Shown: one piece after another, positions 1 through 64,000 of the stretch
How positions within the stretch are numbered: the stretch's first letter is position 1
Layout of the letters: each line of letters opens with the position of its first letter
Assembly: GCA_964446575.1 (NCBI GenBank)
Contig: CAYUOX010000075.1
Span: 23,580-87,579 of the forward strand
From: an uncultured Anaerolineaceae bacterium
GTDB taxonomy: Bacteria; Chloroflexota; Anaerolineae; Anaerolineales; DRMV01
Length of the DNA: 64,000 bases
Direction of reading: 5' to 3'
Program-made: the position numbers and the translations under genes
Notes under the pieces: model-generated
What the model saw: the letters and a program-made list of their open reading frames with translations, nothing else
Databases searched by the model: none
What the model was told of the DNA's origin: nothing

Positions 1-2
1 AT

Positions 3-194
3 TTGCTGCGCGAAGAGGCTGGGCTCTCGTTGCCCCGCATCGGCGAACTCTTGGGCGGCCGAGACCACTCCACCATCATGCATGGCACCCGCAAAGTGGC
101 CGACCTGCTGGAGCGCGATGCCCACTTTCGCCGGCGGGTGATGAACATCCGTGAGCATCTGTACAACCCTCATGTCCCCTTGGTAAGCGAGTGA
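3..194 (+). CDS. dnaA: Chromosomal replication initiator DnaA, C-terminal DNA-binding domain IV (5' truncated by window edge)
   Basis: SLPRIGELLGGRDHSTIMHG matches the DnaA domain IV signature (GGRDHxTVxH). Confidence 0.93.
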   Translation: MLREEAGLSLPRIGELLGGRDHSTIMHGTRKVADLLERDAHFRRRVMNIREHLYNPHVPLVSE

Positions 195-1807
195 ACCATC
201 GCCCCCGACGCGCCCCCCGGTCGGCATGGACCCGGGCCCTGGGTGCGTTTCGCCTGGGGCGGGGTTGGCACCATTGGCCGGCGTGGGTCGGCCTGGGCGT
301 CGCGCTGCTCACCAGCGCGGGGTATGTGCGCGCGTGGCAACACGCGGACGCCTCTTGGGCCTTCACCGGCTTTCTCTTCGCGGTCGACGACGGCCTCAGT
401 TACCTCGCCAAGATGCGCCTCGGCGCGCAAGGCGCGTGGCTCTTCCGCACGCCTTACACCACCGAGCCCACGGTGGCTTTGCCCGCGTTTACCGCGTACT
501 TGGCCTTGGGACATGTACTCCCGCCGCGCGCGCCTTATGGCGCGTTCGTGGTCCTCTTTCACCTGTTTCGCCTGGTCGCGCTGGCTGGCCTGATGGTCGC
601 GTTGCATCGCGTGCTCACTTGGCTGCTGCCCGCGCGGCCCCGCCTGCAAGCCGCCGTCGCGGTGTGGACTCTGCTCGGCGGCGGCCTGGGTTGGCTGCTT
701 TACCCCTTGGGACTGGGTCGCGGCCTGGGCTGGGCACCACTGAGTTTCTACTCGCCCGAGGCCTTTGGCTTCTTGGCCGTGTGGGGGCTGCCGCATCTCA
801 CCGCGGCGCGTGCGCTTTGGCTATACGCTTGGTGGGCCTTCGCCCACCAACACCTCCGCCGAGCCTTCGCCGCTGCCACCGCCCTGCTGTTCTTCCAACC
901 CCTGTACATCGTTCCCCTGGCCCTGCTGTGGAGCGCCACCGCATGGGGACAACACACCCGGCCCACCGCGGCCGCCCAATGGCGCACCTTAGCCGCGGCC
1001 ACCAGCCTGTGGGCCGCCTACTGGGCCTTCATGCTCTGGGCGCGAGCCACCGACCCCGTCGTGCAGGCCTGGGACGCGCAGAACAACGTCCGGCTGGTGC
1101 CTTGGCCCGCCTTCGCGCTGGCCTATGGCCCGTGGCTGCCGTGGGTCGCGCGCGGTTGGCGCCTGTTGCAGCAGGAGCATCCCGGCCCTGCGCGCGCGCT
1201 GGCCTTTTGGCTTGCGGCCGTCGCGCTTTTAATCTGGCTGCCCACGTCGGTGCAACGGCGCCTGCTGGAGGGCGTGTGGTGGGCCTGGGGCCTGCTGGCT
1301 GTGAAAGCCGCGGCAGCGTGGCATCGCGGGCTGGGCCAGGGACGGCGTTGGCTCGCGTGGGCGCCACTGGGCCTGACCGCACTCAGCCCAGCCTTGCTGC
1401 TGGGGCTGGCCTGGCACGCGGCATCGCGGCCCAGCGAGCCCCTCTTTCGCCCGCGCGCGGAGTTGGCCGCTATGCAAGCCTGGGGTCAGCAAGCGCCCTT
1501 GGCCGCGGGCGTGCTCGCGTCCTACCCCTCGTCGACGCTGCTGCCAGCCGCCGCGGCCGTACGCGCGCCTTTGGGGCATCCGGTGGAAAGCCCGGCTTGG
1601 GCCGAGCGCCGCGCCCAAACCCGCGCTTTCTTTCAGCCCACCACCACCGACGCGCAACGCCAAGCCTGGCTGGCTGATTGGCGCGTCGAGTGGGTGTGGT
1701 GGGGGCCGCGTGAGCGCGCCCTGGGCGCGTGGGATCCCCGCACCGCGCCCTATCTGGAGCCGGCCTTTCACGACCGCGGCTATTGGGTCTTTCGGGTGCG
1801 TCCGTGA
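191..1807 (+). CDS. Polytopic membrane protein, GT-C-fold glycosyltransferase-like
   Basis: About 10-12 hydrophobic segments. An acidic DD motif in the first loop (AVDDGLSYLAKM) and a soluble C-terminal domain are typical of GT-C enzymes. GTG start overlaps the dnaA stop (GTGA). Confidence 0.5.
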   Translation: MNHRPRRAPRSAWTRALGAFRLGRGWHHWPAWVGLGVALLTSAGYVRAWQHADASWAFTGFLFAVDDGLSYLAKMRLGAQGAWLFRTPYTTEPTVALPAFTAYLALGHVLPPRAPYGAFVVLFHLFRLVALAGLMVALHRVLTWLLPARPRLQAAVAVWTLLGGGLGWLLYPLGLGRGLGWAPLSFYSPEAFGFLAVWGLPHLTAARALWLYAWWAFAHQHLRRAFAAATALLFFQPLYIVPLALLWSATAWGQHTRPTAAAQWRTLAAATSLWAAYWAFMLWARATDPVVQAWDAQNNVRLVPWPAFALAYGPWLPWVARGWRLLQQEHPGPARALAFWLAAVALLIWLPTSVQRRLLEGVWWAWGLLAVKAAAAWHRGLGQGRRWLAWAPLGLTALSPALLLGLAWHAASRPSEPLFRPRAELAAMQAWGQQAPLAAGVLASYPSSTLLPAAAAVRAPLGHPVESPAWAERRAQTRAFFQPTTTDAQRQAWLADWRVEWVWWGPRERALGAWDPRTAPYLEPAFHDRGYWVFRVRP

Positions 1808-1847
1808 GCCGCGGTACAATCACGCCATCCCCCGCAGGAGACGGATC

Positions 1848-3017
1848 ATGCCCTTGCGTTTTCTCACCGCGGGCGAATCGCACGGCCCTGGCTTGGTGGC
1901 TGTGGTGGAAGGGCTTCCGGCCGGGCTGCCGGTGGATGTGGAAGCCATCAACCACGAATTGGCCCGCCGCCAAAAAGGCGCGGGGTCGGGCCCCCGCATG
2001 GCCATCGAACGCGATCGCGTGCAGATCTTGAGCGGCGTGTTGGAGGGACGCACCACCGGCGCGCCCATTGCGCTCACCATTGCCAACCGTGACCACGCCA
2101 AATGGCGCGGTCGAGCGATACCGCCCTTCACCACGCCCCGGCCCGGCCATGGCGATCTGGCCGCACGCCTCAAGTATGGCTACCCCGATCTGCGGCCCGG
2201 CCTGGAGCGGGCCTCGGCGCGCGAAACGGCCGCCCGGGTGGCGGTGGGCGCGCTGTGCAAGCAACTGCTGGCCCACGTGGGCATTCAGGTGCAAGGGTAT
2301 GTGATCGCCATTGGCCCGGTGCGCGCCACGGCCCTACCGGAGGACATCCCCACCCGTTGGCAACAAGCCGAGGCCAACCCGGTGCGTTGCCCCGACCCCT
2401 CGGCCGCCGCGGCAATGCAACAGGCCATCGAGCAAGTGAAGCGGGACAAGGACACCTTGGGCGGTGTCATCGAGGTGGTGGCGTTGAATGTGCCCCCTGG
2501 CCTGGGCAGCCACGTGCATTGGGACCGCCGCCTGGACGCGCGCCTGGCCGCGGCGGTGATGAGCATCCCCGCGATCAAGGGTGTGGCCCTCGGCGCGGCG
2601 TGGGAGCAAGCCCAACAGCGCGGCACCCAGGCCCACGATGCCATCCGCCGCCAAGGCGATGCCCTGGTGCGTCCTACCAACCGGGCCGGTGGCGTCGAGG
2701 CTGGCATCAGCAACGGCCAGCCCATTGTGGTGCGCGCGGCTATGAAGCCCATTGCCAGCACCCTGACCCCCCAACCCACGGTGGACCTGGCCACAGGTGC
2801 CGAGACCGAAACCCGCTATGAGCGTTCGGATTTCTGCCCAGTGCCGCGCGCGGTGCCCGTGGTCGAAGCCATGGTGGCTTTCGTGCTGGCCGATGCGCTG
2901 CTGGAAAAGGTGGGTGGCGACACCCTGGACGAGGTGCAAACACGCGCGGCCGCGTTGCCCCGGGCCACTTGGCCCCACGCTCGCGTCGACGGCGCAAAAC
3001 ACACCTTCTGGGATTGA
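1848..3017 (+). CDS. aroC: Chorismate synthase
   Basis: LRFLTAGESHG, RPGHGDL, ERASARETAARVA and MKPIASTL motifs. AGGAG RBS before ATG 1848. Confidence 0.97.
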   Translation: MPLRFLTAGESHGPGLVAVVEGLPAGLPVDVEAINHELARRQKGAGSGPRMAIERDRVQILSGVLEGRTTGAPIALTIANRDHAKWRGRAIPPFTTPRPGHGDLAARLKYGYPDLRPGLERASARETAARVAVGALCKQLLAHVGIQVQGYVIAIGPVRATALPEDIPTRWQQAEANPVRCPDPSAAAAMQQAIEQVKRDKDTLGGVIEVVALNVPPGLGSHVHWDRRLDARLAAAVMSIPAIKGVALGAAWEQAQQRGTQAHDAIRRQGDALVRPTNRAGGVEAGISNGQPIVVRAAMKPIASTLTPQPTVDLATGAETETRYERSDFCPVPRAVPVVEAMVAFVLADALLEKVGGDTLDEVQTRAAALPRATWPHARVDGAKHTFWD

Positions 3018-3076
3018 GCCTGCGGCCGGCCCCTCTGGTACAATATCCTCAAATCATCTGCTCAGGAGGTCGACCC

Positions 3077-3688
3077 ATGGCGGCATCTTCCCAGCCACGG
3101 CCGGTCAATCCGGTGGCGGCCGCGGTGCATGCCCTGATCGCGGCTCGGTACAGTCCCACGCAATACGCGGAGCGCATGGTCGACGACGCGACCCTGCAGC
3201 GGGTGCTGGAGGCCGCGCGCTGGGCTCCGTCGTCCTATAACCGTCAACCGTGGTATTTTGTGGTCACCCGCCGCGGGCAAGAGGGTTACACGCGCCTGCT
3301 GCGCACGCTGAGCGCTTATAACCAGCGCTGGGCGCAACGGGCGCCGGTGCTGATTTTGGGCTGCGCGCAAATCGAAGACGAGCGCGGCCCCAATCGCTAT
3401 GCAGAACACGATTTGGGGTTGGCCAGCGGGTTTCTCGCGTTGCAGGCCGTGGCCGAGGGGTTGGCAACACGCTTTATTGCGGGGTTCGACAAAGACGCGG
3501 CGCGGGCGGCTTTTGGCATCCCCGCGGCGTATAAGCCCTGGACGGTCATCGCGCTGGGGTACCCGGCACCGGATGCGGACCCCCACGCGAAGCCGCGGCA
3601 ACGCAAGCCTTATGCTGCGATCATCGGCTGGGGCGGGTGGGGCGTGGCCCCGCCCTTCGCGCCCCCGGCAACCAGCGCCAGCGCATAA
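3077..3688 (+). CDS. Nitroreductase family protein
   Basis: ARYSP, LEAARWAPSSYNRQPWYF and IALGYP motifs. AGGAGGT RBS. Confidence 0.9.
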   Translation: MAASSQPRPVNPVAAAVHALIAARYSPTQYAERMVDDATLQRVLEAARWAPSSYNRQPWYFVVTRRGQEGYTRLLRTLSAYNQRWAQRAPVLILGCAQIEDERGPNRYAEHDLGLASGFLALQAVAEGLATRFIAGFDKDAARAAFGIPAAYKPWTVIALGYPAPDADPHAKPRQRKPYAAIIGWGGWGVAPPFAPPATSASA

Positions 3689-3723
3689 GCGCGGACCTGG
3701 CCGCGGGCCAGGGCATCTGCCCC

Positions 3724-3757
3724 AAAAAGCGAGGCCCCGCGAGGGGCTCGCGGGGCC
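3724..3757 (-). terminator. Intrinsic terminator (minus strand)
   Basis: Perfect 11-bp stem GGCCCCGCGAG/CTCGCGGGGCC (3733-3757) followed on the minus strand by TCGC-TTTTT. Confidence 0.8.
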
Positions 3758-3840
3758 AATCTACGAGGAGGGAGGAGAGGAGGTGTAAGTGGAGGAGGGG
3801 GCTATGCCGGTCCAATTACGCTCTCGCGCTCGCCGGCCTT
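3724..3840 (-). ncRNA. Candidate small RNA with tandem anti-Shine-Dalgarno motifs
   Basis: 5' hairpin with a GAGA tetraloop, an unpaired C/U tract with five CCUCC, a terminator, and an upstream extended -10 (TG-T-TAATCT). Structure only; no family recognised. Confidence 0.5.
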
Positions 3841-3885
3841 AGATTAACACGGTTGGCTTAAAAGAGGGTGAAAGGTACTTAAAAG
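3841..3885 (-). promoter_or_regulatory. Putative activator-dependent promoter: TTTAAG direct repeats plus extended -10
   Basis: Minus strand reads TTTAAG-tacc-TTTCAC-cctct-TTTAAG-ccaaccgtgt-TAATCT. AT-rich island with no consensus -35. Confidence 0.45.
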
Positions 3886-3902
3886 TTTCCGAAGAATTGA
3901 GA

Positions 3903-4586
3903 TCAGCGGGTGGGCAAAACCGATCCCGCGTTGAGGCGGTTCATAGCCGCGGGCAGGCCCTGTTCAATCCACAAGAGAATGCCCTCGACGGCTCGCGCTT
4001 CGATCCAAGGCCATTGTTCGCGCTCCGCGCGCGAGAAGGGGCGCAGCACATAGTCAGCCGGGTCCATACGCCCGGGTGGGCGCCCAATGCCGATGCGCAA
4101 ACGGGGGAAGTCGCGGCGCCCGCCCAGGGCGTCGATGATGGATTTCATCCCTTTATGGCCGCCATGGCCGCCTTGGGGGCGCAGGCGCACAGTGCCGAAG
4201 GGCAAGTCTAAGTCGTCGTACACCACCAGCAGGTGCGACAACGGCACCTCATACGCGCGCAGCAACGGCCGCACGGCCCGCCCCGAGAGGTTCATGTAGG
4301 TTTGGGGCTTGGCCAAAACCACGCGCGCGGGGCCCAAACGCGCGTCCGCGAGCAGGGCCTGATGCCGCGGCCCGCGAAAGGCCACGCCCAGGCGGCGGGC
4401 CAGCGCGTCCACGATCATGAAGCCCGCGTTGTGGCGGGTGGCGGCAAATTCGCGGCCAGGGTTGCCCAGGCCAACCACCAAGTAACGCGCGCGCGGCTCG
4501 CGCGGCGAGGCTGCCGCGTCTTGGGCGCGGGATGTGTCTGACAACCCGCCGGCCTGCTGCACGCGACGGATCCAATCCAGATCCAT
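3903..4586 (-). CDS. pth: Peptidyl-tRNA hydrolase
   Basis: LVVGLGNPG, TRHNAGF, KPQTYMNLSG, GGHGGHKG and RLRIGIGRP motifs. Confidence 0.96.
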   Translation of the reverse strand: MDLDWIRRVQQAGGLSDTSRAQDAAASPREPRARYLVVGLGNPGREFAATRHNAGFMIVDALARRLGVAFRGPRHQALLADARLGPARVVLAKPQTYMNLSGRAVRPLLRAYEVPLSHLLVVYDDLDLPFGTVRLRPQGGHGGHKGMKSIIDALGGRRDFPRLRIGIGRPPGRMDPADYVLRPFSRAEREQWPWIEARAVEGILLWIEQGLPAAMNRLNAGSVLPTR

Positions 4587-4952
4587 TTAGGCGTCCTCGG
4601 CGTCCATCGTTTTCTTGGGCAGGCCGACCACCCGCACGACCGGCACGACGAAGAGAATGCCCGTGTAGGGCTCGTGCAAGTCGCCGACGATTTCCTCGGT
4701 GGCGCGGATGACCCGCTCCACCGTGGCCTCATCGGGCACCACGGTGAACAGGGTCCGATGATGGTATTCTTGGCGGGCCAACAGGCTTTGCAGCGAGGGC
4801 ATGAGGCCCAGGTCGTCGCGCATCCCTCGTTGGCGATGCAGGCCCGAACTTTCCAAGATGGTGGCGCCCCCCGCGCCCGCCTTTTGCCAGGCTTCCATGA
4901 CCGCGGGGCACTGTTGGATGTCGTCGAGTACCAAAACCACGAGATAGGCCAT
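4587..4952 (-). CDS. PII-like (GlnB-like superfamily) signal protein
   Basis: 121 aa with a PII-like pattern: GATILESSG, a T-loop-like insert and a C-terminal GILFVVPV. Its stop abuts the pth ATG. Confidence 0.7.
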   Translation of the reverse strand: MAYLVVLVLDDIQQCPAVMEAWQKAGAGGATILESSGLHRQRGMRDDLGLMPSLQSLLARQEYHHRTLFTVVPDEATVERVIRATEEIVGDLHEPYTGILFVVPVVRVVGLPKKTMDAEDA

Positions 4953-4988
4953 CGCTGGCTCGCTCCTTTTGGAGGGAATGCCCCGGGC

Positions 4989-6209
4989 TCAGGCGGCCGA
5001 GGCATCTTCGGCCTGAGGCTTAGGATACAACGCCCGCAAGGCAATAGGTGTGATGAGGGTGGTCACCAGCACCATGAGCACCACGCCGGCGAACACGGTG
5101 TCGTCCACCCAACCGAACTGCATGCCCACCGAGGCGACAATCAAGCCCACTTCGCCCCGGCTGGTCATGCCGGTGCCCAACCGCACCGAGTCCTTCCACG
5201 ACAAACCGCCCAGGCGCCCGCCCAAAGTGCACCCCAAGGCCTTGGAAATCACGGCCAACACCACCAAGGTCAAGGCGATGGGCAAGCCCTCGGGCCGCAA
5301 CGCCAAACGCACATCGGTTTGCAGGCCGATGTTGACGAAGAAGATGGGCACCAACAGCGCATAGGCCAGTTTGTGCATCCCTTGCATGATGTGCCGTCGC
5401 CACGGGCTGCGGCCAAAGGCCAGCCCGGCCACGAACGCGCCGGTGATGGAGGCAATGCCGCCCAGCGCCTCTGCGGCCCACGCGTAGAGCAGGGTGAGCA
5501 CTACCGCGAAGGTCAGCAGCCCTTCGCTGATGGGCAACCGGTCGACCACCCGCCCCAAACGCGGCACCAAGCGCACTCCCAGCACCCAGGCCCCTGCCAA
5601 AAACAGGACCATGCGGGCCAACATGCCCAAAACCATGAGCGCGCCACCGCCCTCGCCCAAGGTGAAAGCCTGAAAGACCGACAACAGCAGAATGACCAGC
5701 ACATCGTCGACGACGGCCGCGCCCAGCAACGCCAAACCGACCGCGGAACGCAACACGCCCAGTTCCATGAGGGTTTGGGCCGAGATGCTGACGCTGGTGG
5801 CGGCCATGACCAGGCCGATGAACAAGCCGGCTTCGCCTGAGTAGCCCAGCGCGTCCATCACCACCCACGCCAAAAGCACGGGGGTCAACACGCCCAGCAC
5901 GCCCGTCCACACGGCAGGCCGCCCCGCACGAGCCAAGGCCTCCAGTTCGACTTCCAAACCCGCCAAAAACATGAGAAAAGCCACGCCCAAAAAGGCCAGA
6001 TGTTCCAGCACCACATCCAAATGCAGGCCGTGTTCGAACACGGGCCAGTGCAGCATGTTGAGCAGCGAGGGGCCCAGCAACAACCCGCTCAGGATTTCGC
6101 CCAATACCGTGGGCTGCCCCAAGCGCGCGCTGAGATAGCCGCCCACTTTCGCGGCCGCGATGATGAGCCCTAAGGCCAGGGCAAAGGCCAGAGTCGCATG
6201 AGCATCCAT
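4989..6209 (-). CDS. CPA2-family cation:proton antiporter (NapA/Kef type, no KTN domain)
   Basis: GEILSGLLLGPS, FLAGLE, ATSVSISAQTL, AAVVDDVL, PIFFVNIG and RGEVGLI motifs. Confidence 0.92.
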   Translation of the reverse strand: MDAHATLAFALALGLIIAAAKVGGYLSARLGQPTVLGEILSGLLLGPSLLNMLHWPVFEHGLHLDVVLEHLAFLGVAFLMFLAGLEVELEALARAGRPAVWTGVLGVLTPVLLAWVVMDALGYSGEAGLFIGLVMAATSVSISAQTLMELGVLRSAVGLALLGAAVVDDVLVILLLSVFQAFTLGEGGGALMVLGMLARMVLFLAGAWVLGVRLVPRLGRVVDRLPISEGLLTFAVVLTLLYAWAAEALGGIASITGAFVAGLAFGRSPWRRHIMQGMHKLAYALLVPIFFVNIGLQTDVRLALRPEGLPIALTLVVLAVISKALGCTLGGRLGGLSWKDSVRLGTGMTSRGEVGLIVASVGMQFGWVDDTVFAGVVLMVLVTTLITPIALRALYPKPQAEDASAA

Positions 6210-6255
6210 GGACGCGTCCTCGTGAAGATGGGGTACGCGCGAATACGGTGCCGGG

Positions 6256-6302
6256 ATTATACCAACTCCCCCAGGGAAGGGAAGGGCAAGGCCTGGTATA
6301 AT
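6256..6302. promoter_or_regulatory. Divergent pair of extended -10 promoters (TGGTATAAT on each strand)
   Basis: ATTATACCA at 6256-6264 (minus) and TGGTATAAT at 6294-6302 (plus), between divergent genes. Confidence 0.65.
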
Positions 6303-6340
6303 CTACTCTGCTTTCGCCCACCCACCTCGAGGAGGTAGTC

Positions 6341-7843
6341 ATGACCACCCGACACTGGTTGACGCGCGCCTGGCCGGCGGTGCTGCTGGTCCTCGCGGCG
6401 TGCCAAGGCCCTGCAACGCCCCAGCCCACGGCCACGGTCCCCCGCACGACGCGGCCCGCGCCCACGCCGCGGGCCCCCGCGGAGCCCGTCCCCCAACCCC
6501 CGACCCCGGGGCAGGTGTTCTATGTCGCGCCCGACGGCGACGACGCCCAACCCGGCACCCGCACCGCGCCATGGCGAAGCCCCGCCGTGGCCGTGAGCCG
6601 CCTCAAGGCCGGCGATACCCTGGTGCTGCTACCGGGCACCTACCCTCTGGCCGACTACGAACGCGATATCCTGCGCCCACCCTCGGGCCAGCCGGACGCC
6701 TGGATCGTCCTGCGCGGGGAGCCCGGTCAACCTTACCCTGTCTTGGCCGGGCGAGATAATCTGGCCGCGTTGGTCGACCTCAGCGGCGTGCAGTACGTCT
6801 GGCTCGAGCACATCGAAATGACCCACGACCCCCAAGCCGCGGACCCGCGCGTGCGCGACGGCATTCTCGTGCAAGGCCAACCGGCTGCGCACGTGGTGCT
6901 GGCCGACCTGTACATCCACCATGTGGATGAATTCGGCATGAACCTGCAAGATGTGCGCGACCTGCTCATCGTCAACACCCGTATTCTGTATGCCGGTTTC
7001 GGCGCGTTGGGTGGCCCCCCTGGCGCGCACCATGGCTGGGAGCAGGTCACGATCCGCGACACCCGCTTGGCCTACAGCGGCCATTATTACCAGGGCGGCG
7101 ACGGCCACAACCGGCCCTATGACCGGCCAGATGGGCTGGGCATCGAGCCCTCGGCCGGGCCCATCGTGTTGGAGCGGGTGCGAGCCGAGCACAACTACGG
7201 CGACGGCCTGGACAGCAAGGCCCAAGTGACGGTGATTCGTGATAGCATCGTGGCCAACAACACATGCGACGGGGTCAAACTATGGGGCCGGGAAGGGCAC
7301 TTGGAGAACGTGCTCATCTACGGCCGCGGAGACGGCGACGCGACGGTGACCCCGTGGGCCGGGTTGGTCATCGATACCACCACGCCAGGGGCCCACTTCA
7401 CCCTCACTCACGTGACCCTGGACGATGCCTTAGGGCACAACTATCTGCTCTATGTGCAGTATGACCACCCCCAAGTGCCCGTGCATCTGACCTGGCGCAA
7501 CGTCATCTTGAGCGCGCGCGGTCCTGAAGCCCGCATCTATCTGGCCCCGGCCGTCACTTTGGATGCCCAGGCCGTGTTGTTCTTCTTCCCCCAAAGCCTT
7601 GCGGTGGGGCAACACGGCGAACAGGTTTACACCTGCGACGACCTGGCCCAGTTGGGGCCAGGCTTGATGTGCCACGACCCCGCGTTTGTGCAGCCGGCAT
7701 GGGGGCAAGAGGGGGACTATCACTTGCGGCCGAGCAGCCCCGCGCGCGATGCCGGCGTGCCCACCCATGTGGATCACGACCTGGACGGCCACCCCCGAGA
7801 CGACCGACCCGACCTGGGCGCGTATGAAGCGCGCGATGAATAG
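6341..7843 (+). CDS. Lipoprotein with right-handed parallel beta-helix (pectin-lyase-like) and choice-of-anchor-Q-like C-terminus
   Basis: Lipobox LAAC, Pro/Thr linker, YVAPDGDDAQPGT (DUF1565-like) start, GDGLD/CDGVK helix turns, and C-terminal DLDGHPRDDRPDLGAYE. Confidence 0.75.
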   Translation: MTTRHWLTRAWPAVLLVLAACQGPATPQPTATVPRTTRPAPTPRAPAEPVPQPPTPGQVFYVAPDGDDAQPGTRTAPWRSPAVAVSRLKAGDTLVLLPGTYPLADYERDILRPPSGQPDAWIVLRGEPGQPYPVLAGRDNLAALVDLSGVQYVWLEHIEMTHDPQAADPRVRDGILVQGQPAAHVVLADLYIHHVDEFGMNLQDVRDLLIVNTRILYAGFGALGGPPGAHHGWEQVTIRDTRLAYSGHYYQGGDGHNRPYDRPDGLGIEPSAGPIVLERVRAEHNYGDGLDSKAQVTVIRDSIVANNTCDGVKLWGREGHLENVLIYGRGDGDATVTPWAGLVIDTTTPGAHFTLTHVTLDDALGHNYLLYVQYDHPQVPVHLTWRNVILSARGPEARIYLAPAVTLDAQAVLFFFPQSLAVGQHGEQVYTCDDLAQLGPGLMCHDPAFVQPAWGQEGDYHLRPSSPARDAGVPTHVDHDLDGHPRDDRPDLGAYEARDE

Positions 7844-7924
7844 CCGCGCCCGGCCGGACGCGGCCATGGGCGAACGAAGCGGGCCGCACACCCGGCCTCA
7901 TGGCCACGGCAAATCGTCCTACCC

Positions 7925-7953
7925 TGGACAAACCGGGGCGTTTGAGGTACAAT
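7925..7953 (+). promoter_or_regulatory. Sigma70-type promoter of rplJ-rplL
   Basis: TGGACA-17 nt-TACAAT. Confidence 0.6.
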
Positions 7954-7974
7954 GCGGCCCGCTTCGGAACAACC

Positions 7975-8106
7975 GAAGATTCGCCGTAGACCGCAGGGGC
8001 CCGACAAGGGCTTAAACCGCCTGCCGAGGCGAGGACTCGAAGCGCACCCCCACGGGGGTGGATGCGCGCGTGCCTTCCCCTCGGCGGCGAAGGCGCTTTT
8101 GTTTTT
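7975..8106 (+). ncRNA. Ribosomal protein L10 leader (autoregulatory cis-element)
   Basis: CCGTAGACCGCAGG...TAAA..CCTGCCGAGG core immediately upstream of rplJ, followed by a hairpin and T-tract. Confidence 0.8.
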
Positions 8107-8135
8107 GGGCCCGCACACATCAGGAGGTGGACGCC

Positions 8136-8690
8136 TTGGCTATCACCAAAGCCCGCAAGCGTGAATTGGTCGCGCTGTACCAGGAACTGCTGCAAAACAG
8201 CCAGGCCCTGGTCATCGCGTCCTTTCATGGCTTGAGCGTCGCGGAGACCGAGCAACTCCGCCACGCGGTGCGGGAATCGGGCGGCCGCTTGATGGTGGTG
8301 AAAAACACCCTGGTCAAGATCGCGCTGCGCGAGAGCGGCTACGCCCTGCCCGAGGACGCGTCCGTCTTCGAAGGCACCACCATGGTGGCCTTCGCGCTGC
8401 AAGACCCGGCTGCCACGGCCAAAGCCGTCGCGGACTTTGCCAAGGAGCACGAGGCGTCCTTGCGCATCAAGGCCGGCTATTTGGGCACCGAGCCCGTGAC
8501 GGCCGAGCAGGTGCGGCAACTGGCCAGCCTGCCGCCGCTGCCGGTGCTTCGGGCCCAGGTGCTGGGCACCATCATGGCCCCCGCGTCGCAGTTGGCGCGG
8601 TTGCTGGCCGAGCCCGCCCGCCAATTGGCGGCTGTGCTTCGGGCTTACAGCGAAAAAGACGGCGCTCAAGCCGAAGCGACCGCGGCATAG
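8136..8690 (+). CDS. rplJ: 50S ribosomal protein L10
   Basis: TTG start after GGAGGTG. GLSVAETEQLR, VVKNTL and LASLPP motifs. Precedes rplL. Confidence 0.95.
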   Translation: MAITKARKRELVALYQELLQNSQALVIASFHGLSVAETEQLRHAVRESGGRLMVVKNTLVKIALRESGYALPEDASVFEGTTMVAFALQDPAATAKAVADFAKEHEASLRIKAGYLGTEPVTAEQVRQLASLPPLPVLRAQVLGTIMAPASQLARLLAEPARQLAAVLRAYSEKDGAQAEATAA

Positions 8691-8755
8691 CCCGGTCGTG
8701 GATGTCGATGTTCGCAGGAACAACCCCGGTGCGATAACCCGCAGGAGGATTTGTC

Positions 8756-9139
8756 ATGGCCGATCTGGAAAAACTGGTTGAAGAACTCAGCCAACTCACC
8801 GTCATGGAAGCCGCGGAACTTGTCAAGATGCTGGAAGAAAAGTGGGGCGTGTCCGCGGCCGCGCCCGTGGCGGTGGCCGCGGTGGCCGGCGCCCCCGGCG
8901 CGGCGGCTGAAGAGGCCAAAGAAGAGAAGACCGAATTCGATGTGGTGCTCAAAGACACGGGCCCCAAGAAGATTCAGGTCATCAAGGCCATTCGCCAACT
9001 GACCAACCTGGGCCTCAAAGAGGCCAAGCAGGTGGCCGAGACGCCCGGCTCCAAGATCCTCGAGGGCGTGAGCAAGGAAGAGGCCGAGGCGGCCAAGGCC
9101 AAATTGGAAGAGGCCGGCGCGACGGTGGAAATCGTCTAA
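8756..9139 (+). CDS. rplL: 50S ribosomal protein L7/L12
   Basis: [35 protein letters not shown] and LGLKEAK motifs. Confidence 0.98.
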
Positions 9140-9157
9140 GCGGTTCTACGGCAACCC

Positions 9158-9190
9158 GGTGGGCCCGCCTGGCGCGGGCCCATTGCTTTT
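9158..9190 (+). terminator. Intrinsic terminator after rplL
   Basis: GGGCCCGC/GCGGGCCC stem followed by ATTGCTTTT. Confidence 0.6.
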
Positions 9191-9205
9191 CTCGCGGAGG
9201 TCCCC

Positions 9206-9739
9206 ATGCCTGCCCGGCTGATTTTGCTCGTGGGAGGCGCGCGCAGTGGCAAAAGCGCGTTGGCCGTGCGCTGGGCCTATGCCTTAGGCCAAGACCAAGT
9301 GACCTTTCTGGCCACGGCCCGCGCCGAGGACGAGGACATGCGGCAGCGCATCGCCGCGCACCGGGCCCAACGTCCGCCGCTGTGGACGACCATCGAAGCC
9401 CCGCGTCGCGTCGGGCAGGCCCTGGAACAAGTCCACCACCCCGTGGCCGTGCTGGATTGCTTGACCCTCTTGGTCGCCAACGCGTTGATGGACGAAGGAC
9501 CCGCGGCCGTGCAAGCCGAGGTCACCGCCCTGCTGGATGCCTGGCGCTCATGGCAAGGCACCCTGTTGGTGGTCACCAACGAGGTGGGGATGGGCATTGT
9601 CCCAGCGAATGAACTGGCCCGCACGTATCGGGATGTGTTAGGTTGGGCCAACCAGACGGTGCGCGCGGCTTCGGACGCGGCATACTTGGTGGTCGCGGGC
9701 GGCGTGGTGCGTGTGGACGAGCCACCGCGGCAGCCCTGA
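9206..9739 (+). CDS. cobU: Bifunctional adenosylcobinamide kinase / cobinamide-phosphate guanylyltransferase
   Basis: GGARSGKS P-loop, RIAAHRAQRP, LDCLTL and VTNEVGMGIVP motifs. Confidence 0.93.
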   Translation: MPARLILLVGGARSGKSALAVRWAYALGQDQVTFLATARAEDEDMRQRIAAHRAQRPPLWTTIEAPRRVGQALEQVHHPVAVLDCLTLLVANALMDEGPAAVQAEVTALLDAWRSWQGTLLVVTNEVGMGIVPANELARTYRDVLGWANQTVRAASDAAYLVVAGGVVRVDEPPRQP

Positions 9740-9744
9740 GCGAC

Positions 9745-10143
9745 TCAGTCGGGGCAGGGATCGCCCCGCTCCGCGGCAATGGCCCGCCGCAGACGCATGG
9801 CCAAATCGCGCAATTGGGTGAAACTCACCGGCTTGAGCAACACCAAGTCGCTGTCTTCTTGCAATGGGTCGGCCATGTGCGGATTGCCTGTGGCCAAAAT
9901 AACCCGCGTGGCGGCCAGCCGGGGCTCGCGGCGAATATAGGCCAAAATGTCGTCGCCCAAGGCACCGGGCAGGTGCAGATCTAACACGACCAACGCGGGG
10001 GTGTGCTGTTGCAGATAGTCCAGCGCCTCTTGGCCGTCCGAGGCGACGTCCACAGGTGTGAAGCCCGCGGCTTCGACGGCCTTGACGAAAATTTCGGTCT
10101 GAAACACATCGTCTTCCACGATGAGGGCCGAGTAAGTGCTCAT
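9745..10143 (-). CDS. Stand-alone receiver-domain response regulator (CheY-like)
   Basis: LIVEDD, VVLDLHLP (phospho-Asp), ILATG and LLKP motifs. Start overlaps the kinase stop. Confidence 0.9.
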   Translation of the reverse strand: MSTYSALIVEDDVFQTEIFVKAVEAAGFTPVDVASDGQEALDYLQQHTPALVVLDLHLPGALGDDILAYIRREPRLAATRVILATGNPHMADPLQEDSDLVLLKPVSFTQLRDLAMRLRRAIAAERGDPCPD

Positions 10144-12314
10144 CTTTCGGTTACCTCCTGCGGCGACGAGGGATGGACCGCCTCCGCGGTGGGGCTCGGT
10201 GGCATGGTGTCGGCATCCGCGAAGATGACCGTGAAGACCGAGCCTTTGCCTTCTTCGCTCCACACCTCGATTCGGCCGTTCATGCGCTCCACCAAGGAGC
10301 GCACAATGTAGAGCCCCAACCCCAAGCCCGGCGCGCCCGACATTTTCACATGGCTGCGGGTGTAGAAGGGGTCGAAAATGCGTCGCCGCTCTTCTTCGCC
10401 CATGCCCACGCCCGTATCACTGACGGCCACGGCCCAATGGGCGTCATCCACCCGATGCACCCGAATGGTCACCCCACCCTCTTTGGTGAACTTCAGCGCA
10501 TTGCTAACCAAGTTGGTGATCACGCTGCGCAGCAAGCGCGGGTCCATATACACCTTTTCCGGCGCGTCGGGGTCCATGTGGACCTCCAGGCTCAGGCCTC
10601 GCTTCTGGGCCAGCACCCACAAGCCTTCGCGCACGGTGGACAGCAATTTGCGCAGCGGCACGATCTTGCGCTCGATCTTGAGCGAGTCAGACTCCATTTC
10701 CGCGTGCAACAGCAGCATGGCGATCAGTTCGCGCATATAATGCGCGGACGAGAGGATGGCGTCCAAACGCTCCTTTTGCTCCTCGTTCAGCGGCCCGAAC
10801 ACGCCCTGCTGCAGCATATCGGTATAGCCCACGATCGCGCCCAGGGGCGTGCGCAAGTCGTGGCTAATGGTGGCCAGCAAAGCCGACTTGAACGCCAAGG
10901 CTTGCTCGGCTTGGGCCTTGGCCTCCTTGAGTTCTCGAATCAACCGCTTGCGCTCGGTCACATCTTGCTTGACCGCGATGAAGTGGGTGATGCGCCCGTC
11001 TTGATCACGCACGGGCGCGATGGTTTGCTCTTCATAGTAGAGGCTACCATCTTTGCGGCGGTTGATGAACTCGCCATGCCATACTTGGCCTGCTTTGATG
11101 GTGCGCCACAACTCCTCATAAAAGGCGTCGTCGTGATAACCCGAGCGCAACAGCCGCGGCGTCTGCCCAATGGCTTCTTCAGGGCTATAACCCGTAGTGC
11201 GTGAAAAAGCCGGGTTCACATACTCGATCACGCCTTGGGCATCGGTAATCACAATGCCGTGCGCGCTGTGCTCGATGGCGCGCCACAGTTTGCGCAGTTC
11301 TTCTTCGGCTTTTTTGCGGGCTGTAATGTCCAAACTGTATTCGATCATGAAGCGCACCTCACCCCGCTCGTCCAAAATGGGGTAGCCGTGCACTTCGACA
11401 TAATAAGGACGCCCCTCCGGGGTAAAGTGAATGTGCTCCACCGTAAACGGCTCTTTGTGGGCCTTGACGTATTGCAGCGGGCAAGGATGCTCCAGGCCAT
11501 CGCACGGGCTGGTGCGCCGGTGCGTGAGCGCGTAGCACGTGCTGACCTGCTGCTCGATGCCCAACTCGCGCGCCCGGTGGTTGGCCAAGACCACCTCGTA
11601 AGTCTGCGCGTCAATGACGTAGAAGGGCGCATCCACCGAGTTGATGACCGTTTGCAGAAAGTCGCGCTGCTCGGTAAGCGCGTTTTGCAAACTCAGCAGC
11701 CGTTGCCAGTGGCGCTTTTGGATGGCCGCCATGAGCCAAATCGGCCCGCCAATGCCCCACAGCAGGCCATACAGCAGCGCGACTTCTTTCGCGGGCACAT
11801 GCAACACCCGCGGAATCCACCACACACTATGGATGATGAACAAGATGCCCACCAAATCCCACAGCGTGGGCAGCAACATCGCGGCCAACAGCAAGGGGAA
11901 GATCAGCCAAATCAGTTGCGCGAGGATGATGTAGCGCGCGGGCGTCACCAGCATGGTGATCGCGGTGTGGGGCTGAGACCACGTAGCGTAGAAGAACAGA
12001 TGCGGCAGCGCGGTCAGACCAACGACGCTGCTCAAACCAGCCCACAAGAAATATCGGGTGCGGCTCAGAAAATACAACGCCACCAACAAGGGCATGACAT
12101 ACAGCAAGTGGGTCAGCGGGAAAGACTGCCCCGACATCACCCACCACACGAACTCGGCAATGAACGCGGCAATCCAAATGAGCAGGCTGGCCGAGGTCAG
12201 TCGCGCCTGCAGTTGCTGCTCGTTGTTCGGCACATCGGCCGCGGGTCGAGTCAGGATATCGGCCAGCCGGACGATACCATCCACACCTCGCCGTACCCAG
12301 CGGAACACGCCCAT
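10140..12314 (-). CDS. Membrane sensor histidine kinase with two PAS domains
   Basis: N-terminal TM region, two PAS/PAC domains, H-box ISHDLRTPL, N-box NLVSNALKFT, DTGVGM and GLGLGL. Confidence 0.93.
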   Translation of the reverse strand: MGVFRWVRRGVDGIVRLADILTRPAADVPNNEQQLQARLTSASLLIWIAAFIAEFVWWVMSGQSFPLTHLLYVMPLLVALYFLSRTRYFLWAGLSSVVGLTALPHLFFYATWSQPHTAITMLVTPARYIILAQLIWLIFPLLLAAMLLPTLWDLVGILFIIHSVWWIPRVLHVPAKEVALLYGLLWGIGGPIWLMAAIQKRHWQRLLSLQNALTEQRDFLQTVINSVDAPFYVIDAQTYEVVLANHRARELGIEQQVSTCYALTHRRTSPCDGLEHPCPLQYVKAHKEPFTVEHIHFTPEGRPYYVEVHGYPILDERGEVRFMIEYSLDITARKKAEEELRKLWRAIEHSAHGIVITDAQGVIEYVNPAFSRTTGYSPEEAIGQTPRLLRSGYHDDAFYEELWRTIKAGQVWHGEFINRRKDGSLYYEEQTIAPVRDQDGRITHFIAVKQDVTERKRLIRELKEAKAQAEQALAFKSALLATISHDLRTPLGAIVGYTDMLQQGVFGPLNEEQKERLDAILSSAHYMRELIAMLLLHAEMESDSLKIERKIVPLRKLLSTVREGLWVLAQKRGLSLEVHMDPDAPEKVYMDPRLLRSVITNLVSNALKFTKEGGVTIRVHRVDDAHWAVAVSDTGVGMGEEERRRIFDPFYTRSHVKMSGAPGLGLGLYIVRSLVERMNGRIEVWSEEGKGSVFTVIFADADTMPPSPTAEAVHPSSPQEVTER

Positions 12315-12323
12315 GAACGCCTC

Positions 12324-13007
12324 CTACGCGACATCCGGCTTAGCGTCGTCGGAAATGTCCAATTCCACCATTTCGCCGGTGACCGTGAAAATGGTGCGCT
12401 CGCAGATGTTGGTCACCCGATCTGCGAAGCGTTCGATGTTGTGCGCGGCCCAGATCAAGAAATTGGCCTGGTCGATGGTCTGGGGCCGCTGCAGCATGAT
12501 GGCGATGAGTTCTCGATAAATCTGATTGTAAAGTTGATCGACCAGATCATCCTCGCGCGGGATGCGCCGCGCGGCCTCCACGTCCCCTTCCAAAAACGCG
12601 GTCAAAGCGCGCTGCAGCATGTCGGTGGCCAAGTCGGTCATGCGGGGCAAATCGATCAGCGGCTTGATCAAAGGCTGGTGCCCCAGAAGCAACGTGATTT
12701 TGGCAATGCCCTTGGCGTAGTCGCCCATGCGCTCCAGTTCGCCCGCGATGTCAAGCACCGAAGCCAAAAAACGCAAATCGTGCGCCATGGGCTGCTGCGT
12801 CGCAATGGTGATCAGCGCCTGTTGCTCAATGGCGTACCGCTTGGCATTGATGACCTGGTCATGGTCATAGACGCGCCGCGCCGCGTCTAAGTCCTGCCGT
12901 TTCAACGCGTCCATCGCGTTTTGGGCGGCCTGCACCACCCAAGCGCCCAAATCTTGCAACTCTGAGCGCAGTTCGCGCAAGTGCGTTTCCAGGGTTTTGC
13001 GGGTCAT
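12324..13007 (-). CDS. phoU: Phosphate signalling complex protein PhoU
   Basis: QQPMAHDLR, ELERMGDYAKGIA and HNIERFADRVTNICE motifs. Confidence 0.95.
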   Translation of the reverse strand: MTRKTLETHLRELRSELQDLGAWVVQAAQNAMDALKRQDLDAARRVYDHDQVINAKRYAIEQQALITIATQQPMAHDLRFLASVLDIAGELERMGDYAKGIAKITLLLGHQPLIKPLIDLPRMTDLATDMLQRALTAFLEGDVEAARRIPREDDLVDQLYNQIYRELIAIMLQRPQTIDQANFLIWAAHNIERFADRVTNICERTIFTVTGEMVELDISDDAKPDVA

Positions 13008-13147
13008 GAGGACTACCTCCCAGCAGGCCGGCCCCACACGAACCAAATCCTAAGGGCTCGCGCGGCAAGCGAAACCGGGCGAGATTTCCCCTCCATTATA
13101 ACGGCAAAGCGCGGGCGTGACATACGCAATTTTCAGAGGATTTGAAC

Positions 13148-13984
13148 TTAGGGCCCCGCTTTGGCGTCATCGGCCGCGCGAGCGCGCGCATTACGGCGGG
13201 CGCGCGCGGTTTCCAGCGCGGCCATCAGCGCGGCCTCGGGCAACCGCGCAGTGCCGGGGTATTGCCAATGCAGCAAGAACTCGACGTTGCCCTTGGGGCC
13301 CAGCACGGGCGAAACCCGCAGCCCGCGCGCGGCATAACCTTGCGCATAAGCCGCGGTCAACACGGCCTCCAACGCCGCGCGCCACAGCGCGGGATCGCGA
13401 ATAACGCCTTTGCCCTTGGCCGCGGCCCGCCGACCGACTTCAAATTGCGGCTTGATCAGTGCGATGCCCTCGCCTCCGCGCGGGCCCAGCCATCCTTTCA
13501 GCACCGGCCACAACTTGGTCAACGAGATGAACGAGACATCGGTAGTGATCAGCGACACGGGTTCGGGCAAGCGCTCCAAGTAGCGCGCGTTGACGCCTTC
13601 CATGACCACCACCCGGGGGTCTTGGCGCAACTTCCAGTGCAGTTGCCCGCGCCCTACATCGATCGCGTACACCCGCCGCGCGCCGTGTTGCAGCAAGCAG
13701 TCGGTGAATCCGCCCGTGGACGCGCCCACGTCCGCGGCCACAACATCGCGCACCTCCACCGGGAAGGCCTCCAAGGCCGCGGCCAGTTTTTCGCCCCCGC
13801 GCGAGACAAAGCGCGGCGGTGCGATCAACTCCAGCCGTGCCTCGGGCGCCAACAGCGTGCCGGGCTTGACCACGATCTGCCCATCGGCCCGCACGCGGCC
13901 GGCTTGAATCAAACGCCGCGCCTGCGCGCGCGTGGGCACCAAGCCCTGTTGCACCAAAAGTTGGTCGGCTCGTATTTTGGCCAT
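13148..13984 (-). CDS. tlyA: TlyA family rRNA 2'-O-methyltransferase
   Basis: S4 domain (RADQLL..TRAQA), FVSRGGEKL, DVGASTGGFTDCLLQHGA and LIKPQFE motifs. Confidence 0.95.
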   Translation of the reverse strand: MAKIRADQLLVQQGLVPTRAQARRLIQAGRVRADGQIVVKPGTLLAPEARLELIAPPRFVSRGGEKLAAALEAFPVEVRDVVAADVGASTGGFTDCLLQHGARRVYAIDVGRGQLHWKLRQDPRVVVMEGVNARYLERLPEPVSLITTDVSFISLTKLWPVLKGWLGPRGGEGIALIKPQFEVGRRAAAKGKGVIRDPALWRAALEAVLTAAYAQGYAARGLRVSPVLGPKGNVEFLLHWQYPGTARLPEAALMAALETARARRNARARAADDAKAGP

Positions 13985-14075
13985 CGTCGCTCCCTCGGGC
14001 CGTCGCGCGGGCCCAACCACGGGGCCTCGCCGCGCGGCGGCCCCCGGCCACCACCGGAGATGGCATCCCCCACCC

Positions 14076-15134
14076 TCAAGGGCCAGGGGTGGGTAGCGGC
14101 ACATCGGCCGACACCGCGCAGCGAAAGCCCAAATTGACATTCCAATAGGTTGGAATGGACCGATAACGCACCGAAGCGCGCAACCACCAGATGCCATTGC
14201 TCCAGGTGCCGCCGCGCCACACCCGCTCCGCGTAGACCTCAGGGTCTTCGCGGCCGTCGTCGGGATCGTAGGGATAGGGCATGACGATGGTGCTGGTCCA
14301 TTCCCAAACGTTGCCGGCCATGTCCATCACGCCATAGGGGCTGGCCCCCGCGGGGTAACTGCCCACCGGCGCGGTGTCCGCGTAGCCGTCGTCGTACAGG
14401 CCGTTGGCCAAGGCCTGCCGCGGGCAACGGCGGTCGCAAAAGTTGGCACGGGTGCCGTCGATGGGGTCGTTGCCCCACGGATATTTGCGGCCATCGGTGC
14501 CCCGAGCCGCCTTTTCCCACTCGGCTTCGGTGGGCAAACGCCGCCCAGCCCACTCGCAGTAAGTTTTGGCCATGTACCAACTGACCCAAATAACAGGATA
14601 ATCGGCATACTCGGGATTGTCAAAGTAATGCTCGCGCGTCTCGGAACTGTTCAAGTGCAAGGGCGGGCACACCCCCGCGTTCAAGCACTGGGCATATTGG
14701 GCATTGGTGACCTCATATTTGTCGATCCAAAAGGCGTCGGTATACGCGGTGTGTTGTGGCACCTCCGGATAGGCTCGTCCGCCGGCTTCGCTGCGCTTGG
14801 CTTCGATGTCTTCAGAGCCCATGATGAACGCGCCCGCGGGCACATACACCTGCACCATGCCGTCAACGGGCCAAACGCGGGTCGCGCCGGGTTCGGGTTC
14901 GGGGGGTGGGACCGTGGCTGTGGGTGGGGCCGGGGTCGGGCTGGGCGGGGGAAGGGTAGAGGTCGGCGATGGGATGGGTGAGGGTGTCAACGAAGCCGTA
15001 GGAGACGGGACGGTCGCGGTCGGCGGAGCCGAGGTCGCGGTGGCCCTGGGGGGCGGTGCCCCCGCACTACAGGCGGCCAACAACACGGCCAAAAGCAGCG
15101 CCGCCGCCAGCCAGGTCAAACGAGATGCGGACAT
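14076..15134 (-). CDS. Lipoprotein with formylglycine-generating-enzyme (SUMF1/FGE-sulfatase) fold domain
   Basis: Lipobox LLAAC, Pro/Thr linker, FWIDKYEVTNAQY, RLPTEAEWEKAARG, DMAGNVWEW and LGFRCA motifs. Confidence 0.9.
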   Translation of the reverse strand: MSASRLTWLAAALLLAVLLAACSAGAPPPRATATSAPPTATVPSPTASLTPSPIPSPTSTLPPPSPTPAPPTATVPPPEPEPGATRVWPVDGMVQVYVPAGAFIMGSEDIEAKRSEAGGRAYPEVPQHTAYTDAFWIDKYEVTNAQYAQCLNAGVCPPLHLNSSETREHYFDNPEYADYPVIWVSWYMAKTYCEWAGRRLPTEAEWEKAARGTDGRKYPWGNDPIDGTRANFCDRRCPRQALANGLYDDGYADTAPVGSYPAGASPYGVMDMAGNVWEWTSTIVMPYPYDPDDGREDPEVYAERVWRGGTWSNGIWWLRASVRYRSIPTYWNVNLGFRCAVSADVPLPTPGP

Positions 15135-15518
15135 AAGCCCACTCCTGCATCCAAAGTACCGGCCTTGGCGGTCGGCCGCTTGATATTATACCAGAATGAG
15201 AAAGGGGCATAACAAAGTCTTGCGCGCGAGGCCGCCCCTGGCCGCGACATCGCACGCCGCACGGGCCGAACGCGAGCCGCGAGGCTGGCGCGCATCATCC
15301 CTGGGACCCGCGCGCTCAGGCCCGCCCAGGCCCAAGGTGGGGCTGCTCGTCCGCGGGGCCAGCCGGGCCACCGCGCGCGCCGAGCGCGCGGGCGAAGATC
15401 GCGCGCCGAAAGCCGCTGCGGCCGCGAGGCCACCGCCACTGCCACTTGGCCCACGGCCGCGCGGTCACCTCACCGCGGCGGGGAAGCCGCGCGCTCGCGC
15501 GGCCAGGTCATGCGGGGG

Positions 15519-16169
15519 TCATGCGGGTGCGTTCGCTCGCGGCACCAGCACGGCCCGCGCGGGGGCGCCCTCGGCCTCGGGGATGTTCAGCGGCAGGCAA
15601 TACAGCGTATAGGGGCCGGGCACGGCCCGGTCCAACCGTAAGCCCTCGAGGATGACCACGCCAGCCTGCAACAGAACCCGGTGCGTGGGCGTCGGGTCCG
15701 CGTAGGGTGCGATGGACAGATAATCAATGCCCACTAAGCGCACGCCTTGGGCCACCAAGAACGCCGCGGCGTCGGGCAGAAGGGCCACATAGTCTTCTCG
15801 AAAGCGGGTGTGCCCTTGGGCCCACCATTGGCTGTTGCGGGTCTTGAGCAGCACCCGGGTCACCGTGGCCTCGGGCCAAGCCGCTTCCAGCGCGGGCCGG
15901 TCGATCTGCGCCACCTGGGTCAGGTCCAACACCCAGGCCGGCCCCAAGCACGCGTCCAGGTCCACCTGGGCCACGGTGCGGCCATCGTTGAGAAAGTGGT
16001 CGGGGGCGTCGATGTGCGTGCCAATGTGCACCGTGCCGCTCAGGCGGCTGACATTGGCGGCCGCGCCTTGGTCCATAAAGACAAACCGCTCCACCACCAA
16101 AGGCGGGTCGCCAGGCCACACGGGCAATTGGGACGACAAAGGCAAGGAGATGTCGATATAGCCGCTCAT
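15519..16169 (-). CDS. Cyclase / kynurenine formamidase (KynB-like) family metallohydrolase
   Basis: HIGTHIDAPDH metal motif, VGIDYLS, ILEGL and GAPARAVL motifs. Confidence 0.9.
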   Translation of the reverse strand: MSGYIDISLPLSSQLPVWPGDPPLVVERFVFMDQGAAANVSRLSGTVHIGTHIDAPDHFLNDGRTVAQVDLDACLGPAWVLDLTQVAQIDRPALEAAWPEATVTRVLLKTRNSQWWAQGHTRFREDYVALLPDAAAFLVAQGVRLVGIDYLSIAPYADPTPTHRVLLQAGVVILEGLRLDRAVPGPYTLYCLPLNIPEAEGAPARAVLVPRANAPA

Positions 16170-17251
16170 GGTTGGCCCTCCGTGGCAGGGGGTGCGCTTC
16201 GGTCAGGCGCGGGGCGCCGAGCGCGGTTGGCTGCCGCGCGCTCGGTCGCCGGAGGGGGCGCAGCCACGGCGTCGACCCACGTATGGACATTGAACCAGCC
16301 GTGCCGGGCCGCCACAGCCGGCACCGCGGCCCGCTTGCGGCGCAAATACCAACGCCCCACGGCCGAAAGCCCCAGCCCGGCCAACAGCGCATACAGCGCG
16401 CGATGCGCCTCGCGAGCCGCGACGCGCGGATGCCACGCCCAAGCCCGCAGATAGTGCGCCAGCGCGCGCCAGGGGTGCCCGCCGTCCAACAAATAGCGGG
16501 CCGAAAAGCGATAGGCCGCAGCCCACACCGCGCGGCGCCGCGACGCGTACTCAGCCGCGTAGGCTGGGTCCTGACTCAGCCAGCGCGCCAAGCGCAAGGC
16601 TTCCGCGCCGAAGCCGGCGGCCTGGGCCAGGTTCTTGGCCTGCGGATGGTAACGGGCAAAGGCCCACACCTGAGGCACATACACCGGTGGCCCGGCCGCG
16701 CGCGCCAAGCGCAGCCAGAGATGGTGGTCCATCAAATAGCGAAACGAAGGGTCCACCCCGCCGACGCGCGCATACCACGTGCGGCGGAAGAACACCGCGG
16801 GCTGGGGCAAAATGTGCAAGGTCATCAGTTCAGCCAGGCCCCACGGCCCGCCGCGATGATGGTGAAAAGGGCGCCCTGTCGCGTCCACCGACAGCGCGTC
16901 GCCTACCACCCAGCCCGCGTCGGGGTGCTGCAGCAGCGCCCGCACCGCGGCCGCGATGGCGCCGGGCGCGTACATGTCGTCGGAGTTCAGCCAAGCCAAA
17001 ATCTCGCCGCGGGCCCGCGCGAAGCCCTTCCGCAAGGCATCGGCCTGCCCCGCGTCGGGTTCCGACACCCACCACGCTAACCGATCCGCGTAACGCCGCA
17101 GCAGATCCACGCTGCCGTCGGTCGAGCCCCCATCCACGACAATGTATTCCACGCGCGGGTAATCTTGACCCAGAACCGAACGCAGCGTGTACTCCAGATA
17201 CGCGGCCTGATTGTACGACGGCGTGACCACGCTCACCAAGGGAACGCTCAT
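16166..17251 (-). CDS. Glycosyltransferase family 2
   Basis: VSVVTPSYNQ, VVDGGSTDGS and WLNSDD motifs. True start at ATG 17251; the ORF-track extension to 18265 is spurious. Confidence 0.92.
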   Translation of the reverse strand: MSVPLVSVVTPSYNQAAYLEYTLRSVLGQDYPRVEYIVVDGGSTDGSVDLLRRYADRLAWWVSEPDAGQADALRKGFARARGEILAWLNSDDMYAPGAIAAAVRALLQHPDAGWVVGDALSVDATGRPFHHHRGGPWGLAELMTLHILPQPAVFFRRTWYARVGGVDPSFRYLMDHHLWLRLARAAGPPVYVPQVWAFARYHPQAKNLAQAAGFGAEALRLARWLSQDPAYAAEYASRRRAVWAAAYRFSARYLLDGGHPWRALAHYLRAWAWHPRVAAREAHRALYALLAGLGLSAVGRWYLRRKRAAVPAVAARHGWFNVHTWVDAVAAPPPATERAAANRARRPAPDRSAPPATEGQP

Positions 17252-17437
17252 GGCCTCATTGTACCCCGAAGCCCGGCCCTGAGGGAAGCGCCCGGCCCCA
17301 TCGGAGATGGATCCCCCAAGCCCCCAGCCGGATGCCACGGCCGCGCGGATGTCCCATTCCTCACTTGTCGCGCGCTTTGGGCATACGATACGATGAAAAT
17401 GAACGGGCAGCGCGTATCTCTCCACAGGAGGTTGACC

Positions 17438-18127
17438 ATGGCGAAAGTGACGCGCGGCATCGCGCTGATTTTGCTGGGGCTCACGGTCATCATGACCGTT
17501 TTGGGCGCGGTGGGGTCGATTTGCATTTCGTGGTTTCCCGAGCAATACGACTTCCCCGCGCTGGTGCCTTACAAGCCAGTGTACCAAACCGCGACCATCT
17601 TCACCTTTGTCGCCGGGGGGCTGGGGCTGACCGCGCTGATCGGCTGGCTGCGGGGCAAACCTTGGGCCTATCGCCTGGCCTTGGCCGCGTTGGTGCTGGG
17701 CCTGCTGACCGCGGGCACCAAGATGTTCTTCTCGGCGCGGCTGCGGGGCAGCACCGCGCCCACCAACATGCGCTTTTACCTGACCATCGTCACCTTGGTG
17801 GCCTGGCTGCTTTGGGGTCGTCGGGTCCCATCTGGGGGGAACGGCTCCGCGGCCGGCCCGGCTTCGGGTTCGGGCTCCGCGGCCGGTGTGACCCTGCTGC
17901 TCATCCTGGGCGGCCTGCTGGTGTGGGGCACGCCCTGGTGGGCCGGACCCAGCCACTGGATTCGCGGCTACAACTGGGTGCGCGTGCTGGAACCCCACCT
18001 GTGGGCTGCGGGCGGGCTCATGTTGGCCGCGGCCGCGTGGCGCGTGGGGCGGGGGTTGCGGGTCGGACAGTGGGCGCCGCGCGCTCGCGCGTGGGCGCTG
18101 GCCCCAGTGCGCCGCGCGCGCGACTGA
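17438..18127 (+). CDS. Hypothetical membrane protein
   Basis: AGGAGGT RBS and about six hydrophobic helices. No family recognised. Confidence 0.65.
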   Translation: MAKVTRGIALILLGLTVIMTVLGAVGSICISWFPEQYDFPALVPYKPVYQTATIFTFVAGGLGLTALIGWLRGKPWAYRLALAALVLGLLTAGTKMFFSARLRGSTAPTNMRFYLTIVTLVAWLLWGRRVPSGGNGSAAGPASGSGSAAGVTLLLILGGLLVWGTPWWAGPSHWIRGYNWVRVLEPHLWAAGGLMLAAAAWRVGRGLRVGQWAPRARAWALAPVRRARD

Positions 18128-18394
18128 ACCACGCGCGGCGTGCGCCCGCGTCGCGACCTTGACGGGCGAGGCCACGCCATGAGTGCCCGGCCCGCCCGGC
18201 GCCATGCGTGCCCCGAGGGCAGGCAAGACCTCGGCCCCAAAGGGCAACAATGCCCGTTGGTGCACAGCCCCGGGCCGTGAGACAAGCGCGGGTTCACCAG
18301 CCTCGCGCCTTGGCCCACCCGGCGCGGTTCATCCCTGGTATAATCTACGAAGCGAGCCGCTCCCTGCTGCATCCCCCGGAGCCGAGGTGGGGCC

Positions 18395-19354
18395 ATGTAC
18401 GGTGACATCAAACTCTTCGCCGGTAGTTCGACGCCCGAACTGGCCGAGAAAGTCGCGCGCTATTTAGGCATCCCTCTGGAAGGGGTGGACCTCATCGAGT
18501 TCCCCAACGAAAATCTGTTTGCCCGCCTGCATCGCAGCGTGCGCGGGCAAGACGTGTACATCATCCAGACCACGTCCGCGCCCGTGCACCGCAACTTGAT
18601 GGAGTTGCTCATTTTGCTGCAAACCGTGCGTTTAGACTCCGCGGCCCGGGTGACCGCAGTCATCCCCTACTTGTGTTACGCGCGTTCCGACAAGAAAGAC
18701 CAACCGCGGGTACCCATCACCGCGCGGTTGGTGGCCGACATGATCCAAGTGGCTGGCGCAGACCGGTACATCACCTTCGACCTGCACGCGGGGCAGATTC
18801 AGGGCTTCTTCTCCATCCCCGGCGATGTGCTCACCGCGTTCCACCTGCTCATTGACTATACGCAGCGGCTGATCCCACACCTGCATCGGCCCGTGGTAGT
18901 AACCGCCGACCTGGGCTTTGCCAAAAAAGGCCGCAACTTCGCAGCCGCCCTGGGCTTGCCCATCGCGTTCGTCGAAAAGCGCCGCGACCCCGACGGCAAG
19001 CAAACCCATGTGCTCAGCGTCGTGGGGGATGTGCACGACCGCGATGTCATCTTGGTGGATGACGAAGTCGACACCGGCGGCTCCATGGTCAACGCTTATC
19101 ACGCGGTCAAAGCCCACGGCGCGCGGGATGTGTATCTGGCCTTCGTCCATCCCGTCTTTTCGGACCCCGCGGTCGAGCGCTTGAGCCGCTTGGACTTCAA
19201 GCGCATCATTACCACCGACACGGTGCCCATCCCGCCGCACAAGCGGGAGCCCCTGCGCGATCGCCTGGAAGTGCTCACCATCGCCCAAATGTTGGGCGAG
19301 GTCATTCGTCGCGTGCACGAAGGCCGCAGTGTTGGCGCGTTGTTCAACGAATAG
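18395..19354 (+). CDS. prs: Ribose-phosphate pyrophosphokinase
   Basis: YARSDKKD, DLHAGQIQGFF and VDDEVDTGGS PRPP-binding motifs. Confidence 0.97.
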   Translation: MYGDIKLFAGSSTPELAEKVARYLGIPLEGVDLIEFPNENLFARLHRSVRGQDVYIIQTTSAPVHRNLMELLILLQTVRLDSAARVTAVIPYLCYARSDKKDQPRVPITARLVADMIQVAGADRYITFDLHAGQIQGFFSIPGDVLTAFHLLIDYTQRLIPHLHRPVVVTADLGFAKKGRNFAAALGLPIAFVEKRRDPDGKQTHVLSVVGDVHDRDVILVDDEVDTGGSMVNAYHAVKAHGARDVYLAFVHPVFSDPAVERLSRLDFKRIITTDTVPIPPHKREPLRDRLEVLTIAQMLGEVIRRVHEGRSVGALFNE

Positions 19355-19368
19355 AGGGAGGTGCCCGC

Positions 19369-20154
19369 ATGGCTGACTCGACCCACCCGCAACCGCAGGC
19401 TGCCGACGCGCTGCCCCCCGCGGACGAAGTGCTGCCGCCCGCGGACCAGGCCTTGCCCCCCGCGGCCGTAGCCCCCAAACCGACCCGGCGCACGCCACGG
19501 TGGCTGTGGCAAGGCAAAATCGGACCCGCCTTTTGGACCATCGGCGCCGTGCTGTCGGTGGTGTTGAACATCGTTCTCATCGTGACTTTGTTGGTGCTGG
19601 CGCGCGAGTTGTTCACCCTCAAGGCCCTGCTTCAAGACCAAGTCTTGGGTGGCTTGGCGACCAACTTCCAAAAGATGGATGCCGCGGTCATCCGCACCGA
19701 AGTCACGGTCAACGACACCATTCCCATCAACTTCGACTTGCCCGTGCGCTTCGACCTGCCCGTGAACACCACCACCACGGTCACCTTATCAGAAGACACC
19801 TTTATTCGCGGCGCGCGGGTGGATTTGTACACCGGCGGTCTGACCATCACCAACGCGCCGGCCGACATCGTCTTGCCCGCGGGCACCGAATTGCCCATCC
19901 ACCTGTCTATCGTGGTGCCGGTCGACACCATCGTTCCGGTACAAGCCGACATTCCGGTCACGTTGAACGTGCCCGTGGCCATTCCGCTCAATGAAACCGA
20001 GTTGCACGAGCCCTTTGTGGGGCTGCAGCGGGTCGTTGAACCCTATTTGGACTTGCTGGAGCAAGCGCCCGACTCGTGGGAAGAGGCCCTCTGCGGGGCC
20101 GACGGCCAAGGGCCGCTGTGCTTCTTGGCGCCTTGGCTCAGCGGGGGCCGCTGA
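19369..20154 (+). CDS. Single-pass membrane protein with beta-strand-rich extracytoplasmic domain
   Basis: GGAGGTG RBS, LPPAD repeats, one TM helix and repeated V/I-P-V/I strands. Confidence 0.65.
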   Translation: MADSTHPQPQAADALPPADEVLPPADQALPPAAVAPKPTRRTPRWLWQGKIGPAFWTIGAVLSVVLNIVLIVTLLVLARELFTLKALLQDQVLGGLATNFQKMDAAVIRTEVTVNDTIPINFDLPVRFDLPVNTTTTVTLSEDTFIRGARVDLYTGGLTITNAPADIVLPAGTELPIHLSIVVPVDTIVPVQADIPVTLNVPVAIPLNETELHEPFVGLQRVVEPYLDLLEQAPDSWEEALCGADGQGPLCFLAPWLSGGR

Positions 20155-20201
20155 GGTTGGGGGACGGGCTCCGCGCGGGGCCCACGAGGATGCGAGCGAC
20201 C

Positions 20202-21032
20202 ATGCCTGAACTGCCCGAAGTCGAGACCATCGCCCGCGCGCTGCGGCAAGGCGGCCGTGGTGCGCGTCCCATCGTTGGGGCGCGGGTGCGCGCCGCGCGG
20301 GTGTTGTGGCCGCGCACCGTTGCCATGCCCGACGTGGCCGCCTTCGAGGCCCATTGGCCCGGCCGGGTCATCACCGGCATCGCCCGCCGAGGCAAGTTCC
20401 TGCGCCTCGAGGTGGACGCGGCCTGGCAAGCCCTGGTGCACCTGCGCATGAGTGGCGACCTGCTCGTGCAGCCCGCGACCGCCCCCCTACCGCGTCACAC
20501 CCGCCTGTACCTGGACCTGGACGACGGCCGGCGCCTGATCTTCGACGACCCGCGCAAATTTGGGCGTTGGTGGCTTACCACCGACCCCCAAACCGTGCTG
20601 GGCCACCTGGGGCCCGAACCCTTGGACCCTGCCTTCACCCCCGAACGGCTGGCGCAACGCTTGCGAGGGCGCCGCGCGCGCCTCAAAGCCCTGCTGTTGG
20701 ATCAAACCGTGCTGGCAGGCGTGGGCAACATTTATGCGGACGAAGCCTTGCACCGGGCCGGCTTGCACCCCCTGCGCCGAGCCCACACCCTCACCCACGA
20801 CGAGATCACGGCCTTGTGGCACGCCCTGCGCCAAGTGCTGCAAGAAGGCCTCGCCCTCAATGGCGCCAGCATCGACTGGATGTATCGAGGCGGCGCCTTC
20901 CAAAACCAGTTCCGCGTCTATGGCCGCAGCGGGCAGGTTTGTTATACTTGTGGCGAACGCATCCAACGGGTGCGGGTCGCACAACGCAGCACCCATTTTT
21001 GCCCGCGGTGTCAGCCCTTGCCTTCGGAGTGA
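20202..21032 (+). CDS. mutM: Formamidopyrimidine-DNA glycosylase
   Basis: N-terminal PELPEVET, RRGKFL, HLRMSG, GVGNIYADEAL and a C-terminal CxxC...CPRCQ zinc finger. Confidence 0.97.
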   Translation: MPELPEVETIARALRQGGRGARPIVGARVRAARVLWPRTVAMPDVAAFEAHWPGRVITGIARRGKFLRLEVDAAWQALVHLRMSGDLLVQPATAPLPRHTRLYLDLDDGRRLIFDDPRKFGRWWLTTDPQTVLGHLGPEPLDPAFTPERLAQRLRGRRARLKALLLDQTVLAGVGNIYADEALHRAGLHPLRRAHTLTHDEITALWHALRQVLQEGLALNGASIDWMYRGGAFQNQFRVYGRSGQVCYTCGERIQRVRVAQRSTHFCPRCQPLPSE

Positions 21033-21035
21033 GCC

Positions 21036-21623
21036 GTGCTGGGTTGGTTCTTCGCCCTGATCGTGTTTTTCGCCTTGGGTCTGGCCCTGGGGGCCGCCGT
21101 GGCCTGGTGGTACGCGCACCAAAACCCCCCATCGTCCGCCTCGGCCCCACCCGCCCCCGCCGCAGCCGAACCCGCGGCTGCCCAGGGGCTTGTGGTGCAG
21201 TGGGACCCCAACGCGGAGCACGAGATTCGGGTGCACTTCCAAGGGCGGGCCTACAAACGCTCGTGGGACCTGGACGACAAGACCCGCTACGAATTTCAGC
21301 GGTATCTGCACCGCCTCATCCGCTGGTTCGACCATCCTGGCGGCGAGGCAGCCGACCGCGCCGCGCCGCGGCGTGGCACAACGTCCACCCGGTTGTCCAC
21401 GGCCGCGGTGGTCGGCATGTACGAAGAGATTGACCAGGTGCTGCAAAACCTGATCCAGCAGCGCGGCATCCCGCATCGGGTGTCGTTGCGCTATGCCGCC
21501 GATGTGATGCAATTGTTCATCCATGTGGACGCGGAGCGCTACGAGCATGTCGACGACATCCCCGATGCGGAAATTCGAGCCCTGATTCGCGAAGCCGCGC
21601 GGCTGTGGGAGCAGCGCCGCTAA
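21036..21623 (+). CDS. Hypothetical protein with N-terminal TM anchor
   Basis: One hydrophobic helix, a Pro/Ala linker and a soluble domain. Fills the gap between mutM and the permease. Confidence 0.6.
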   Translation: MLGWFFALIVFFALGLALGAAVAWWYAHQNPPSSASAPPAPAAAEPAAAQGLVVQWDPNAEHEIRVHFQGRAYKRSWDLDDKTRYEFQRYLHRLIRWFDHPGGEAADRAAPRRGTTSTRLSTAAVVGMYEEIDQVLQNLIQQRGIPHRVSLRYAADVMQLFIHVDAERYEHVDDIPDAEIRALIREAARLWEQRR

Positions 21624-21644
21624 CCCCGCGCACGACGTCGCCCC

Positions 21645-23450
21645 ATGTTCACGACCTGGGACCCGGCTACGCAAACCTTGGTCCTGACCGGCTTGCTGGT
21701 GGTGCTGTTGCTCAGCGGCCGGTTGCGGGCCGAGGTAGTCGGCCTGCTGACATTGGTGGCCGTGGTCGGGCTGGGGCTGTTGCCCCCCGCGGGCGCGCTG
21801 GAGGGTTTTGCCTCGCCCGCGGTGGTAGCCCTGATCTTCATTTTCATCTTGGCCCAGAGTTTGGAAGCCTCGGGCGTGGCCGACGCGTTGGCCGCGCGAC
21901 TGGAAGGCTATACCGGCGCCAGTGAGAGCCGGGCCCTGGTGGTGGTGATGGCCGCGACCGCGCTGCTTTCGTTGTTCATGAACACCGCGGCCGCGGCTGC
22001 GGTGGTGCTGCCTTCGGCTTTGGAACTGGCCCGCCGTCAAAACTTCGCGCCCGCGCGCTTGCTGTTGCCCTTGGCCTATGCCGCGCTGCTGGGCGGTATG
22101 GCCACGCTGCTGACCACGGCCAACTTGGTCGTTAGCGCAGCCCTCGAGAGTCACGGCTACCGCCCCTTTGGCGTGTTGGACTTTTTGCCTATCGGCCTTC
22201 CGGCTACGGTGGTGGGCATTGGGTACATGGTCCTCTGGGGCCGACGGTTGTTGCCACGGGGGCCGGCCTCCGCGGAGCACATCCCCCACCAAAAGGCCTT
22301 GGCGGAAATGCTGCGGGCCTATGACTTGCAGCGCGGTGTGCACGTGTTGCGGGTCGGCCCCAATTCACCCTTGGTGGGCCGCCCGCCCCGACGGCCGCAC
22401 CTGGCACGCGCGTTGGGGCTGACCCCCGTGGGCGTCAAGCGCTTGGGGCAATGGCGGTTGATGCCCGACCTGACCGCGCGCGACCTGCCGCTGCAACCCG
22501 GCGACATTTTGGTGGTCATCGGCCAAGAGGACCCTCAGCAGTGGGCCGAGTATGACTTGCACCCCACCACCGACCCGGATGTATGGCCCGCGCTGCAGCA
22601 TCAGGATGGGCTGGCCGAAGTAGTCCCCCACCCCCGCGGGGAAGCCGTGGGCCAAACGCCGCAAGCCCTGCGTTTGCGCGAGAAGTACGGCGCGTTGGTG
22701 TTGGCCGTGTGGCGCGAAGGCCGCGCCATCCACCACGGCCTGCATCGTCTGCCCCTGCGCTTGGGGGATGTGCTTTTGCTCTTGGGGCCGCCCGCGCGGC
22801 TGGCGTTGTTGGAACACGACCCCGACTGGCTGCTGTTGCGTCGGCCGCGGACCCGGCGCGCCCGCCCGCGGTGGCATCCGTGGGTTGCGGCGGGGGCCAT
22901 GCTGTTGGCGTTGGGGTTGACCGCGGCGCAGATCTTCCCGCTGCCCATCGCGGCCATCGTCGCCGCGGCGGTGGTGTTGGGTCTGGGCATTGTCCAGCCC
23001 GAAGAGGCCTATCGCGCGGTGCCGTGGCGGGCGATTTTTCTCATCGCGGGGGTGTTCCCACTGAGTTTGGCCCTCACCCGCACTGGCGCGGCCGCGCGTT
23101 TGGTGCAAGCCGTGTTCGCGCCTTTGCAGCACGCGCCACCGCGCGTGTTCGGTGCGCTCATGGTGCTGCTGGCCGCGGCCTTGGCCCAGGTCATGAGCGG
23201 CCAGGTGGCCGCGTTGGTGCTCGCGCCGCTGGCGATCTCGCTGGCCGAGAGCCGCGGCCTGAGCGTGTATGGCCTGAGCATGGCCGTGGCTGTGGGCGCG
23301 TCCATGGCCTTCGTCCTCCCCACAGGGCACGCGGTCAATCTGCTGGTGATGGGGCCGGGCGGCTATCGCCCGCGCGACTACGTTCGGGTGGGATTGCCTT
23401 TGTTGCTGCTGCTGGTGCCAGTGGTGGCCCTGCTGTTGCCTGGCCTGTGA
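21645..23450 (+). CDS. SLC13/CitMHS-type permease with two TrkA-C (RCK-C) domains
   Basis: SLFMNTAA, GGMATLLTTANL, central TrkA-C repeats and C-terminal GPGGYRPRDYVRVG. Confidence 0.9.
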   Translation: MFTTWDPATQTLVLTGLLVVLLLSGRLRAEVVGLLTLVAVVGLGLLPPAGALEGFASPAVVALIFIFILAQSLEASGVADALAARLEGYTGASESRALVVVMAATALLSLFMNTAAAAAVVLPSALELARRQNFAPARLLLPLAYAALLGGMATLLTTANLVVSAALESHGYRPFGVLDFLPIGLPATVVGIGYMVLWGRRLLPRGPASAEHIPHQKALAEMLRAYDLQRGVHVLRVGPNSPLVGRPPRRPHLARALGLTPVGVKRLGQWRLMPDLTARDLPLQPGDILVVIGQEDPQQWAEYDLHPTTDPDVWPALQHQDGLAEVVPHPRGEAVGQTPQALRLREKYGALVLAVWREGRAIHHGLHRLPLRLGDVLLLLGPPARLALLEHDPDWLLLRRPRTRRARPRWHPWVAAGAMLLALGLTAAQIFPLPIAAIVAAAVVLGLGIVQPEEAYRAVPWRAIFLIAGVFPLSLALTRTGAAARLVQAVFAPLQHAPPRVFGALMVLLAAALAQVMSGQVAALVLAPLAISLAESRGLSVYGLSMAVAVGASMAFVLPTGHAVNLLVMGPGGYRPRDYVRVGLPLLLLLVPVVALLLPGL

Positions 23451-23468
23451 CGCGGGCACATTGCGCAC

Positions 23469-24977
23469 TCAGGGGCACTCGTCCGCGTAGGCGGGCAATG
23501 GGTTGTCCGCGGCCCAGTCCGCGCCCAAATACACCGCGATCTCAGCCGCGGCCGCGTCGGGTGTGGCAGCCAAGGCGGTGTGCACTACGGCTTCAGGGGG
23601 CACGCGCAGCATTTGCTGCAACAAGGCCAGCGTCGCGGGCTTGTTGGCCGCGTTGACGATGGCGGTACGTTCGCGATAAGCGTCCGCGTTGCCGGTGTGC
23701 ACCACCCAAAAGCCATACGTGCGTAAATACTGCGCGGTGCGGCAAGCCAAACCAGGCTCGCCGGCCGCGTTGTACAAGGCAATGCGCGCCATTTCTTGCC
23801 GCGCCACAGGCCACCAATCGGGCGTCGGGGTCGGGCTGGGCCGTAAGGTAGGCGTTGGCCGCGCGGGCGTGCGCCACACCGGCACAGGCGTGGCCGTCGG
23901 CTCCGCAGGCCCGGGGTGCAAGAGGACCTCATCTCGCAGCGCGCGCAAAGCCTCGGGCTGGGGCAACAGCACATACACGCCGTTAATCATCTGCGCAGGG
24001 GCCTGGTCTTGCGTCACCACCGCGAAACGAATGTGCGTGGTCGGCACTTGGCGCAATTGCCAAGCCAGGTTCACAGCGTCGCTCAAAGCGAGATTGGTCC
24101 AAACCCCATGGCGCACTTGATTGTACAAAGCAGGGAGTTGCGGCAGCAGCCGCTCCCATGTTTGCGGGTGCTTCAGCCGTTCATACACGCCCCACAGCAC
24201 CTGCTGTTGCCGGGCCATGCGTCCGAAATCGCCATTGGCATCGGCCCGAAAACGCACGTATCCTAAAGCCATCTCGCCGTTGAGGGTTTGCCGCTCGGGC
24301 TTGAGCCGCACTGGCCGATACGCGCCGGTGCGCGGATCATGAAGGCCGATGACCACGGGTTCGGGTACCTCTACGACCACCCCCCCCAATGCGTCAATGG
24401 CCGTGACGAACGCGGCGTAGTTGACCACCGCGTAATGCCGAATGTCCAAATCCAACAAGTCGCTGACCACCCGCAGCGCGTAGCGCGCGCCGCCGTGGGG
24501 CCCAGCCTGGGCAAACCCGGCCGCAAAGGCCATGTTCAACTTCTGCGGGTACGCGGGCCATTCGGGCACATCCACCTTCAAGTCCCGAGGCAACGAAAGC
24601 ACACCCACGGCCTGCTGCTCAGGATGATAAGCCAACACCAGCAGCGTATCGCTGCGGGGCGGGCCCCAGTTCTGCACCCAGGGACGGTCATCCACCCCCA
24701 GCAGCAAGATGAAAATCGGCGAATGCCCATCCCAGGGCTCGGGCGTGGCTTGACCCACCGCAATGGGGGGGAGCGCGGTCAGGAACGCGGCCACATCGAC
24801 GGTGGCCGAAGGCTGCGGCGCGTAGGGCAAGGTTGGCGCGGGCGGTCGGGCCGCGGCCCAGGCCCGAGACAGCATCCAGCCCAAGGCCAAGAGCCCCAAC
24901 CCGACCGCGAGCCCTGCGGCCCACCAACGCCATGTCCGCCCCCAGCCCCCACGGGGATCAAGCCGCACGCGCGCCAC
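23469..24977 (-). CDS. LCP (LytR-CpsA-Psr) family protein with LytR C-terminal domain
   Basis: TM helix, LLGVD.R, RSDTL, SLPRDL, YVRFR...DFGRMARQQ, and a LytR_C domain (LYNAAGEPGLA). Confidence 0.92.
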   Translation of the reverse strand: MARVRLDPRGGWGRTWRWWAAGLAVGLGLLALGWMLSRAWAAARPPAPTLPYAPQPSATVDVAAFLTALPPIAVGQATPEPWDGHSPIFILLLGVDDRPWVQNWGPPRSDTLLVLAYHPEQQAVGVLSLPRDLKVDVPEWPAYPQKLNMAFAAGFAQAGPHGGARYALRVVSDLLDLDIRHYAVVNYAAFVTAIDALGGVVVEVPEPVVIGLHDPRTGAYRPVRLKPERQTLNGEMALGYVRFRADANGDFGRMARQQQVLWGVYERLKHPQTWERLLPQLPALYNQVRHGVWTNLALSDAVNLAWQLRQVPTTHIRFAVVTQDQAPAQMINGVYVLLPQPEALRALRDEVLLHPGPAEPTATPVPVWRTPARPTPTLRPSPTPTPDWWPVARQEMARIALYNAAGEPGLACRTAQYLRTYGFWVVHTGNADAYRERTAIVNAANKPATLALLQQMLRVPPEAVVHTALAATPDAAAAEIAVYLGADWAADNPLPAYADECP

Positions 24978-25953
24978 GGAACACCTCGGGGTTCACCGCG
25001 TGGGGCAAGGGACGCCCCTCCAGCCCGGCCAGCAAATTGGCCACGGCCAAACGGGCCATACGCTCGCGCGTGCCGTAGGTGGCCGAGCCAATGTGCGGCG
25101 TGATGATCACATTGGGCAGGTGATACAGCGGGTGGCTGGGCGGCAACGGCTCAGGGTCGGTGACATCCAGCGCCGCGCCGGCAATCCAACCTTGGCGCAG
25201 CGCGTGCACCAACGCGTCGGTGTCCACCACCGGGCCGCGGGCCATGTTCACCAAATACGCGCTGGGCTTCATGCGCCGCAACTCGGCTTCGCGGATGAGC
25301 CCGCGGGTCGCGGGGGTCAGGGGCACGTGCAGGCTGACGAAGTCGCTCTCTTGCAGCAACTGGGCCAAAGGCACCCGTCGCGCGGCCAGCGCGATTTCGG
25401 CCTGCGGCTTGGGGCTGCGGCTGGTGTAGAGGATGCGCATTCCAAAGCCGCGCGCGCGGCGAGCCACGGCCTGGCCAATCGCGCCAAAGCCCACAATGCC
25501 CAACGTGCGGCCGGCCAGGTCCGCGCCCAGCCAGCGTGTGGCCGACCACAAACCCCAGCGGCCCGCGCGCGCGTCCTCCGCGGCCGTAAACACCCCGCGG
25601 GCCACGGCCAACAGCAGCGCCCAAGTCAAATCGGCGACCGCGTCGGTGAGCACGCCCGGCGTGTGCCCCACGGGGATGCCGCGGCGAGTGCACTCGGCCA
25701 CATCAATATTGTCCACCCCCACCGCGTAATTGCTGACAACCCGTAGCCGTGGCATACGGGCCAGCAGGGCCGCATCCACCCGATCCGTAAGCCAAGTGAG
25801 CAGCCCTTCGGCCTCGGCCAAATAGGGCTCCAGTTCGGGCGCCACGCCGGCCACATCCGCGGGGCCCACCACCAAACGCACCCGCTCGGGCAGCGGCGCA
25901 ATCCACGCCGCGGGCAAAGGATGCGTCAAGATGACCAAGGGCTTGTCGCTCAT
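24958..25953 (-). CDS. D-2-hydroxyacid dehydrogenase (glyoxylate reductase / D-glycerate dehydrogenase type)
   Basis: AVGVDNID, GIVGFGAIG, LVNMARG, LDVTDPEP and TPHIGSAT motifs. Confidence 0.93.
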   Translation of the reverse strand: MSDKPLVILTHPLPAAWIAPLPERVRLVVGPADVAGVAPELEPYLAEAEGLLTWLTDRVDAALLARMPRLRVVSNYAVGVDNIDVAECTRRGIPVGHTPGVLTDAVADLTWALLLAVARGVFTAAEDARAGRWGLWSATRWLGADLAGRTLGIVGFGAIGQAVARRARGFGMRILYTSRSPKPQAEIALAARRVPLAQLLQESDFVSLHVPLTPATRGLIREAELRRMKPSAYLVNMARGPVVDTDALVHALRQGWIAGAALDVTDPEPLPPSHPLYHLPNVIITPHIGSATYGTRERMARLAVANLLAGLEGRPLPHAVNPEVFRGARAA

Positions 25954-26022
25954 ACGTCCCCTCACGGCTTGATCATGAGGATGGGAAAAAACTCCGAGAG
26001 GGGGCCAGGGGCCGCCGCGACG

Positions 26023-26838
26023 TCACGCGTGCGTCCACACCCAGGCCCCCAACGCCGCGCAATAGACAACAAAAGGCCACAAACTGTGCCGGGCCAAAAA
26101 ACCCAACAGCGCCCGAATCGCGCCATACCCCGACACCACGGCCGCGGCGAACCCCACGAGCAACGCGGCGCCGAACTCGCCGCTCGCGGGCAACGCGGCC
26201 CAATCGCGCAGGGCCAAGGCCCCCGCGCCCAACATGATGGGCACAGCCATGAGAAAAGAGAAACGCGCCGCGGCCGGGCGCTGCAAATCGCGCGCCATCC
26301 CCGCGGCAATGGTCGCGCCCGAGCGCGACACGCCAGGAAGCAAAGCCAACGCCTGCCCCGCGCCGATCCAGAGCGCGTCGCGCCAGGTCAAATCGTGCAG
26401 GGTGCGTCGTGAGCGGCCGAGCCATTCGCCCCCGGCCATCCAAGCCGCGGTGAACAGCAAAAAGCCGCCCACCAGCCGTGGGGCCGAGAACACGGCCGCA
26501 ATGCGCGCCTTGAACAGCGCGCCCGCAACGGCCGCGGGCACCGTCGCGAGGGCCACGGCCAAAAGCAAACGCACCTGCGGATCTCGCGTCAGCGCCCCAG
26601 GTGAGCGTCGCGCCCGCCACAACGCGCGCGCCATGGCCACCCAATCGCGGCGAAAATACACCAGCACCGCGACCAAAGTGCCCAACTGCACCAACACATC
26701 GAAGATAAAGGCCTGGTCAGGGTCAAGGGACCAGCCCAACGCGTGGGGCACCAGCACCAAGTGCGCGCTGCTGGAGATGGGCAGGAACTCGGTCAACCCT
26801 TGCACCACGCCCAAAATCAAGGCCTGCCACCAAGTCAT
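26023..26838 (-). CDS. uppP: Undecaprenyl-diphosphate phosphatase
   Basis: GVVQGLTEFLPISSSAH and PGVSRSGATI motifs. Confidence 0.96.
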   Translation of the reverse strand: MTWWQALILGVVQGLTEFLPISSSAHLVLVPHALGWSLDPDQAFIFDVLVQLGTLVAVLVYFRRDWVAMARALWRARRSPGALTRDPQVRLLLAVALATVPAAVAGALFKARIAAVFSAPRLVGGFLLFTAAWMAGGEWLGRSRRTLHDLTWRDALWIGAGQALALLPGVSRSGATIAAGMARDLQRPAAARFSFLMAVPIMLGAGALALRDWAALPASGEFGAALLVGFAAAVVSGYGAIRALLGFLARHSLWPFVVYCAALGAWVWTHA

Positions 26839-26909
26839 TGCCACCTCCCTGGCCAAGGCCCACCCTGTGGGCACCCGGATCATTGTACCGCGGCTCGCGC
26901 CCCCAGGGT

Positions 26910-26945
26910 AGCCGCAAAAACACGACGGGGCCTGACCGGCCCCGC
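26910..26945 (-). terminator. Probable terminator after livF
   Basis: CGGGGCC/GGCCCCG hairpin followed on the minus strand by TTTTT. Confidence 0.5.
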
Positions 26946-26973
26946 CGCATTTCAGACCCGAGCCGCTCGAGGG

Positions 26974-27687
26974 TTATTCCATGCCCAGATAGGTCTTCTG
27001 CACCATCTCGTTGTTACGCAAGTTCTCGGCCGTGTCCGCGAGCACGATCTCGCCGGTGCGCAACACATAGCCGCGATGGGCAATTTGCAGGGCCATGAGC
27101 GCGTTCTGCTCCACCAACAGGATGGTGGTCCCTTGACGATTGATCTCTTGGATGATGTCGAAGATGCTCTCGACCAGAATCGGCGCCAGGCCCATAGAGG
27201 GTTCGTCCAACAGCAAAATCTTGGGGCGGCTCATCAGCGCGCGGCCGATGGCCAACATCTGCTGTTCACCGCCCGACAGGGTGCCCGCGGCCTGGCCCTG
27301 ACGCTCTTTCAACCGCGGAAAGAGGGTGAACACCCGCTCCAAGTCTTCGGCAATGCCTTGGCGGTCATCGCGCGTGTAGGCCCCGAGTTCCAGGTTCTCC
27401 AAGACGGTCAGGCGCGCAAACACCCCGCGACCCTCGGGCACCATGGAGACGCCTTTGAGCACGATCTCGTGGGTGCGATATTGGGAGAGATCTTCGCCGT
27501 TCAAGATGACCTTGCCCTCGCGCGGGGGCAACAACATGGTAATGACCCGCAAGGTGGTGGTCTTGCCCGCGCCATTGGCGCCGATGAGGGTCACGATTTC
27601 GCCTTCGTCCACCGTGAGCGAGATGCCCTTAAGCGCGTGGATGTTGCCGTAGTAAGCGTGCACGTTGTGCAATTCCAACAGAGCCAT
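26974..27687 (-). CDS. livF: Branched-chain amino acid ABC transporter ATP-binding subunit
   Basis: GANGAGKTT, LSGGEQQMLAIGRALM and LLDEPSMGLAP motifs. Confidence 0.95.
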   Translation of the reverse strand: MALLELHNVHAYYGNIHALKGISLTVDEGEIVTLIGANGAGKTTTLRVITMLLPPREGKVILNGEDLSQYRTHEIVLKGVSMVPEGRGVFARLTVLENLELGAYTRDDRQGIAEDLERVFTLFPRLKERQGQAAGTLSGGEQQMLAIGRALMSRPKILLLDEPSMGLAPILVESIFDIIQEINRQGTTILLVEQNALMALQIAHRGYVLRTGEIVLADTAENLRNNEMVQKTYLGME

Positions 27688-27698
27688 GACGACCTCCC

Positions 27699-28508
27699 TC
27701 ACGCGGCCTGAGCCGTGGCCTCGGCTTCGGACAGGCCCGAGGCCGCGCCGCGGCCCAAATACGCTTCGATCACCCGCGGGTTGCGCTGAATCTCTTCGGG
27801 TTTGCCTTCCGCGATTTTGGTACCGAAGTCCAGCACGGTGATCTTTTCGCTGATGGTCATCACCACTTTCATGTCATGCTCAATGAGCAGAATGGTCAAG
27901 TTCCAGTCGTCGCGCAACTTGCGGATGAACTCGATCATCTCCGCGGTTTCTTGGGGGTTCATACCCGCGGTGGGTTCGTCGAGCAAGAGCAGTTTGGGCT
28001 CACTGGCCAGGGCGCGGGCGATTTCCAACCGCCGCTGCGCGCCATAAGGCAGGCTGTCGGCCTGGTGATTGGCCCATTCGGTCAGGCCGATGTACTCCAA
28101 CAACTCCCACGCGCGGCGCAGCACCTTGCGCTCTTCGCGTACGAACGCGGGGGTGTGAAGCACGGCATCCCACCAGTGCAAGCCCAGGCGCGGGTGCATA
28201 CCCACCATCACGTTTTCGATGGCGCTCATCTTGCCGAAAAGGCGGATGTTCTGATAGGTGCGGGCAATGCCCATGCTGGTGATTTTGTCCGGCCGTAGGC
28301 CCTGGATTTCCTTGCCCTCGAATTCGATGACGCCTTCTTCGGGTACATAAAAGCCGGTGATGCAGTTGAAGAAGGTAGTCTTGCCCGCGCCATTGGGGCC
28401 GATGACGCTGGCGATGGCATGTTCTTCGATCTCGAAGTCCAACTCGTTGACGGCGACCAGGCCGCCAAAGCGTTTGGTGACTTTGCGTGCCACAAGAATG
28501 GGTGCCAT
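27699..28508 (-). CDS. livG: Branched-chain amino acid ABC transporter ATP-binding subunit
   Basis: GPNGAGKTT, LPYGAQRRLEIARALA, LDEPTAGMN and VIEAYLG motifs. Confidence 0.95.
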   Translation of the reverse strand: MAPILVARKVTKRFGGLVAVNELDFEIEEHAIASVIGPNGAGKTTFFNCITGFYVPEEGVIEFEGKEIQGLRPDKITSMGIARTYQNIRLFGKMSAIENVMVGMHPRLGLHWWDAVLHTPAFVREERKVLRRAWELLEYIGLTEWANHQADSLPYGAQRRLEIARALASEPKLLLLDEPTAGMNPQETAEMIEFIRKLRDDWNLTILLIEHDMKVVMTISEKITVLDFGTKIAEGKPEEIQRNPRVIEAYLGRGAASGLSEAEATAQAA

Positions 28509-28518
28509 GGTTGCCTCC

Positions 28519-30195
28519 TCAAGGGGCCGGGGGCGTGTCTTCCGTTTCCTGCTGCGGCCGCGGATACACGTTCAACCGCTTAGGCCAGAAGCCTTCGGGT
28601 TTGACCAGCATCATGGCGATCAACGCGATGCCGTAGAAAAGCATCCGGTACTCGGAGAATTCCCGCAGCAGTTCGGGCAACCCCACCAAAGCCAACGCGC
28701 CAACGACCACGCCGGGCAGGCTGCCAATGCCGCCCACGATGATCAGCGACAGCACGTTGATGGAAATGATGAGGTTGAACGTGTGGGGATAGACCGAACC
28801 GACCTTAGCCGCGAAGATCGCGCCGCTCAAACCCGAAAAAGCCGCCCCAAAGCCAAAGGCCAGCAATTTGGTGGTCACCAGGTGAATGCCCATGGCCTCG
28901 GCTACGTCCTCATCTTCCCGCAAGGCTTGCCAGGCCCGCCCCACCCGCGAGTGGTAAAGACGATCAGCCACGAACCAGGTCAGCAGGATGCCAGCCAAGA
29001 TCAGGTAGTACAACTGGTATTCTTCTTTCAGCACCCAACTGCCAATGTACGGCTTGGGAATGTCCAACACCCCCAGAGCCCCGCCCATGAAAGGCTTGAA
29101 CCAGTCCGAGTTGGCCAAGATGCGAATGATTTCCCCAAAGCCCAGGGTCACAATGGCCAAATAATCGCCTCGCATACGCAACACGGGGATGCCCAAAATC
29201 TCCCCGGCCATGAGGGAAAGGATCACGGCCACGGGCAAGGCTTCCCAGAAGGTGTAACCGTGCCCCAACGGCCCCGTGGACGTCATCAAGGCTACGGTAT
29301 AGGCGCCAATGGCGAAGAACGCCACATAACCCAGGTCCAACAAACCTGCAAAACCCACCACGATGTTCAAACCCAACCCCATGATGATATACAACCCCAC
29401 CAGGTTGAGCACGCTGTTGAGATAAGTGTCTTTGTTGAAAACCCAAGTGGGTAGAAGGATGGCAAAAAGCAAAATCGCGGCGATCTTGGTGTAGGCACTC
29501 CAACTCGCAACTTCTTCGCTTTCCAACTGTTCCAGGGTTTTGACTCCCTGGGGGTACTTTTCGCGCCACCAGGCGTACAAGCCCCACAGCACCGTCAACA
29601 CGCCGAACAAGATGAGCGCGCCGTGGGGTTTGAGGCCCTTGTATGCGAACAGGGGGCCCAGCACTTTTTTGAGCACGGTGCGCTGCACCAGTTCGGCCAA
29701 CACGCCCATCAGCAGCGTGGTGCTCGCGCCGCCCAGCAAGGCTGTATGCACAACCGAGGGCAAAATGGGCAACACACTGGTGGCCCCGCCCAACGCCGCG
29801 CCGGTCAAAATCAAGTAAAGCACACCCTGAACCGTGCTTTCTTGGTTGAAGAGCAAGAACTTGTACAAGTTGGGCTTGGCCGTGACGAAAATCCAACTCA
29901 AATCCACCTTGCCGCCGATCATGGGCAACAAAGCCAGCACCGCGGCCCCAATACCGCCCACCACCATCCCTTGGACGGGCACCAAGGCCGGGCGTTCGTG
30001 CCGCCAGGGGCTGCGGGAGGCCGTGAGATAGCCCATGCCCGCGAAAACCAGCATGTAGACCACATGGCCCAAGGAAAGTTTGTCGATGACGGGCCGTTGG
30101 CTCAGGCTGAGGATCATGCCGGTCAAGGCGACGTACACAACGATGACGCCTGTGAGTAGACCCAGTTTGATGGTGTCACGCCAGGTTTGATTCAT
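28519..30195 (-). CDS. livM: Branched-chain amino acid ABC transporter permease with extended N-terminal TM region
   Basis: GLNIVVGFAGLLDLGY, LRMRGDYLAIVTLGFGEI and GRAWQALREDE motifs. Confidence 0.93.
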   Translation of the reverse strand: MNQTWRDTIKLGLLTGVIVVYVALTGMILSLSQRPVIDKLSLGHVVYMLVFAGMGYLTASRSPWRHERPALVPVQGMVVGGIGAAVLALLPMIGGKVDLSWIFVTAKPNLYKFLLFNQESTVQGVLYLILTGAALGGATSVLPILPSVVHTALLGGASTTLLMGVLAELVQRTVLKKVLGPLFAYKGLKPHGALILFGVLTVLWGLYAWWREKYPQGVKTLEQLESEEVASWSAYTKIAAILLFAILLPTWVFNKDTYLNSVLNLVGLYIIMGLGLNIVVGFAGLLDLGYVAFFAIGAYTVALMTSTGPLGHGYTFWEALPVAVILSLMAGEILGIPVLRMRGDYLAIVTLGFGEIIRILANSDWFKPFMGGALGVLDIPKPYIGSWVLKEEYQLYYLILAGILLTWFVADRLYHSRVGRAWQALREDEDVAEAMGIHLVTTKLLAFGFGAAFSGLSGAIFAAKVGSVYPHTFNLIISINVLSLIIVGGIGSLPGVVVGALALVGLPELLREFSEYRMLFYGIALIAMMLVKPEGFWPKRLNVYPRPQQETEDTPPAP

Positions 30196-30207
30196 GATCG
30201 GCCTCCT

Positions 30208-31287
<1,080 letters not shown>

Positions 31288-31382
31288 CGGCGGTCCTCCA
31301 GCGCGTGAAGTGGTGGGTGTCCGCACGGCCCTGGCGAGATACGCGCCGACCTGCCTGGGCCTTAAGGCAAGAGCACACATAG

Positions 31383-31417
31383 GAGGATGCCGGGGGGCGC
31401 ACCCCCGGCATCCTCCA
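31383..31417. terminator. Long intercistronic hairpin between livK and livH (mRNA-stabilising or attenuating)
   Basis: GGAGGATGCCGGGGG/CCCCCGGCATCCTCC inverted repeat with no U-tract. Confidence 0.55.
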
Positions 31418-31446
31418 TCCATCACGGACGAGTCAACAGGGGGTGA

Positions 31447-32805
31447 TCACTTGACCTCGGTGAACTCGCCGTTGAAGTAGGTGTACTTCGGCACGAAGTC
31501 CAGCTCGCCGTCCACCTCTTCGGCCATGTAGATCACGATCTTGGTGGTCTCGGGGCTGGTGAAGTCGCCGTATTCGTTGGCCGACAGGGTGCCGGTCAGG
31601 CCCTGGTAGTCCTTGGTGGCGTACAGCGCATCCAGCAGGGCCTTGCGCGGGATCAACAGCCCGCCGTCGGCCTTCTTGATGGCCACCTGCTCGATGGCGT
31701 TCAAGATGATGTTGTACGCGTCATAGGCCTGTTCGCCGAAGGGCGCGGGCGGCTTAGAGCCGTTGATCTCGACATACTTCTTGGCATATTCTTCGTTCTG
31801 CGGCACTTCGGGGCCGGTGAACCACATGCCCTTGGCGGCATCGCCCGCGGCCTCGAGGAACTTGTCCACCTTCAGGCCGTCGGCGCCGATGAGCACCACG
31901 TTCTCGAAGCCCTCAACTTCCTTGGCCTGGCGAGCCACATGGCCACCGGCCTCAGGATACAGCGGGAAGAACAGCACCTCGGGCTGCTTCTCCGCGATGC
32001 GGGTCAGCACCGGGCGCATATCGGTGTCGTCGGGGTTGATGGCTTCTTGGGCCACGCATTCGCCGCCCAGCTCCTCAAAGCGCTGGCAAGCCACTTCTTG
32101 CAGCTGTTGCGGGTAAGGCGTGCCGTCGTGGATGGTGGCCATCTTCTTGAGGCCCAGCACGTTGTACACGAACTCAGCCACCACCGCGCCCTGATAGGCG
32201 TCGTTGTACACGGTGCGCAGGAAGCCCAGTTTGTGGGTATCGGGCGCGGTCAGGGCCGGCGCGGTGCACGAGTTGGAGATCATGAACATGTTGGCATCGG
32301 TGACGATTTGCGCCGCGGGGGTGCAGGCGCTGGAGCAGTTGGCACCGATGATGCCCACGATCTTGTCGTTGGAGGTCAGCTTCTGGGCCGCAATTTGACC
32401 GCCTTCGGCGTTGCACTGGGAGTCTTCGACCACCAGTTCCACCTTGTGGCCCAGCACCTCGGGCCGCTCAGCCTGCGCGACCCGCACGCCGCCCAAGCCA
32501 GCCTCGCCATAGTTGGCCGCGCCACCGCTCAGCACCTGCATCACGCCGATCTGAATCGGCTCGTCGGGCGCGATTTCAACGCAACCCCACTCGTCTTCAC
32601 AGGTGGCTTCAGCCATCTCTTGGCCACCCTCTTCCTTGGCCTCCTCGGTGGCCATTTCCTCCTTGGGGGCCTCGGTGGCCATTTCTTCTTTCGGCGCCTC
32701 GGTGGCCGCGGCTTCGCCGCCTTCTTGCGCGCCACCACACGCCGCCAGCGCCAGGGCCAGCATGGCCACTAACGCCAACACGATGAGCCAATGTTTCTTG
32801 CTCAT
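31447..32805 (-). CDS. livK: Branched-chain amino acid ABC transporter substrate-binding lipoprotein
   Basis: Lipobox LAAC and periplasmic binding protein type 1 motifs (EDSQC, GANCSS, RTVYNDAYQG, AYDAYNII). Heads the liv operon. Confidence 0.9.
   Translation of the reverse strand: MSKKHWLIVLALVAMLALALAACGGAQEGGEAAATEAPKEEMATEAPKEEMATEEAKEEGGQEMAEATCEDEWGCVEIAPDEPIQIGVMQVLSGGAANYGEAGLGGVRVAQAERPEVLGHKVELVVEDSQCNAEGGQIAAQKLTSNDKIVGIIGANCSSACTPAAQIVTDANMFMISNSCTAPALTAPDTHKLGFLRTVYNDAYQGAVVAEFVYNVLGLKKMATIHDGTPYPQQLQEVACQRFEELGGECVAQEAINPDDTDMRPVLTRIAEKQPEVLFFPLYPEAGGHVARQAKEVEGFENVVLIGADGLKVDKFLEAAGDAAKGMWFTGPEVPQNEEYAKKYVEINGSKPPAPFGEQAYDAYNIILNAIEQVAIKKADGGLLIPRKALLDALYATKDYQGLTGTLSANEYGDFTSPETTKIVIYMAEEVDGELDFVPKYTYFNGEFTEVK
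32640..32710 (-). repeat. Tandem 27-nt repeat encoding (A/M)ATE(A/E)(P/A)KEE linker in LivK
   Basis: Protein reads ATEAPKEEM-ATEAPKEEM-ATEEAKEE; CTCGGTGGCC recurs at 27-nt period. Confidence 0.8.
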
Positions 32806-32850
32806 CTCTTCTCCTCCGACTTGGAATTCCACCCATTGGGTGGTGCCCCT

Positions 32851-32878
32851 ATTGTACGCGAAAACCGAATGGCGTCAA
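32851..32878 (-). promoter_or_regulatory. Sigma70-type promoter of the liv operon
   Basis: Minus strand TTGACG-16 nt-TACAAT. Confidence 0.6.
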
Positions 32879-33433
32879 GTGCGCGGGATTTTTCACGCTC
32901 TTTCGCGGCTTCCGGGCCGCGGGCCTGCGTTTCCATCCGGTCCCTTTGTCGTCAGAGTGCTCTTTTCTGGGAGGAAAATCGAACAGAAAAACGCCCATAG
33001 AAAACCCTCGATCTGACAGCATCCGGGCCGCACGGCACGCCACCCCCTTCTCGAAAAAACGCCCATTCTCCCGACAAACCAGGGGAATCGCGACCACGGC
33101 CGCCCCCGAAAAGCGATTTTGGGCCTCGACCACGCCGAACGGCCGCACACGCGCGGCAGCCCTCCTGCCAAGGCCTGCCAAGGCGCGGCAACGCGGCTCG
33201 AGCACGGCCGCGGCCCCGTTCTCGCGCGTCAGGGTGCGGGAAAGGGCGTTTGGCAACGGCCCCATGCGGGCGAAGGCCAAGCCCCTCACGCGCCGCAGCC
33301 CTCGCGCTTCGGCCAGCCGCGCCGCACGCATCTTCTTGGGTCTCACGACTACCTGGGCCTCGGTCCCAGCACGGGGATCAAGGGGCAGGCCGCAGCCTTT
33401 CGCGACCCAATAAAACACCGCCTGGCGACGAAC

Positions 33434-33534
33434 CCGCGCGCCCGGCGGGGGTGTTCGCAAATTTCGCACAGGGACACGGAGAGCACAGAGGGGAGGCGAG
33501 CAGAAAGGGGATTTTCGAACAGCCGCGCGCCCGG
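33434..33534. mobile_element. MITE-like miniature element
   Basis: 14-bp terminal inverted repeats (GGGTGTTCGCAAAT 33449-33462 / ATTTTCGAACAGCC 33511-33524, 12/14 match). Flanked by direct repeat CCGCGCGCCCGG (33434-33445, 33523-33534). Confidence 0.4.
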
Positions 33535-33563
33535 TTGACGAGGGCGCCAAGCCATTCTACAAT
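33535..33563 (+). promoter_or_regulatory. Sigma70-type promoter of the SH3 lipoprotein gene
   Basis: TTGACG-17 nt-TACAAT. Confidence 0.7.
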
Positions 33564-33651
33564 GGAAAATGGAGGATCACGCCGCGCGCCGAACCTGGGG
33601 CCACGCGCGCGGCGCCCAGGCCCATCTTTGCCATCTCGCAGGAGGACGGTC

Positions 33652-34551
33652 ATGTCTCGCTTTCGCTTTTGGCTTCGGGGCCTGGGGTTGGGGCTCATGG
33701 GCCTAACGCTCACGCTGGCTTGCAGCCGCGTCACGTTTTCGTTTGGGGACGAAACCACCCCCACAGCCGACTTGGCCGCCACCGCAGCGGCCATTGCCGC
33801 GCAAACCATCCAAGCCCAAACCACAGCCCAAGAAGAGGCACCCGCGACCGCGGCGGCGCCTTCGCCGTTGCCCCCCACAGCCGTGTCGCCCACAGCCACG
33901 GCCACGCCCCCGCCTTTGCCCACGGCCACACCGCAACCACCGCCCCCCACCGCCACACCACGGCCCGAGGTCACTTTCACAGCCACGGCCAACACCCGTT
34001 GCCGCCAAGGCCCGGGGGTGTATTATCCACAAGTCGGCGTGGTGGCCGCGGGACAAACCGTGCCCGTCTTGGCCCGCACCGACGCGGTGGAGGGGTATTG
34101 GCTGGTGCAACTCCCCGACGGCCGCACATGTTGGGCGTGGGACCGCTACGCGACGCTGCAAGGCAACGCGGCCGCGCTGCCCCTGGCAACGCCACCACCC
34201 GCGCCCGACGCGGCCTTTTCGCTGTTTTATATCGATGCCGCGGAGTGTGGCGCCAATCGGGGGCTGACATTCGAACTCGTCAACCGCGGGCCAGTGCCCA
34301 TTGAGTCGGCTTACATCGAGATCCAGGGCACATCTTATCGAGTGAGCGCGGGGCTGCAATTCCAGTGGTGGCTGGATTGCAACCGCAAAGGCTCCGCGCA
34401 CACCATCCAACCCGGTCGCAGCGTGTGGATCACCGTACCCACGGGCACGGAGGACTTGCGTACGCGCGCGATTACAGTGTATGCCAAAGCCTGCACTGAG
34501 GACAATTTGAACGGCACTTGCTTCGAGCGGACTTTGTCCTTCCGACCATGA
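33652..34551 (+). CDS. Lipoprotein with bacterial SH3-like domain and C-terminal Ig-like domain
   Basis: Lipobox LTLAC, Pro/Thr linker, ANTRCRQGPG..Y and CWAW SH3b-like pattern. Confidence 0.7.
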   Translation: MSRFRFWLRGLGLGLMGLTLTLACSRVTFSFGDETTPTADLAATAAAIAAQTIQAQTTAQEEAPATAAAPSPLPPTAVSPTATATPPPLPTATPQPPPPTATPRPEVTFTATANTRCRQGPGVYYPQVGVVAAGQTVPVLARTDAVEGYWLVQLPDGRTCWAWDRYATLQGNAAALPLATPPPAPDAAFSLFYIDAAECGANRGLTFELVNRGPVPIESAYIEIQGTSYRVSAGLQFQWWLDCNRKGSAHTIQPGRSVWITVPTGTEDLRTRAITVYAKACTEDNLNGTCFERTLSFRP

Positions 34552-34555
34552 CCAA

Positions 34556-35797
34556 CTACCCCGCCTCCGCGGAGGCTTCCACCGGAGGCGGGGTTTGCAC
34601 ACCAAACAGCCACGCGCCCAAAAGGGCCAACAGGGCACCCACCAGCCACGGTGCGCGCGGGGAAAAGGCATCGTTCAGCCAACCCCCCAAAGGGCTGATC
34701 AGCCCCGCGCCCAAGGCCCACATGAACGCCAAAGTCGCCATGTAGCGACCGCGCAAATGCCGTGGGGCCAGGTTGGCCACCCAAGTCGAGGCCGCAGGCA
34801 CGAGCATCATTTCGCCCACAGTCATCACCACCATCAACGCCCAAAATTGCCAAAACGTGCGCGCGACCAGCACACCCCCTACGGCCAGCGCATAGAGCAA
34901 TGACCCACCCACTAACGACGCGGACAAAGGGAATCGTCGCATCAGGCCGGTAACGCCATATTGAAACAAGGTCACCATCACCGCGTTGGTGGTGATAAGC
35001 CACCGATAGCGGTCTTCGGCCAAGCCGTAGTGGTCGCGCATGTAGACCCCCAAGTAGATCCACATCAGCCCGGCCGCCATCCAAGCGAACAACGCGGCGG
35101 CCAAGAAGGCCAGCAGCCGCCGATCACGGGCCATCGCCTGCAGCCCTTGCCACAGCGTGGCTTCCTCCGCGGAACTCGCGGCGGGGCGCGTTTCGCGCGC
35201 CAACACGGCCAACAGCAGGGCATAGGCCACCAACGAGACCGCGGCCGCGACAAAGGCCCGCCGGTAGGCATGCACCAGCAACCAACCGCCGATCGCGGGG
35301 CCGACCGCAATGCCCGCATTGGTGGCCGTGCGCAACACCGCATAGGCCCGATCTCGATCGCGCGGCGGGATCATGTCCGCGGTCATGGCATCGCCACCGA
35401 TGCGATAAGCCGGCGCGAAGAAGCCCCCCAAAGCCATAAAGCCCGCGAACTCGATCCAACGGCTGGCCCAGCCCAACCCCACATAGCCCACGGCCATGCC
35501 CACCAAACTGAGCACAATGCCCGCCTTGCGTCCCACCCGATCCACCACCGGACCGGCCAGCACCGTGCCGACCACGCCGGCCAAGGCTTGCAAGGTGATC
35601 AACATCCCCACTTGCGCCAAAGGCACATCTAAACGCCGGCTGAGATACAAGGCCAAAAACGGCCACACCATGCTGGTGCCTGCAGAGGACAAAAACATCC
35701 CGCCCACCAGCAGCGCGAACTGGGGCGGGTAGCCGCGCCACAGGGTTTGGCTGCACGCGGCCCTTGTCGTCGCCGGGGCGTCGGTCAAGGGGTCCAA
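34556..35797 (-). CDS. MFS transporter
   Basis: 12 TM helices, MFS motif A (GPVVDRVGRK), GRYMA and GGWLND. Confidence 0.9.
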   Translation of the reverse strand: MDPLTDAPATTRAACSQTLWRGYPPQFALLVGGMFLSSAGTSMVWPFLALYLSRRLDVPLAQVGMLITLQALAGVVGTVLAGPVVDRVGRKAGIVLSLVGMAVGYVGLGWASRWIEFAGFMALGGFFAPAYRIGGDAMTADMIPPRDRDRAYAVLRTATNAGIAVGPAIGGWLLVHAYRRAFVAAAVSLVAYALLLAVLARETRPAASSAEEATLWQGLQAMARDRRLLAFLAAALFAWMAAGLMWIYLGVYMRDHYGLAEDRYRWLITTNAVMVTLFQYGVTGLMRRFPLSASLVGGSLLYALAVGGVLVARTFWQFWALMVVMTVGEMMLVPAASTWVANLAPRHLRGRYMATLAFMWALGAGLISPLGGWLNDAFSPRAPWLVGALLALLGAWLFGVQTPPPVEASAEAG

Positions 35798-36034
35798 GAT
35801 GCCACTCCAACCTCAGGGGGACCGCTGGGCGGCCGTTACACGCTGGTGCATTATACTCCCGCGGCCCGCAGGGCAAGCCAAACGGCCCCGCGTCGGGGCA
35901 TTTCGTGGTAAAATAAAGCATCCTGCACCCAGACTTTGGTGGACTCCTCTACGCCGGTCGGAGGATGCTCCGGCCCCGTCTATCCAGTGGGCGGGGCCTG
36001 TTCCGACCTGGACGATAGCCGGGAAGGAGGCTCT

Positions 36035-39000
36035 GTGAGCGCACAACGAATGGACGAACTCCACTACGATGCTTCTGACATCCAAGTGTTGGAAGGGTTG
36101 GAGGCCGTGCGGCGTCGGCCGGGCATGTATGTCGGCGGCACGGACATTCGCGCGCTGCACCATTTGATCTACGAAGTGGTGGACAACTCCATCGACGAGG
36201 CCTTGGCTGGCGCGTGCGACCGCATCGAGATCACCATTCACCCCGACCGCAGCGTGACCGTGGAAGACAACGGTCGCGGCATCCCGGTGGACATTCACCC
36301 GCAGACGGGCAAATCCGCGCTGGAAGTGGTCATGACCACCCTGCACGCGGGGGCCAAATTCGGCGGTGGTGGCTACAAGGTCTCGGGCGGGTTGCACGGC
36401 GTGGGCGTTTCCGCGGTCAACGCGCTGTCGGCCTGGTGCGAGGTGGTGGTCAAGCGGGAAGGCAAAATCTATCGCCAGCGCTACGAACGCGGTCGGCCCG
36501 TCACCCCCGTCGAAGTCATCGGCACTACCACAGCCGACGATACGGGCACCCGCACCACGTTCCGCTTTGACCCCGAAATCTTCGGCACCGACATCGATTA
36601 CCGCTTCGAAACCCTGGTGCAGCGCTTTCGCGAAATGGCCTTTGTCACCCGCGGGGTGTGGATCCGCTTCGTGGACGAACGCATCCGCCGCGAGATGAAC
36701 TTTTACTTCGAAGGCGGCATTCGGTCTTTCGTGCGCTACCTCAACCGCCATCGCAAGGCCCTGCACCCCGTCATCTACGCGGAAAAAGACATCGACCAAG
36801 TCGCGGTAGAAATTGCCATCCAATACACCGACGCGTTCACCGAATCGGTGTACGCGTTCGCCAACACCATCCACACCGTCGACGGTGGCACGCACCTGAC
36901 GGGTTTGCGCACAGCCATTACCCGCACCCTCAACGACTACGCGCGCAAGCACGGGTTCTTGAAAGATTCAGACCCCAATTTCACCGGCGACGACACCCGG
37001 GAAGGCCTGACCGCAGTCGTCAGCGTCAAACACCCCGACCCCCAATTCGAGAGCCAGACCAAAGTCAAATTGATGAACCCTGAAGTGCAAACGTACGTGC
37101 AACAGGTCACCAGCGAGGCCTTGAGCACGTTTTTGGAAGAAAACCCTTCGGCCGCGCGGGCGATCATCCAAAAGTGTCTGACCTCCGCGCGCGCCCGAGC
37201 CGCAGCCCGCAAGGCCCGCGATTTGGTGATCCGCAAATCCGCGCTGGAAAGCCTCACCCTGCCTGGCAAGTTGGCCGACTGCTCGTCGCGCGACCCCGAA
37301 AAGACCGAACTGTACATCGTCGAGGGCGTGTCTGCAGGCGGCTCGGCCAAACAGGGGCGGGATCGACACTTTCAGGCCGTGCTGCCCTTGCGGGGCAAGA
37401 TCCTCAACACCGAGCGGGCCCGGTTAGACAAGATCCTCTCCAACAGCGAGATCAAAGCCCTGATCTCCGCGCTGGGCACGGGCATCGGCGAACAGTTCAA
37501 CCTGGACAACCTGCGTTACGGCCGGGTGATCATCATGAGCGTCGACGGTGCTGAGATGGTGCTGGTGCAAGGCCCCGACGGTTGGGTGCAGACCATGCGC
37601 GTGGCCGACCTGGTGGACGGCCTGATCGCGGAGGGCGACGAAGCCGCCGTCGAGGGGTATCGGGTGTTGGCCTTTGACCCCGAAACCGGGCAGGCCGCGT
37701 TCCGGCCCCTGGTCAAAGTGTTGCGGCACACGATCGCCGAACCCCTGTACGAATTGGTCACCGCCTATGGCCGTCGGGTGCGGGTGACCGCATCCCACAG
37801 CGTCTTTGTGCTGCGCGGCCGGCAATTGCACCTGGTGCGCGGGGACCAAGTCCGACCCGACGATTGGGTGCTGACGCTCGACCGCCTCGACCTACCCAGC
37901 CGGCCCCCCGCGGAGCCCTTCCCCCTGACCCCCGAGGCCATGACCCTGCTGGGCTTCTTGACCGCGGACGGTTCATGGACCGAAACGGGCTTTCGCATTG
38001 CGCTGGGCCGCCAAAATCGTGCTGTGGTCGAGGAACTCGCGGCCGCGGCTCGCGCGACGTTCGGGGTCGAGCCGCGCGTCCTCTCGGAGCGGGCCGATCG
38101 CGGCCAGGTCTTGCTGGTCGAAGGGCCTGACTTGCGCCAACGGGTGATGGCGTGGGCCGGCTACCCCCCCGACCAAGGGCCGCAGCAAAGCCTGCCCAAC
38201 TTGGTGTTCAACGTCACGCCCGAACTGCGCTTGGCCTTTTTGCGCGGCTACTTCTTGGGCGATGGGGCCATCTCGCTGACCGGCATTCACCTGAGCACCG
38301 CGTCGGAGCCCTTGGCCAACCAATTGCTGTATGTGCTGGCCTCGTTGGGCGTGGTCGCCTCGCTGACCATGCGGCAGGTGCGGCGGCGCAATGGCCTGAG
38401 CACGGTCTACATGATCGGCATCGCGGCCAAGGACTATTTGGCCCAATTGTCGCAGATGTGGCGCGATCATCCTTCCGCGCACAAGGTGCGCCGCCGCTTG
38501 GCCGGCCAAGGCCGCGGGGGCATCAACCGCCCCTTGCAACCTTATCGCGGGAACCTCATCGCGGTGCCCGTGCGCGAAGTGCGTACGGTGGAGCCCAGCA
38601 CGCCATGGGTCTACGACCTCACCGTCGAAGGCGCGGGGAACTTCTTCTGCGGCTTGGGCGGGGTCGCGGTTCACAACACCGACGCGGACGTCGACGGCAG
38701 CCACATTCGCACGCTGCTGCTCACGTTCTTCTTCCGTTACATGCTGCCTCTCATCGAAGCCGGGCACCTCTACATCGCCCAGCCGCCGTTGTACCGCATC
38801 GAATACAAAAAGAAGGTGCACTACGCGTACTCCGAGGAAGAGAAAGAGCGCATCTTGCAACGCTTGAACGCGCCCGCCGACAAAGTGCGCATTCAACGGT
38901 ACAAAGGTCTGGGCGAGATGAACCCGCAACAACTGTGGGAAACGACCATGGACCCTGAACAGCGCACCTTGCTCCAGGTCACGGTGGAAGACGCCGCGGA

Positions 39001-39100
39001 AGCGGACCGCACCTTCGACATGCTGATGGGGCCATCGGTACCCCCACGGCGCAGTTTCATTCAACGCCACGCGAAAGAAGTGCGCAATTTAGATATCTGA
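36035..39100 (+). CDS. gyrB: DNA gyrase subunit B containing an intein (about 641 aa after splicing)
   Basis: GTG start after [72 protein letters not shown] and C-terminal NLDI motifs. Confidence 0.97.
37538..38677 (+). mobile_element. Intein with LAGLIDADG homing endonuclease, 380 aa, Ser1...His-Asn / Thr+1
   Basis: In-frame insertion between IIM and TDADVDG. Block A SVDGAEMV, block [18 protein letters not shown] motifs [10 protein letters not shown] and [10 protein letters not shown], block F VYDLTVEG, block G VHN. Confidence 0.93.
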
Positions 39101-39116
39101 CCGCGAGGCCGCGTCC

Positions 39117-40652
39117 ATGTTCTGGGCTCTGTGGCATGCTTTGACCGACTTTCTCTATCGCCCCGCGCCCTACTTGCTCGTCCAGGCGTGGTTGCTGTTG
39201 GTCGCGCTGTGGTGGGCATACCATGCGCGACGGCTGGCCGCGCGTGTGCGCTTCTGGTTTGTGCCGGCCGGGGGCCTGAGCGTGGCCCTGGTCGCGGGCT
39301 TGTTGGCCGCGGCCGCGGTCTTCAACCAACACGGTCGCTACACGCCCTGGTGGCTGTTGCGCGCGCCGCAGGTCATCGCGGCCTACTTTCTCATCTGGGC
39401 CTGGAGCGCGCCCTTGGACGGGCGCAAGGAGTTGGAATGGTATCGCGGCCTGTTGGCCCTGATCGGCTTGGTCGGCCTGCCCGGCTCGTTTGTGCTGCAC
39501 GCCCTGGGCCCCGGGCGCTGGCCCGCGCTGGAACTGGGCTGGTTGGGCCTGGGCGTGATGGTAGGGGCCGGCGCGTTCATCGGCACCCTGTTGGTGCGCC
39601 CCGACAACGCGGCTTGGCTGATCGTCACGGCCGCGCTGCTCACATTGGGCTTCGCGGCCGATCTGACCGCGGGGGGCGAATGGCGGGGCGCGGCCCGGCT
39701 GGCCGAACTGGCCGTCTATCCCCTGCTGCTGTGGTGGCCCGAGGTGCACTCCGCCTGGCGCTTGGCGCGCGCGCGCTGGCAAGAGCGGGTGCACGCGCTG
39801 GAAAAACGCCTGCAAGCCGCGCGCGCCCGCATCGAAGAACTGGAGGCCGAAGCCAACACCTTGCGCGCCAGCACCTTGCCCGTAAGCCGCGGGGTCAGCC
39901 AAGACTGGTGTGAACGCGGGGGCTACCCCTTCTGGCAAGCCTTCGCGGACACCCTGCGCACCCTGCAGCACACCTTGCACAGCCTCTCCAGCGCGACGGT
40001 TTGGCGCGCGTTGCCGCCCTCGCAGCGCGACGCCCTGCTGCGCTTGGACGCGGTGGCCCGGTTCCATCAGCGCGCGTTGGAAGTCGCGGCCCAGCGCGAG
40101 CCGACCTCCAGCGCCTGGATGCCGTGGGCCCACATCTGGAACCGTGTGCTGCAAGACATGGGCACATTCGCGCAGAGCAAAGATCAAGTGCTGGTGCTGG
40201 CCCTGCCCGACGAAATCTTCACCTGGAGCGCACCTGAAGAGGCCGCGTACAACGCCTTGTATTTTGTGCTGGCTCGCGCGTTGTGGGTCTCGCCCTCGCG
40301 CAGCGAGGTGCTGGTGCACGGCCAGGTCGTGAACATGGAACCCGGCGGGCTGGGCGTGATGTTGGAAATCTCCGATCGCGGCCCGACATTGAGCGAAGAG
40401 GACCAAGTGCGCATCTTCTTCGCCACCGAAGAGAGCGCCACCTTGGAAGAACGGGCCGAGGCCATGGGGGCAGACCTGGGCTTGCGCTTGGCGCGACGCC
40501 AATTGCTGGCCGTCCAGGGCAGCCTGTGGGTGACCTCGTCGCGCTCGGGCGAAGGCTCCACCATCGCGGTCTTGGTGCCCACCCGCCGCACCGACGCGGA
40601 CGAAAACGCCCCCGCCTCGCGGGATGCCACCCATGTCGCCCTTCAAGCGTAA
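39117..40652 (+). CDS. Membrane protein with coiled coil and degenerate histidine-kinase-like (DHp/HATPase) C-terminus
   Basis: About 8 TM helices and a coiled coil. ISDRGPTLS resembles the G1 box and DLGLRLAR the G2 box, but there is no conserved H-box His or N-box Asn. Confidence 0.7.
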   Translation: MFWALWHALTDFLYRPAPYLLVQAWLLLVALWWAYHARRLAARVRFWFVPAGGLSVALVAGLLAAAAVFNQHGRYTPWWLLRAPQVIAAYFLIWAWSAPLDGRKELEWYRGLLALIGLVGLPGSFVLHALGPGRWPALELGWLGLGVMVGAGAFIGTLLVRPDNAAWLIVTAALLTLGFAADLTAGGEWRGAARLAELAVYPLLLWWPEVHSAWRLARARWQERVHALEKRLQAARARIEELEAEANTLRASTLPVSRGVSQDWCERGGYPFWQAFADTLRTLQHTLHSLSSATVWRALPPSQRDALLRLDAVARFHQRALEVAAQREPTSSAWMPWAHIWNRVLQDMGTFAQSKDQVLVLALPDEIFTWSAPEEAAYNALYFVLARALWVSPSRSEVLVHGQVVNMEPGGLGVMLEISDRGPTLSEEDQVRIFFATEESATLEERAEAMGADLGLRLARRQLLAVQGSLWVTSSRSGEGSTIAVLVPTRRTDADENAPASRDATHVALQA

Positions 40653-41652
40653 TTGGCTGTGGATCTGGTTCAGCCTGTGGTGGTTGGGCGGTTGCCTGAA
40701 CGCCGCCACCGCGCACGGGCATCCCCCTGGGCCCCTGCCCCGCTACGAGGCCCCCCACCCCACCATGGCCGCGGGCACCCCAACGCCCACCCCCTTTCAA
40801 CCGTTGCGCCCCACCGGTACCTGGGAGCCTACCCCCACCTTCACCCCCACCCCCTCCCCAACGCCCACGCCAACACCCTTGCCGTCCATCGCCGAACTCT
40901 ATCGCGGGCGCATCAACGTGTTGCTGTTGGGCTCCGACCAACGCCCCTGGGAGTGGGGCTTCCGCACCGACACCATCCTGTTGGTTTCCTACAACCCAGC
41001 CACCGGCGCGACCAGCCTGATCTCCTTCCCGCGGGATCTGTATGTGGACATCCCCGGCGTCGGGCCCAACCGCATCAACACCGCCATGTTCTACGGCGGC
41101 TTTGACACCCTGGCCGCGACGTTGGAACAGCACTTTGGCCTGCGTCCGCAATATTACATTTTGGTCAAGCGCGGTCAATTCAAGGCCATCCTGGAAACCC
41201 TGGGCGACCTGGAAGTCCAAGTCGCCCGGCCTTACTGCGACTGGTACACCGACGGCCGTTGGTTGTGCGTCGGCCCGGGGCGGGTCACCATGAACCCCGA
41301 TGTGGCCCTGTGGTACGCGCGCGCCCGCAAGAACTCCAACGACTTGGATCGCAACCGCCGCCAACAAGAGGTGGTCACGGCGATCATCGAGCGCCTCTTC
41401 AGTCTGGACGGCCTGCGTCGTGCGCCCGAGATGTACGCGCGGCTGCGCGGGTTGGTCACCGAGACCAACATCGGCTTGGACACCCTTTTGCGTTGGCTGC
41501 CCGCGCTGAGCAAAGCCGACCCCAACCGCGTGTATCACTATCCGATGACCCAGGTGCATGTGCGGCCCTGGGTTACGCCCGGCGGCGGCCAAGTGCTTTT
41601 GCCCAACTACGACGCGATCGAGGCCCTGCTGCGCGCGGCCGCGCAGCATTGA
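40633..41652 (+). CDS. LCP family protein
   Basis: VLLLGSDQR, RTDTILLVS, SFPRDLYV, RINTA and YARAR..SNDLDRNRRQQ motifs. Confidence 0.92.
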   Translation: MSPFKRNWLWIWFSLWWLGGCLNAATAHGHPPGPLPRYEAPHPTMAAGTPTPTPFQPLRPTGTWEPTPTFTPTPSPTPTPTPLPSIAELYRGRINVLLLGSDQRPWEWGFRTDTILLVSYNPATGATSLISFPRDLYVDIPGVGPNRINTAMFYGGFDTLAATLEQHFGLRPQYYILVKRGQFKAILETLGDLEVQVARPYCDWYTDGRWLCVGPGRVTMNPDVALWYARARKNSNDLDRNRRQQEVVTAIIERLFSLDGLRRAPEMYARLRGLVTETNIGLDTLLRWLPALSKADPNRVYHYPMTQVHVRPWVTPGGGQVLLPNYDAIEALLRAAAQH

Positions 41653-41688
41653 CCCGCGCGCGGGCCAGACCCACGCCAAAAACGCGGG

Positions 41689-42042
41689 TTACTGAATGTG
41701 CAGCACCACCCGCGCGTCGGCCCAAAGCCCTTCCAAATCATAATAGGAACGCACATCGGGCGCGAACGCGTGCAGAATCACATCCCCAAAGTCCACCAAA
41801 ACCCAGCCTGAGCGGGCCGTGCCCTCAACGCGCCCAACAACCCCCCATTGCTGCTTGGCGCGCTCGTGCGCGGCTTCGACCAGGGTCTCTAACATGCGAT
41901 CGCTCAACCCCGAGACCAAAACGAAATAATCAGCGATGGGCGAAAGTTGCGAGATGTCCAAGACCAGGATGTCCTCTCCTTTCTTCTCCTCCAAGGCTTC
42001 GACGATGGTGTGCGTCAAACGCAAGGCGTCGGTTGAACTCAC
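41689..42042 (-). CDS. rsfS: Ribosome silencing factor
   Basis: EEKKGEDILVLD, ADYFVLVSG, WVLVDFGDVILH and YYDLEGLW motifs. GTG start after GGAGGTG. Confidence 0.95.
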   Translation of the reverse strand: MSSTDALRLTHTIVEALEEKKGEDILVLDISQLSPIADYFVLVSGLSDRMLETLVEAAHERAKQQWGVVGRVEGTARSGWVLVDFGDVILHAFAPDVRSYYDLEGLWADARVVLHIQ

Positions 42043-42087
42043 GGAGATCACCTCCGAACAAAGCGTTGGGAATCGCGGGGACGAATC

Positions 42088-42702
42088 TCACAAAGCCGCG
42101 CGCTCGGTGGCCAAGCGCGCGGTGAACAGTTTGGTGTAACGCGGGCCCGCGGGGGACAGGTCGCTGCGATAGAGGTGCACGGCTTCGACCCGCACGCTGC
42201 CCAGATAGCCCACAGTCTCTTGGCGCAACACCTGGCTTACCTGGCGAATGACCTGGGCTGGCGCGTTGCGCGCGACGCGCGCCAAGGTCAAGTGAGGCTG
42301 ATAAGGCCGCTGCTCGCGCGGGTACCCCAGACGGGCCATCGCGTTCTCAATGCCTTGGTGCAAGCGCATGAGCGCGTCAGGACCGCTCACGCCAACCCAC
42401 AAAACCCGCGGGTGCCGCTCATTGGGAAACGCGCCCAACGTGCCCACGCCGAACTCAAACGCGGAGTGCTGTTGCGCTTCGCCGGCCAACATTTCTTCCA
42501 GCAAGCGCAAATTGCGCGCGGAAACATCTCCCAAGAACTTCAGCGTCAAATGCATGTTCTCGGGCGCGACCCAACGCAAAGGCAAGCCAGCCAATTCTCG
42601 CTGCAAACGGGCGCTCACCTCGGCCACGGCCTCCCGCACCGCAGGGGTCAAATCCGCGGCGATGAACGCCCGCAAAACCTCACTTCGTGCAGCATGGCGC
42701 AT
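42088..42702 (-). CDS. thpR: RNA 2',3'-cyclic phosphodiesterase (2H family)
   Basis: Two HxT motifs (HLTLKFLG, PHLTLAR), RVLWVG and LYRSDLSPAGPRY. Confidence 0.93.
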   Translation of the reverse strand: MRHAARSEVLRAFIAADLTPAVREAVAEVSARLQRELAGLPLRWVAPENMHLTLKFLGDVSARNLRLLEEMLAGEAQQHSAFEFGVGTLGAFPNERHPRVLWVGVSGPDALMRLHQGIENAMARLGYPREQRPYQPHLTLARVARNAPAQVIRQVSQVLRQETVGYLGSVRVEAVHLYRSDLSPAGPRYTKLFTARLATERAAL

Positions 42703-43020
42703 CGCTTCACCTCCGTACTACTTTTTACCATAGCACAAGAGCCCCAGAATGGCAAGGTACACATCTTCCGGCCGTCGGGCGCGGGACGGGGGCGACACGC
42801 GCAGCCCATTCGACGCCGAAAGGGCCGCGCGTGCCGGAGGGTCTGCGGCGGGGCCAGGGGGCGCCCGACGCGTCGAACGCGGCCGCGGCCGCCCTCCAGC
42901 GCCCCCTGCGACGGCTCGCCCATGCCCCCTTTGCGGGCGTGCGGTTGCCCCGATCCTTCGGCCGCGCGACCGAACTGGCCCCCACCCACCGACGCTGTCG
43001 GAGCCGCGCCCCTGCCCCCC

Positions 43021-43070
43021 TTGACAGGCGGCCAGATCTTCCTTATCATAGTTGAACCATAGTTCATATG
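43021..43070 (+). promoter_or_regulatory. Sigma70 promoter with overlapping ArsR/SmtB (CzrA-type) operator
   Basis: TTGACA-17 nt-TATCAT, then inverted repeat CATA..TGAAC-CATA-GTTCA-TATG (core TGAA-N6-TTCA). Confidence 0.8.
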
Positions 43071-43097
43071 TTTGTCCGCGAGACGGAGGAAGGTGCG

Positions 43098-43406
43098 ATG
43101 ACCACCCTCAAACCCGAGTTGGACCTCGCGACCGCGCAGGACTTGGCCGAACTGTTCCGAGCCCTGGCCGACCCCACCCGCTTGCGCATCATCGCCGAAT
43201 TGCTGGCCGCTGGCGAAGCCACCGTGGGGCAATTGGCCGAGCGCGTGGGCATCAGCGAATCCGCGGCCTCGCACCAATTGCGCGGGCTGCGCCAGATGCG
43301 CCTGGTACGCGCCCGCCGCGCCGGCCGTCATGTGTGGTACGCCCTGGACGACGACCATGTGGCCGCCTTGTTCCGCATGGGCTTGGACCATGTCTTGCAC
43401 GGCTGA
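43098..43406 (+). CDS. ArsR/SmtB family metal-sensing repressor with alpha5 site
   Basis: LFRALADPTRLRII and SAASHQLRGLR motifs; C-terminal DxH-x10-H-x2-H alpha5 ligand set. Confidence 0.92.
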   Translation: MTTLKPELDLATAQDLAELFRALADPTRLRIIAELLAAGEATVGQLAERVGISESAASHQLRGLRQMRLVRARRAGRHVWYALDDDHVAALFRMGLDHVLHG

Positions 43407-43474
43407 GTTGCGCGCGTCGCGCCCTCGACCTCGCGCCCTCACGGCGCCATTTCGCCACCAGGAGTGTGTGCATC

Positions 43475-45610
43475 ATGCCCGAACCGCGTGTCATCGAACT
43501 TCGCGTCGCCAATCTGGACTGTGAACACGACGCCGCGGCCTTGCGCCGCGGGTTGGCCCCCCTCCCCGGTCTGGACGAGGTCAAGGTGTATCCGCGCAGT
43601 GGCAAAGTGCGGCTCACTTACGATGCCGCGCGCTTGCGCGAGGAAGACCTGAAGGCGCACCTGGTCCGCTTGGGCTTTCCGCCCCACGAGCAGGCCGGAG
43701 CCGTCGAACTGCCACCCCTGTGGCGCAACCCCAAAGTGTTGACCTCCGCGGCCGCGGGCGTGCTGTGGGCCTTAGGAATGCTCACGGCCGCGCTGGGCGC
43801 GCCGTCCGCGGTGGGCTTGGGCTTGCACTTGGCCGCCATCGTCATCGGCGGTTACTATTTTGGCCGCGAAGCCTGGCAGATGCTCTGGTACGAACGCCAA
43901 GTGGGCATCGAACTGCTCATGGGCGTGGCCGCGGTGGTGGCGGTCTTTTTGGGACAAGCCTCCGAGGGGGCCATGCTGGTGTTCCTTTACAGCATCTCCG
44001 AAGCCCTGGAAGGCTACACCGAAGCCAAAACCCGCGCGGCCGTACGCGCGCTGATGAAACTGGCCCCCAAGACGGCTTTGGTGCGGCGCCAAGGCCGCGA
44101 AGTTGAGATCCCCGCGGAACAGGTGCGGGAGGGCGATGTTTTCGTGGTCAAGCCCGGTCAGGCCGTCCCCACCGACGGCATCGTCCTTGAGGGACGCTCC
44201 AGCGTCGACCAATCGCCCATCACCGGCGAGTCGGTACCCGTCGACAAGGGCCCTGGGGATCGGGTGTTTGCGGCCAGCATCAACCAGCAAGGGCTGCTGG
44301 TCGTGCGGGCCACCAAGCCCTACGCGGAGAACACCTTGCAGCGCATCATCCACATGGTGGAAGAGGCCCAAGAGCGCAAAGGCCGCCAACAGCGTTGGAT
44401 CGAAGCCTTTGGCCGGCGCTACAGCCCTGCGGTGCTGCTGGCGGCGATGCTGATGGCGGTAGGGCCGCCCATGCTCGGGCTCGGGCCCTGGGCACTGTGG
44501 CTCGAGCGGGCCACAGTGTTCGTTGTCGCGGCCGCGCCGTGTGCGTTGGTCATGTCGGTGCCCATCACCATGGTGGCGACCTTGGGCACCGCGGCCCGTC
44601 AAGGCGTGCTTATCAAAGGCGGCGTCTTTGTCGAAGAACTGGCCCGCACGCGGGCCATGGCCTTTGACAAGACGGGGACCCTGACGTTGGGGCAGCCGCA
44701 AGTCACCGACGTGCACCCTCTGGCCCCCGGCTGGGATGCGGCTCGCGTGCTGGCGTGGGCCGCGGCCGTCGAACAAGGCAGCGAGCACCCGCTGGCGCGC
44801 GCGGTGGTACTGGCCGCCCAAGCCCACGGCGTGACACCGCCCGCGGCGCGCGACTTTCAAGCCCTGCCTGGCACGGGGGTCCAAGCCACCGTGGGCGAAC
44901 TCGTGCTGGCCGTGCTGCGCCCCGAAAGGGTGCCCGAGGCGACCGCGTACCCGCACGTTGCCCAATGGCGCGCGCAGGGCAAAACCGTGGCTGTGCTGGC
45001 CCAGCGCGCAGGGCAAACCTGGCGGCCGTTGGGGCTGCTGGCCTTTCGCGACGAACCCCGTCCTCACGCTCGGCCCGCGCTCGGAGGACTGCGGCGCCTG
45101 GGCGTGCGCCCCTTGGTGATGCTCACCGGCGATCACCCTCGCACCGCGCAGGCCTTGGCCCAAGAACTGGGGCTGGATCAGGTCTACGCGGACCTGCGCC
45201 CTGAGGACAAAGTCGCGCGCGTGCGCGAACTTACCCAGCGTCATGGACATGTGGCCATGGTAGGTGACGGCCTCAACGACGCGCCCGCGCTGGCCGCGGC
45301 CTCGGTGGGCATTGCCATGGGCGCGGCCGGCACCGATGTGGCCTTAGAAACCGCGGATGTCGCCCTCATGGGCGACGATTTGACCAAACTGCCCGCGGCT
45401 CTGACCTTGGCCCGCCGCGCGCAACGCATTGTGTGGCAAAACATCGTGCTCTCGCTGGCCGTCACCGCGGGCCTGATGCTGGCCGCGATCACCGGCGCGT
45501 TGGGCTTGCCCGCGGCCGTGATCGGCCACGAAATCAGCGAGTTTGTTGTCATCGGCAACGGCTTGCGCATGTTGCGCGGCGCGCCGGCAATCATTCGGCA
45601 TCAGGGATGA
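43475..45610 (+). CDS. Heavy-metal-translocating P1B-type ATPase
   Basis: N-terminal HMA-like domain, TGES, APC in the metal-binding TM helix, DKTGT, SEHPLA, MLTGD, GDGLNDAPAL and HE in the last TM. Confidence 0.95.
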   Translation: MPEPRVIELRVANLDCEHDAAALRRGLAPLPGLDEVKVYPRSGKVRLTYDAARLREEDLKAHLVRLGFPPHEQAGAVELPPLWRNPKVLTSAAAGVLWALGMLTAALGAPSAVGLGLHLAAIVIGGYYFGREAWQMLWYERQVGIELLMGVAAVVAVFLGQASEGAMLVFLYSISEALEGYTEAKTRAAVRALMKLAPKTALVRRQGREVEIPAEQVREGDVFVVKPGQAVPTDGIVLEGRSSVDQSPITGESVPVDKGPGDRVFAASINQQGLLVVRATKPYAENTLQRIIHMVEEAQERKGRQQRWIEAFGRRYSPAVLLAAMLMAVGPPMLGLGPWALWLERATVFVVAAAPCALVMSVPITMVATLGTAARQGVLIKGGVFVEELARTRAMAFDKTGTLTLGQPQVTDVHPLAPGWDAARVLAWAAAVEQGSEHPLARAVVLAAQAHGVTPPAARDFQALPGTGVQATVGELVLAVLRPERVPEATAYPHVAQWRAQGKTVAVLAQRAGQTWRPLGLLAFRDEPRPHARPALGGLRRLGVRPLVMLTGDHPRTAQALAQELGLDQVYADLRPEDKVARVRELTQRHGHVAMVGDGLNDAPALAAASVGIAMGAAGTDVALETADVALMGDDLTKLPAALTLARRAQRIVWQNIVLSLAVTAGLMLAAITGALGLPAAVIGHEISEFVVIGNGLRMLRGAPAIIRHQG

Positions 45611-45671
45611 GAAATGCGGGTATAATAGGCCCATCCGAAGCCATCGGAATTCCGACGGGTGGGAGTGTATC

Positions 45672-46640
45672 GTGCGCATCTTCGTCACTGGCGGCGACGG
45701 CTTCATTGGACGCCATCTGCTACCCTATTTGCGGGCCAAAGGCCACCATATCACTGCGTTGGCCGGTGAGCCGTCCTCGCCCGAACAACTACGCGCCTTG
45801 GGCGCCCATGACATCGTGCCCGGTCGCCTGGAACAACCTGAACCTTGGTTGCCGGCGCTGGCCGGGCACGATGCTGTCATTCACTTGGCGGCCCCCGTGG
45901 TGGTGTGGGGCCCGTGGGACATGTTCTACACCCAAATGGTGGTGGCGACCCAACGGCTATACGAAGCCGCAGCCCGCTATCAGGTCGGGCGTTTCATCTA
46001 CGCCAGTTCCGAAACCGTGCACTGGGGCTATGACGTGCACGCGCTCCTCAACATCGACGAGAACGCCCCCTTTGCCCAACGGCCTTATTCTCACTACAGC
46101 CGCGCCAAGCAGATGGTCGAACGCTATTTGCGCGCCACATCTGCCGCCACCGAGGCCATTATTTTGCGCTTTCCCTTCGTGTGGGGCGAAGGCACCAAGT
46201 TCTTGCACGCGCTGCAAGAGCAACTGCGCCAAGGGCGCTTCGTTTGGGTCGGCGACCCCGACATGCCCATCGAGGCCTTGCAAGTCGACAACGCGGTCAC
46301 CGCGCTCGCCCTGGCTTTAGATCGAGGGCGTCCGGGCAGGGCGTATTTCATCACCGATGAGCATCCGCACACGCTGGGCTCTTTTCTGGGCACCACCATC
46401 CAGGCCCTGGGATACCCCATCCCCACCCGGCGCCTGCCCGTATGGCTGGTGTCCGCGATGGTCACCCTGAGCGAGGCGCTCTGGCGAGCCCTGCGCCTGC
46501 GCGGCACGCCCTTCCCCATGACCCGCTTCGAACTGGCCTTCTTCACCCTGCCCCGGCGCTACCGCACCCAGCGCGCTCGCGAGGAACTGGGCTACCGGCC
46601 GGTTGTGGACTGGAAGACGGGCATGACGTGGTACGTATGA
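45672..46640 (+). CDS. NAD-dependent epimerase/dehydratase (extended SDR, 3-beta-HSD-like)
   Basis: TGGDGFIG Rossmann motif and YSRAK catalytic YxxxK. Confidence 0.88.
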   Translation: MRIFVTGGDGFIGRHLLPYLRAKGHHITALAGEPSSPEQLRALGAHDIVPGRLEQPEPWLPALAGHDAVIHLAAPVVVWGPWDMFYTQMVVATQRLYEAAARYQVGRFIYASSETVHWGYDVHALLNIDENAPFAQRPYSHYSRAKQMVERYLRATSAATEAIILRFPFVWGEGTKFLHALQEQLRQGRFVWVGDPDMPIEALQVDNAVTALALALDRGRPGRAYFITDEHPHTLGSFLGTTIQALGYPIPTRRLPVWLVSAMVTLSEALWRALRLRGTPFPMTRFELAFFTLPRRYRTQRAREELGYRPVVDWKTGMTWYV

Positions 46641-46643
46641 GCC

Positions 46644-46994
46644 TTATGGGCGTACGACGGCCCGCAGCAAAAAGCCTAAGCCCGCGCCCACCAGCAGGCC
46701 AGCGAAGGGGGACCACGCGCCCCCTGCCGTCAGGCCGATATTGTCGGCCAGCAACACCGCACCCAAGCCCAGCACAGCCAGGCCGAAGACGAGGCCATGC
46801 CCCCGTCGCTGTGGAGGCCCCAGCAAGCCATGGTAGGCACGATGCGCGCCCCAAGCGATCAGAATCAACGGCCAAAGGCGCGACAACCAGGCCATGAAAT
46901 CGCCCACTTGGGCAAATGCCGGGACCCCCAGCAGACTGAGGCCCCAGGCCAATAAAAACAATCCCACGATCATCGACCCGATACGGCGAATCAT
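46644..46994 (-). CDS. Small membrane protein (LiaF/DUF5668-like TM region)
   Basis: Four hydrophobic helices and LWPLILIAWG. ATG at 46994; the upstream part of the track ORF is a shadow. Confidence 0.55.
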   Translation of the reverse strand: MIRRIGSMIVGLFLLAWGLSLLGVPAFAQVGDFMAWLSRLWPLILIAWGAHRAYHGLLGPPQRRGHGLVFGLAVLGLGAVLLADNIGLTAGGAWSPFAGLLVGAGLGFLLRAVVRP

Positions 46995-46998
46995 GGCA

Positions 46999-49113
46999 TC
47001 AGCCTCCTTGAGTAAGCGCTGCGCTTCGGCCATGGTCGCGGCGCAGCGAAAGCCAACACTGGTCGACCCCGACCATGGCCAACCCCAACCCGGCCAAGGC
47101 CCAACCCAAGGCCAAGTCCCACGGCCACAAGCGCCACTCCACCCGGTGGGCGCCGGCGGGCACATCGACCGCGCGCCACGGTCCACGGGGCACGGCCGCC
47201 ACCCGAAGGCCGTCCACCCGCACCTGCCAGGTGGGGTAAGCCCCTTCGCTGAGCACCACCCGGCCCGGCCCCTGCACCACCAGCACCACCCGATGCGGCG
47301 ACCAATGCACCACGGACGCGGGCCGCGCGGCCGAGCATCCGGGTCGCGCGGGGTCTTCAACCCAGGCTGGGGGGCAACGATGCGCGTTCTCATACACCCA
47401 TAGCCCGGCCCACGACCAGCGCAGCACCCACCCCCGCGCGTCTTGGGGGAACGCCGCAACCGCGTAGCGCACGCGCGCTTCGGCCAGCCGCTCGGCCGAG
47501 GGACGATGGGCCTTGTTGGCCGTGTCGGGGTCGCCGTTGGCCAAAGGCGGCAATACGACGCTGTAGCCGACCATAGGCACGCGGCTGGCGCGCTGCAGCC
47601 AAGAGGCCCAAGCCGCGGTATACAGGGGATCGACGCCATAGGCCAGGGGCACCCCCAGCCGCGCCGCGGTCCACTGGCCGATGCTGTAGGAAGGCGAATA
47701 CACGCGCGGCCCGATCCAGCGTCGTCCCCACGGATGGGGCGCGGTGCCCGCGGCCCGCAGGACGCGCTGGGCCACGCGCACATCCGTGGCCTCAATGGAG
47801 GCCAGGTCACGCGCGCTCGCGTAGGGTCCCAAAGTGGCCAAGCCCGCCAGCAAGGCCAAGGCCCACGGCGCCCACCCGGTCACGCGTCCTCGGCCAGGGC
47901 GCAGGCGCCACCACGCGAGGGCATCGGCCGCGCTGGCGAAGGCATAGGCCCAAGGCACGATGTGCGCGCTGAAAAGCAGCGGCCACCCCAACCCGCGCAG
48001 GAGCAAGCCACCCACGCCCCAGAACCACCATCCCCGGCGATAGCCGTGCGTCGTGGGTGGGGCCTCGCCTCGAGCCGCGACGAGACCGGCCGCGATGAGC
48101 CCCGCGAACGCGGTGAGCCACCAGAAACGCGCCGGCACCCGCAGCCAAGTGAGCCCCGGAAGCCGCCACAGCAGGGCTAACGGCCCATAGCGCCCCAAGG
48201 CCAGCATGACGCCCAGGCCGGCCAGGGCCAACCAGCCGCGGACGGTACGATCTCGCCAGCCGCTCAGGGCCAGCAACGCAATGCTCCAAGGCACATAGGC
48301 TCGGAATTCCACGCCCAGGTTGGGCGGATAAGGCAGCGGGGCCCATAGATCCAAGGCCAAGTACCAGGGGGTGGAAAAGAGGGTACGGTCGGCAAAGGTC
48401 ATGCGCCCGCGGGCACTGTGCATGGTGAACACGAGCAGCGGCAACCAGAGCGGTGCCGCGCCTAAGCCCGCCAACACGGCCCAACGCGCCAGATCCTGCC
48501 AGGCGCGACGCCCGGCCTTTTGCCACGCGGCCACGGCCAGCAGCGGCGCAGCCAGAACCGCGGCGCGGGGGTCGGCCAGCACGATCAAAGCCAATGCGCC
48601 GGCCGGCATCCATCGCGGGCGCGCATCCACGCCCCACAACATCCACGGGAACCATGCCAGCGCGTAGACCAAGGTGACATGGCCACCCAAGAAATAGGCC
48701 AAGGTCCGAGGTAACAACCCGGCCACCAGCCCGAACCACGGCCACGCGCGGAGCCCTTTCCCCCGCGCCCAACACCCCCAGCCCAAAACCCCCCAGGCCA
48801 AATGAAGCAGCAAGGTCAAGTTGAGCCCCCAGGGGACGGGCAGCAAATAGGCCAACCAACCGGGTGGGTAAGCCGGGCTGGCCAAGGGGTTGGCGTAAAG
48901 GGGGTAACCGGCGTTGTACACGGGCGACCACAGGGGCACCGTGTGCCAAGCCTCCCAGGCTCGGCGCACGAACGCGATTTGGGGCGCGTGAGCCACGATG
49001 TAATCGGAAAACGCGGCCCCGCGCAGCCACGGCACGCGTGCGCCCAAGGCCCCGGTGAGGACCAGCGCAGCCGCGAACAGGGCTCCGCCAAAGGCGCGGC
49101 ACGGTCGTCTCAC
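46999..49113 (-). CDS. YfhO-like membrane glycosyltransferase (GT-C)
   Basis: PLWSPVYNAGYPLYANP, multiple TM helices, a C-terminal soluble domain ending W.V.VDG...AVDVPAGAHRVEWR and a final TM. GTG start overlaps the upstream stop. Confidence 0.75.
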   Translation of the reverse strand: MRRPCRAFGGALFAAALVLTGALGARVPWLRGAAFSDYIVAHAPQIAFVRRAWEAWHTVPLWSPVYNAGYPLYANPLASPAYPPGWLAYLLPVPWGLNLTLLLHLAWGVLGWGCWARGKGLRAWPWFGLVAGLLPRTLAYFLGGHVTLVYALAWFPWMLWGVDARPRWMPAGALALIVLADPRAAVLAAPLLAVAAWQKAGRRAWQDLARWAVLAGLGAAPLWLPLLVFTMHSARGRMTFADRTLFSTPWYLALDLWAPLPYPPNLGVEFRAYVPWSIALLALSGWRDRTVRGWLALAGLGVMLALGRYGPLALLWRLPGLTWLRVPARFWWLTAFAGLIAAGLVAARGEAPPTTHGYRRGWWFWGVGGLLLRGLGWPLLFSAHIVPWAYAFASAADALAWWRLRPGRGRVTGWAPWALALLAGLATLGPYASARDLASIEATDVRVAQRVLRAAGTAPHPWGRRWIGPRVYSPSYSIGQWTAARLGVPLAYGVDPLYTAAWASWLQRASRVPMVGYSVVLPPLANGDPDTANKAHRPSAERLAEARVRYAVAAFPQDARGWVLRWSWAGLWVYENAHRCPPAWVEDPARPGCSAARPASVVHWSPHRVVLVVQGPGRVVLSEGAYPTWQVRVDGLRVAAVPRGPWRAVDVPAGAHRVEWRLWPWDLALGWALAGLGLAMVGVDQCWLSLRRDHGRSAALTQGG

Positions 49114-49697
49114 GGGCGTCGCCTCCGGGCACGGGCTTGGCGCAGCATCCGGCGCAGCCGTGCCTCTTCGCTGGGGGTGAGATAACGCCATTGGCCGGGT
49201 TGCAGGCCGTGCAAGGTCAGCGGGCCCACGGCCCAGCGCACCAGGCGCAGCGTGGGCAACCCGACCGCGGCCGTCATCTTGCGAACTTGGTGTTTGCGGC
49301 CTTCGTGCAGCACCACGCGCAACCAGCCGGTTTCGGTCTCGCGCACCCGCGGTGTGCGCGGCCACAGCCGCGGGGGTGGCATCAGCCCCGCGCGCACAGC
49401 CCGAGCCAGGCGGCCGTCCACCCACACCCCTGCCAGCAACCGCCGCACATGCGCGGGCGTCGGGCGCCCCGCGACTTGCACCCAATATTCCTTGGGCAAT
49501 TTGTGCCGGGGGTGGGTCAGACCGTGGGCCAAAGTCGGGTCGTCGGTGAGCACCAACAACCCCTCGGAGCGCAAATCCAGCCGCCCGGCCGGGTAGACCC
49601 GCGGCACGGGGATGTAATCCTTGAGGGTCGGTCGGCCTTCAGGGTCGGTGAACTGGGAGAGCACGCCATACGGCTTGTTGAAAAGCAGGGTGGGCAT
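49110..49697 (-). CDS. rRNA pseudouridine synthase (RsuA/RluE family, no S4 domain)
   Basis: FNKPYGVLSQF, YPAGRLD catalytic motif, EGRKHQVRKM and TLRLVR. Confidence 0.92.
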   Translation of the reverse strand: MPTLLFNKPYGVLSQFTDPEGRPTLKDYIPVPRVYPAGRLDLRSEGLLVLTDDPTLAHGLTHPRHKLPKEYWVQVAGRPTPAHVRRLLAGVWVDGRLARAVRAGLMPPPRLWPRTPRVRETETGWLRVVLHEGRKHQVRKMTAAVGLPTLRLVRWAVGPLTLHGLQPGQWRYLTPSEEARLRRMLRQARARRRRP

Positions 49698-49728
49698 GAC
49701 CGTCCTCGAAAGCGCGCGGTCGCCGTGC

Positions 49729-50577
49729 TCACGCGGGCGCGGGCGGACGGCAGGCTTCTGGCGGGACCTGGGGCACGCGCACCCGCTGGGTGGCTCGGGC
49801 TTGGGCCCGGCGCAGCCACCAACGCCAGCGCAGGTTCCACAACGGCTCGACGGCCCGCCGCAGCGCGTACTTCAAGGCCATGCGCTGCCAGGGCCGCCCG
49901 CCTTCGCGCCAAAACACCTGCATCATCTCGGGCCAGCAGCGGTCTCCCGCAGCAAAGGTTTTGGCGCTCAAGTGCAGGCGATAGTACCCCCACAAGCGGG
50001 GCACGTAAGCCAAGCGTGTGATTTTGGCCAAGCGCACCCACAGGTCGTAGTCCATGGCGAAGTAGAAATCGGGGTTCAAAGGCCCCACTTGATGCCACAG
50101 CGCGGCCCGAAAGAACGCGGCCTGCTGCGGAATGGGCACGCGGCCACGCAGCAGCGTGGCATAATCGGCCGGACCAGCCCGATAGCGGCCCAGAATGCGC
50201 CCTTCCTCATCGATATAGGCCGCGTCGCCATAAACCAACCCCACTTCGGGATGCGCAGTCAAATAGGCCACGGCCTCGCGCACGGCGTAAGGCGCGTAGA
50301 GGTCGTCCGCGTTGATCCAGCCCAGGATTTGACCACGCGCGCGGCCGAAGCCCTTGTTCAGCGCGTCGGTCTGGCCGCGGTCGGGCTCCGACACCCACCA
50401 CCCCAAGCAGGGCGCGTACCGTTGCAACAAGTCCACCGTGCCGTCGGTCGATCCGCCGTCCACCACAATGTATTCAATGTGTGGATAATCTTGCCCCAAC
50501 ACCGACTGCAAGGTCTGGGCCAAATACTCGGCCTGGTTGTACGAAGGGGTGACGATGGAGACCAAAGGCTGGGCCAT
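49729..50577 (-). CDS. Glycosyltransferase family 2 (paralogue of 16166-17251)
   Basis: VSIVTPSYNQ, VVDGGSTDGT, WINADD and FAMDYDLWVR motifs. Confidence 0.92.
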   Translation of the reverse strand: MAQPLVSIVTPSYNQAEYLAQTLQSVLGQDYPHIEYIVVDGGSTDGTVDLLQRYAPCLGWWVSEPDRGQTDALNKGFGRARGQILGWINADDLYAPYAVREAVAYLTAHPEVGLVYGDAAYIDEEGRILGRYRAGPADYATLLRGRVPIPQQAAFFRAALWHQVGPLNPDFYFAMDYDLWVRLAKITRLAYVPRLWGYYRLHLSAKTFAAGDRCWPEMMQVFWREGGRPWQRMALKYALRRAVEPLWNLRWRWWLRRAQARATQRVRVPQVPPEACRPPAPA

Positions 50578-50619
50578 GCGATTGCCTCGCGGTTGGGGGA
50601 CAAACCGTTTGCGGCCGGG

Positions 50620-51258
50620 TCAAAAGGTCCAGAACACCATGCCTATCCCCAGGCGCTGGAGGGCCTCTTCGGCCCAGGCCGTCACGTGAGGCGATGGATC
50701 GTCCAGCGCGGCGTACAGCGCGGGGATCGCGCGCGGGTCGCGGATGAGGGCCAACGCGCGCGCGGCTTCGCGGCGGGCCTGGGGTGGCCCGTCGCGCAAC
50801 ACTTGCATCAAGGCCGGCACCGCGTCGCCCCCCAGTGCGGCCAAGGCATCGGCGGCCAAACTCGCGGTCAAAGGATCCCCCGCGGCCAGCCAGCGCAGCA
50901 ACGCGGGGCGCGCCTGCGGTGTTGGATGATGTCGCAGGGCCAAGGCCGCGGCCTGGCGTACGGCAGGGTCCGGGTCGTCCAACGCGGCTGCGAACGCGGT
51001 GCTCACCTCGGGTGGCGGGTCTGACAGGGCCGCGGCGACCCGAATGGCCCACCAGCGACGGTCAGGGTCGGCCGCGCGCAGCCACGGTTGTACGACGTGC
51101 CAGGCCGCGCGGCCATGCGCGGCCAACGCGCGCGCGGCCTGCTCCGCGGCTTCATCGTCGTCGCGAGCCAAAGCCGTCTCCAGCGCGGCCCGCGCGGCGT
51201 CCAGCGTCAGGCCTCGGGCGGCGGCACGGGCAGGTCGTCGACGCGCGTGTTCTGCCAC
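50620..51258 (-). CDS. HEAT-repeat (PBS-lyase-like) protein; start uncertain
   Basis: Repeated units such as LDDPDPAVRQAAALAL and PPQARREAARALALIRDPRAIPAL. Confidence 0.75.
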   Translation of the reverse strand: MAEHARRRPARAAARGLTLDAARAALETALARDDDEAAEQAARALAAHGRAAWHVVQPWLRAADPDRRWWAIRVAAALSDPPPEVSTAFAAALDDPDPAVRQAAALALRHHPTPQARPALLRWLAAGDPLTASLAADALAALGGDAVPALMQVLRDGPPQARREAARALALIRDPRAIPALYAALDDPSPHVTAWAEEALQRLGIGMVFWTF

Positions 51259-51455
51259 TTGTCGCCTTCCTCGACCAGCATCACAGGAATGCCTTCGCGA
51301 ATGGGGTATTTGCGCCCGCACTCACGGCACACCAACCAGGCATTGTGGACCAAATCCAACTCTCCTTCACGGCCTTCGGGCGCGCACGCGGGGCAGCGCA
51401 AAATCTCCAACAAATCTTGGGGGATGGGCAGGTCAGGGGAAGAACGCTCGCTCAT
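51207..51455 (-). CDS. Trm112-family small protein
   Basis: LLEILRCPAC...LVCRECGRKYPIREGIPVML. Confidence 0.85.
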   Translation of the reverse strand: MSERSSPDLPIPQDLLEILRCPACAPEGREGELDLVHNAWLVCRECGRKYPIREGIPVMLVEEGDKWQNTRVDDLPVPPPEA

Positions 51456-51563
51456 GGGCACCGCTCCAGGAAAAGAGATCATGCGGCCCTGCCGCATCGA
51501 GTATTGTACCGCGGATGGTATAATGCCCTCATCGGTTCGGCCCCACGCAGGGAGGGAAATCTC

Positions 51564-51965
51564 ATGCCCGATGCGCACCGTAAGCAACGCTGGTGGTACA
51601 TTCTTGCGCCCATGCTGGTGGGGCTGGCGCTGGCGCTCGCGTTGGCCGTGCTGGTGGTGCGCGCGCCCGCGTCCACCGTGGCCCAAGGGGCGGCCTTGTT
51701 GGTGGCTTGTGGGGCTGGCGTCCTGCTGCTCTTGGGGCTGCCAGTGCTGGCCGGGCTGATTTGGGCCGTGTGGGCCTGGCCGCGCGCCTATCGCGCGGTG
51801 CCCCGCTACACCGCGCGCGTGGCACGGGCCCAGGCGCGTTGGGCGCAACGGGTGCAGGCGCTCAGCGATCGGGTGGCCCAGTGGGTCATTGCCCCGCGCG
51901 TGCGCTGGGCCCAAGGGCGGGCCCTGCTGCAACGCCTGAAACCGCGCCGCGCGCGGCGTTCCTAA
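51564..51965 (+). CDS. Hypothetical membrane protein
   Basis: GGAGG RBS, upstream TGGTATAAT, two TM helices and a basic tail. Confidence 0.6.
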   Translation: MPDAHRKQRWWYILAPMLVGLALALALAVLVVRAPASTVAQGAALLVACGAGVLLLLGLPVLAGLIWAVWAWPRAYRAVPRYTARVARAQARWAQRVQALSDRVAQWVIAPRVRWAQGRALLQRLKPRRARRS

Positions 51966-51991
51966 GCCCGGGCGCGCGGCCGCGGGGGCGC

Positions 51992-52028
51992 GAAAAGAAA
52001 AACAGCCCCCGCATGGTCGCGGGGGCCG
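51992..52028 (-). terminator. Intrinsic terminator after the Cys-rich lipoprotein gene
   Basis: CCCCCGC/GCGGGGG hairpin followed on the minus strand by CTGTTTTTCTTTT. Confidence 0.7.
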
Positions 52029-52049
52029 TGAGAGGGGCAACGGCAAGGG

Positions 52050-54248
52050 CTAATCGCAACTCCAAACACAGCCGTCGTATTGGCAACTGCTGTAGATCCC
52101 ACCGTCGTGGCAGTACCACAAATCCCCGTCCAATGAGCAGAAGTCCTCAGATTGGCACTGCCCTGGTTCATCGCCGGGCTGGGGCTTGGGTCGAATTGGG
52201 TCCCAACACTTCCAGCGGCACGCGTCCGCGCTCCATTCGCAGCCGGCGAACTCACCTTTGCCAGGGCAGATCCACCGTTCGGTGGCTTCGTCGAACGCGC
52301 AATCTTGGTTGGGCACGGTGCACTGATCCGTCTCACAGCCCCATTCGCACTGTTCCTCGTCCCAAGTGCACACGAACGCGCCGATCTCCGAGGCACATGA
52401 CCAGCGCCCATCCCCCAGGTCCTGACAGCCCGCGGACGGGCCGTCCGAAGGCGCGGGGCACACTTGGCCCTCGGGGCGGCAATCCCAGCGGCAGGTTTCT
52501 TGGTCGGCGCGGCAGATGTACGTGAGAGAAATTTCGCCCTCGGTGGTGCACTTGTATGTACCGTCGGCTTGAGGTTGGCAGTTGGGGCCTGGGTCAGGCA
52601 AGACGCACGTTTCATCGCGGCACTGCCAGCGGCACAGGTTTTCATCCCAAACGCAAACGCGCGAGTTTTCGCCTTGGCGCACGGTTAGGCCGCCCGGGCC
52701 CAAATCGGTGGGCAAAGTGGGCACATCGGCCGAATCGGCACCTGAGGGCGGCGTGGGTGGGGGCGGCATCACCGGGCCCACGGGCGGGGTGGGCGGGTTG
52801 GGCAGAACCGGGCCACCGGGGTTGAGGCTCTGCGTGCATTCCGGACGGGGTGCGAAGTAGCAATATGCGGGCAGCAAGGTGTCCGGGTCGCCTTCGGGTG
52901 CGCCGGGGTTCCCTGGCGGGAAGAGCGGGCGCAGCCACGCGCCGGCCTCGTCCTTGCCTGGGGGCAGGCAAATGCGCTCCGTACGACACGACCATCGGCA
53001 GAGTTCGGCATCCCACACGCAATAGAACTGCTCACCCTGAGGTGCGGCGGTCACGCCCGCGCCAGTGAAGGCCTGAAAAGGACACGACCATGTATTGGGC
53101 CCATCGGGGTAACACCCCGGCGCTGGGGGCTCTTGGGGCGCGGGGCACAATTGCACCGTGGTGGATGACTCGCACAAGCAGGGCTCGACGCCGGTAGGCT
53201 CGAACCCAAACGCGGCCCGACAAGTGTTGTCGACGCGGGCCACGGAGCGGATGGGAAAGTCAGGGTCGCCGCGATAGGGCGAACCGGCCTGGGCCCGGGT
53301 GTAGCGGTCGTGATAGGTCATTTGGCCTGGCGCGCGCAGGCCCCCGTCGGCCCAAGCCTGCCACAGCATTTGCTCGTCTTGGCCGTCCAACAGACTGCGA
53401 TGGAACGCGATGTACACGGTAGGATACCGCTGACGGCCTTCCGATTCCCAACCCCACATTTGCCAGGCCAAGCCCGTGGTCGCATCGGCGGTGTAACGCA
53501 CCCGCTCGTAGCCATCCCCTTGGAGCGGCGCGTCGCTGGTGCACGTCCGCGGACCTTCCACATCGGGCCGCTGGTCTTGGAAAACCTGCACGGCCTTAGG
53601 GGTCCAGGCCGTGGGCACAGGGCCTTGGGCCCAGACCAAATATTCGCCCCGGCCGTCCAAGTCCGTGTCCAATTCCACGCCATAGTCGCCGGTGGGGGCG
53701 TCGGCGCCTTGGGCCAAGCCGTGCAGCCGCAGCGCGACGAAGAACCAATCGCCCATGCGCACCAAGCGCGCGTAGCGGATGTCTAAGTCGGGGTAGAAAT
53801 GATCTTGGGTTTGCTCGGCAAAGGGCCGTTCGTAAAGATTGAACGCGTACACATCACCCCCAGCCGCGTAGTAGATCCCGCCTTGGGCCTGGGTGTATGC
53901 CCCCGTGGGGAAGTCCCAAATCTCGGAAGCCACCACCGGCCCGCGCGCGGTCGAGCCTTGGTTGCCGGTGTTTGCGCCGGGTGTCGCCGTGGCCGTTTGA
54001 CCCGTCACCGTGCGTGGTGCCAAGTCGGGGCGCACGATGGGCGGCGCGCCGGTGAAATCGAAGGGAGGCGCCGCGGTGGCGCCCAAGGCGTTGCTGCCGG
54101 GCGCCGCAGGCGCGGCCGTGGCCGCGGTGTTGACAATCACGCCTTGGGGCCCTAAGGAAACTTGACACGCCAGGGCCAGCAACAACAGCAGGCCGGCTCC
54201 GGCGAACCACTTGAGACGCGAAGAGAGGGAGAGACGAGAAGAGGACAT
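52050..54248 (-). CDS. Lipoprotein with DxDxDG-containing N-terminal domain and six tandem 6-cysteine modules
   Basis: Lipobox LALAC, DTDLDGRGE motif and six C-terminal modules ending in CxWDxxxCxWxC-like sequences. Confidence 0.8.
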   Translation of the reverse strand: MSSSRLSLSSRLKWFAGAGLLLLLALACQVSLGPQGVIVNTAATAAPAAPGSNALGATAAPPFDFTGAPPIVRPDLAPRTVTGQTATATPGANTGNQGSTARGPVVASEIWDFPTGAYTQAQGGIYYAAGGDVYAFNLYERPFAEQTQDHFYPDLDIRYARLVRMGDWFFVALRLHGLAQGADAPTGDYGVELDTDLDGRGEYLVWAQGPVPTAWTPKAVQVFQDQRPDVEGPRTCTSDAPLQGDGYERVRYTADATTGLAWQMWGWESEGRQRYPTVYIAFHRSLLDGQDEQMLWQAWADGGLRAPGQMTYHDRYTRAQAGSPYRGDPDFPIRSVARVDNTCRAAFGFEPTGVEPCLCESSTTVQLCPAPQEPPAPGCYPDGPNTWSCPFQAFTGAGVTAAPQGEQFYCVWDAELCRWSCRTERICLPPGKDEAGAWLRPLFPPGNPGAPEGDPDTLLPAYCYFAPRPECTQSLNPGGPVLPNPPTPPVGPVMPPPPTPPSGADSADVPTLPTDLGPGGLTVRQGENSRVCVWDENLCRWQCRDETCVLPDPGPNCQPQADGTYKCTTEGEISLTYICRADQETCRWDCRPEGQVCPAPSDGPSAGCQDLGDGRWSCASEIGAFVCTWDEEQCEWGCETDQCTVPNQDCAFDEATERWICPGKGEFAGCEWSADACRWKCWDPIRPKPQPGDEPGQCQSEDFCSLDGDLWYCHDGGIYSSCQYDGCVWSCD

Positions 54249-54414
54249 GGATGCCTCCTTTGGCCGTTATCCGGTCATCGCCACGCGTCGCGCGCTGTCT
54301 GTTGGATAGCAGCGACCCGTCAGGAGAGCGTCAAGGTCCCCGCGTGCCCCATGGTATACTTGAGGCGGGTCGATGCCGCGCCCCGGCCCATCCTTTTGCC
54401 ATGAGGTGGCTCGC

Positions 54415-54648
54415 ATGTCCGCATCGTCCGATTCGGCCGAATTGGCCCGCCAAGCGCACACGCGCATGCTGATCGCCGGCGCGCTCATTGGCGCGGCACT
54501 GGGCGCGGTGGCCGCGCACCTGCTTTGGCAGCAGGCCCATGAACGTGACCCCAGCGCGACGCGCGTGCCTTTGGATGCCCGCCAAGGGCTGCGCCTGGCG
54601 CTCATCGTGCTCAAGACCCTGCGCCAAATCGCGGGCTTGGCCGTGTAA
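54415..54648 (+). CDS. Small membrane protein (YtxH-like N-terminal GALIGAALG helix)
   Basis: GAGGTG RBS, upstream TGGTATACT and one TM helix. Confidence 0.6.
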   Translation: MSASSDSAELARQAHTRMLIAGALIGAALGAVAAHLLWQQAHERDPSATRVPLDARQGLRLALIVLKTLRQIAGLAV

Positions 54649-54656
54649 AATTCGCC

Positions 54657-55577
54657 ATGAGCCGTCGCAAGCGTCGCACCCGCACCAGTTCCTTTGGCGT
54701 CACCGGCCGCGAAGCCCACGATGCGCGCCCTTTTTATGCTTCTCGCCTGTACGCGGATGTGCCCCAGGCCAACCCTCGGGTTCCCTATGCCGAACAACCC
54801 TTGCCGCCTGAACTGACCGATGTCATTTTGGAACAATCGGCCGAAGACATGCGGCCTTTGCCCGACGCCAGTGTCCACCTGATGGTGACCTCACCGCCCT
54901 ACAATGTGGGCAAAGAATACGACGCGGACCTAACCTTGGCCGAATATCGGGCTTTTTTAAAGCGCGTGTGGGCTGAAGTGCATCGGGTGCTGGTGCCCGG
55001 TGGGCGCGCGTGCATCAACATCGCCAACCTGGGCCGCAAGCCTTATGTCCCCCTGCACGCGTATATTGTGGAAGATATGCAGGCCGTGGGCTTTTTGATG
55101 CGCGGCGAGGTCATTTGGGACAAAGACGCCAGCGCGGGCGTCTCGACCGCGTGGGGCAGTTGGATGTCGCCCACCAACCCGACCTTGCGCGATGTGCACG
55201 AATACATTTTGGTCTTCAGCAAGGACACGTTTCGGCGGGCCAACCCCCAAGGTCGCGCGGCCACTATCACGCGCGAAGAGTTCTTAACCTTCACCAAGAG
55301 CATTTGGCGCTTTCCGTCCGCGTCCGCGCGACGCATCGGGCACCCCGCGCCTTTTCCCGAAGAACTGCCCTATCGCTGCATCCAGTTGTACACTTTTGCC
55401 GGCGAAGTGGTGTTAGACCCCTTCATGGGCAGCGGCCAAACCGCGTTGGCCGCCCTGCGAACCGGACGCCGTTTCGTCGGCTTCGAGATTTCGCCCACTT
55501 ACGCGGCCCTGGCCCGCGAGCGCATTGCCCAGCGCCGCGCGGCCTTGGCGCGCGCTTCTTCGGAGGTCGTGGAATGA
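54657..55577 (+). CDS. Site-specific DNA amino-methyltransferase, beta class (probably N4-cytosine), orphan
   Basis: Motif IV TSPPYN precedes HPAPFP and motif I DPFMGSG (beta order). No restriction nuclease adjacent. Confidence 0.9.
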   Translation: MSRRKRRTRTSSFGVTGREAHDARPFYASRLYADVPQANPRVPYAEQPLPPELTDVILEQSAEDMRPLPDASVHLMVTSPPYNVGKEYDADLTLAEYRAFLKRVWAEVHRVLVPGGRACINIANLGRKPYVPLHAYIVEDMQAVGFLMRGEVIWDKDASAGVSTAWGSWMSPTNPTLRDVHEYILVFSKDTFRRANPQGRAATITREEFLTFTKSIWRFPSASARRIGHPAPFPEELPYRCIQLYTFAGEVVLDPFMGSGQTALAALRTGRRFVGFEISPTYAALARERIAQRRAALARASSEVVE

Positions 55578-55807
55578 AAGCCTTGCCCCCTACCATCACC
55601 CCGCGTGAAGCCTTGGCGTTCATGCGCCGAGATCCTGCCGTGGTTGCCGTGCGCGTCATCGTTGCCGCGGACGCATGCCCAGCCTGCCGGGCCTATGAGG
55701 GCACCTACGCGCCAGACGAGGCGCCTTTGCTGCCCGTGGAAGATTGCTCCAACCCCCGCGGCTGCCGGTGCTTCTATGAGCCGGTTCTGGACGACATTTA
55801 TCCGTAA
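55574..55807 (+). CDS. 77-aa cysteine-rich protein (CxxC...C-x5-CRC)
   Basis: ATG overlaps the methyltransferase stop (ATGA). Sequence DACPACRAYEG...PVEDCSNPRGCRCFYEPV. Confidence 0.65.
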   Translation: MKALPPTITPREALAFMRRDPAVVAVRVIVAADACPACRAYEGTYAPDEAPLLPVEDCSNPRGCRCFYEPVLDDIYP

Positions 55808-56861
55808 ATTGGGGCTGCTGGCCAGCGTGGCCGCCGTGCTCGCCGCGTGCGGGCCGCGCGCGGACGCAGGGCCGACGACCTTACCCACGCCCGTGGCCCT
55901 CGAAGCCGCGCCCAACCACGCGGCCTCACCCACGCCCATCGAAACCCCCACCGCGACCACGCCTCCCGCGGCCTGGGTGGTCGTGCAGCCCGCGGACGCG
56001 CCCGAAGCCGCGCGCGCCTGGGCTGAGACCACGCGCGCGGTGGCCGCGGCCGCGGGCCTGCGTTGGGTCGTGGTGCCCGACCTGGACGCGGCCACGGCTG
56101 AGGCCCCCGTGGCCGCGCTGGTCGCCCTGCCCCCCACGGACTTGGATGCCGTACAAAGTTGGGCCGCGGCCCACGCGGACGCGCGCGTCTTGACCTGGGC
56201 CCCCGACCCCGAGGCCGTGCCCTCCGCAGAAGCCCTGCCCCCCAACATGAGCGTGGTGGTGAGCACACCCTTGGGCTGGGAGCAGCGCTTCTTCTTGGCC
56301 GGATATACCACCACGCTGGCCACCACCCACTGGCGCGCGGGTTTGCTCTACACCTCGCCGCCCGGTTATGCCGCGCAGACCTTGGCGGCCGCGTTCGCTC
56401 GCGGCGCGTCCTATTGGTGCGGCCCGTGCGTGCCCGCGTACCCGCCCATGGTCGCCTACCCCTTCGCGGTGGAGGTGCCGCCCGGCGTCGACGACCCCAC
56501 GGCCTGGCAAGACGCGGCGCGCAACCTCTTGGCCCAGGCCCCCCTGGAGGCCGTCTACCTGCGCGGCGAACCCGCGGCTGCCACCATTGACCTGTTCCGC
56601 GAGCGCGGGGTCACCATCATCTGGGACGGCCGCGCCAACCCCGACGCGGATGTGAGTGTGTACCCCGATCCCTGGGGTGTGTGGGATGCTGCAGCGCTGA
56701 CCGCGTGGCTGCAAGGCGAACATGAAGCCGTGGTCTGGCCGCGGTGGGTGGTTGAAGTGCATCGCGAGGCCGCGTTCTCCCCTGGCCGCGTGCGGTTGGT
56801 GCAGCAGTTGGTGGAACGGCTCCGCACGGGCCAGGTCGCGGTCCAAGGGCAAGGGCCGTGA
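55776..56861 (+). CDS. Lipoprotein, possible degenerate BMP/periplasmic-binding fold
   Basis: Lipobox LAAC, Pro/Thr linker, RFFLAGY and YWCGPC. Lies directly before the BMP gene. Confidence 0.6.
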   Translation: MSRFWTTFIRKLGLLASVAAVLAACGPRADAGPTTLPTPVALEAAPNHAASPTPIETPTATTPPAAWVVVQPADAPEAARAWAETTRAVAAAAGLRWVVVPDLDAATAEAPVAALVALPPTDLDAVQSWAAAHADARVLTWAPDPEAVPSAEALPPNMSVVVSTPLGWEQRFFLAGYTTTLATTHWRAGLLYTSPPGYAAQTLAAAFARGASYWCGPCVPAYPPMVAYPFAVEVPPGVDDPTAWQDAARNLLAQAPLEAVYLRGEPAAATIDLFRERGVTIIWDGRANPDADVSVYPDPWGVWDAAALTAWLQGEHEAVVWPRWVVEVHREAAFSPGRVRLVQQLVERLRTGQVAVQGQGP

Positions 56862-56991
56862 GCCCCAGGCGGCCGTCGTGGTCGGGGCAGGGGTTGCTCA
56901 TCTCTGATCCCTCGGGTATACTTTGGATGTCGGTATTCGCGCTTTGCACGGCCCAACCGTGCAAAATCCCTCAACCTCGGAGGAGAAGGTT

Positions 56992-58059
56992 ATGAAGAAG
57001 TGGCATTGGCTGCTCGCCGTGTTGGCCGTTTTGGCCCTGGCTTTGGCCGCCTGCGGTGGCGGACAGACCGAAGGCGAGGCCACCGAGGCCGCGGCCGAGG
57101 TGGACTGCAAGAGCCCGGACGTGTTCTGCGTGGGCCTGGTCACCGATGTGGGCGAAATTGACGACAAGTCCTTCAACCAGTCGGCCTGGGAAGGTGTGCA
57201 AAAGGCGCTGGACGAGGGCGTAGCGGACAAGATCGACTACATCGAGACCAAGGATGCCAAGGACTACGAGGCCAACATCCAACTCTTCGCGGAGCAGGGC
57301 TACGATGTCATCGTCACCGTGGGCTTCGCGTTGGGTGAGGCCACCCGCACCATGGCCGACCGCTATCCCAATGTCATGTTCATCGGCGTTGACCAATTCC
57401 AACCCGACACCAAGGCCAACGTGGCGGGGTTGATCTTCCACGAAGATCAGGCGGGCTTCTTGGCCGGCGCGCTGGCGGGCATGATGACCGAGACCAACAA
57501 GGTCGCCGCGGTGCTGGGCACCGACTTGGTCCCGCCGGTGGTGGCCTTTGGCACCGGCTATGAGAACGGCGCCAAATATGTCAACCCCGATGTGGAAGTG
57601 CTGATGACCTACCACCCCGGCGGTCTGGATGTGGCCTTCACCGATCCGGAGTGGGGTGCGGCCACGGCTAAGCAGGCCATGGACCAAGGCGCGGATGTGA
57701 TCTTCGCGGCCGGCGGTAAGACCGGCAACGGTGGTCTCATCGAGGTCGCGGGTCGGGCCAAGGCGGGCGAGCGGGTGTACTGCATCGGCGTCGACACCGA
57801 CCAGTGGTACACGGTGCCCGAGGCGCGGCCGTGCCTGATCACCAGCGCGATGAAACTGATCACGGACGGCGTGTTCGACCTCATCAAGTTGGCCAAAGAG
57901 GGCAACTTCCCCGGCGGCAACTACTTCGGCGATGTGGGCCTGGCGCCCTTCCATGACTTCGAAGACGATGTGCCGCAAGAGGTCAAGGACAAGTTGGACG
58001 AAATCCGCAAAGGCTTGATGGACGGCACCATTGACACCGGTTGGAACCCCGGTGGGTAG
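56992..58059 (+). CDS. BMP family (basic membrane lipoprotein; nucleoside ABC) substrate-binding protein
   Basis: Lipobox LAAC, GEIDDKSFNQSAWEG, GFLAGALA, DVIFAAGGKTG, IGVDTDQ and TSAMK motifs. Confidence 0.93.
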   Translation: MKKWHWLLAVLAVLALALAACGGGQTEGEATEAAAEVDCKSPDVFCVGLVTDVGEIDDKSFNQSAWEGVQKALDEGVADKIDYIETKDAKDYEANIQLFAEQGYDVIVTVGFALGEATRTMADRYPNVMFIGVDQFQPDTKANVAGLIFHEDQAGFLAGALAGMMTETNKVAAVLGTDLVPPVVAFGTGYENGAKYVNPDVEVLMTYHPGGLDVAFTDPEWGAATAKQAMDQGADVIFAAGGKTGNGGLIEVAGRAKAGERVYCIGVDTDQWYTVPEARPCLITSAMKLITDGVFDLIKLAKEGNFPGGNYFGDVGLAPFHDFEDDVPQEVKDKLDEIRKGLMDGTIDTGWNPGG

Positions 58060-58083
58060 TCCGTCGGCCTCAGGCTGAGCCGC

Positions 58084-58119
58084 CAAGCCGGGCCCGGCGC
58101 TTGTCGGGCTCGGCTTTTT
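58084..58119 (+). terminator. Intrinsic terminator after the BMP gene
   Basis: AGCCGGGCCCGG/TCGGGCTCGGCT stem followed by TTTTT. Confidence 0.75.
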
Positions 58120-58190
58120 CGCGCCGCGGCCGGGCGTGTGGCGCGCTGTCGCCTCTCGGTCGCGGCCCCGGCGCCCTGCAGGAGGACGCG

Positions 58191-59060
58191 ATGCACCCTT
58201 GGGAAGCCCGAGCCCGCGCGGTCGCCAAGCGCGTGCGTTGGCGCTGGCGGCGCTGGCGCGTGGCCCGGCGTTTTGGCACCACGGCCCTCGCGGCGGCCCC
58301 ACGCTTGTTCGGCAACGCCCAAACCAAATCAGGCTCGCATCTGCTCTACCAAGTGCTGCGGGGCTTCACAGCCATCGGCCCCTTCGTCAACCCCGGCCTG
58401 CCGCCGGTCAATCGCGACGAAGCCAACCGCAAACTGTCCCCTGCAGCCATCCAAGCCCGCTTGCGCGAACTGCGCAGCGGAGATGTGGCCTACGGCTATT
58501 TGCCTGGCCGGGAGCCTTATCTCAGTTGGCTGAGCCGAGCGGGTTGGGCCACGGTGCACATTCTGCGCGACCCGCGCGATGTGGCCGTCTCGCACGCGTT
58601 CTACATTGCCGATATGCAAACCGAGCACGAATGGCACGCGTATTTCAACACCGTCGCCACCGACATGGAAAGCCGATTGCGCATCATCATCGCGGGCCAT
58701 CGAGAAGGCGACTTGGTGTTCGAGGACATCCGCTCACGCTACGAAAGTTATTTGGGCTGGCTCGATCAGCCCGGCGTGTTGGTCGTACGCTTCGAAGACT
58801 TGCGTCAACAGCCCCGGCCCACCCTGCGCCGCATCCTGCATTTCGTGCAAGCCCGGGGCGCTTGGCCCTTGGCCGTGCCCGAACCCCAGGCCCTGGACGC
58901 GCTGCAAGCCGCCATCCAACCGCGCAAATCGGGCACCTTTCGCCGCGGCCAACCAGGCGCGTGGCGCGAGCATTTCACCCCGGCCCTCAAGGCCTTGTTC
59001 AAAGAAGTCACCGGTGATTTGCTCATTCGGCTGGGTTATGAGGCGAATCATGACTGGTGA
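58191..59060 (+). CDS. PAPS-dependent sulfotransferase domain protein
   Basis: 5'-PSB-like TKSGSHLL, 3'-PB RDPRDVAVS, VRFEDL and FRRGQPGAWREHF motifs. Confidence 0.85.
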   Translation: MHPWEARARAVAKRVRWRWRRWRVARRFGTTALAAAPRLFGNAQTKSGSHLLYQVLRGFTAIGPFVNPGLPPVNRDEANRKLSPAAIQARLRELRSGDVAYGYLPGREPYLSWLSRAGWATVHILRDPRDVAVSHAFYIADMQTEHEWHAYFNTVATDMESRLRIIIAGHREGDLVFEDIRSRYESYLGWLDQPGVLVVRFEDLRQQPRPTLRRILHFVQARGAWPLAVPEPQALDALQAAIQPRKSGTFRRGQPGAWREHFTPALKALFKEVTGDLLIRLGYEANHDW

Positions 59061-60027
59061 ACGGCCTTGCTGCTCGGTGATCATCCGGGCCTACAACGAA
59101 GAACAGCACATCGGGCGCTTGCTCGAAGGCCTCATGCACCAGACCGTGCAGCCCGAAATCATCTTGGTGGACTCGGGCTCCACCGACGCGACCGTGGCCA
59201 TTGCCCGGCGCTATCCCGTGCGGGTGGTGCACATTCGCCCAGAGGACTTCACCTTCGGCCGAGCGCTGAATGTGGGCATTCGGCACGCGCGCGGCCCGCT
59301 CATCGTCAACGCCAGCGCGCACGTGTACCCTGTCTACCCCGATTGGCTGGAGCGGCTGTTAGAGCCCTTCGCCGACCCTCAAGTCGCGGTCACCTATGGC
59401 AAGCAACGGGGCGCGAGCACCAGCAAATTCTCTGAGCATCAAATCTTTGCCACCTGGTTCCCCGACCGCGAGGGGCCCGTCGTCCAGAACCACCCCTTCT
59501 GCAACAACGCCAACGCGGCCATTCGCCGCGCGTTGTGGCAGCAACACCCCTACGACGAGACATTGCCCGGCCTGGAAGATTTGGCCTGGGCCAAGTGGGC
59601 CATGGCGCAAGGTTACCGGGTTGTGTATGTGCCCGAAGCCGAAATCGTGCACGTGCACGACGAAAGTTGGCCCCAAATCTTCAACCGCTATCGCCGCGAG
59701 GCCATGGCCTTCAAACGCATTTACCCCGAGGCCCACTTCGGCCTTCGCGACTTGGTGCGCCTCTTCGTCAGCAATGTGCTCAGCGATTGGTGGCACGCGT
59801 GGCAACAAGGCCGGTGGTCCCGGGTCGCGTGGGAGGTGGTGCAATTTCGGTGGTGGCAATTTTGGGGCACGTATCAAGGTTATCGGCTGGCGGGCCAGCC
59901 CCTCACGGATCAGTTGCGCCAGACGTTCTATTACCCCCGTGGCTGGCAACGCCCCACCCCCACGCGGCGTCGTGATGTCGCGCCCATCGCCTACGACGAG
60001 CGCGCGCGAGGCCGCGAAGGCTCGTGA
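59050..60027 (+). CDS. Glycosyltransferase family 2 (rhamnosyltransferase-like)
   Basis: SVIIRAYNEE, DSGSTD, FTFGRALN, NNANAAIRR and EDLAWA motifs. Overlaps the sulfotransferase stop. Confidence 0.9.
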   Translation: MTGERPCCSVIIRAYNEEQHIGRLLEGLMHQTVQPEIILVDSGSTDATVAIARRYPVRVVHIRPEDFTFGRALNVGIRHARGPLIVNASAHVYPVYPDWLERLLEPFADPQVAVTYGKQRGASTSKFSEHQIFATWFPDREGPVVQNHPFCNNANAAIRRALWQQHPYDETLPGLEDLAWAKWAMAQGYRVVYVPEAEIVHVHDESWPQIFNRYRREAMAFKRIYPEAHFGLRDLVRLFVSNVLSDWWHAWQQGRWSRVAWEVVQFRWWQFWGTYQGYRLAGQPLTDQLRQTFYYPRGWQRPTPTRRRDVAPIAYDERARGREGS

Positions 60028-60105
60028 GACCCCGCCGCGCGCACCCGCGGCCGACGGAGCCCGCCAAGGCGCGCATCCCCCCTTGCTTCGCAGGAGGTAC
60101 CTGCC

Positions 60106-60735
60106 ATGACGACACGCCGCGAACGAGAACAGCAAATGCGCCAAGCCGGGCGTCTGCCCCCCGGCCAGTCGTTGACCGACAAGTTCCCGGTGTTGCACTA
60201 CGGGCCTATCCCGCCCTTCAACCCGGCCACATGGGATTTTCGCATTTGGGGCGAAGTGCACGAGCCCCGCACCTGGACGTGGGACCAGTTCCAGCAACTA
60301 CCCCGCACGACCGTGGTCATGGACATTCACTGCGTCACGCGCTGGAGCAAGTTCGACACCCGCTGGGAAGGGGTTTCTGTGCGGACCTTGGTTGAGCAAG
60401 GCTTTGTGCGCCTCAAGCCCACGGCCCGCTTTGTCATTCTGCACGCGGAATATGGGTTTACCGCCAACCTGCCCCTCGACATCGTGCTGCAAGACAACTT
60501 TTTGCTGGCCACCCACTACGACGGCCAGCCCCTCACCCCCGAGCATGGCTATCCGCTGCGCGCGGTCATTGGCGTGCTGCCCGACCGCCCCGAACTCAAG
60601 ACCACCTACTTCTGGAAGGGGGCCAAATGGCTGCGCGGGCTGGAGTTCAGCCCCGTAGACCAGCCCGGCTTTTGGGAACGAGCCGGCTATCACAACGAAG
60701 CCGACGTTTGGAAAGAGCAGCGCCTGCGTGCCTGA
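60106..60735 (+). CDS. Sulfite-oxidase-like molybdopterin oxidoreductase (YuiH-type)
   Basis: RLPPGQ, DIHCVTRWS (Mo-ligating Cys), EHGYPLR, WKGAKWL and GFWERAGYH motifs. Confidence 0.9.
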   Translation: MTTRREREQQMRQAGRLPPGQSLTDKFPVLHYGPIPPFNPATWDFRIWGEVHEPRTWTWDQFQQLPRTTVVMDIHCVTRWSKFDTRWEGVSVRTLVEQGFVRLKPTARFVILHAEYGFTANLPLDIVLQDNFLLATHYDGQPLTPEHGYPLRAVIGVLPDRPELKTTYFWKGAKWLRGLEFSPVDQPGFWERAGYHNEADVWKEQRLRA

Positions 60736-60738
60736 CCC

Positions 60739-62226
60739 TCATCGCGCATCCGACGAGCCCGCCACAGGCGGGACGACCACCACCTGCAAGCGTGCGTCCC
60801 ACCAAGGCAGCCACGGCCAAAACCCAGGCCACACGCGCACCCGCGGGGGCTCGCGTCCGGCGAAGTGGGCTTGCAACACGGCCTGGGCTTGCGCTGGCGT
60901 GCGTCCTCGCACCCAAGCCGCTACCTGGGCTGTGTTCGGCGCCGGATACACCAACCGCGTGGCGTGCACCGTCCAGGCCCACCCCTCATCGTGGGGAACC
61001 GGCTCCGCGGCGGCCAACGTCCATTGCAGCGAATCCGCGCGCGCTTGCCAACCCGCGCCCAAACGCGCGTCCAAGGCCTGCTGCAGCCACGTTTCCACAG
61101 TCGCGGGATCCAAGGCCCAGGCCTGGTAGCGCTGCTCTAAGCGCAACCGCAACTCAGCCGTGGCCGCAGGCTGCGCCGGGGTGAACGCCTCGCTTCTCGT
61201 CTCGACCACCTGCAAACTCGCGGGAATCCACGGCCACCCGCGGGCGCGCAATTCACGCGCGGCTTGCTCGCGCAAGGCCGTTTCTGCGTGACGCCGCAGC
61301 GCGGCATAGTCCGCGTCCGTGGGCCAGGGCACGCGCAAATCCTGCCCCCCGTGGGTGGGCTCAGGGTTGGTCACGGTCACGCGCAAGTCCCAGGGCGCGG
61401 GGAGCACGCGCAAGTCGTGCGCGGGCCGGTTGCCCACAGTGCCGGGGCGCAAGGCGCGCACGGGCAGGCGTAGTTGCTGTCCCACCCCCGGCGGCAAACG
61501 GCCCGAGCGCGTCAGTTCGAACACCACCGTAGGGTCGGTGTAGGAGGCAATGCGCAGCCCCGCGGGCAAGTCGACCGCGGTGGCGCCCAAGTTGGTAAAC
61601 ACCACCTGACCGGTGGCGGGCTGGGCCGGCCAGAGCCGCGTGCCTTGGACCGGGCGCCGATATTCGCCTGCCACGGTCACGGTTATCCGCTGCAGTGGTA
61701 GCGCGGCTTCCCCCCCACCCACACGCGCCACCACCGTCAGCGTCGCCTGCTGCGTCTCCCCCGGCACGAGGAGTTCCACCCGCGCGGCGGGCAGCAAAAA
61801 GGCCAACAAAGCCCCCACCGCGGCAATGCCGACCAAGGCCGCGAGCGCGCGCGTCCAGCCTCGTCCCGCCGGCGCCATGCCGCGTTGGGGCCGAGGCAGC
61901 GTGTCCACGCGGCGCGCGGGGCGCACGACCCGGCGCCGCGGCGTACGCCACGGTCGCCGTTGGGCGGTCTCCACGTCAGGGAAGACCAGCACCCGGGCCT
62001 GTTGGGCCCACGCGAGCACTTGTGGGTCGCGGGTGACCAAGGCCAGCCGCGCGCCCAGGCGGGCCGCATAACGGCGCAGCAGCACCAAGTCGACCGGCCC
62101 GCGCAAACGCGGGCGGCCCGCCTCAGGCCACACCAGCAGAATGCGCGGCGCGCGTGCCCACAGCAGTTTGTCTTGCAAAGTGGGCACATCGTCGTACGTT
62201 TGCAGTTCGACAATCGCGGTCTTCAT
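60739..62226 (-). CDS. Membrane-anchored baseplate J/gp47-like domain protein
   Basis: N-terminal cytoplasmic domain and one TM, then ATGQVVFTN..DLPAG...VRALRPGTVGN...VTNPEPTHGGQD, which resembles the Baseplate_J pattern. Confidence 0.6.
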   Translation of the reverse strand: MKTAIVELQTYDDVPTLQDKLLWARAPRILLVWPEAGRPRLRGPVDLVLLRRYAARLGARLALVTRDPQVLAWAQQARVLVFPDVETAQRRPWRTPRRRVVRPARRVDTLPRPQRGMAPAGRGWTRALAALVGIAAVGALLAFLLPAARVELLVPGETQQATLTVVARVGGGEAALPLQRITVTVAGEYRRPVQGTRLWPAQPATGQVVFTNLGATAVDLPAGLRIASYTDPTVVFELTRSGRLPPGVGQQLRLPVRALRPGTVGNRPAHDLRVLPAPWDLRVTVTNPEPTHGGQDLRVPWPTDADYAALRRHAETALREQAARELRARGWPWIPASLQVVETRSEAFTPAQPAATAELRLRLEQRYQAWALDPATVETWLQQALDARLGAGWQARADSLQWTLAAAEPVPHDEGWAWTVHATRLVYPAPNTAQVAAWVRGRTPAQAQAVLQAHFAGREPPRVRVWPGFWPWLPWWDARLQVVVVPPVAGSSDAR

Positions 62227-62419
62227 CGTTTGGCCCCAGAGAGCGCCTTGTCTCAAGTGTACCATCTTCGTAAGCGCCATTCGCGCGTCGCTCGCCCAGC
62301 GAATGCAGGGCCACCCTGAGGCCCCGGACGCGCGCAACGCCCAAGGCTCTGCTTGGGCTGCGCCGCCAGCAGCCCTTGACGCGAACCGGGCTTTTGACTA
62401 AACTACCTGCACATCGCCA

Positions 62420-62686
62420 TACCGAACGACGCGGAACGGGACGAGTACCCGGCGAGTGGGCTGCAGAGAGTCGACGGGCCCAGGCTGCGACCCGCGATAG
62501 CACCGCCGCCGGCGAATGGCCCCGGGAGTCGGCCGCCCCAACGCCGTGACCCACGCGGTCAGTAGGGCGGCACGGTGGCCCACCGTTACCGGGCTGAAGC
62601 GGACCGCGGCCTTGGGCCGCGCGGTCAAGCGGGGTGGCACCGCGCGCGCGTGATGCGCCCGTCCCCGAGGTGGGGCGGGCGTTTTG
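62420..62686 (+). ncRNA. T-box riboswitch leader with Trp (UGG) specifier, controlling trpS
   Basis: Stem I AGAGAG and GCTGCGA motifs, GAA-TGG specifier (62517-62519), T-box AAGCGGGGTGGCACCGCG (62627-62644), and terminator CGCCCGTCCCC/GGGGCGGGCG-TTTT. Confidence 0.9.
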
Positions 62687-62780
62687 TGTCGCCGCACCCC
62701 ATCCGCCTCGCTCGCCGGCAGACGCGCGGCCCATCCCCACGGGCCCGGCCCACAACATCTTTTCCCAAAAGGAGAGGCTT

Positions 62781-63851
62781 ATGGCAACCCCATCTTCGGC
62801 CCCGAAACAACGCCTGCGCATCCTCACCGGCGACCGCCCTACGGGCAAATTGCACTTGGGCCACTATGTCGGCAGCCTCAAGGCCCGGGTGGCCCTGCAA
62901 GACGAGTATGAATGCTTTTTTATCATCGCGGATTTGCACACCTTGACCACGAAGCCCACCAAAGACGACATCGCCCGTTTGCGAGACAACATCCGCGAAA
63001 TGGTGCTGGATTATCTGGCCGTGGGCATCGACCCCGAGAAGAGTGTGATTTTCGTGCAGTCGGCCGTGCCCGAGACTTACCAACTCAATCTGATTTTTGA
63101 GATGCTGGTCACCCTGCCCCGGCTGACCCGCTTGCCCAGCATCAAAGACATGGCCCGCGCGGCCAACATGGATGACGAAGCCATCCCCTTCGGGCTGGTG
63201 GGTTACCCAGTGCTGCAGGCCGCCGATATTTTGCTGCCGCGCGCCCACCTGGTGCCTGTGGGCAAAGACAACCAGGCCCATGTGGAGATCACCCGCGAGA
63301 TCGCCCGCCGTTTCAACCGTTTGTATGGCGAGGTCTTCCCCCTCCCCAAGGCGCTCATTGGCGAAGTGCCGACCCTGTTGGGCATCTACGGCAAGGCCAA
63401 GATGAGCAAAAGCCTGAACAACGCCATTTTCCTCTCCGACAGCCCCGAAGAAGTCGAGGCCAAAGTGCGCCGTATGCACACCGACCCCACGCGCGTGCGC
63501 CCCGACATTCCCGCCGACCCCGACAAGCCCACCAATGTCGTCTTTCGATTTCACGACATCTTCAACCCCGACAAGGACGAGGTGGCCGAGTTGAAAGAGC
63601 GCTACCGCCAGGGCAAAGTGGGCGACGTTGAGGTCAAAAAGCGCTTGGCTCGCGCGCTCAACGCGTTCTTGGATCCCATCCGCGAGCGTCGAGCCTACTA
63701 TCAACAACGCCCAGATTTCATCGAAGACATTCTGGTCGAAGGCACCCGCCGCATGCGCGAAGAGGCCCAGAAGACCATGGCCTTGGTCTGGGACGCGATG
63801 GGCATGTACGGCGTGCAAGCCATTGCCCGCCGCTTGGATGCCGAGGCCTGA
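62781..63851 (+). CDS. trpS: Tryptophan--tRNA ligase
   Basis: TGDRPTGKLHLGHY (HIGH), YPVLQAADIL, VPVGKDNQAH and KMSKS motifs. Confidence 0.97.
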   Translation: MATPSSAPKQRLRILTGDRPTGKLHLGHYVGSLKARVALQDEYECFFIIADLHTLTTKPTKDDIARLRDNIREMVLDYLAVGIDPEKSVIFVQSAVPETYQLNLIFEMLVTLPRLTRLPSIKDMARAANMDDEAIPFGLVGYPVLQAADILLPRAHLVPVGKDNQAHVEITREIARRFNRLYGEVFPLPKALIGEVPTLLGIYGKAKMSKSLNNAIFLSDSPEEVEAKVRRMHTDPTRVRPDIPADPDKPTNVVFRFHDIFNPDKDEVAELKERYRQGKVGDVEVKKRLARALNAFLDPIRERRAYYQQRPDFIEDILVEGTRRMREEAQKTMALVWDAMGMYGVQAIARRLDAEA

Positions 63852-63863
63852 GCCCACCGTCGA

Positions 63864-63888
63864 GCCCGGGGCGCGCCCCGGGCGTTTT
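63864..63888 (+). terminator. Intrinsic terminator after trpS
   Basis: GCCCGGGGC/GCCCCGGGC stem followed by GTTTTG. Confidence 0.65.
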
Positions 63889-64000
63889 GCTTGGGGGAAC
63901 TTCTCCGAGAGGGGGCCGGGGACCGGGGACCAGGCCACGCGCGTCTCCGCCCCGGCTATCGGGAATTGCGGCCGAAGACCAACACATAATATCCCGCGTC

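Follow-up and report, generated by a model that had tools for sequence, protein, structure and literature searches.

The locus studied here raises the question of what is encoded in the 214-nt gap separating two convergent genes, a nitroreductase gene on the plus strand and the peptidyl-tRNA hydrolase gene pth on the minus strand, in which five CCUCC motifs are found inside 32 nt of the minus strand (3767-3798). The first-pass annotation had described this gap as a complete small transcription unit on the minus strand with several anti-Shine-Dalgarno (anti-SD) motifs, and all the motifs and coordinates named in it proved to be correct on checking the sequence. In our study, the gap was found to hold a real, conserved and strand-specific non-coding element. 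The description that we favour, with a confidence only slightly better than even, is that of a regulator-dependent anti-SD sRNA of about 112 nt, which would be made from its own promoter and would share its terminator with pth. The features of the element and its flanking genes are collected in Table 1.

Table 1. Features of the element and of the two flanking genes, with their positions in the window
Feature	Position	Strand	Remark
Nitroreductase gene	stop codon ends 3688	+	PF00881
pth, peptidyl-tRNA hydrolase, 227 aa	3903..4586, stop codon 3903-3905	-	Pfam PF01195, E=1e-65
Distal half-site TTTCAC of the direct repeat	3868..3873	-	TTTCAY in 4/4 genomes; CTTTCA columns invariant
Proximal half-site TTTAAG	3857..3862	-	exact in 4/4 genomes; 5 nt from the distal half-site, 10 nt from the -10
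Extended -10 TG-T-TAATCT	3841..3849	-	T-12, A-11 and T-7 kept; inner bases vary
Predicted RNA 5' end (about 3835-3833) and invariant 15-nt 5' box CGGCGAGCGCGAGAG	3821..3835	-	identical in 4/4 genomes
Variable purine-rich arm (GUAAUUGGA...) and small GGC-AUA-GCC hairpin	3802..3820	-	length and sequence differ among genomes
Pyrimidine tract CCCCCUCCUCCACUUACACCUCCUCUCCUCCCUCCUC with five overlapping or adjacent CCUCC	3765..3801	-	4, 4 and 3 CCUCC in the relatives
Intrinsic-terminator-like hairpin, stem 3757-3733, and U-run 3728-3724	3724..3757	-	reported by the terminator scan

The window, i.e. the whole stretch of 64,000 nt that was analysed, has a G+C content of 66%. Its source is an uncultured Chloroflexota bacterium of the Anaerolineae type, known from metagenomes alone, and the closest named relatives of its Pth are Anaerolineae/Chloroflexota MAGs with at most 62-65% identity. 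The exact pth gene was found on one contig of a hydrothermal-vent metagenome run (DNA), and alignment of the contigs of this single matching DNA run to the stretch gave one contig with zero variants. In the sequencing-run index, the stretch was present in one DNA run and in 0 RNA runs. The window opens at the 3' end of dnaA, where positions 3-194 (plus strand) encode the C-terminal helix-turn-helix end of DnaA (PF08299), and a replication origin may lie near the window start. An Ala/Leu/Trp-rich ORF of 538 aa (191-1807) follows the dnaA end and gave no Pfam match. Rfam models applied at the gathering score to the whole 64 kb returned 0 families, with no tRNA, riboswitch or r-protein leader among them; rplJ-rplL is located at about 8058-9139, yet no r-protein leader is found by Rfam in the window.

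The gene upstream of the element on the same strand is pth, which is the last member of a Na+/H+ exchanger - P-II-like - pth string. The P-II-like protein has 121 aa and a weak match to PF00543 (29.5 bits); its gene is placed between the Na+/H+ exchanger gene and pth and adjoins the pth start codon (window 4587-6209, minus strand). The same trio also occurs in the relatives L163-L166 and thus represents a conserved operon. Further, the Pth proteins of this clade (window 3903-4586, minus strand, and relatives P0002-P0010) carry an N-terminal extension of about 35 aa, the Pfam domain beginning at residue 36, and the Pth proteins of distant Chloroflexota (191-199 aa) cover only 81-84% of the query.

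The CCTCC motifs, which read GGAGG on the plus strand, start at 3767, 3771, 3779, 3791 and 3794, and one of them forms part of CACCTCC. The motif occurs 106 times in total on both strands of the 64-kb window, and the gap is the sole site with at least three GGAGG/CCTCC per 50 nt. A pyrimidine run at 41972-41992 was considered as a second element and rejected, being located inside a 120-codon ORF of the opposite strand (41689-42051). The five CCUCC reported previously, including CACCUCC, are thus present in the window; they do not represent a fixed number, the counts per genome being 5, 4, 4 and 3 in the window and three relatives described below. What is common to these four genomes is a set of three anti-SD boxes, invariant or nearly so, namely CCCCUCCUC, (C)ACCUCCU and CUCCCUCCUCGUA (the last at 3762-3774); one anti-SD box reads CACCUCCU, resembling the 3' tail of 16S rRNA. 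An anti-AUG CAU (3806-3804), borne by the GGC-AUA-GCC hairpin, is kept in three of the four genomes and in these lies 5 nt upstream of the first anti-SD box. In view of this spacing, CAUAGCCCCCUCC is an antisense copy of an SD-spacer-AUG initiation region.

At the 5' side of the predicted RNA, the box CGGCGAGCGCGAGAG has a single occurrence in the window and contains a CGC-GAGA-GYG mini-hairpin. Next comes a short segment rich in purines, with GGCAUAGCC at its end; although this arm varies, in all genomes it is purine-rich and its sequence is complementary to the beginning of the CU tract. The 5' hairpin described earlier stands in part. Its elements lie on the minus strand at 3828-3819 (CGC-GAGA-GCG), 3837-3833 (GCCGG) and 3810-3806 (CCGGC), and the mini-hairpin is compatible with all four sequences, two of which have GUG and hence a G-U pair. 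The GCCGG/CCGGC stem is not kept in L166 and is located partly upstream of the predicted +1.

The conservation of the element was followed along the pth gene. Pth-anchored scans of GTDB genomes and JGI metagenomes yielded 160 loci, all at most 65% identical, and in 0 of these were three or more clustered CCTCC located just downstream of pth; the only clusters were in L102, inside the pth match, and in L121, on the opposite strand at some 1 kb past pth. A protein search then provided nine closer Pth relatives (69-78% identical) having the common N-terminal extension, and their contigs were examined. The element is present in three further vent Chloroflexota genomes, directly after pth and on the same strand: L162 (Pth identity 78%), L166, which equals L167 (70%), and L168, which equals L169 (73%). 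Six clade members whose Pth is 69-75% identical (L163, L165, L170, L172, L174 and L175) have no such element at pth; L164 ends at pth and was left out of this count. Among the MAGs lacking the element at this locus are GCA_027034755.1, GCA_054037395.1, GCA_054035715.1 and GCA_013153335.1. Loss of the CCUCC tract in relatives had been named beforehand as a finding that would speak against an sRNA. The tract was kept with 3-4 CCUCC in the three relatives carrying the element, and the six others have no such element at their pth locus.

Among the four genomes, the pairwise identity is 69-92% for the element, 69-77% for pth DNA and 69-77% for the Pth protein, the element thus equalling pth in conservation, and the retention of intergenic DNA to this extent at such divergence indicates purifying selection. 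A chance origin of the motif cluster is excluded by its conservation in three other genomes. The gene beyond the element is a convergent nitroreductase in L162, as in the window, and a co-directional LysM-domain gene with its own promoter (TTGACG-N17-TACCAT) in L166 and L168. It is thus pth, and not the other neighbour, to which the element is linked. The LysM gene promoter (L166:3265-3330, L168:3431-3500) is itself of a conserved canonical form, TTGACG-N17-(TGt)TACCAT, from which it is evident that standard -35/-10 promoters are in use in this lineage; downstream of this promoter lies a conserved leader (..AAGAGCCGAAAATTATAGCGCATC.. / ..AAGGAGCGAAAATTATAGCACATC..), a segment which may be a cis-regulatory element. 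A covariance model (R1) was built from the four element sequences, and R1 and nhmmer, run over the loci examined and the window, recovered only the four known copies, with no second copy in the window. The box-plus-tract pattern gave 0 matches in viral contigs.

The same four sequences bear on the strand. The plus strand could encode a 12-codon peptide, MPVQLRSRARRP (3804-3842), as had been proposed for the alternative, or could give a GGA/GGAGG-rich RNA acting as a CsrB-like or ribosome sponge; the many GGA motifs of this strand agree with such a product, and both the window and L162 retain the 12-codon ORF, preceded at 5 nt by an SD-like sequence. However, the start codon is missing in L168, and in L166 a 4-nt indel brings the box into another frame with an unrelated product of 20 aa. 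Because the box of L166 stands in a different plus-strand frame from that of the window, its conservation is not due to coding, and the conserved start, frame and peptide that characterize a small protein or leader peptide were not found on the plus strand. Moreover, nothing resembling a promoter is seen on this strand, the hairpin is not followed by a T-run there, and in L166 and L168 a plus-strand transcript would have to start between the hairpin and the promoter of the co-directional gene. The ORF and its SD cluster are simply the minus-strand anti-AUG and anti-SD motifs seen in mirror image, and a plus-strand product is, in our judgement, barely credible. The choice of the minus strand made by the first-pass annotation is borne out by the T-run, which follows the stem on the pth strand only, in all four genomes.

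Upstream of the 5' box, the four genomes share the layout TTTCAY-N5-TTTAAG-N10-TAnnnT without a -35, and the bases between these blocks vary freely in the alignment. The extended -10 (TG-T-TAATCT, 3849-3841) is present as had been stated and is weak, its hexamer TAATCT matching TATAAT at 3/6 positions; TAnnnT is kept in the relatives, which read TGcTACCTT, gggTATACT and TGcTATGCT. The TG, one base ahead of the -10, is found in three of the four genomes, those with the poorer hexamers. No promoter was reported at the element by a sigma-70 consensus scan, and a TTGACA-like -35 at 16-18 nt is absent in the promoter alignment. The A+T-rich stretch upstream of the -10 has a G+C of 0.43 (3850-3909). 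Of the 176 loci examined, the sRNA loci alone have the pattern TTTMAN-N5-TTTAAG-N10-TANNNT, and the window has a single occurrence of the repeat-plus--10 pattern, also when 2 mismatches are tolerated, where 0.04 are expected. The box CGGCGAGCGCGAGAG begins 5-6 nt past the -10, the distance expected for +1, and this spacing places the predicted start at 3835-3833.

Two hexamers with a periodicity of 11 bp, of which the proximal one is located 10 bp from the -10, represent the standard geometry of class II activation by OmpR/PhoB. The proximal TTTAAG is likely to be the site of an activator of the OmpR-family type which would replace the -35, and the label 'regulated' given earlier fits the conserved direct repeat found in this place. 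A -35 role for TTTAAG, also one of the sigma-B-like kind, was rejected, since the 10-nt spacer was judged by eye to be too short. A gene for an OmpR-type regulator was not found in the 64-kb window by tblastn with an approximate probe sequence. A conserved A+T-rich block (3874-3898, minus strand) is located upstream of the repeat and does not form a stable hairpin. In the window and in L162 it reads AUUCUUCGGAAACUUUUAAGU and so includes one more TTTAAG, the third, at 4 nt from the distal half-site; the equivalent in L168 is TTTTAT-N5. This block may represent an UP-like element or a third half-site for the regulator.

The 3' end of the element has both parts of an intrinsic terminator, a GC stem-loop followed by a U-run. 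The 11-bp stem and U-tract of the first description are present; 10 of the pairs are G-C, and the stem is followed by TCGC and then by TTTTT, so that the U-run stands 4 nt from the main stem in the window (4-7 nt across the genomes). An alternative 9-bp stem (GCGAGCCCC/GGGGCCUCGC) directly adjoins the UUUUU. The outer stem GGCCCCGC/GCGGGGCC is invariant, whereas its loop and inner pairs vary with pairing kept, one pair being compensatory. The terminator scan reports the hairpin in the window and in L162, where the T-run is good, and does not report it in L166 and L168, where the U-run is shorter or interrupted.

The same scan found no other terminator between the pth stop codon and the element. 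The segment between this stop codon and the sRNA promoter has no stable hairpin (-1.9 kcal/mol, no better than shuffles), and a small UUCG hairpin AUUCUUCGGAA with a U-run, considered as a pth terminator, was rejected as it also folds no better than shuffles. As no pth terminator precedes the element, pth transcripts should end at the terminator of the element, and this hairpin is probably shared with the pth mRNA. These observations, along with the constant position of the element directly downstream of pth on the same strand and the negative sigma-70 scan, are also what would be seen if the element were a purely cis-acting pth 3' UTR, made only at the 3' end of the transcript that covers the Na/H-exchanger, P-II-like and pth genes, and acting on its own mRNA through termination, stability or pairing with the SDs of the operon. 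The conserved TAnnnT and TG, the box at +1 and the exact N5 and N10 spacings are, however, hard to explain without a promoter; the sequence from the repeat to the -10 and from the -10 to the box varies freely, which is promoter-like. Moreover, the SDs of the operon (GAGGA, GGAG) are nothing special, and six relatives do without such a UTR. An exclusively cis-acting UTR therefore appears unlikely to us. The earlier alternative of a pth 3' UTR holds insofar as the pth mRNA probably shares the terminator. An independent sRNA and a pth 3' UTR can be one and the same, and the element is best described as a 3'-UTR sRNA with its own promoter. The proposal that the minus strand carries a discrete transcription unit, complete with -10, anti-SD tract and terminator, has gained comparative support from four genomes.

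Minimum-free-energy and partition-function folds were computed for all four RNAs. In these folds a portion of the CU tract is engaged by the purine-rich 5' third of the RNA, and due to this pairing the predicted accessibility of the tract is low, most CCUCC motifs having a mean P(unpaired) of 0.2-0.5 at 37 C. Of the CCUCC motifs, the first alone is clearly open, namely in the window and in L168 (0.86-0.90), and the CACCUCC of L168 is nearly fully masked by GGGUAGGUG (P unpaired 0.01). The 3' motifs are predicted to open progressively at 55 and 70 C. The fold z-scores of -1.2 to -4.0 are inflated by the segregated purine/pyrimidine composition, and there is almost no covariation, with n=4 sequences and both pairing partners largely invariant. 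The tract of about 40 nt, which had been described as unpaired, is thus predicted to be partially self-paired, and on these folds a partial self-masking would describe it equally as well as 'unpaired'.

The possible targets were considered from the ribosome-binding sites of the window. In a crude gene call, GGAGG was found within 22 nt of the chosen start in 20 of 34 window genes and GGAG or GAGG in 32 of 34, counts which are overestimated because the starts were chosen partly by their SD. The energies of duplexes with the tract reach -25 kcal/mol. Beyond the SD core, no extended complementarity to the 5' box or the 3' box was found in the window, and this fits an RNA that serves as a decoy or sponge without acting on mRNAs: its CACCUCCU-containing tract would mimic the 16S 3' tail or offer pyrimidines, titrating S1, a nuclease which processes or cleaves the 16S 3' end, or another pyrimidine-binding protein. 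The repeated motifs give a sponge-like architecture, three of the four genomes retain ACACCUCCU(C/U)U, and the sequence in L168, CACCUCCUUUUCU, is close to a bacterial 16S 3' end, the 16S gene of the organism itself being absent from the window. However, the gene context indicates no protein partner, and the CAU at the SD-to-AUG distance in three of the four genomes fits pairing with initiation regions better than protein binding. A role as decoy only is, in our opinion, quite unlikely.

From the sequence features described above we infer transcription, activator dependence, base pairing with mRNAs and repression. The minus-strand sRNA gene would extend over about 112 nt, roughly from 3835 to 3724, and would be transcribed from the extended -10, an activator bound to the direct repeat 10 bp upstream replacing the -35. 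Transcription would end at the GC-rich hairpin and U-run, which would also terminate the upstream pth mRNA. Through its anti-SD boxes the RNA may then base-pair with several mRNAs at their GGAGG-type ribosome-binding sites, so that 30S would be kept from binding, the purine-rich 5' third partly masking the tract.

To our knowledge, very few regulatory RNAs have been described in Chloroflexota, and we know of none in this uncultured hydrothermal lineage. As the promoter, start, seed boxes and terminator of the candidate are defined, it could be an entry point to the post-transcriptional control of the phylum. The promoter points to a specific class of regulator, and the proposed mechanism is obvious and testable. 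Further, the element would add an independent example of an anti-SD sRNA in organisms with strong GGAGG ribosome-binding sites, and its fixed place behind pth, a gene of translation quality control, may hint at a coupling with translational stress.

The arrangement behind pth recalls a known group of RNAs. Type I 3'-UTR sRNAs with their own promoter include DapZ and MicL of enterobacteria. Like these, the element is located directly behind a coding sequence on the same strand, with its own promoter and a shared mRNA terminator, both predicted; unlike them, its promoter lies after the stop codon and not inside the coding sequence.

The comparison with Rfam that had been suggested for the locus gave no family at the gathering thresholds, among them csRNA, RsaE/RoxS, asd, alpha-r14 and RF02278 insofar as the library contains them. 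A search of 3600-4000 with Rfam 15 at E<=10 gave nothing usable under any family name. The best sub-threshold match, lying over the tract and the terminator, was RF02278, the Betaproteobacteria toxic small RNA, which scored 18.6 bits (E=0.22 on only 401 nt) where the gathering score is 50; the CU motifs and an unspecific terminator account for this match. The members of RF02278 are expressed in Burkholderia and are toxic when cloned in E. coli (PMC4603805). The element shares with them the CU-rich CCUCC-type motifs followed by a terminator hairpin, whereas the 5' hairpin of the model is missing in it and the taxon is different.

In the alpha-rhizobia, NfeR1/alpha-r14 and AbcR1/2 are transcribed under stress-responsive regulators and occlude the ribosome-binding sites of many mRNAs by means of several functionally redundant anti-SD seeds, NfeR1/alpha-r14 having three copies of CCUCCUCCC (PMC10746234). 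The element resembles alpha-r14 in having several anti-SD copies, and the window RNA contains CCUCCUCC. In alpha-r14, however, each motif is presented in the unpaired part of its own hairpin, whereas the motifs of the element are contiguous and predicted to be partly paired; a fold with three hairpins, each presenting CCUCCUCCC, was not obtained for any homologue. There is also no sequence or covariance-model similarity to alpha-r14/AbcR, and the phylum is different.

The closest parallel in gene layout is with the streptococcal csRNAs. These RNAs of about 50-200 nt combine anti-SD and anti-AUG (CAU) motifs with an intrinsic terminator and are CiaR-dependent (PMC3091779). Their genes have been searched for with the pattern TTTAAG-N5-TTTAAG-N10-TATAAT, and the CiaR box is NTTAAG-N5-TTTAAG at 10 bp from the -10, with at most 1 mismatch per hexamer and an invariable final G (PMC3091779). 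The element shares with the csRNAs its gene layout, the proximal TTTAAG and the N5 and N10 spacings in all four genomes, and its terminator stem lies 84-108 nt downstream of the -10, well inside the 250 nt allowed for csRNAs. With regard to the pairing features, anti-SD boxes are found in four and CAU in three of the four genomes, with a predicted accessibility of mostly 0.2-0.5. On the other hand, two positions that never vary in CiaR boxes, the G and the second A, are not matched in the distal TTTCAY of the element; TTTCAC/TTTCAT thus deviates at 2 positions, one of them the G. Since the distal hexamer deviates in this way, the site is to be described as resembling a CiaR box and not as a member of this class. 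Moreover, the csRNAs have one unpaired linker between two stem-loops, whereas the element repeats the anti-SD motif 3-5 times in one tract, and they belong to Streptococcus, whereas the element is found in Chloroflexota. It may be speculated, with a good deal of doubt, that the element and the csRNAs represent one deep design, in which an OmpR-family two-component regulator of envelope or stress responses, bound to TTTAAG repeats, would drive an sRNA bearing the 16S anti-SD and so throttle initiation broadly, the purine arm serving as a temperature-sensitive mask; Chloroflexota and Firmicutes would then share it by descent or by close convergence. As the element conforms neither to the csRNAs nor to alpha-r14, it is placed here as a new family among the anti-SD sRNAs.
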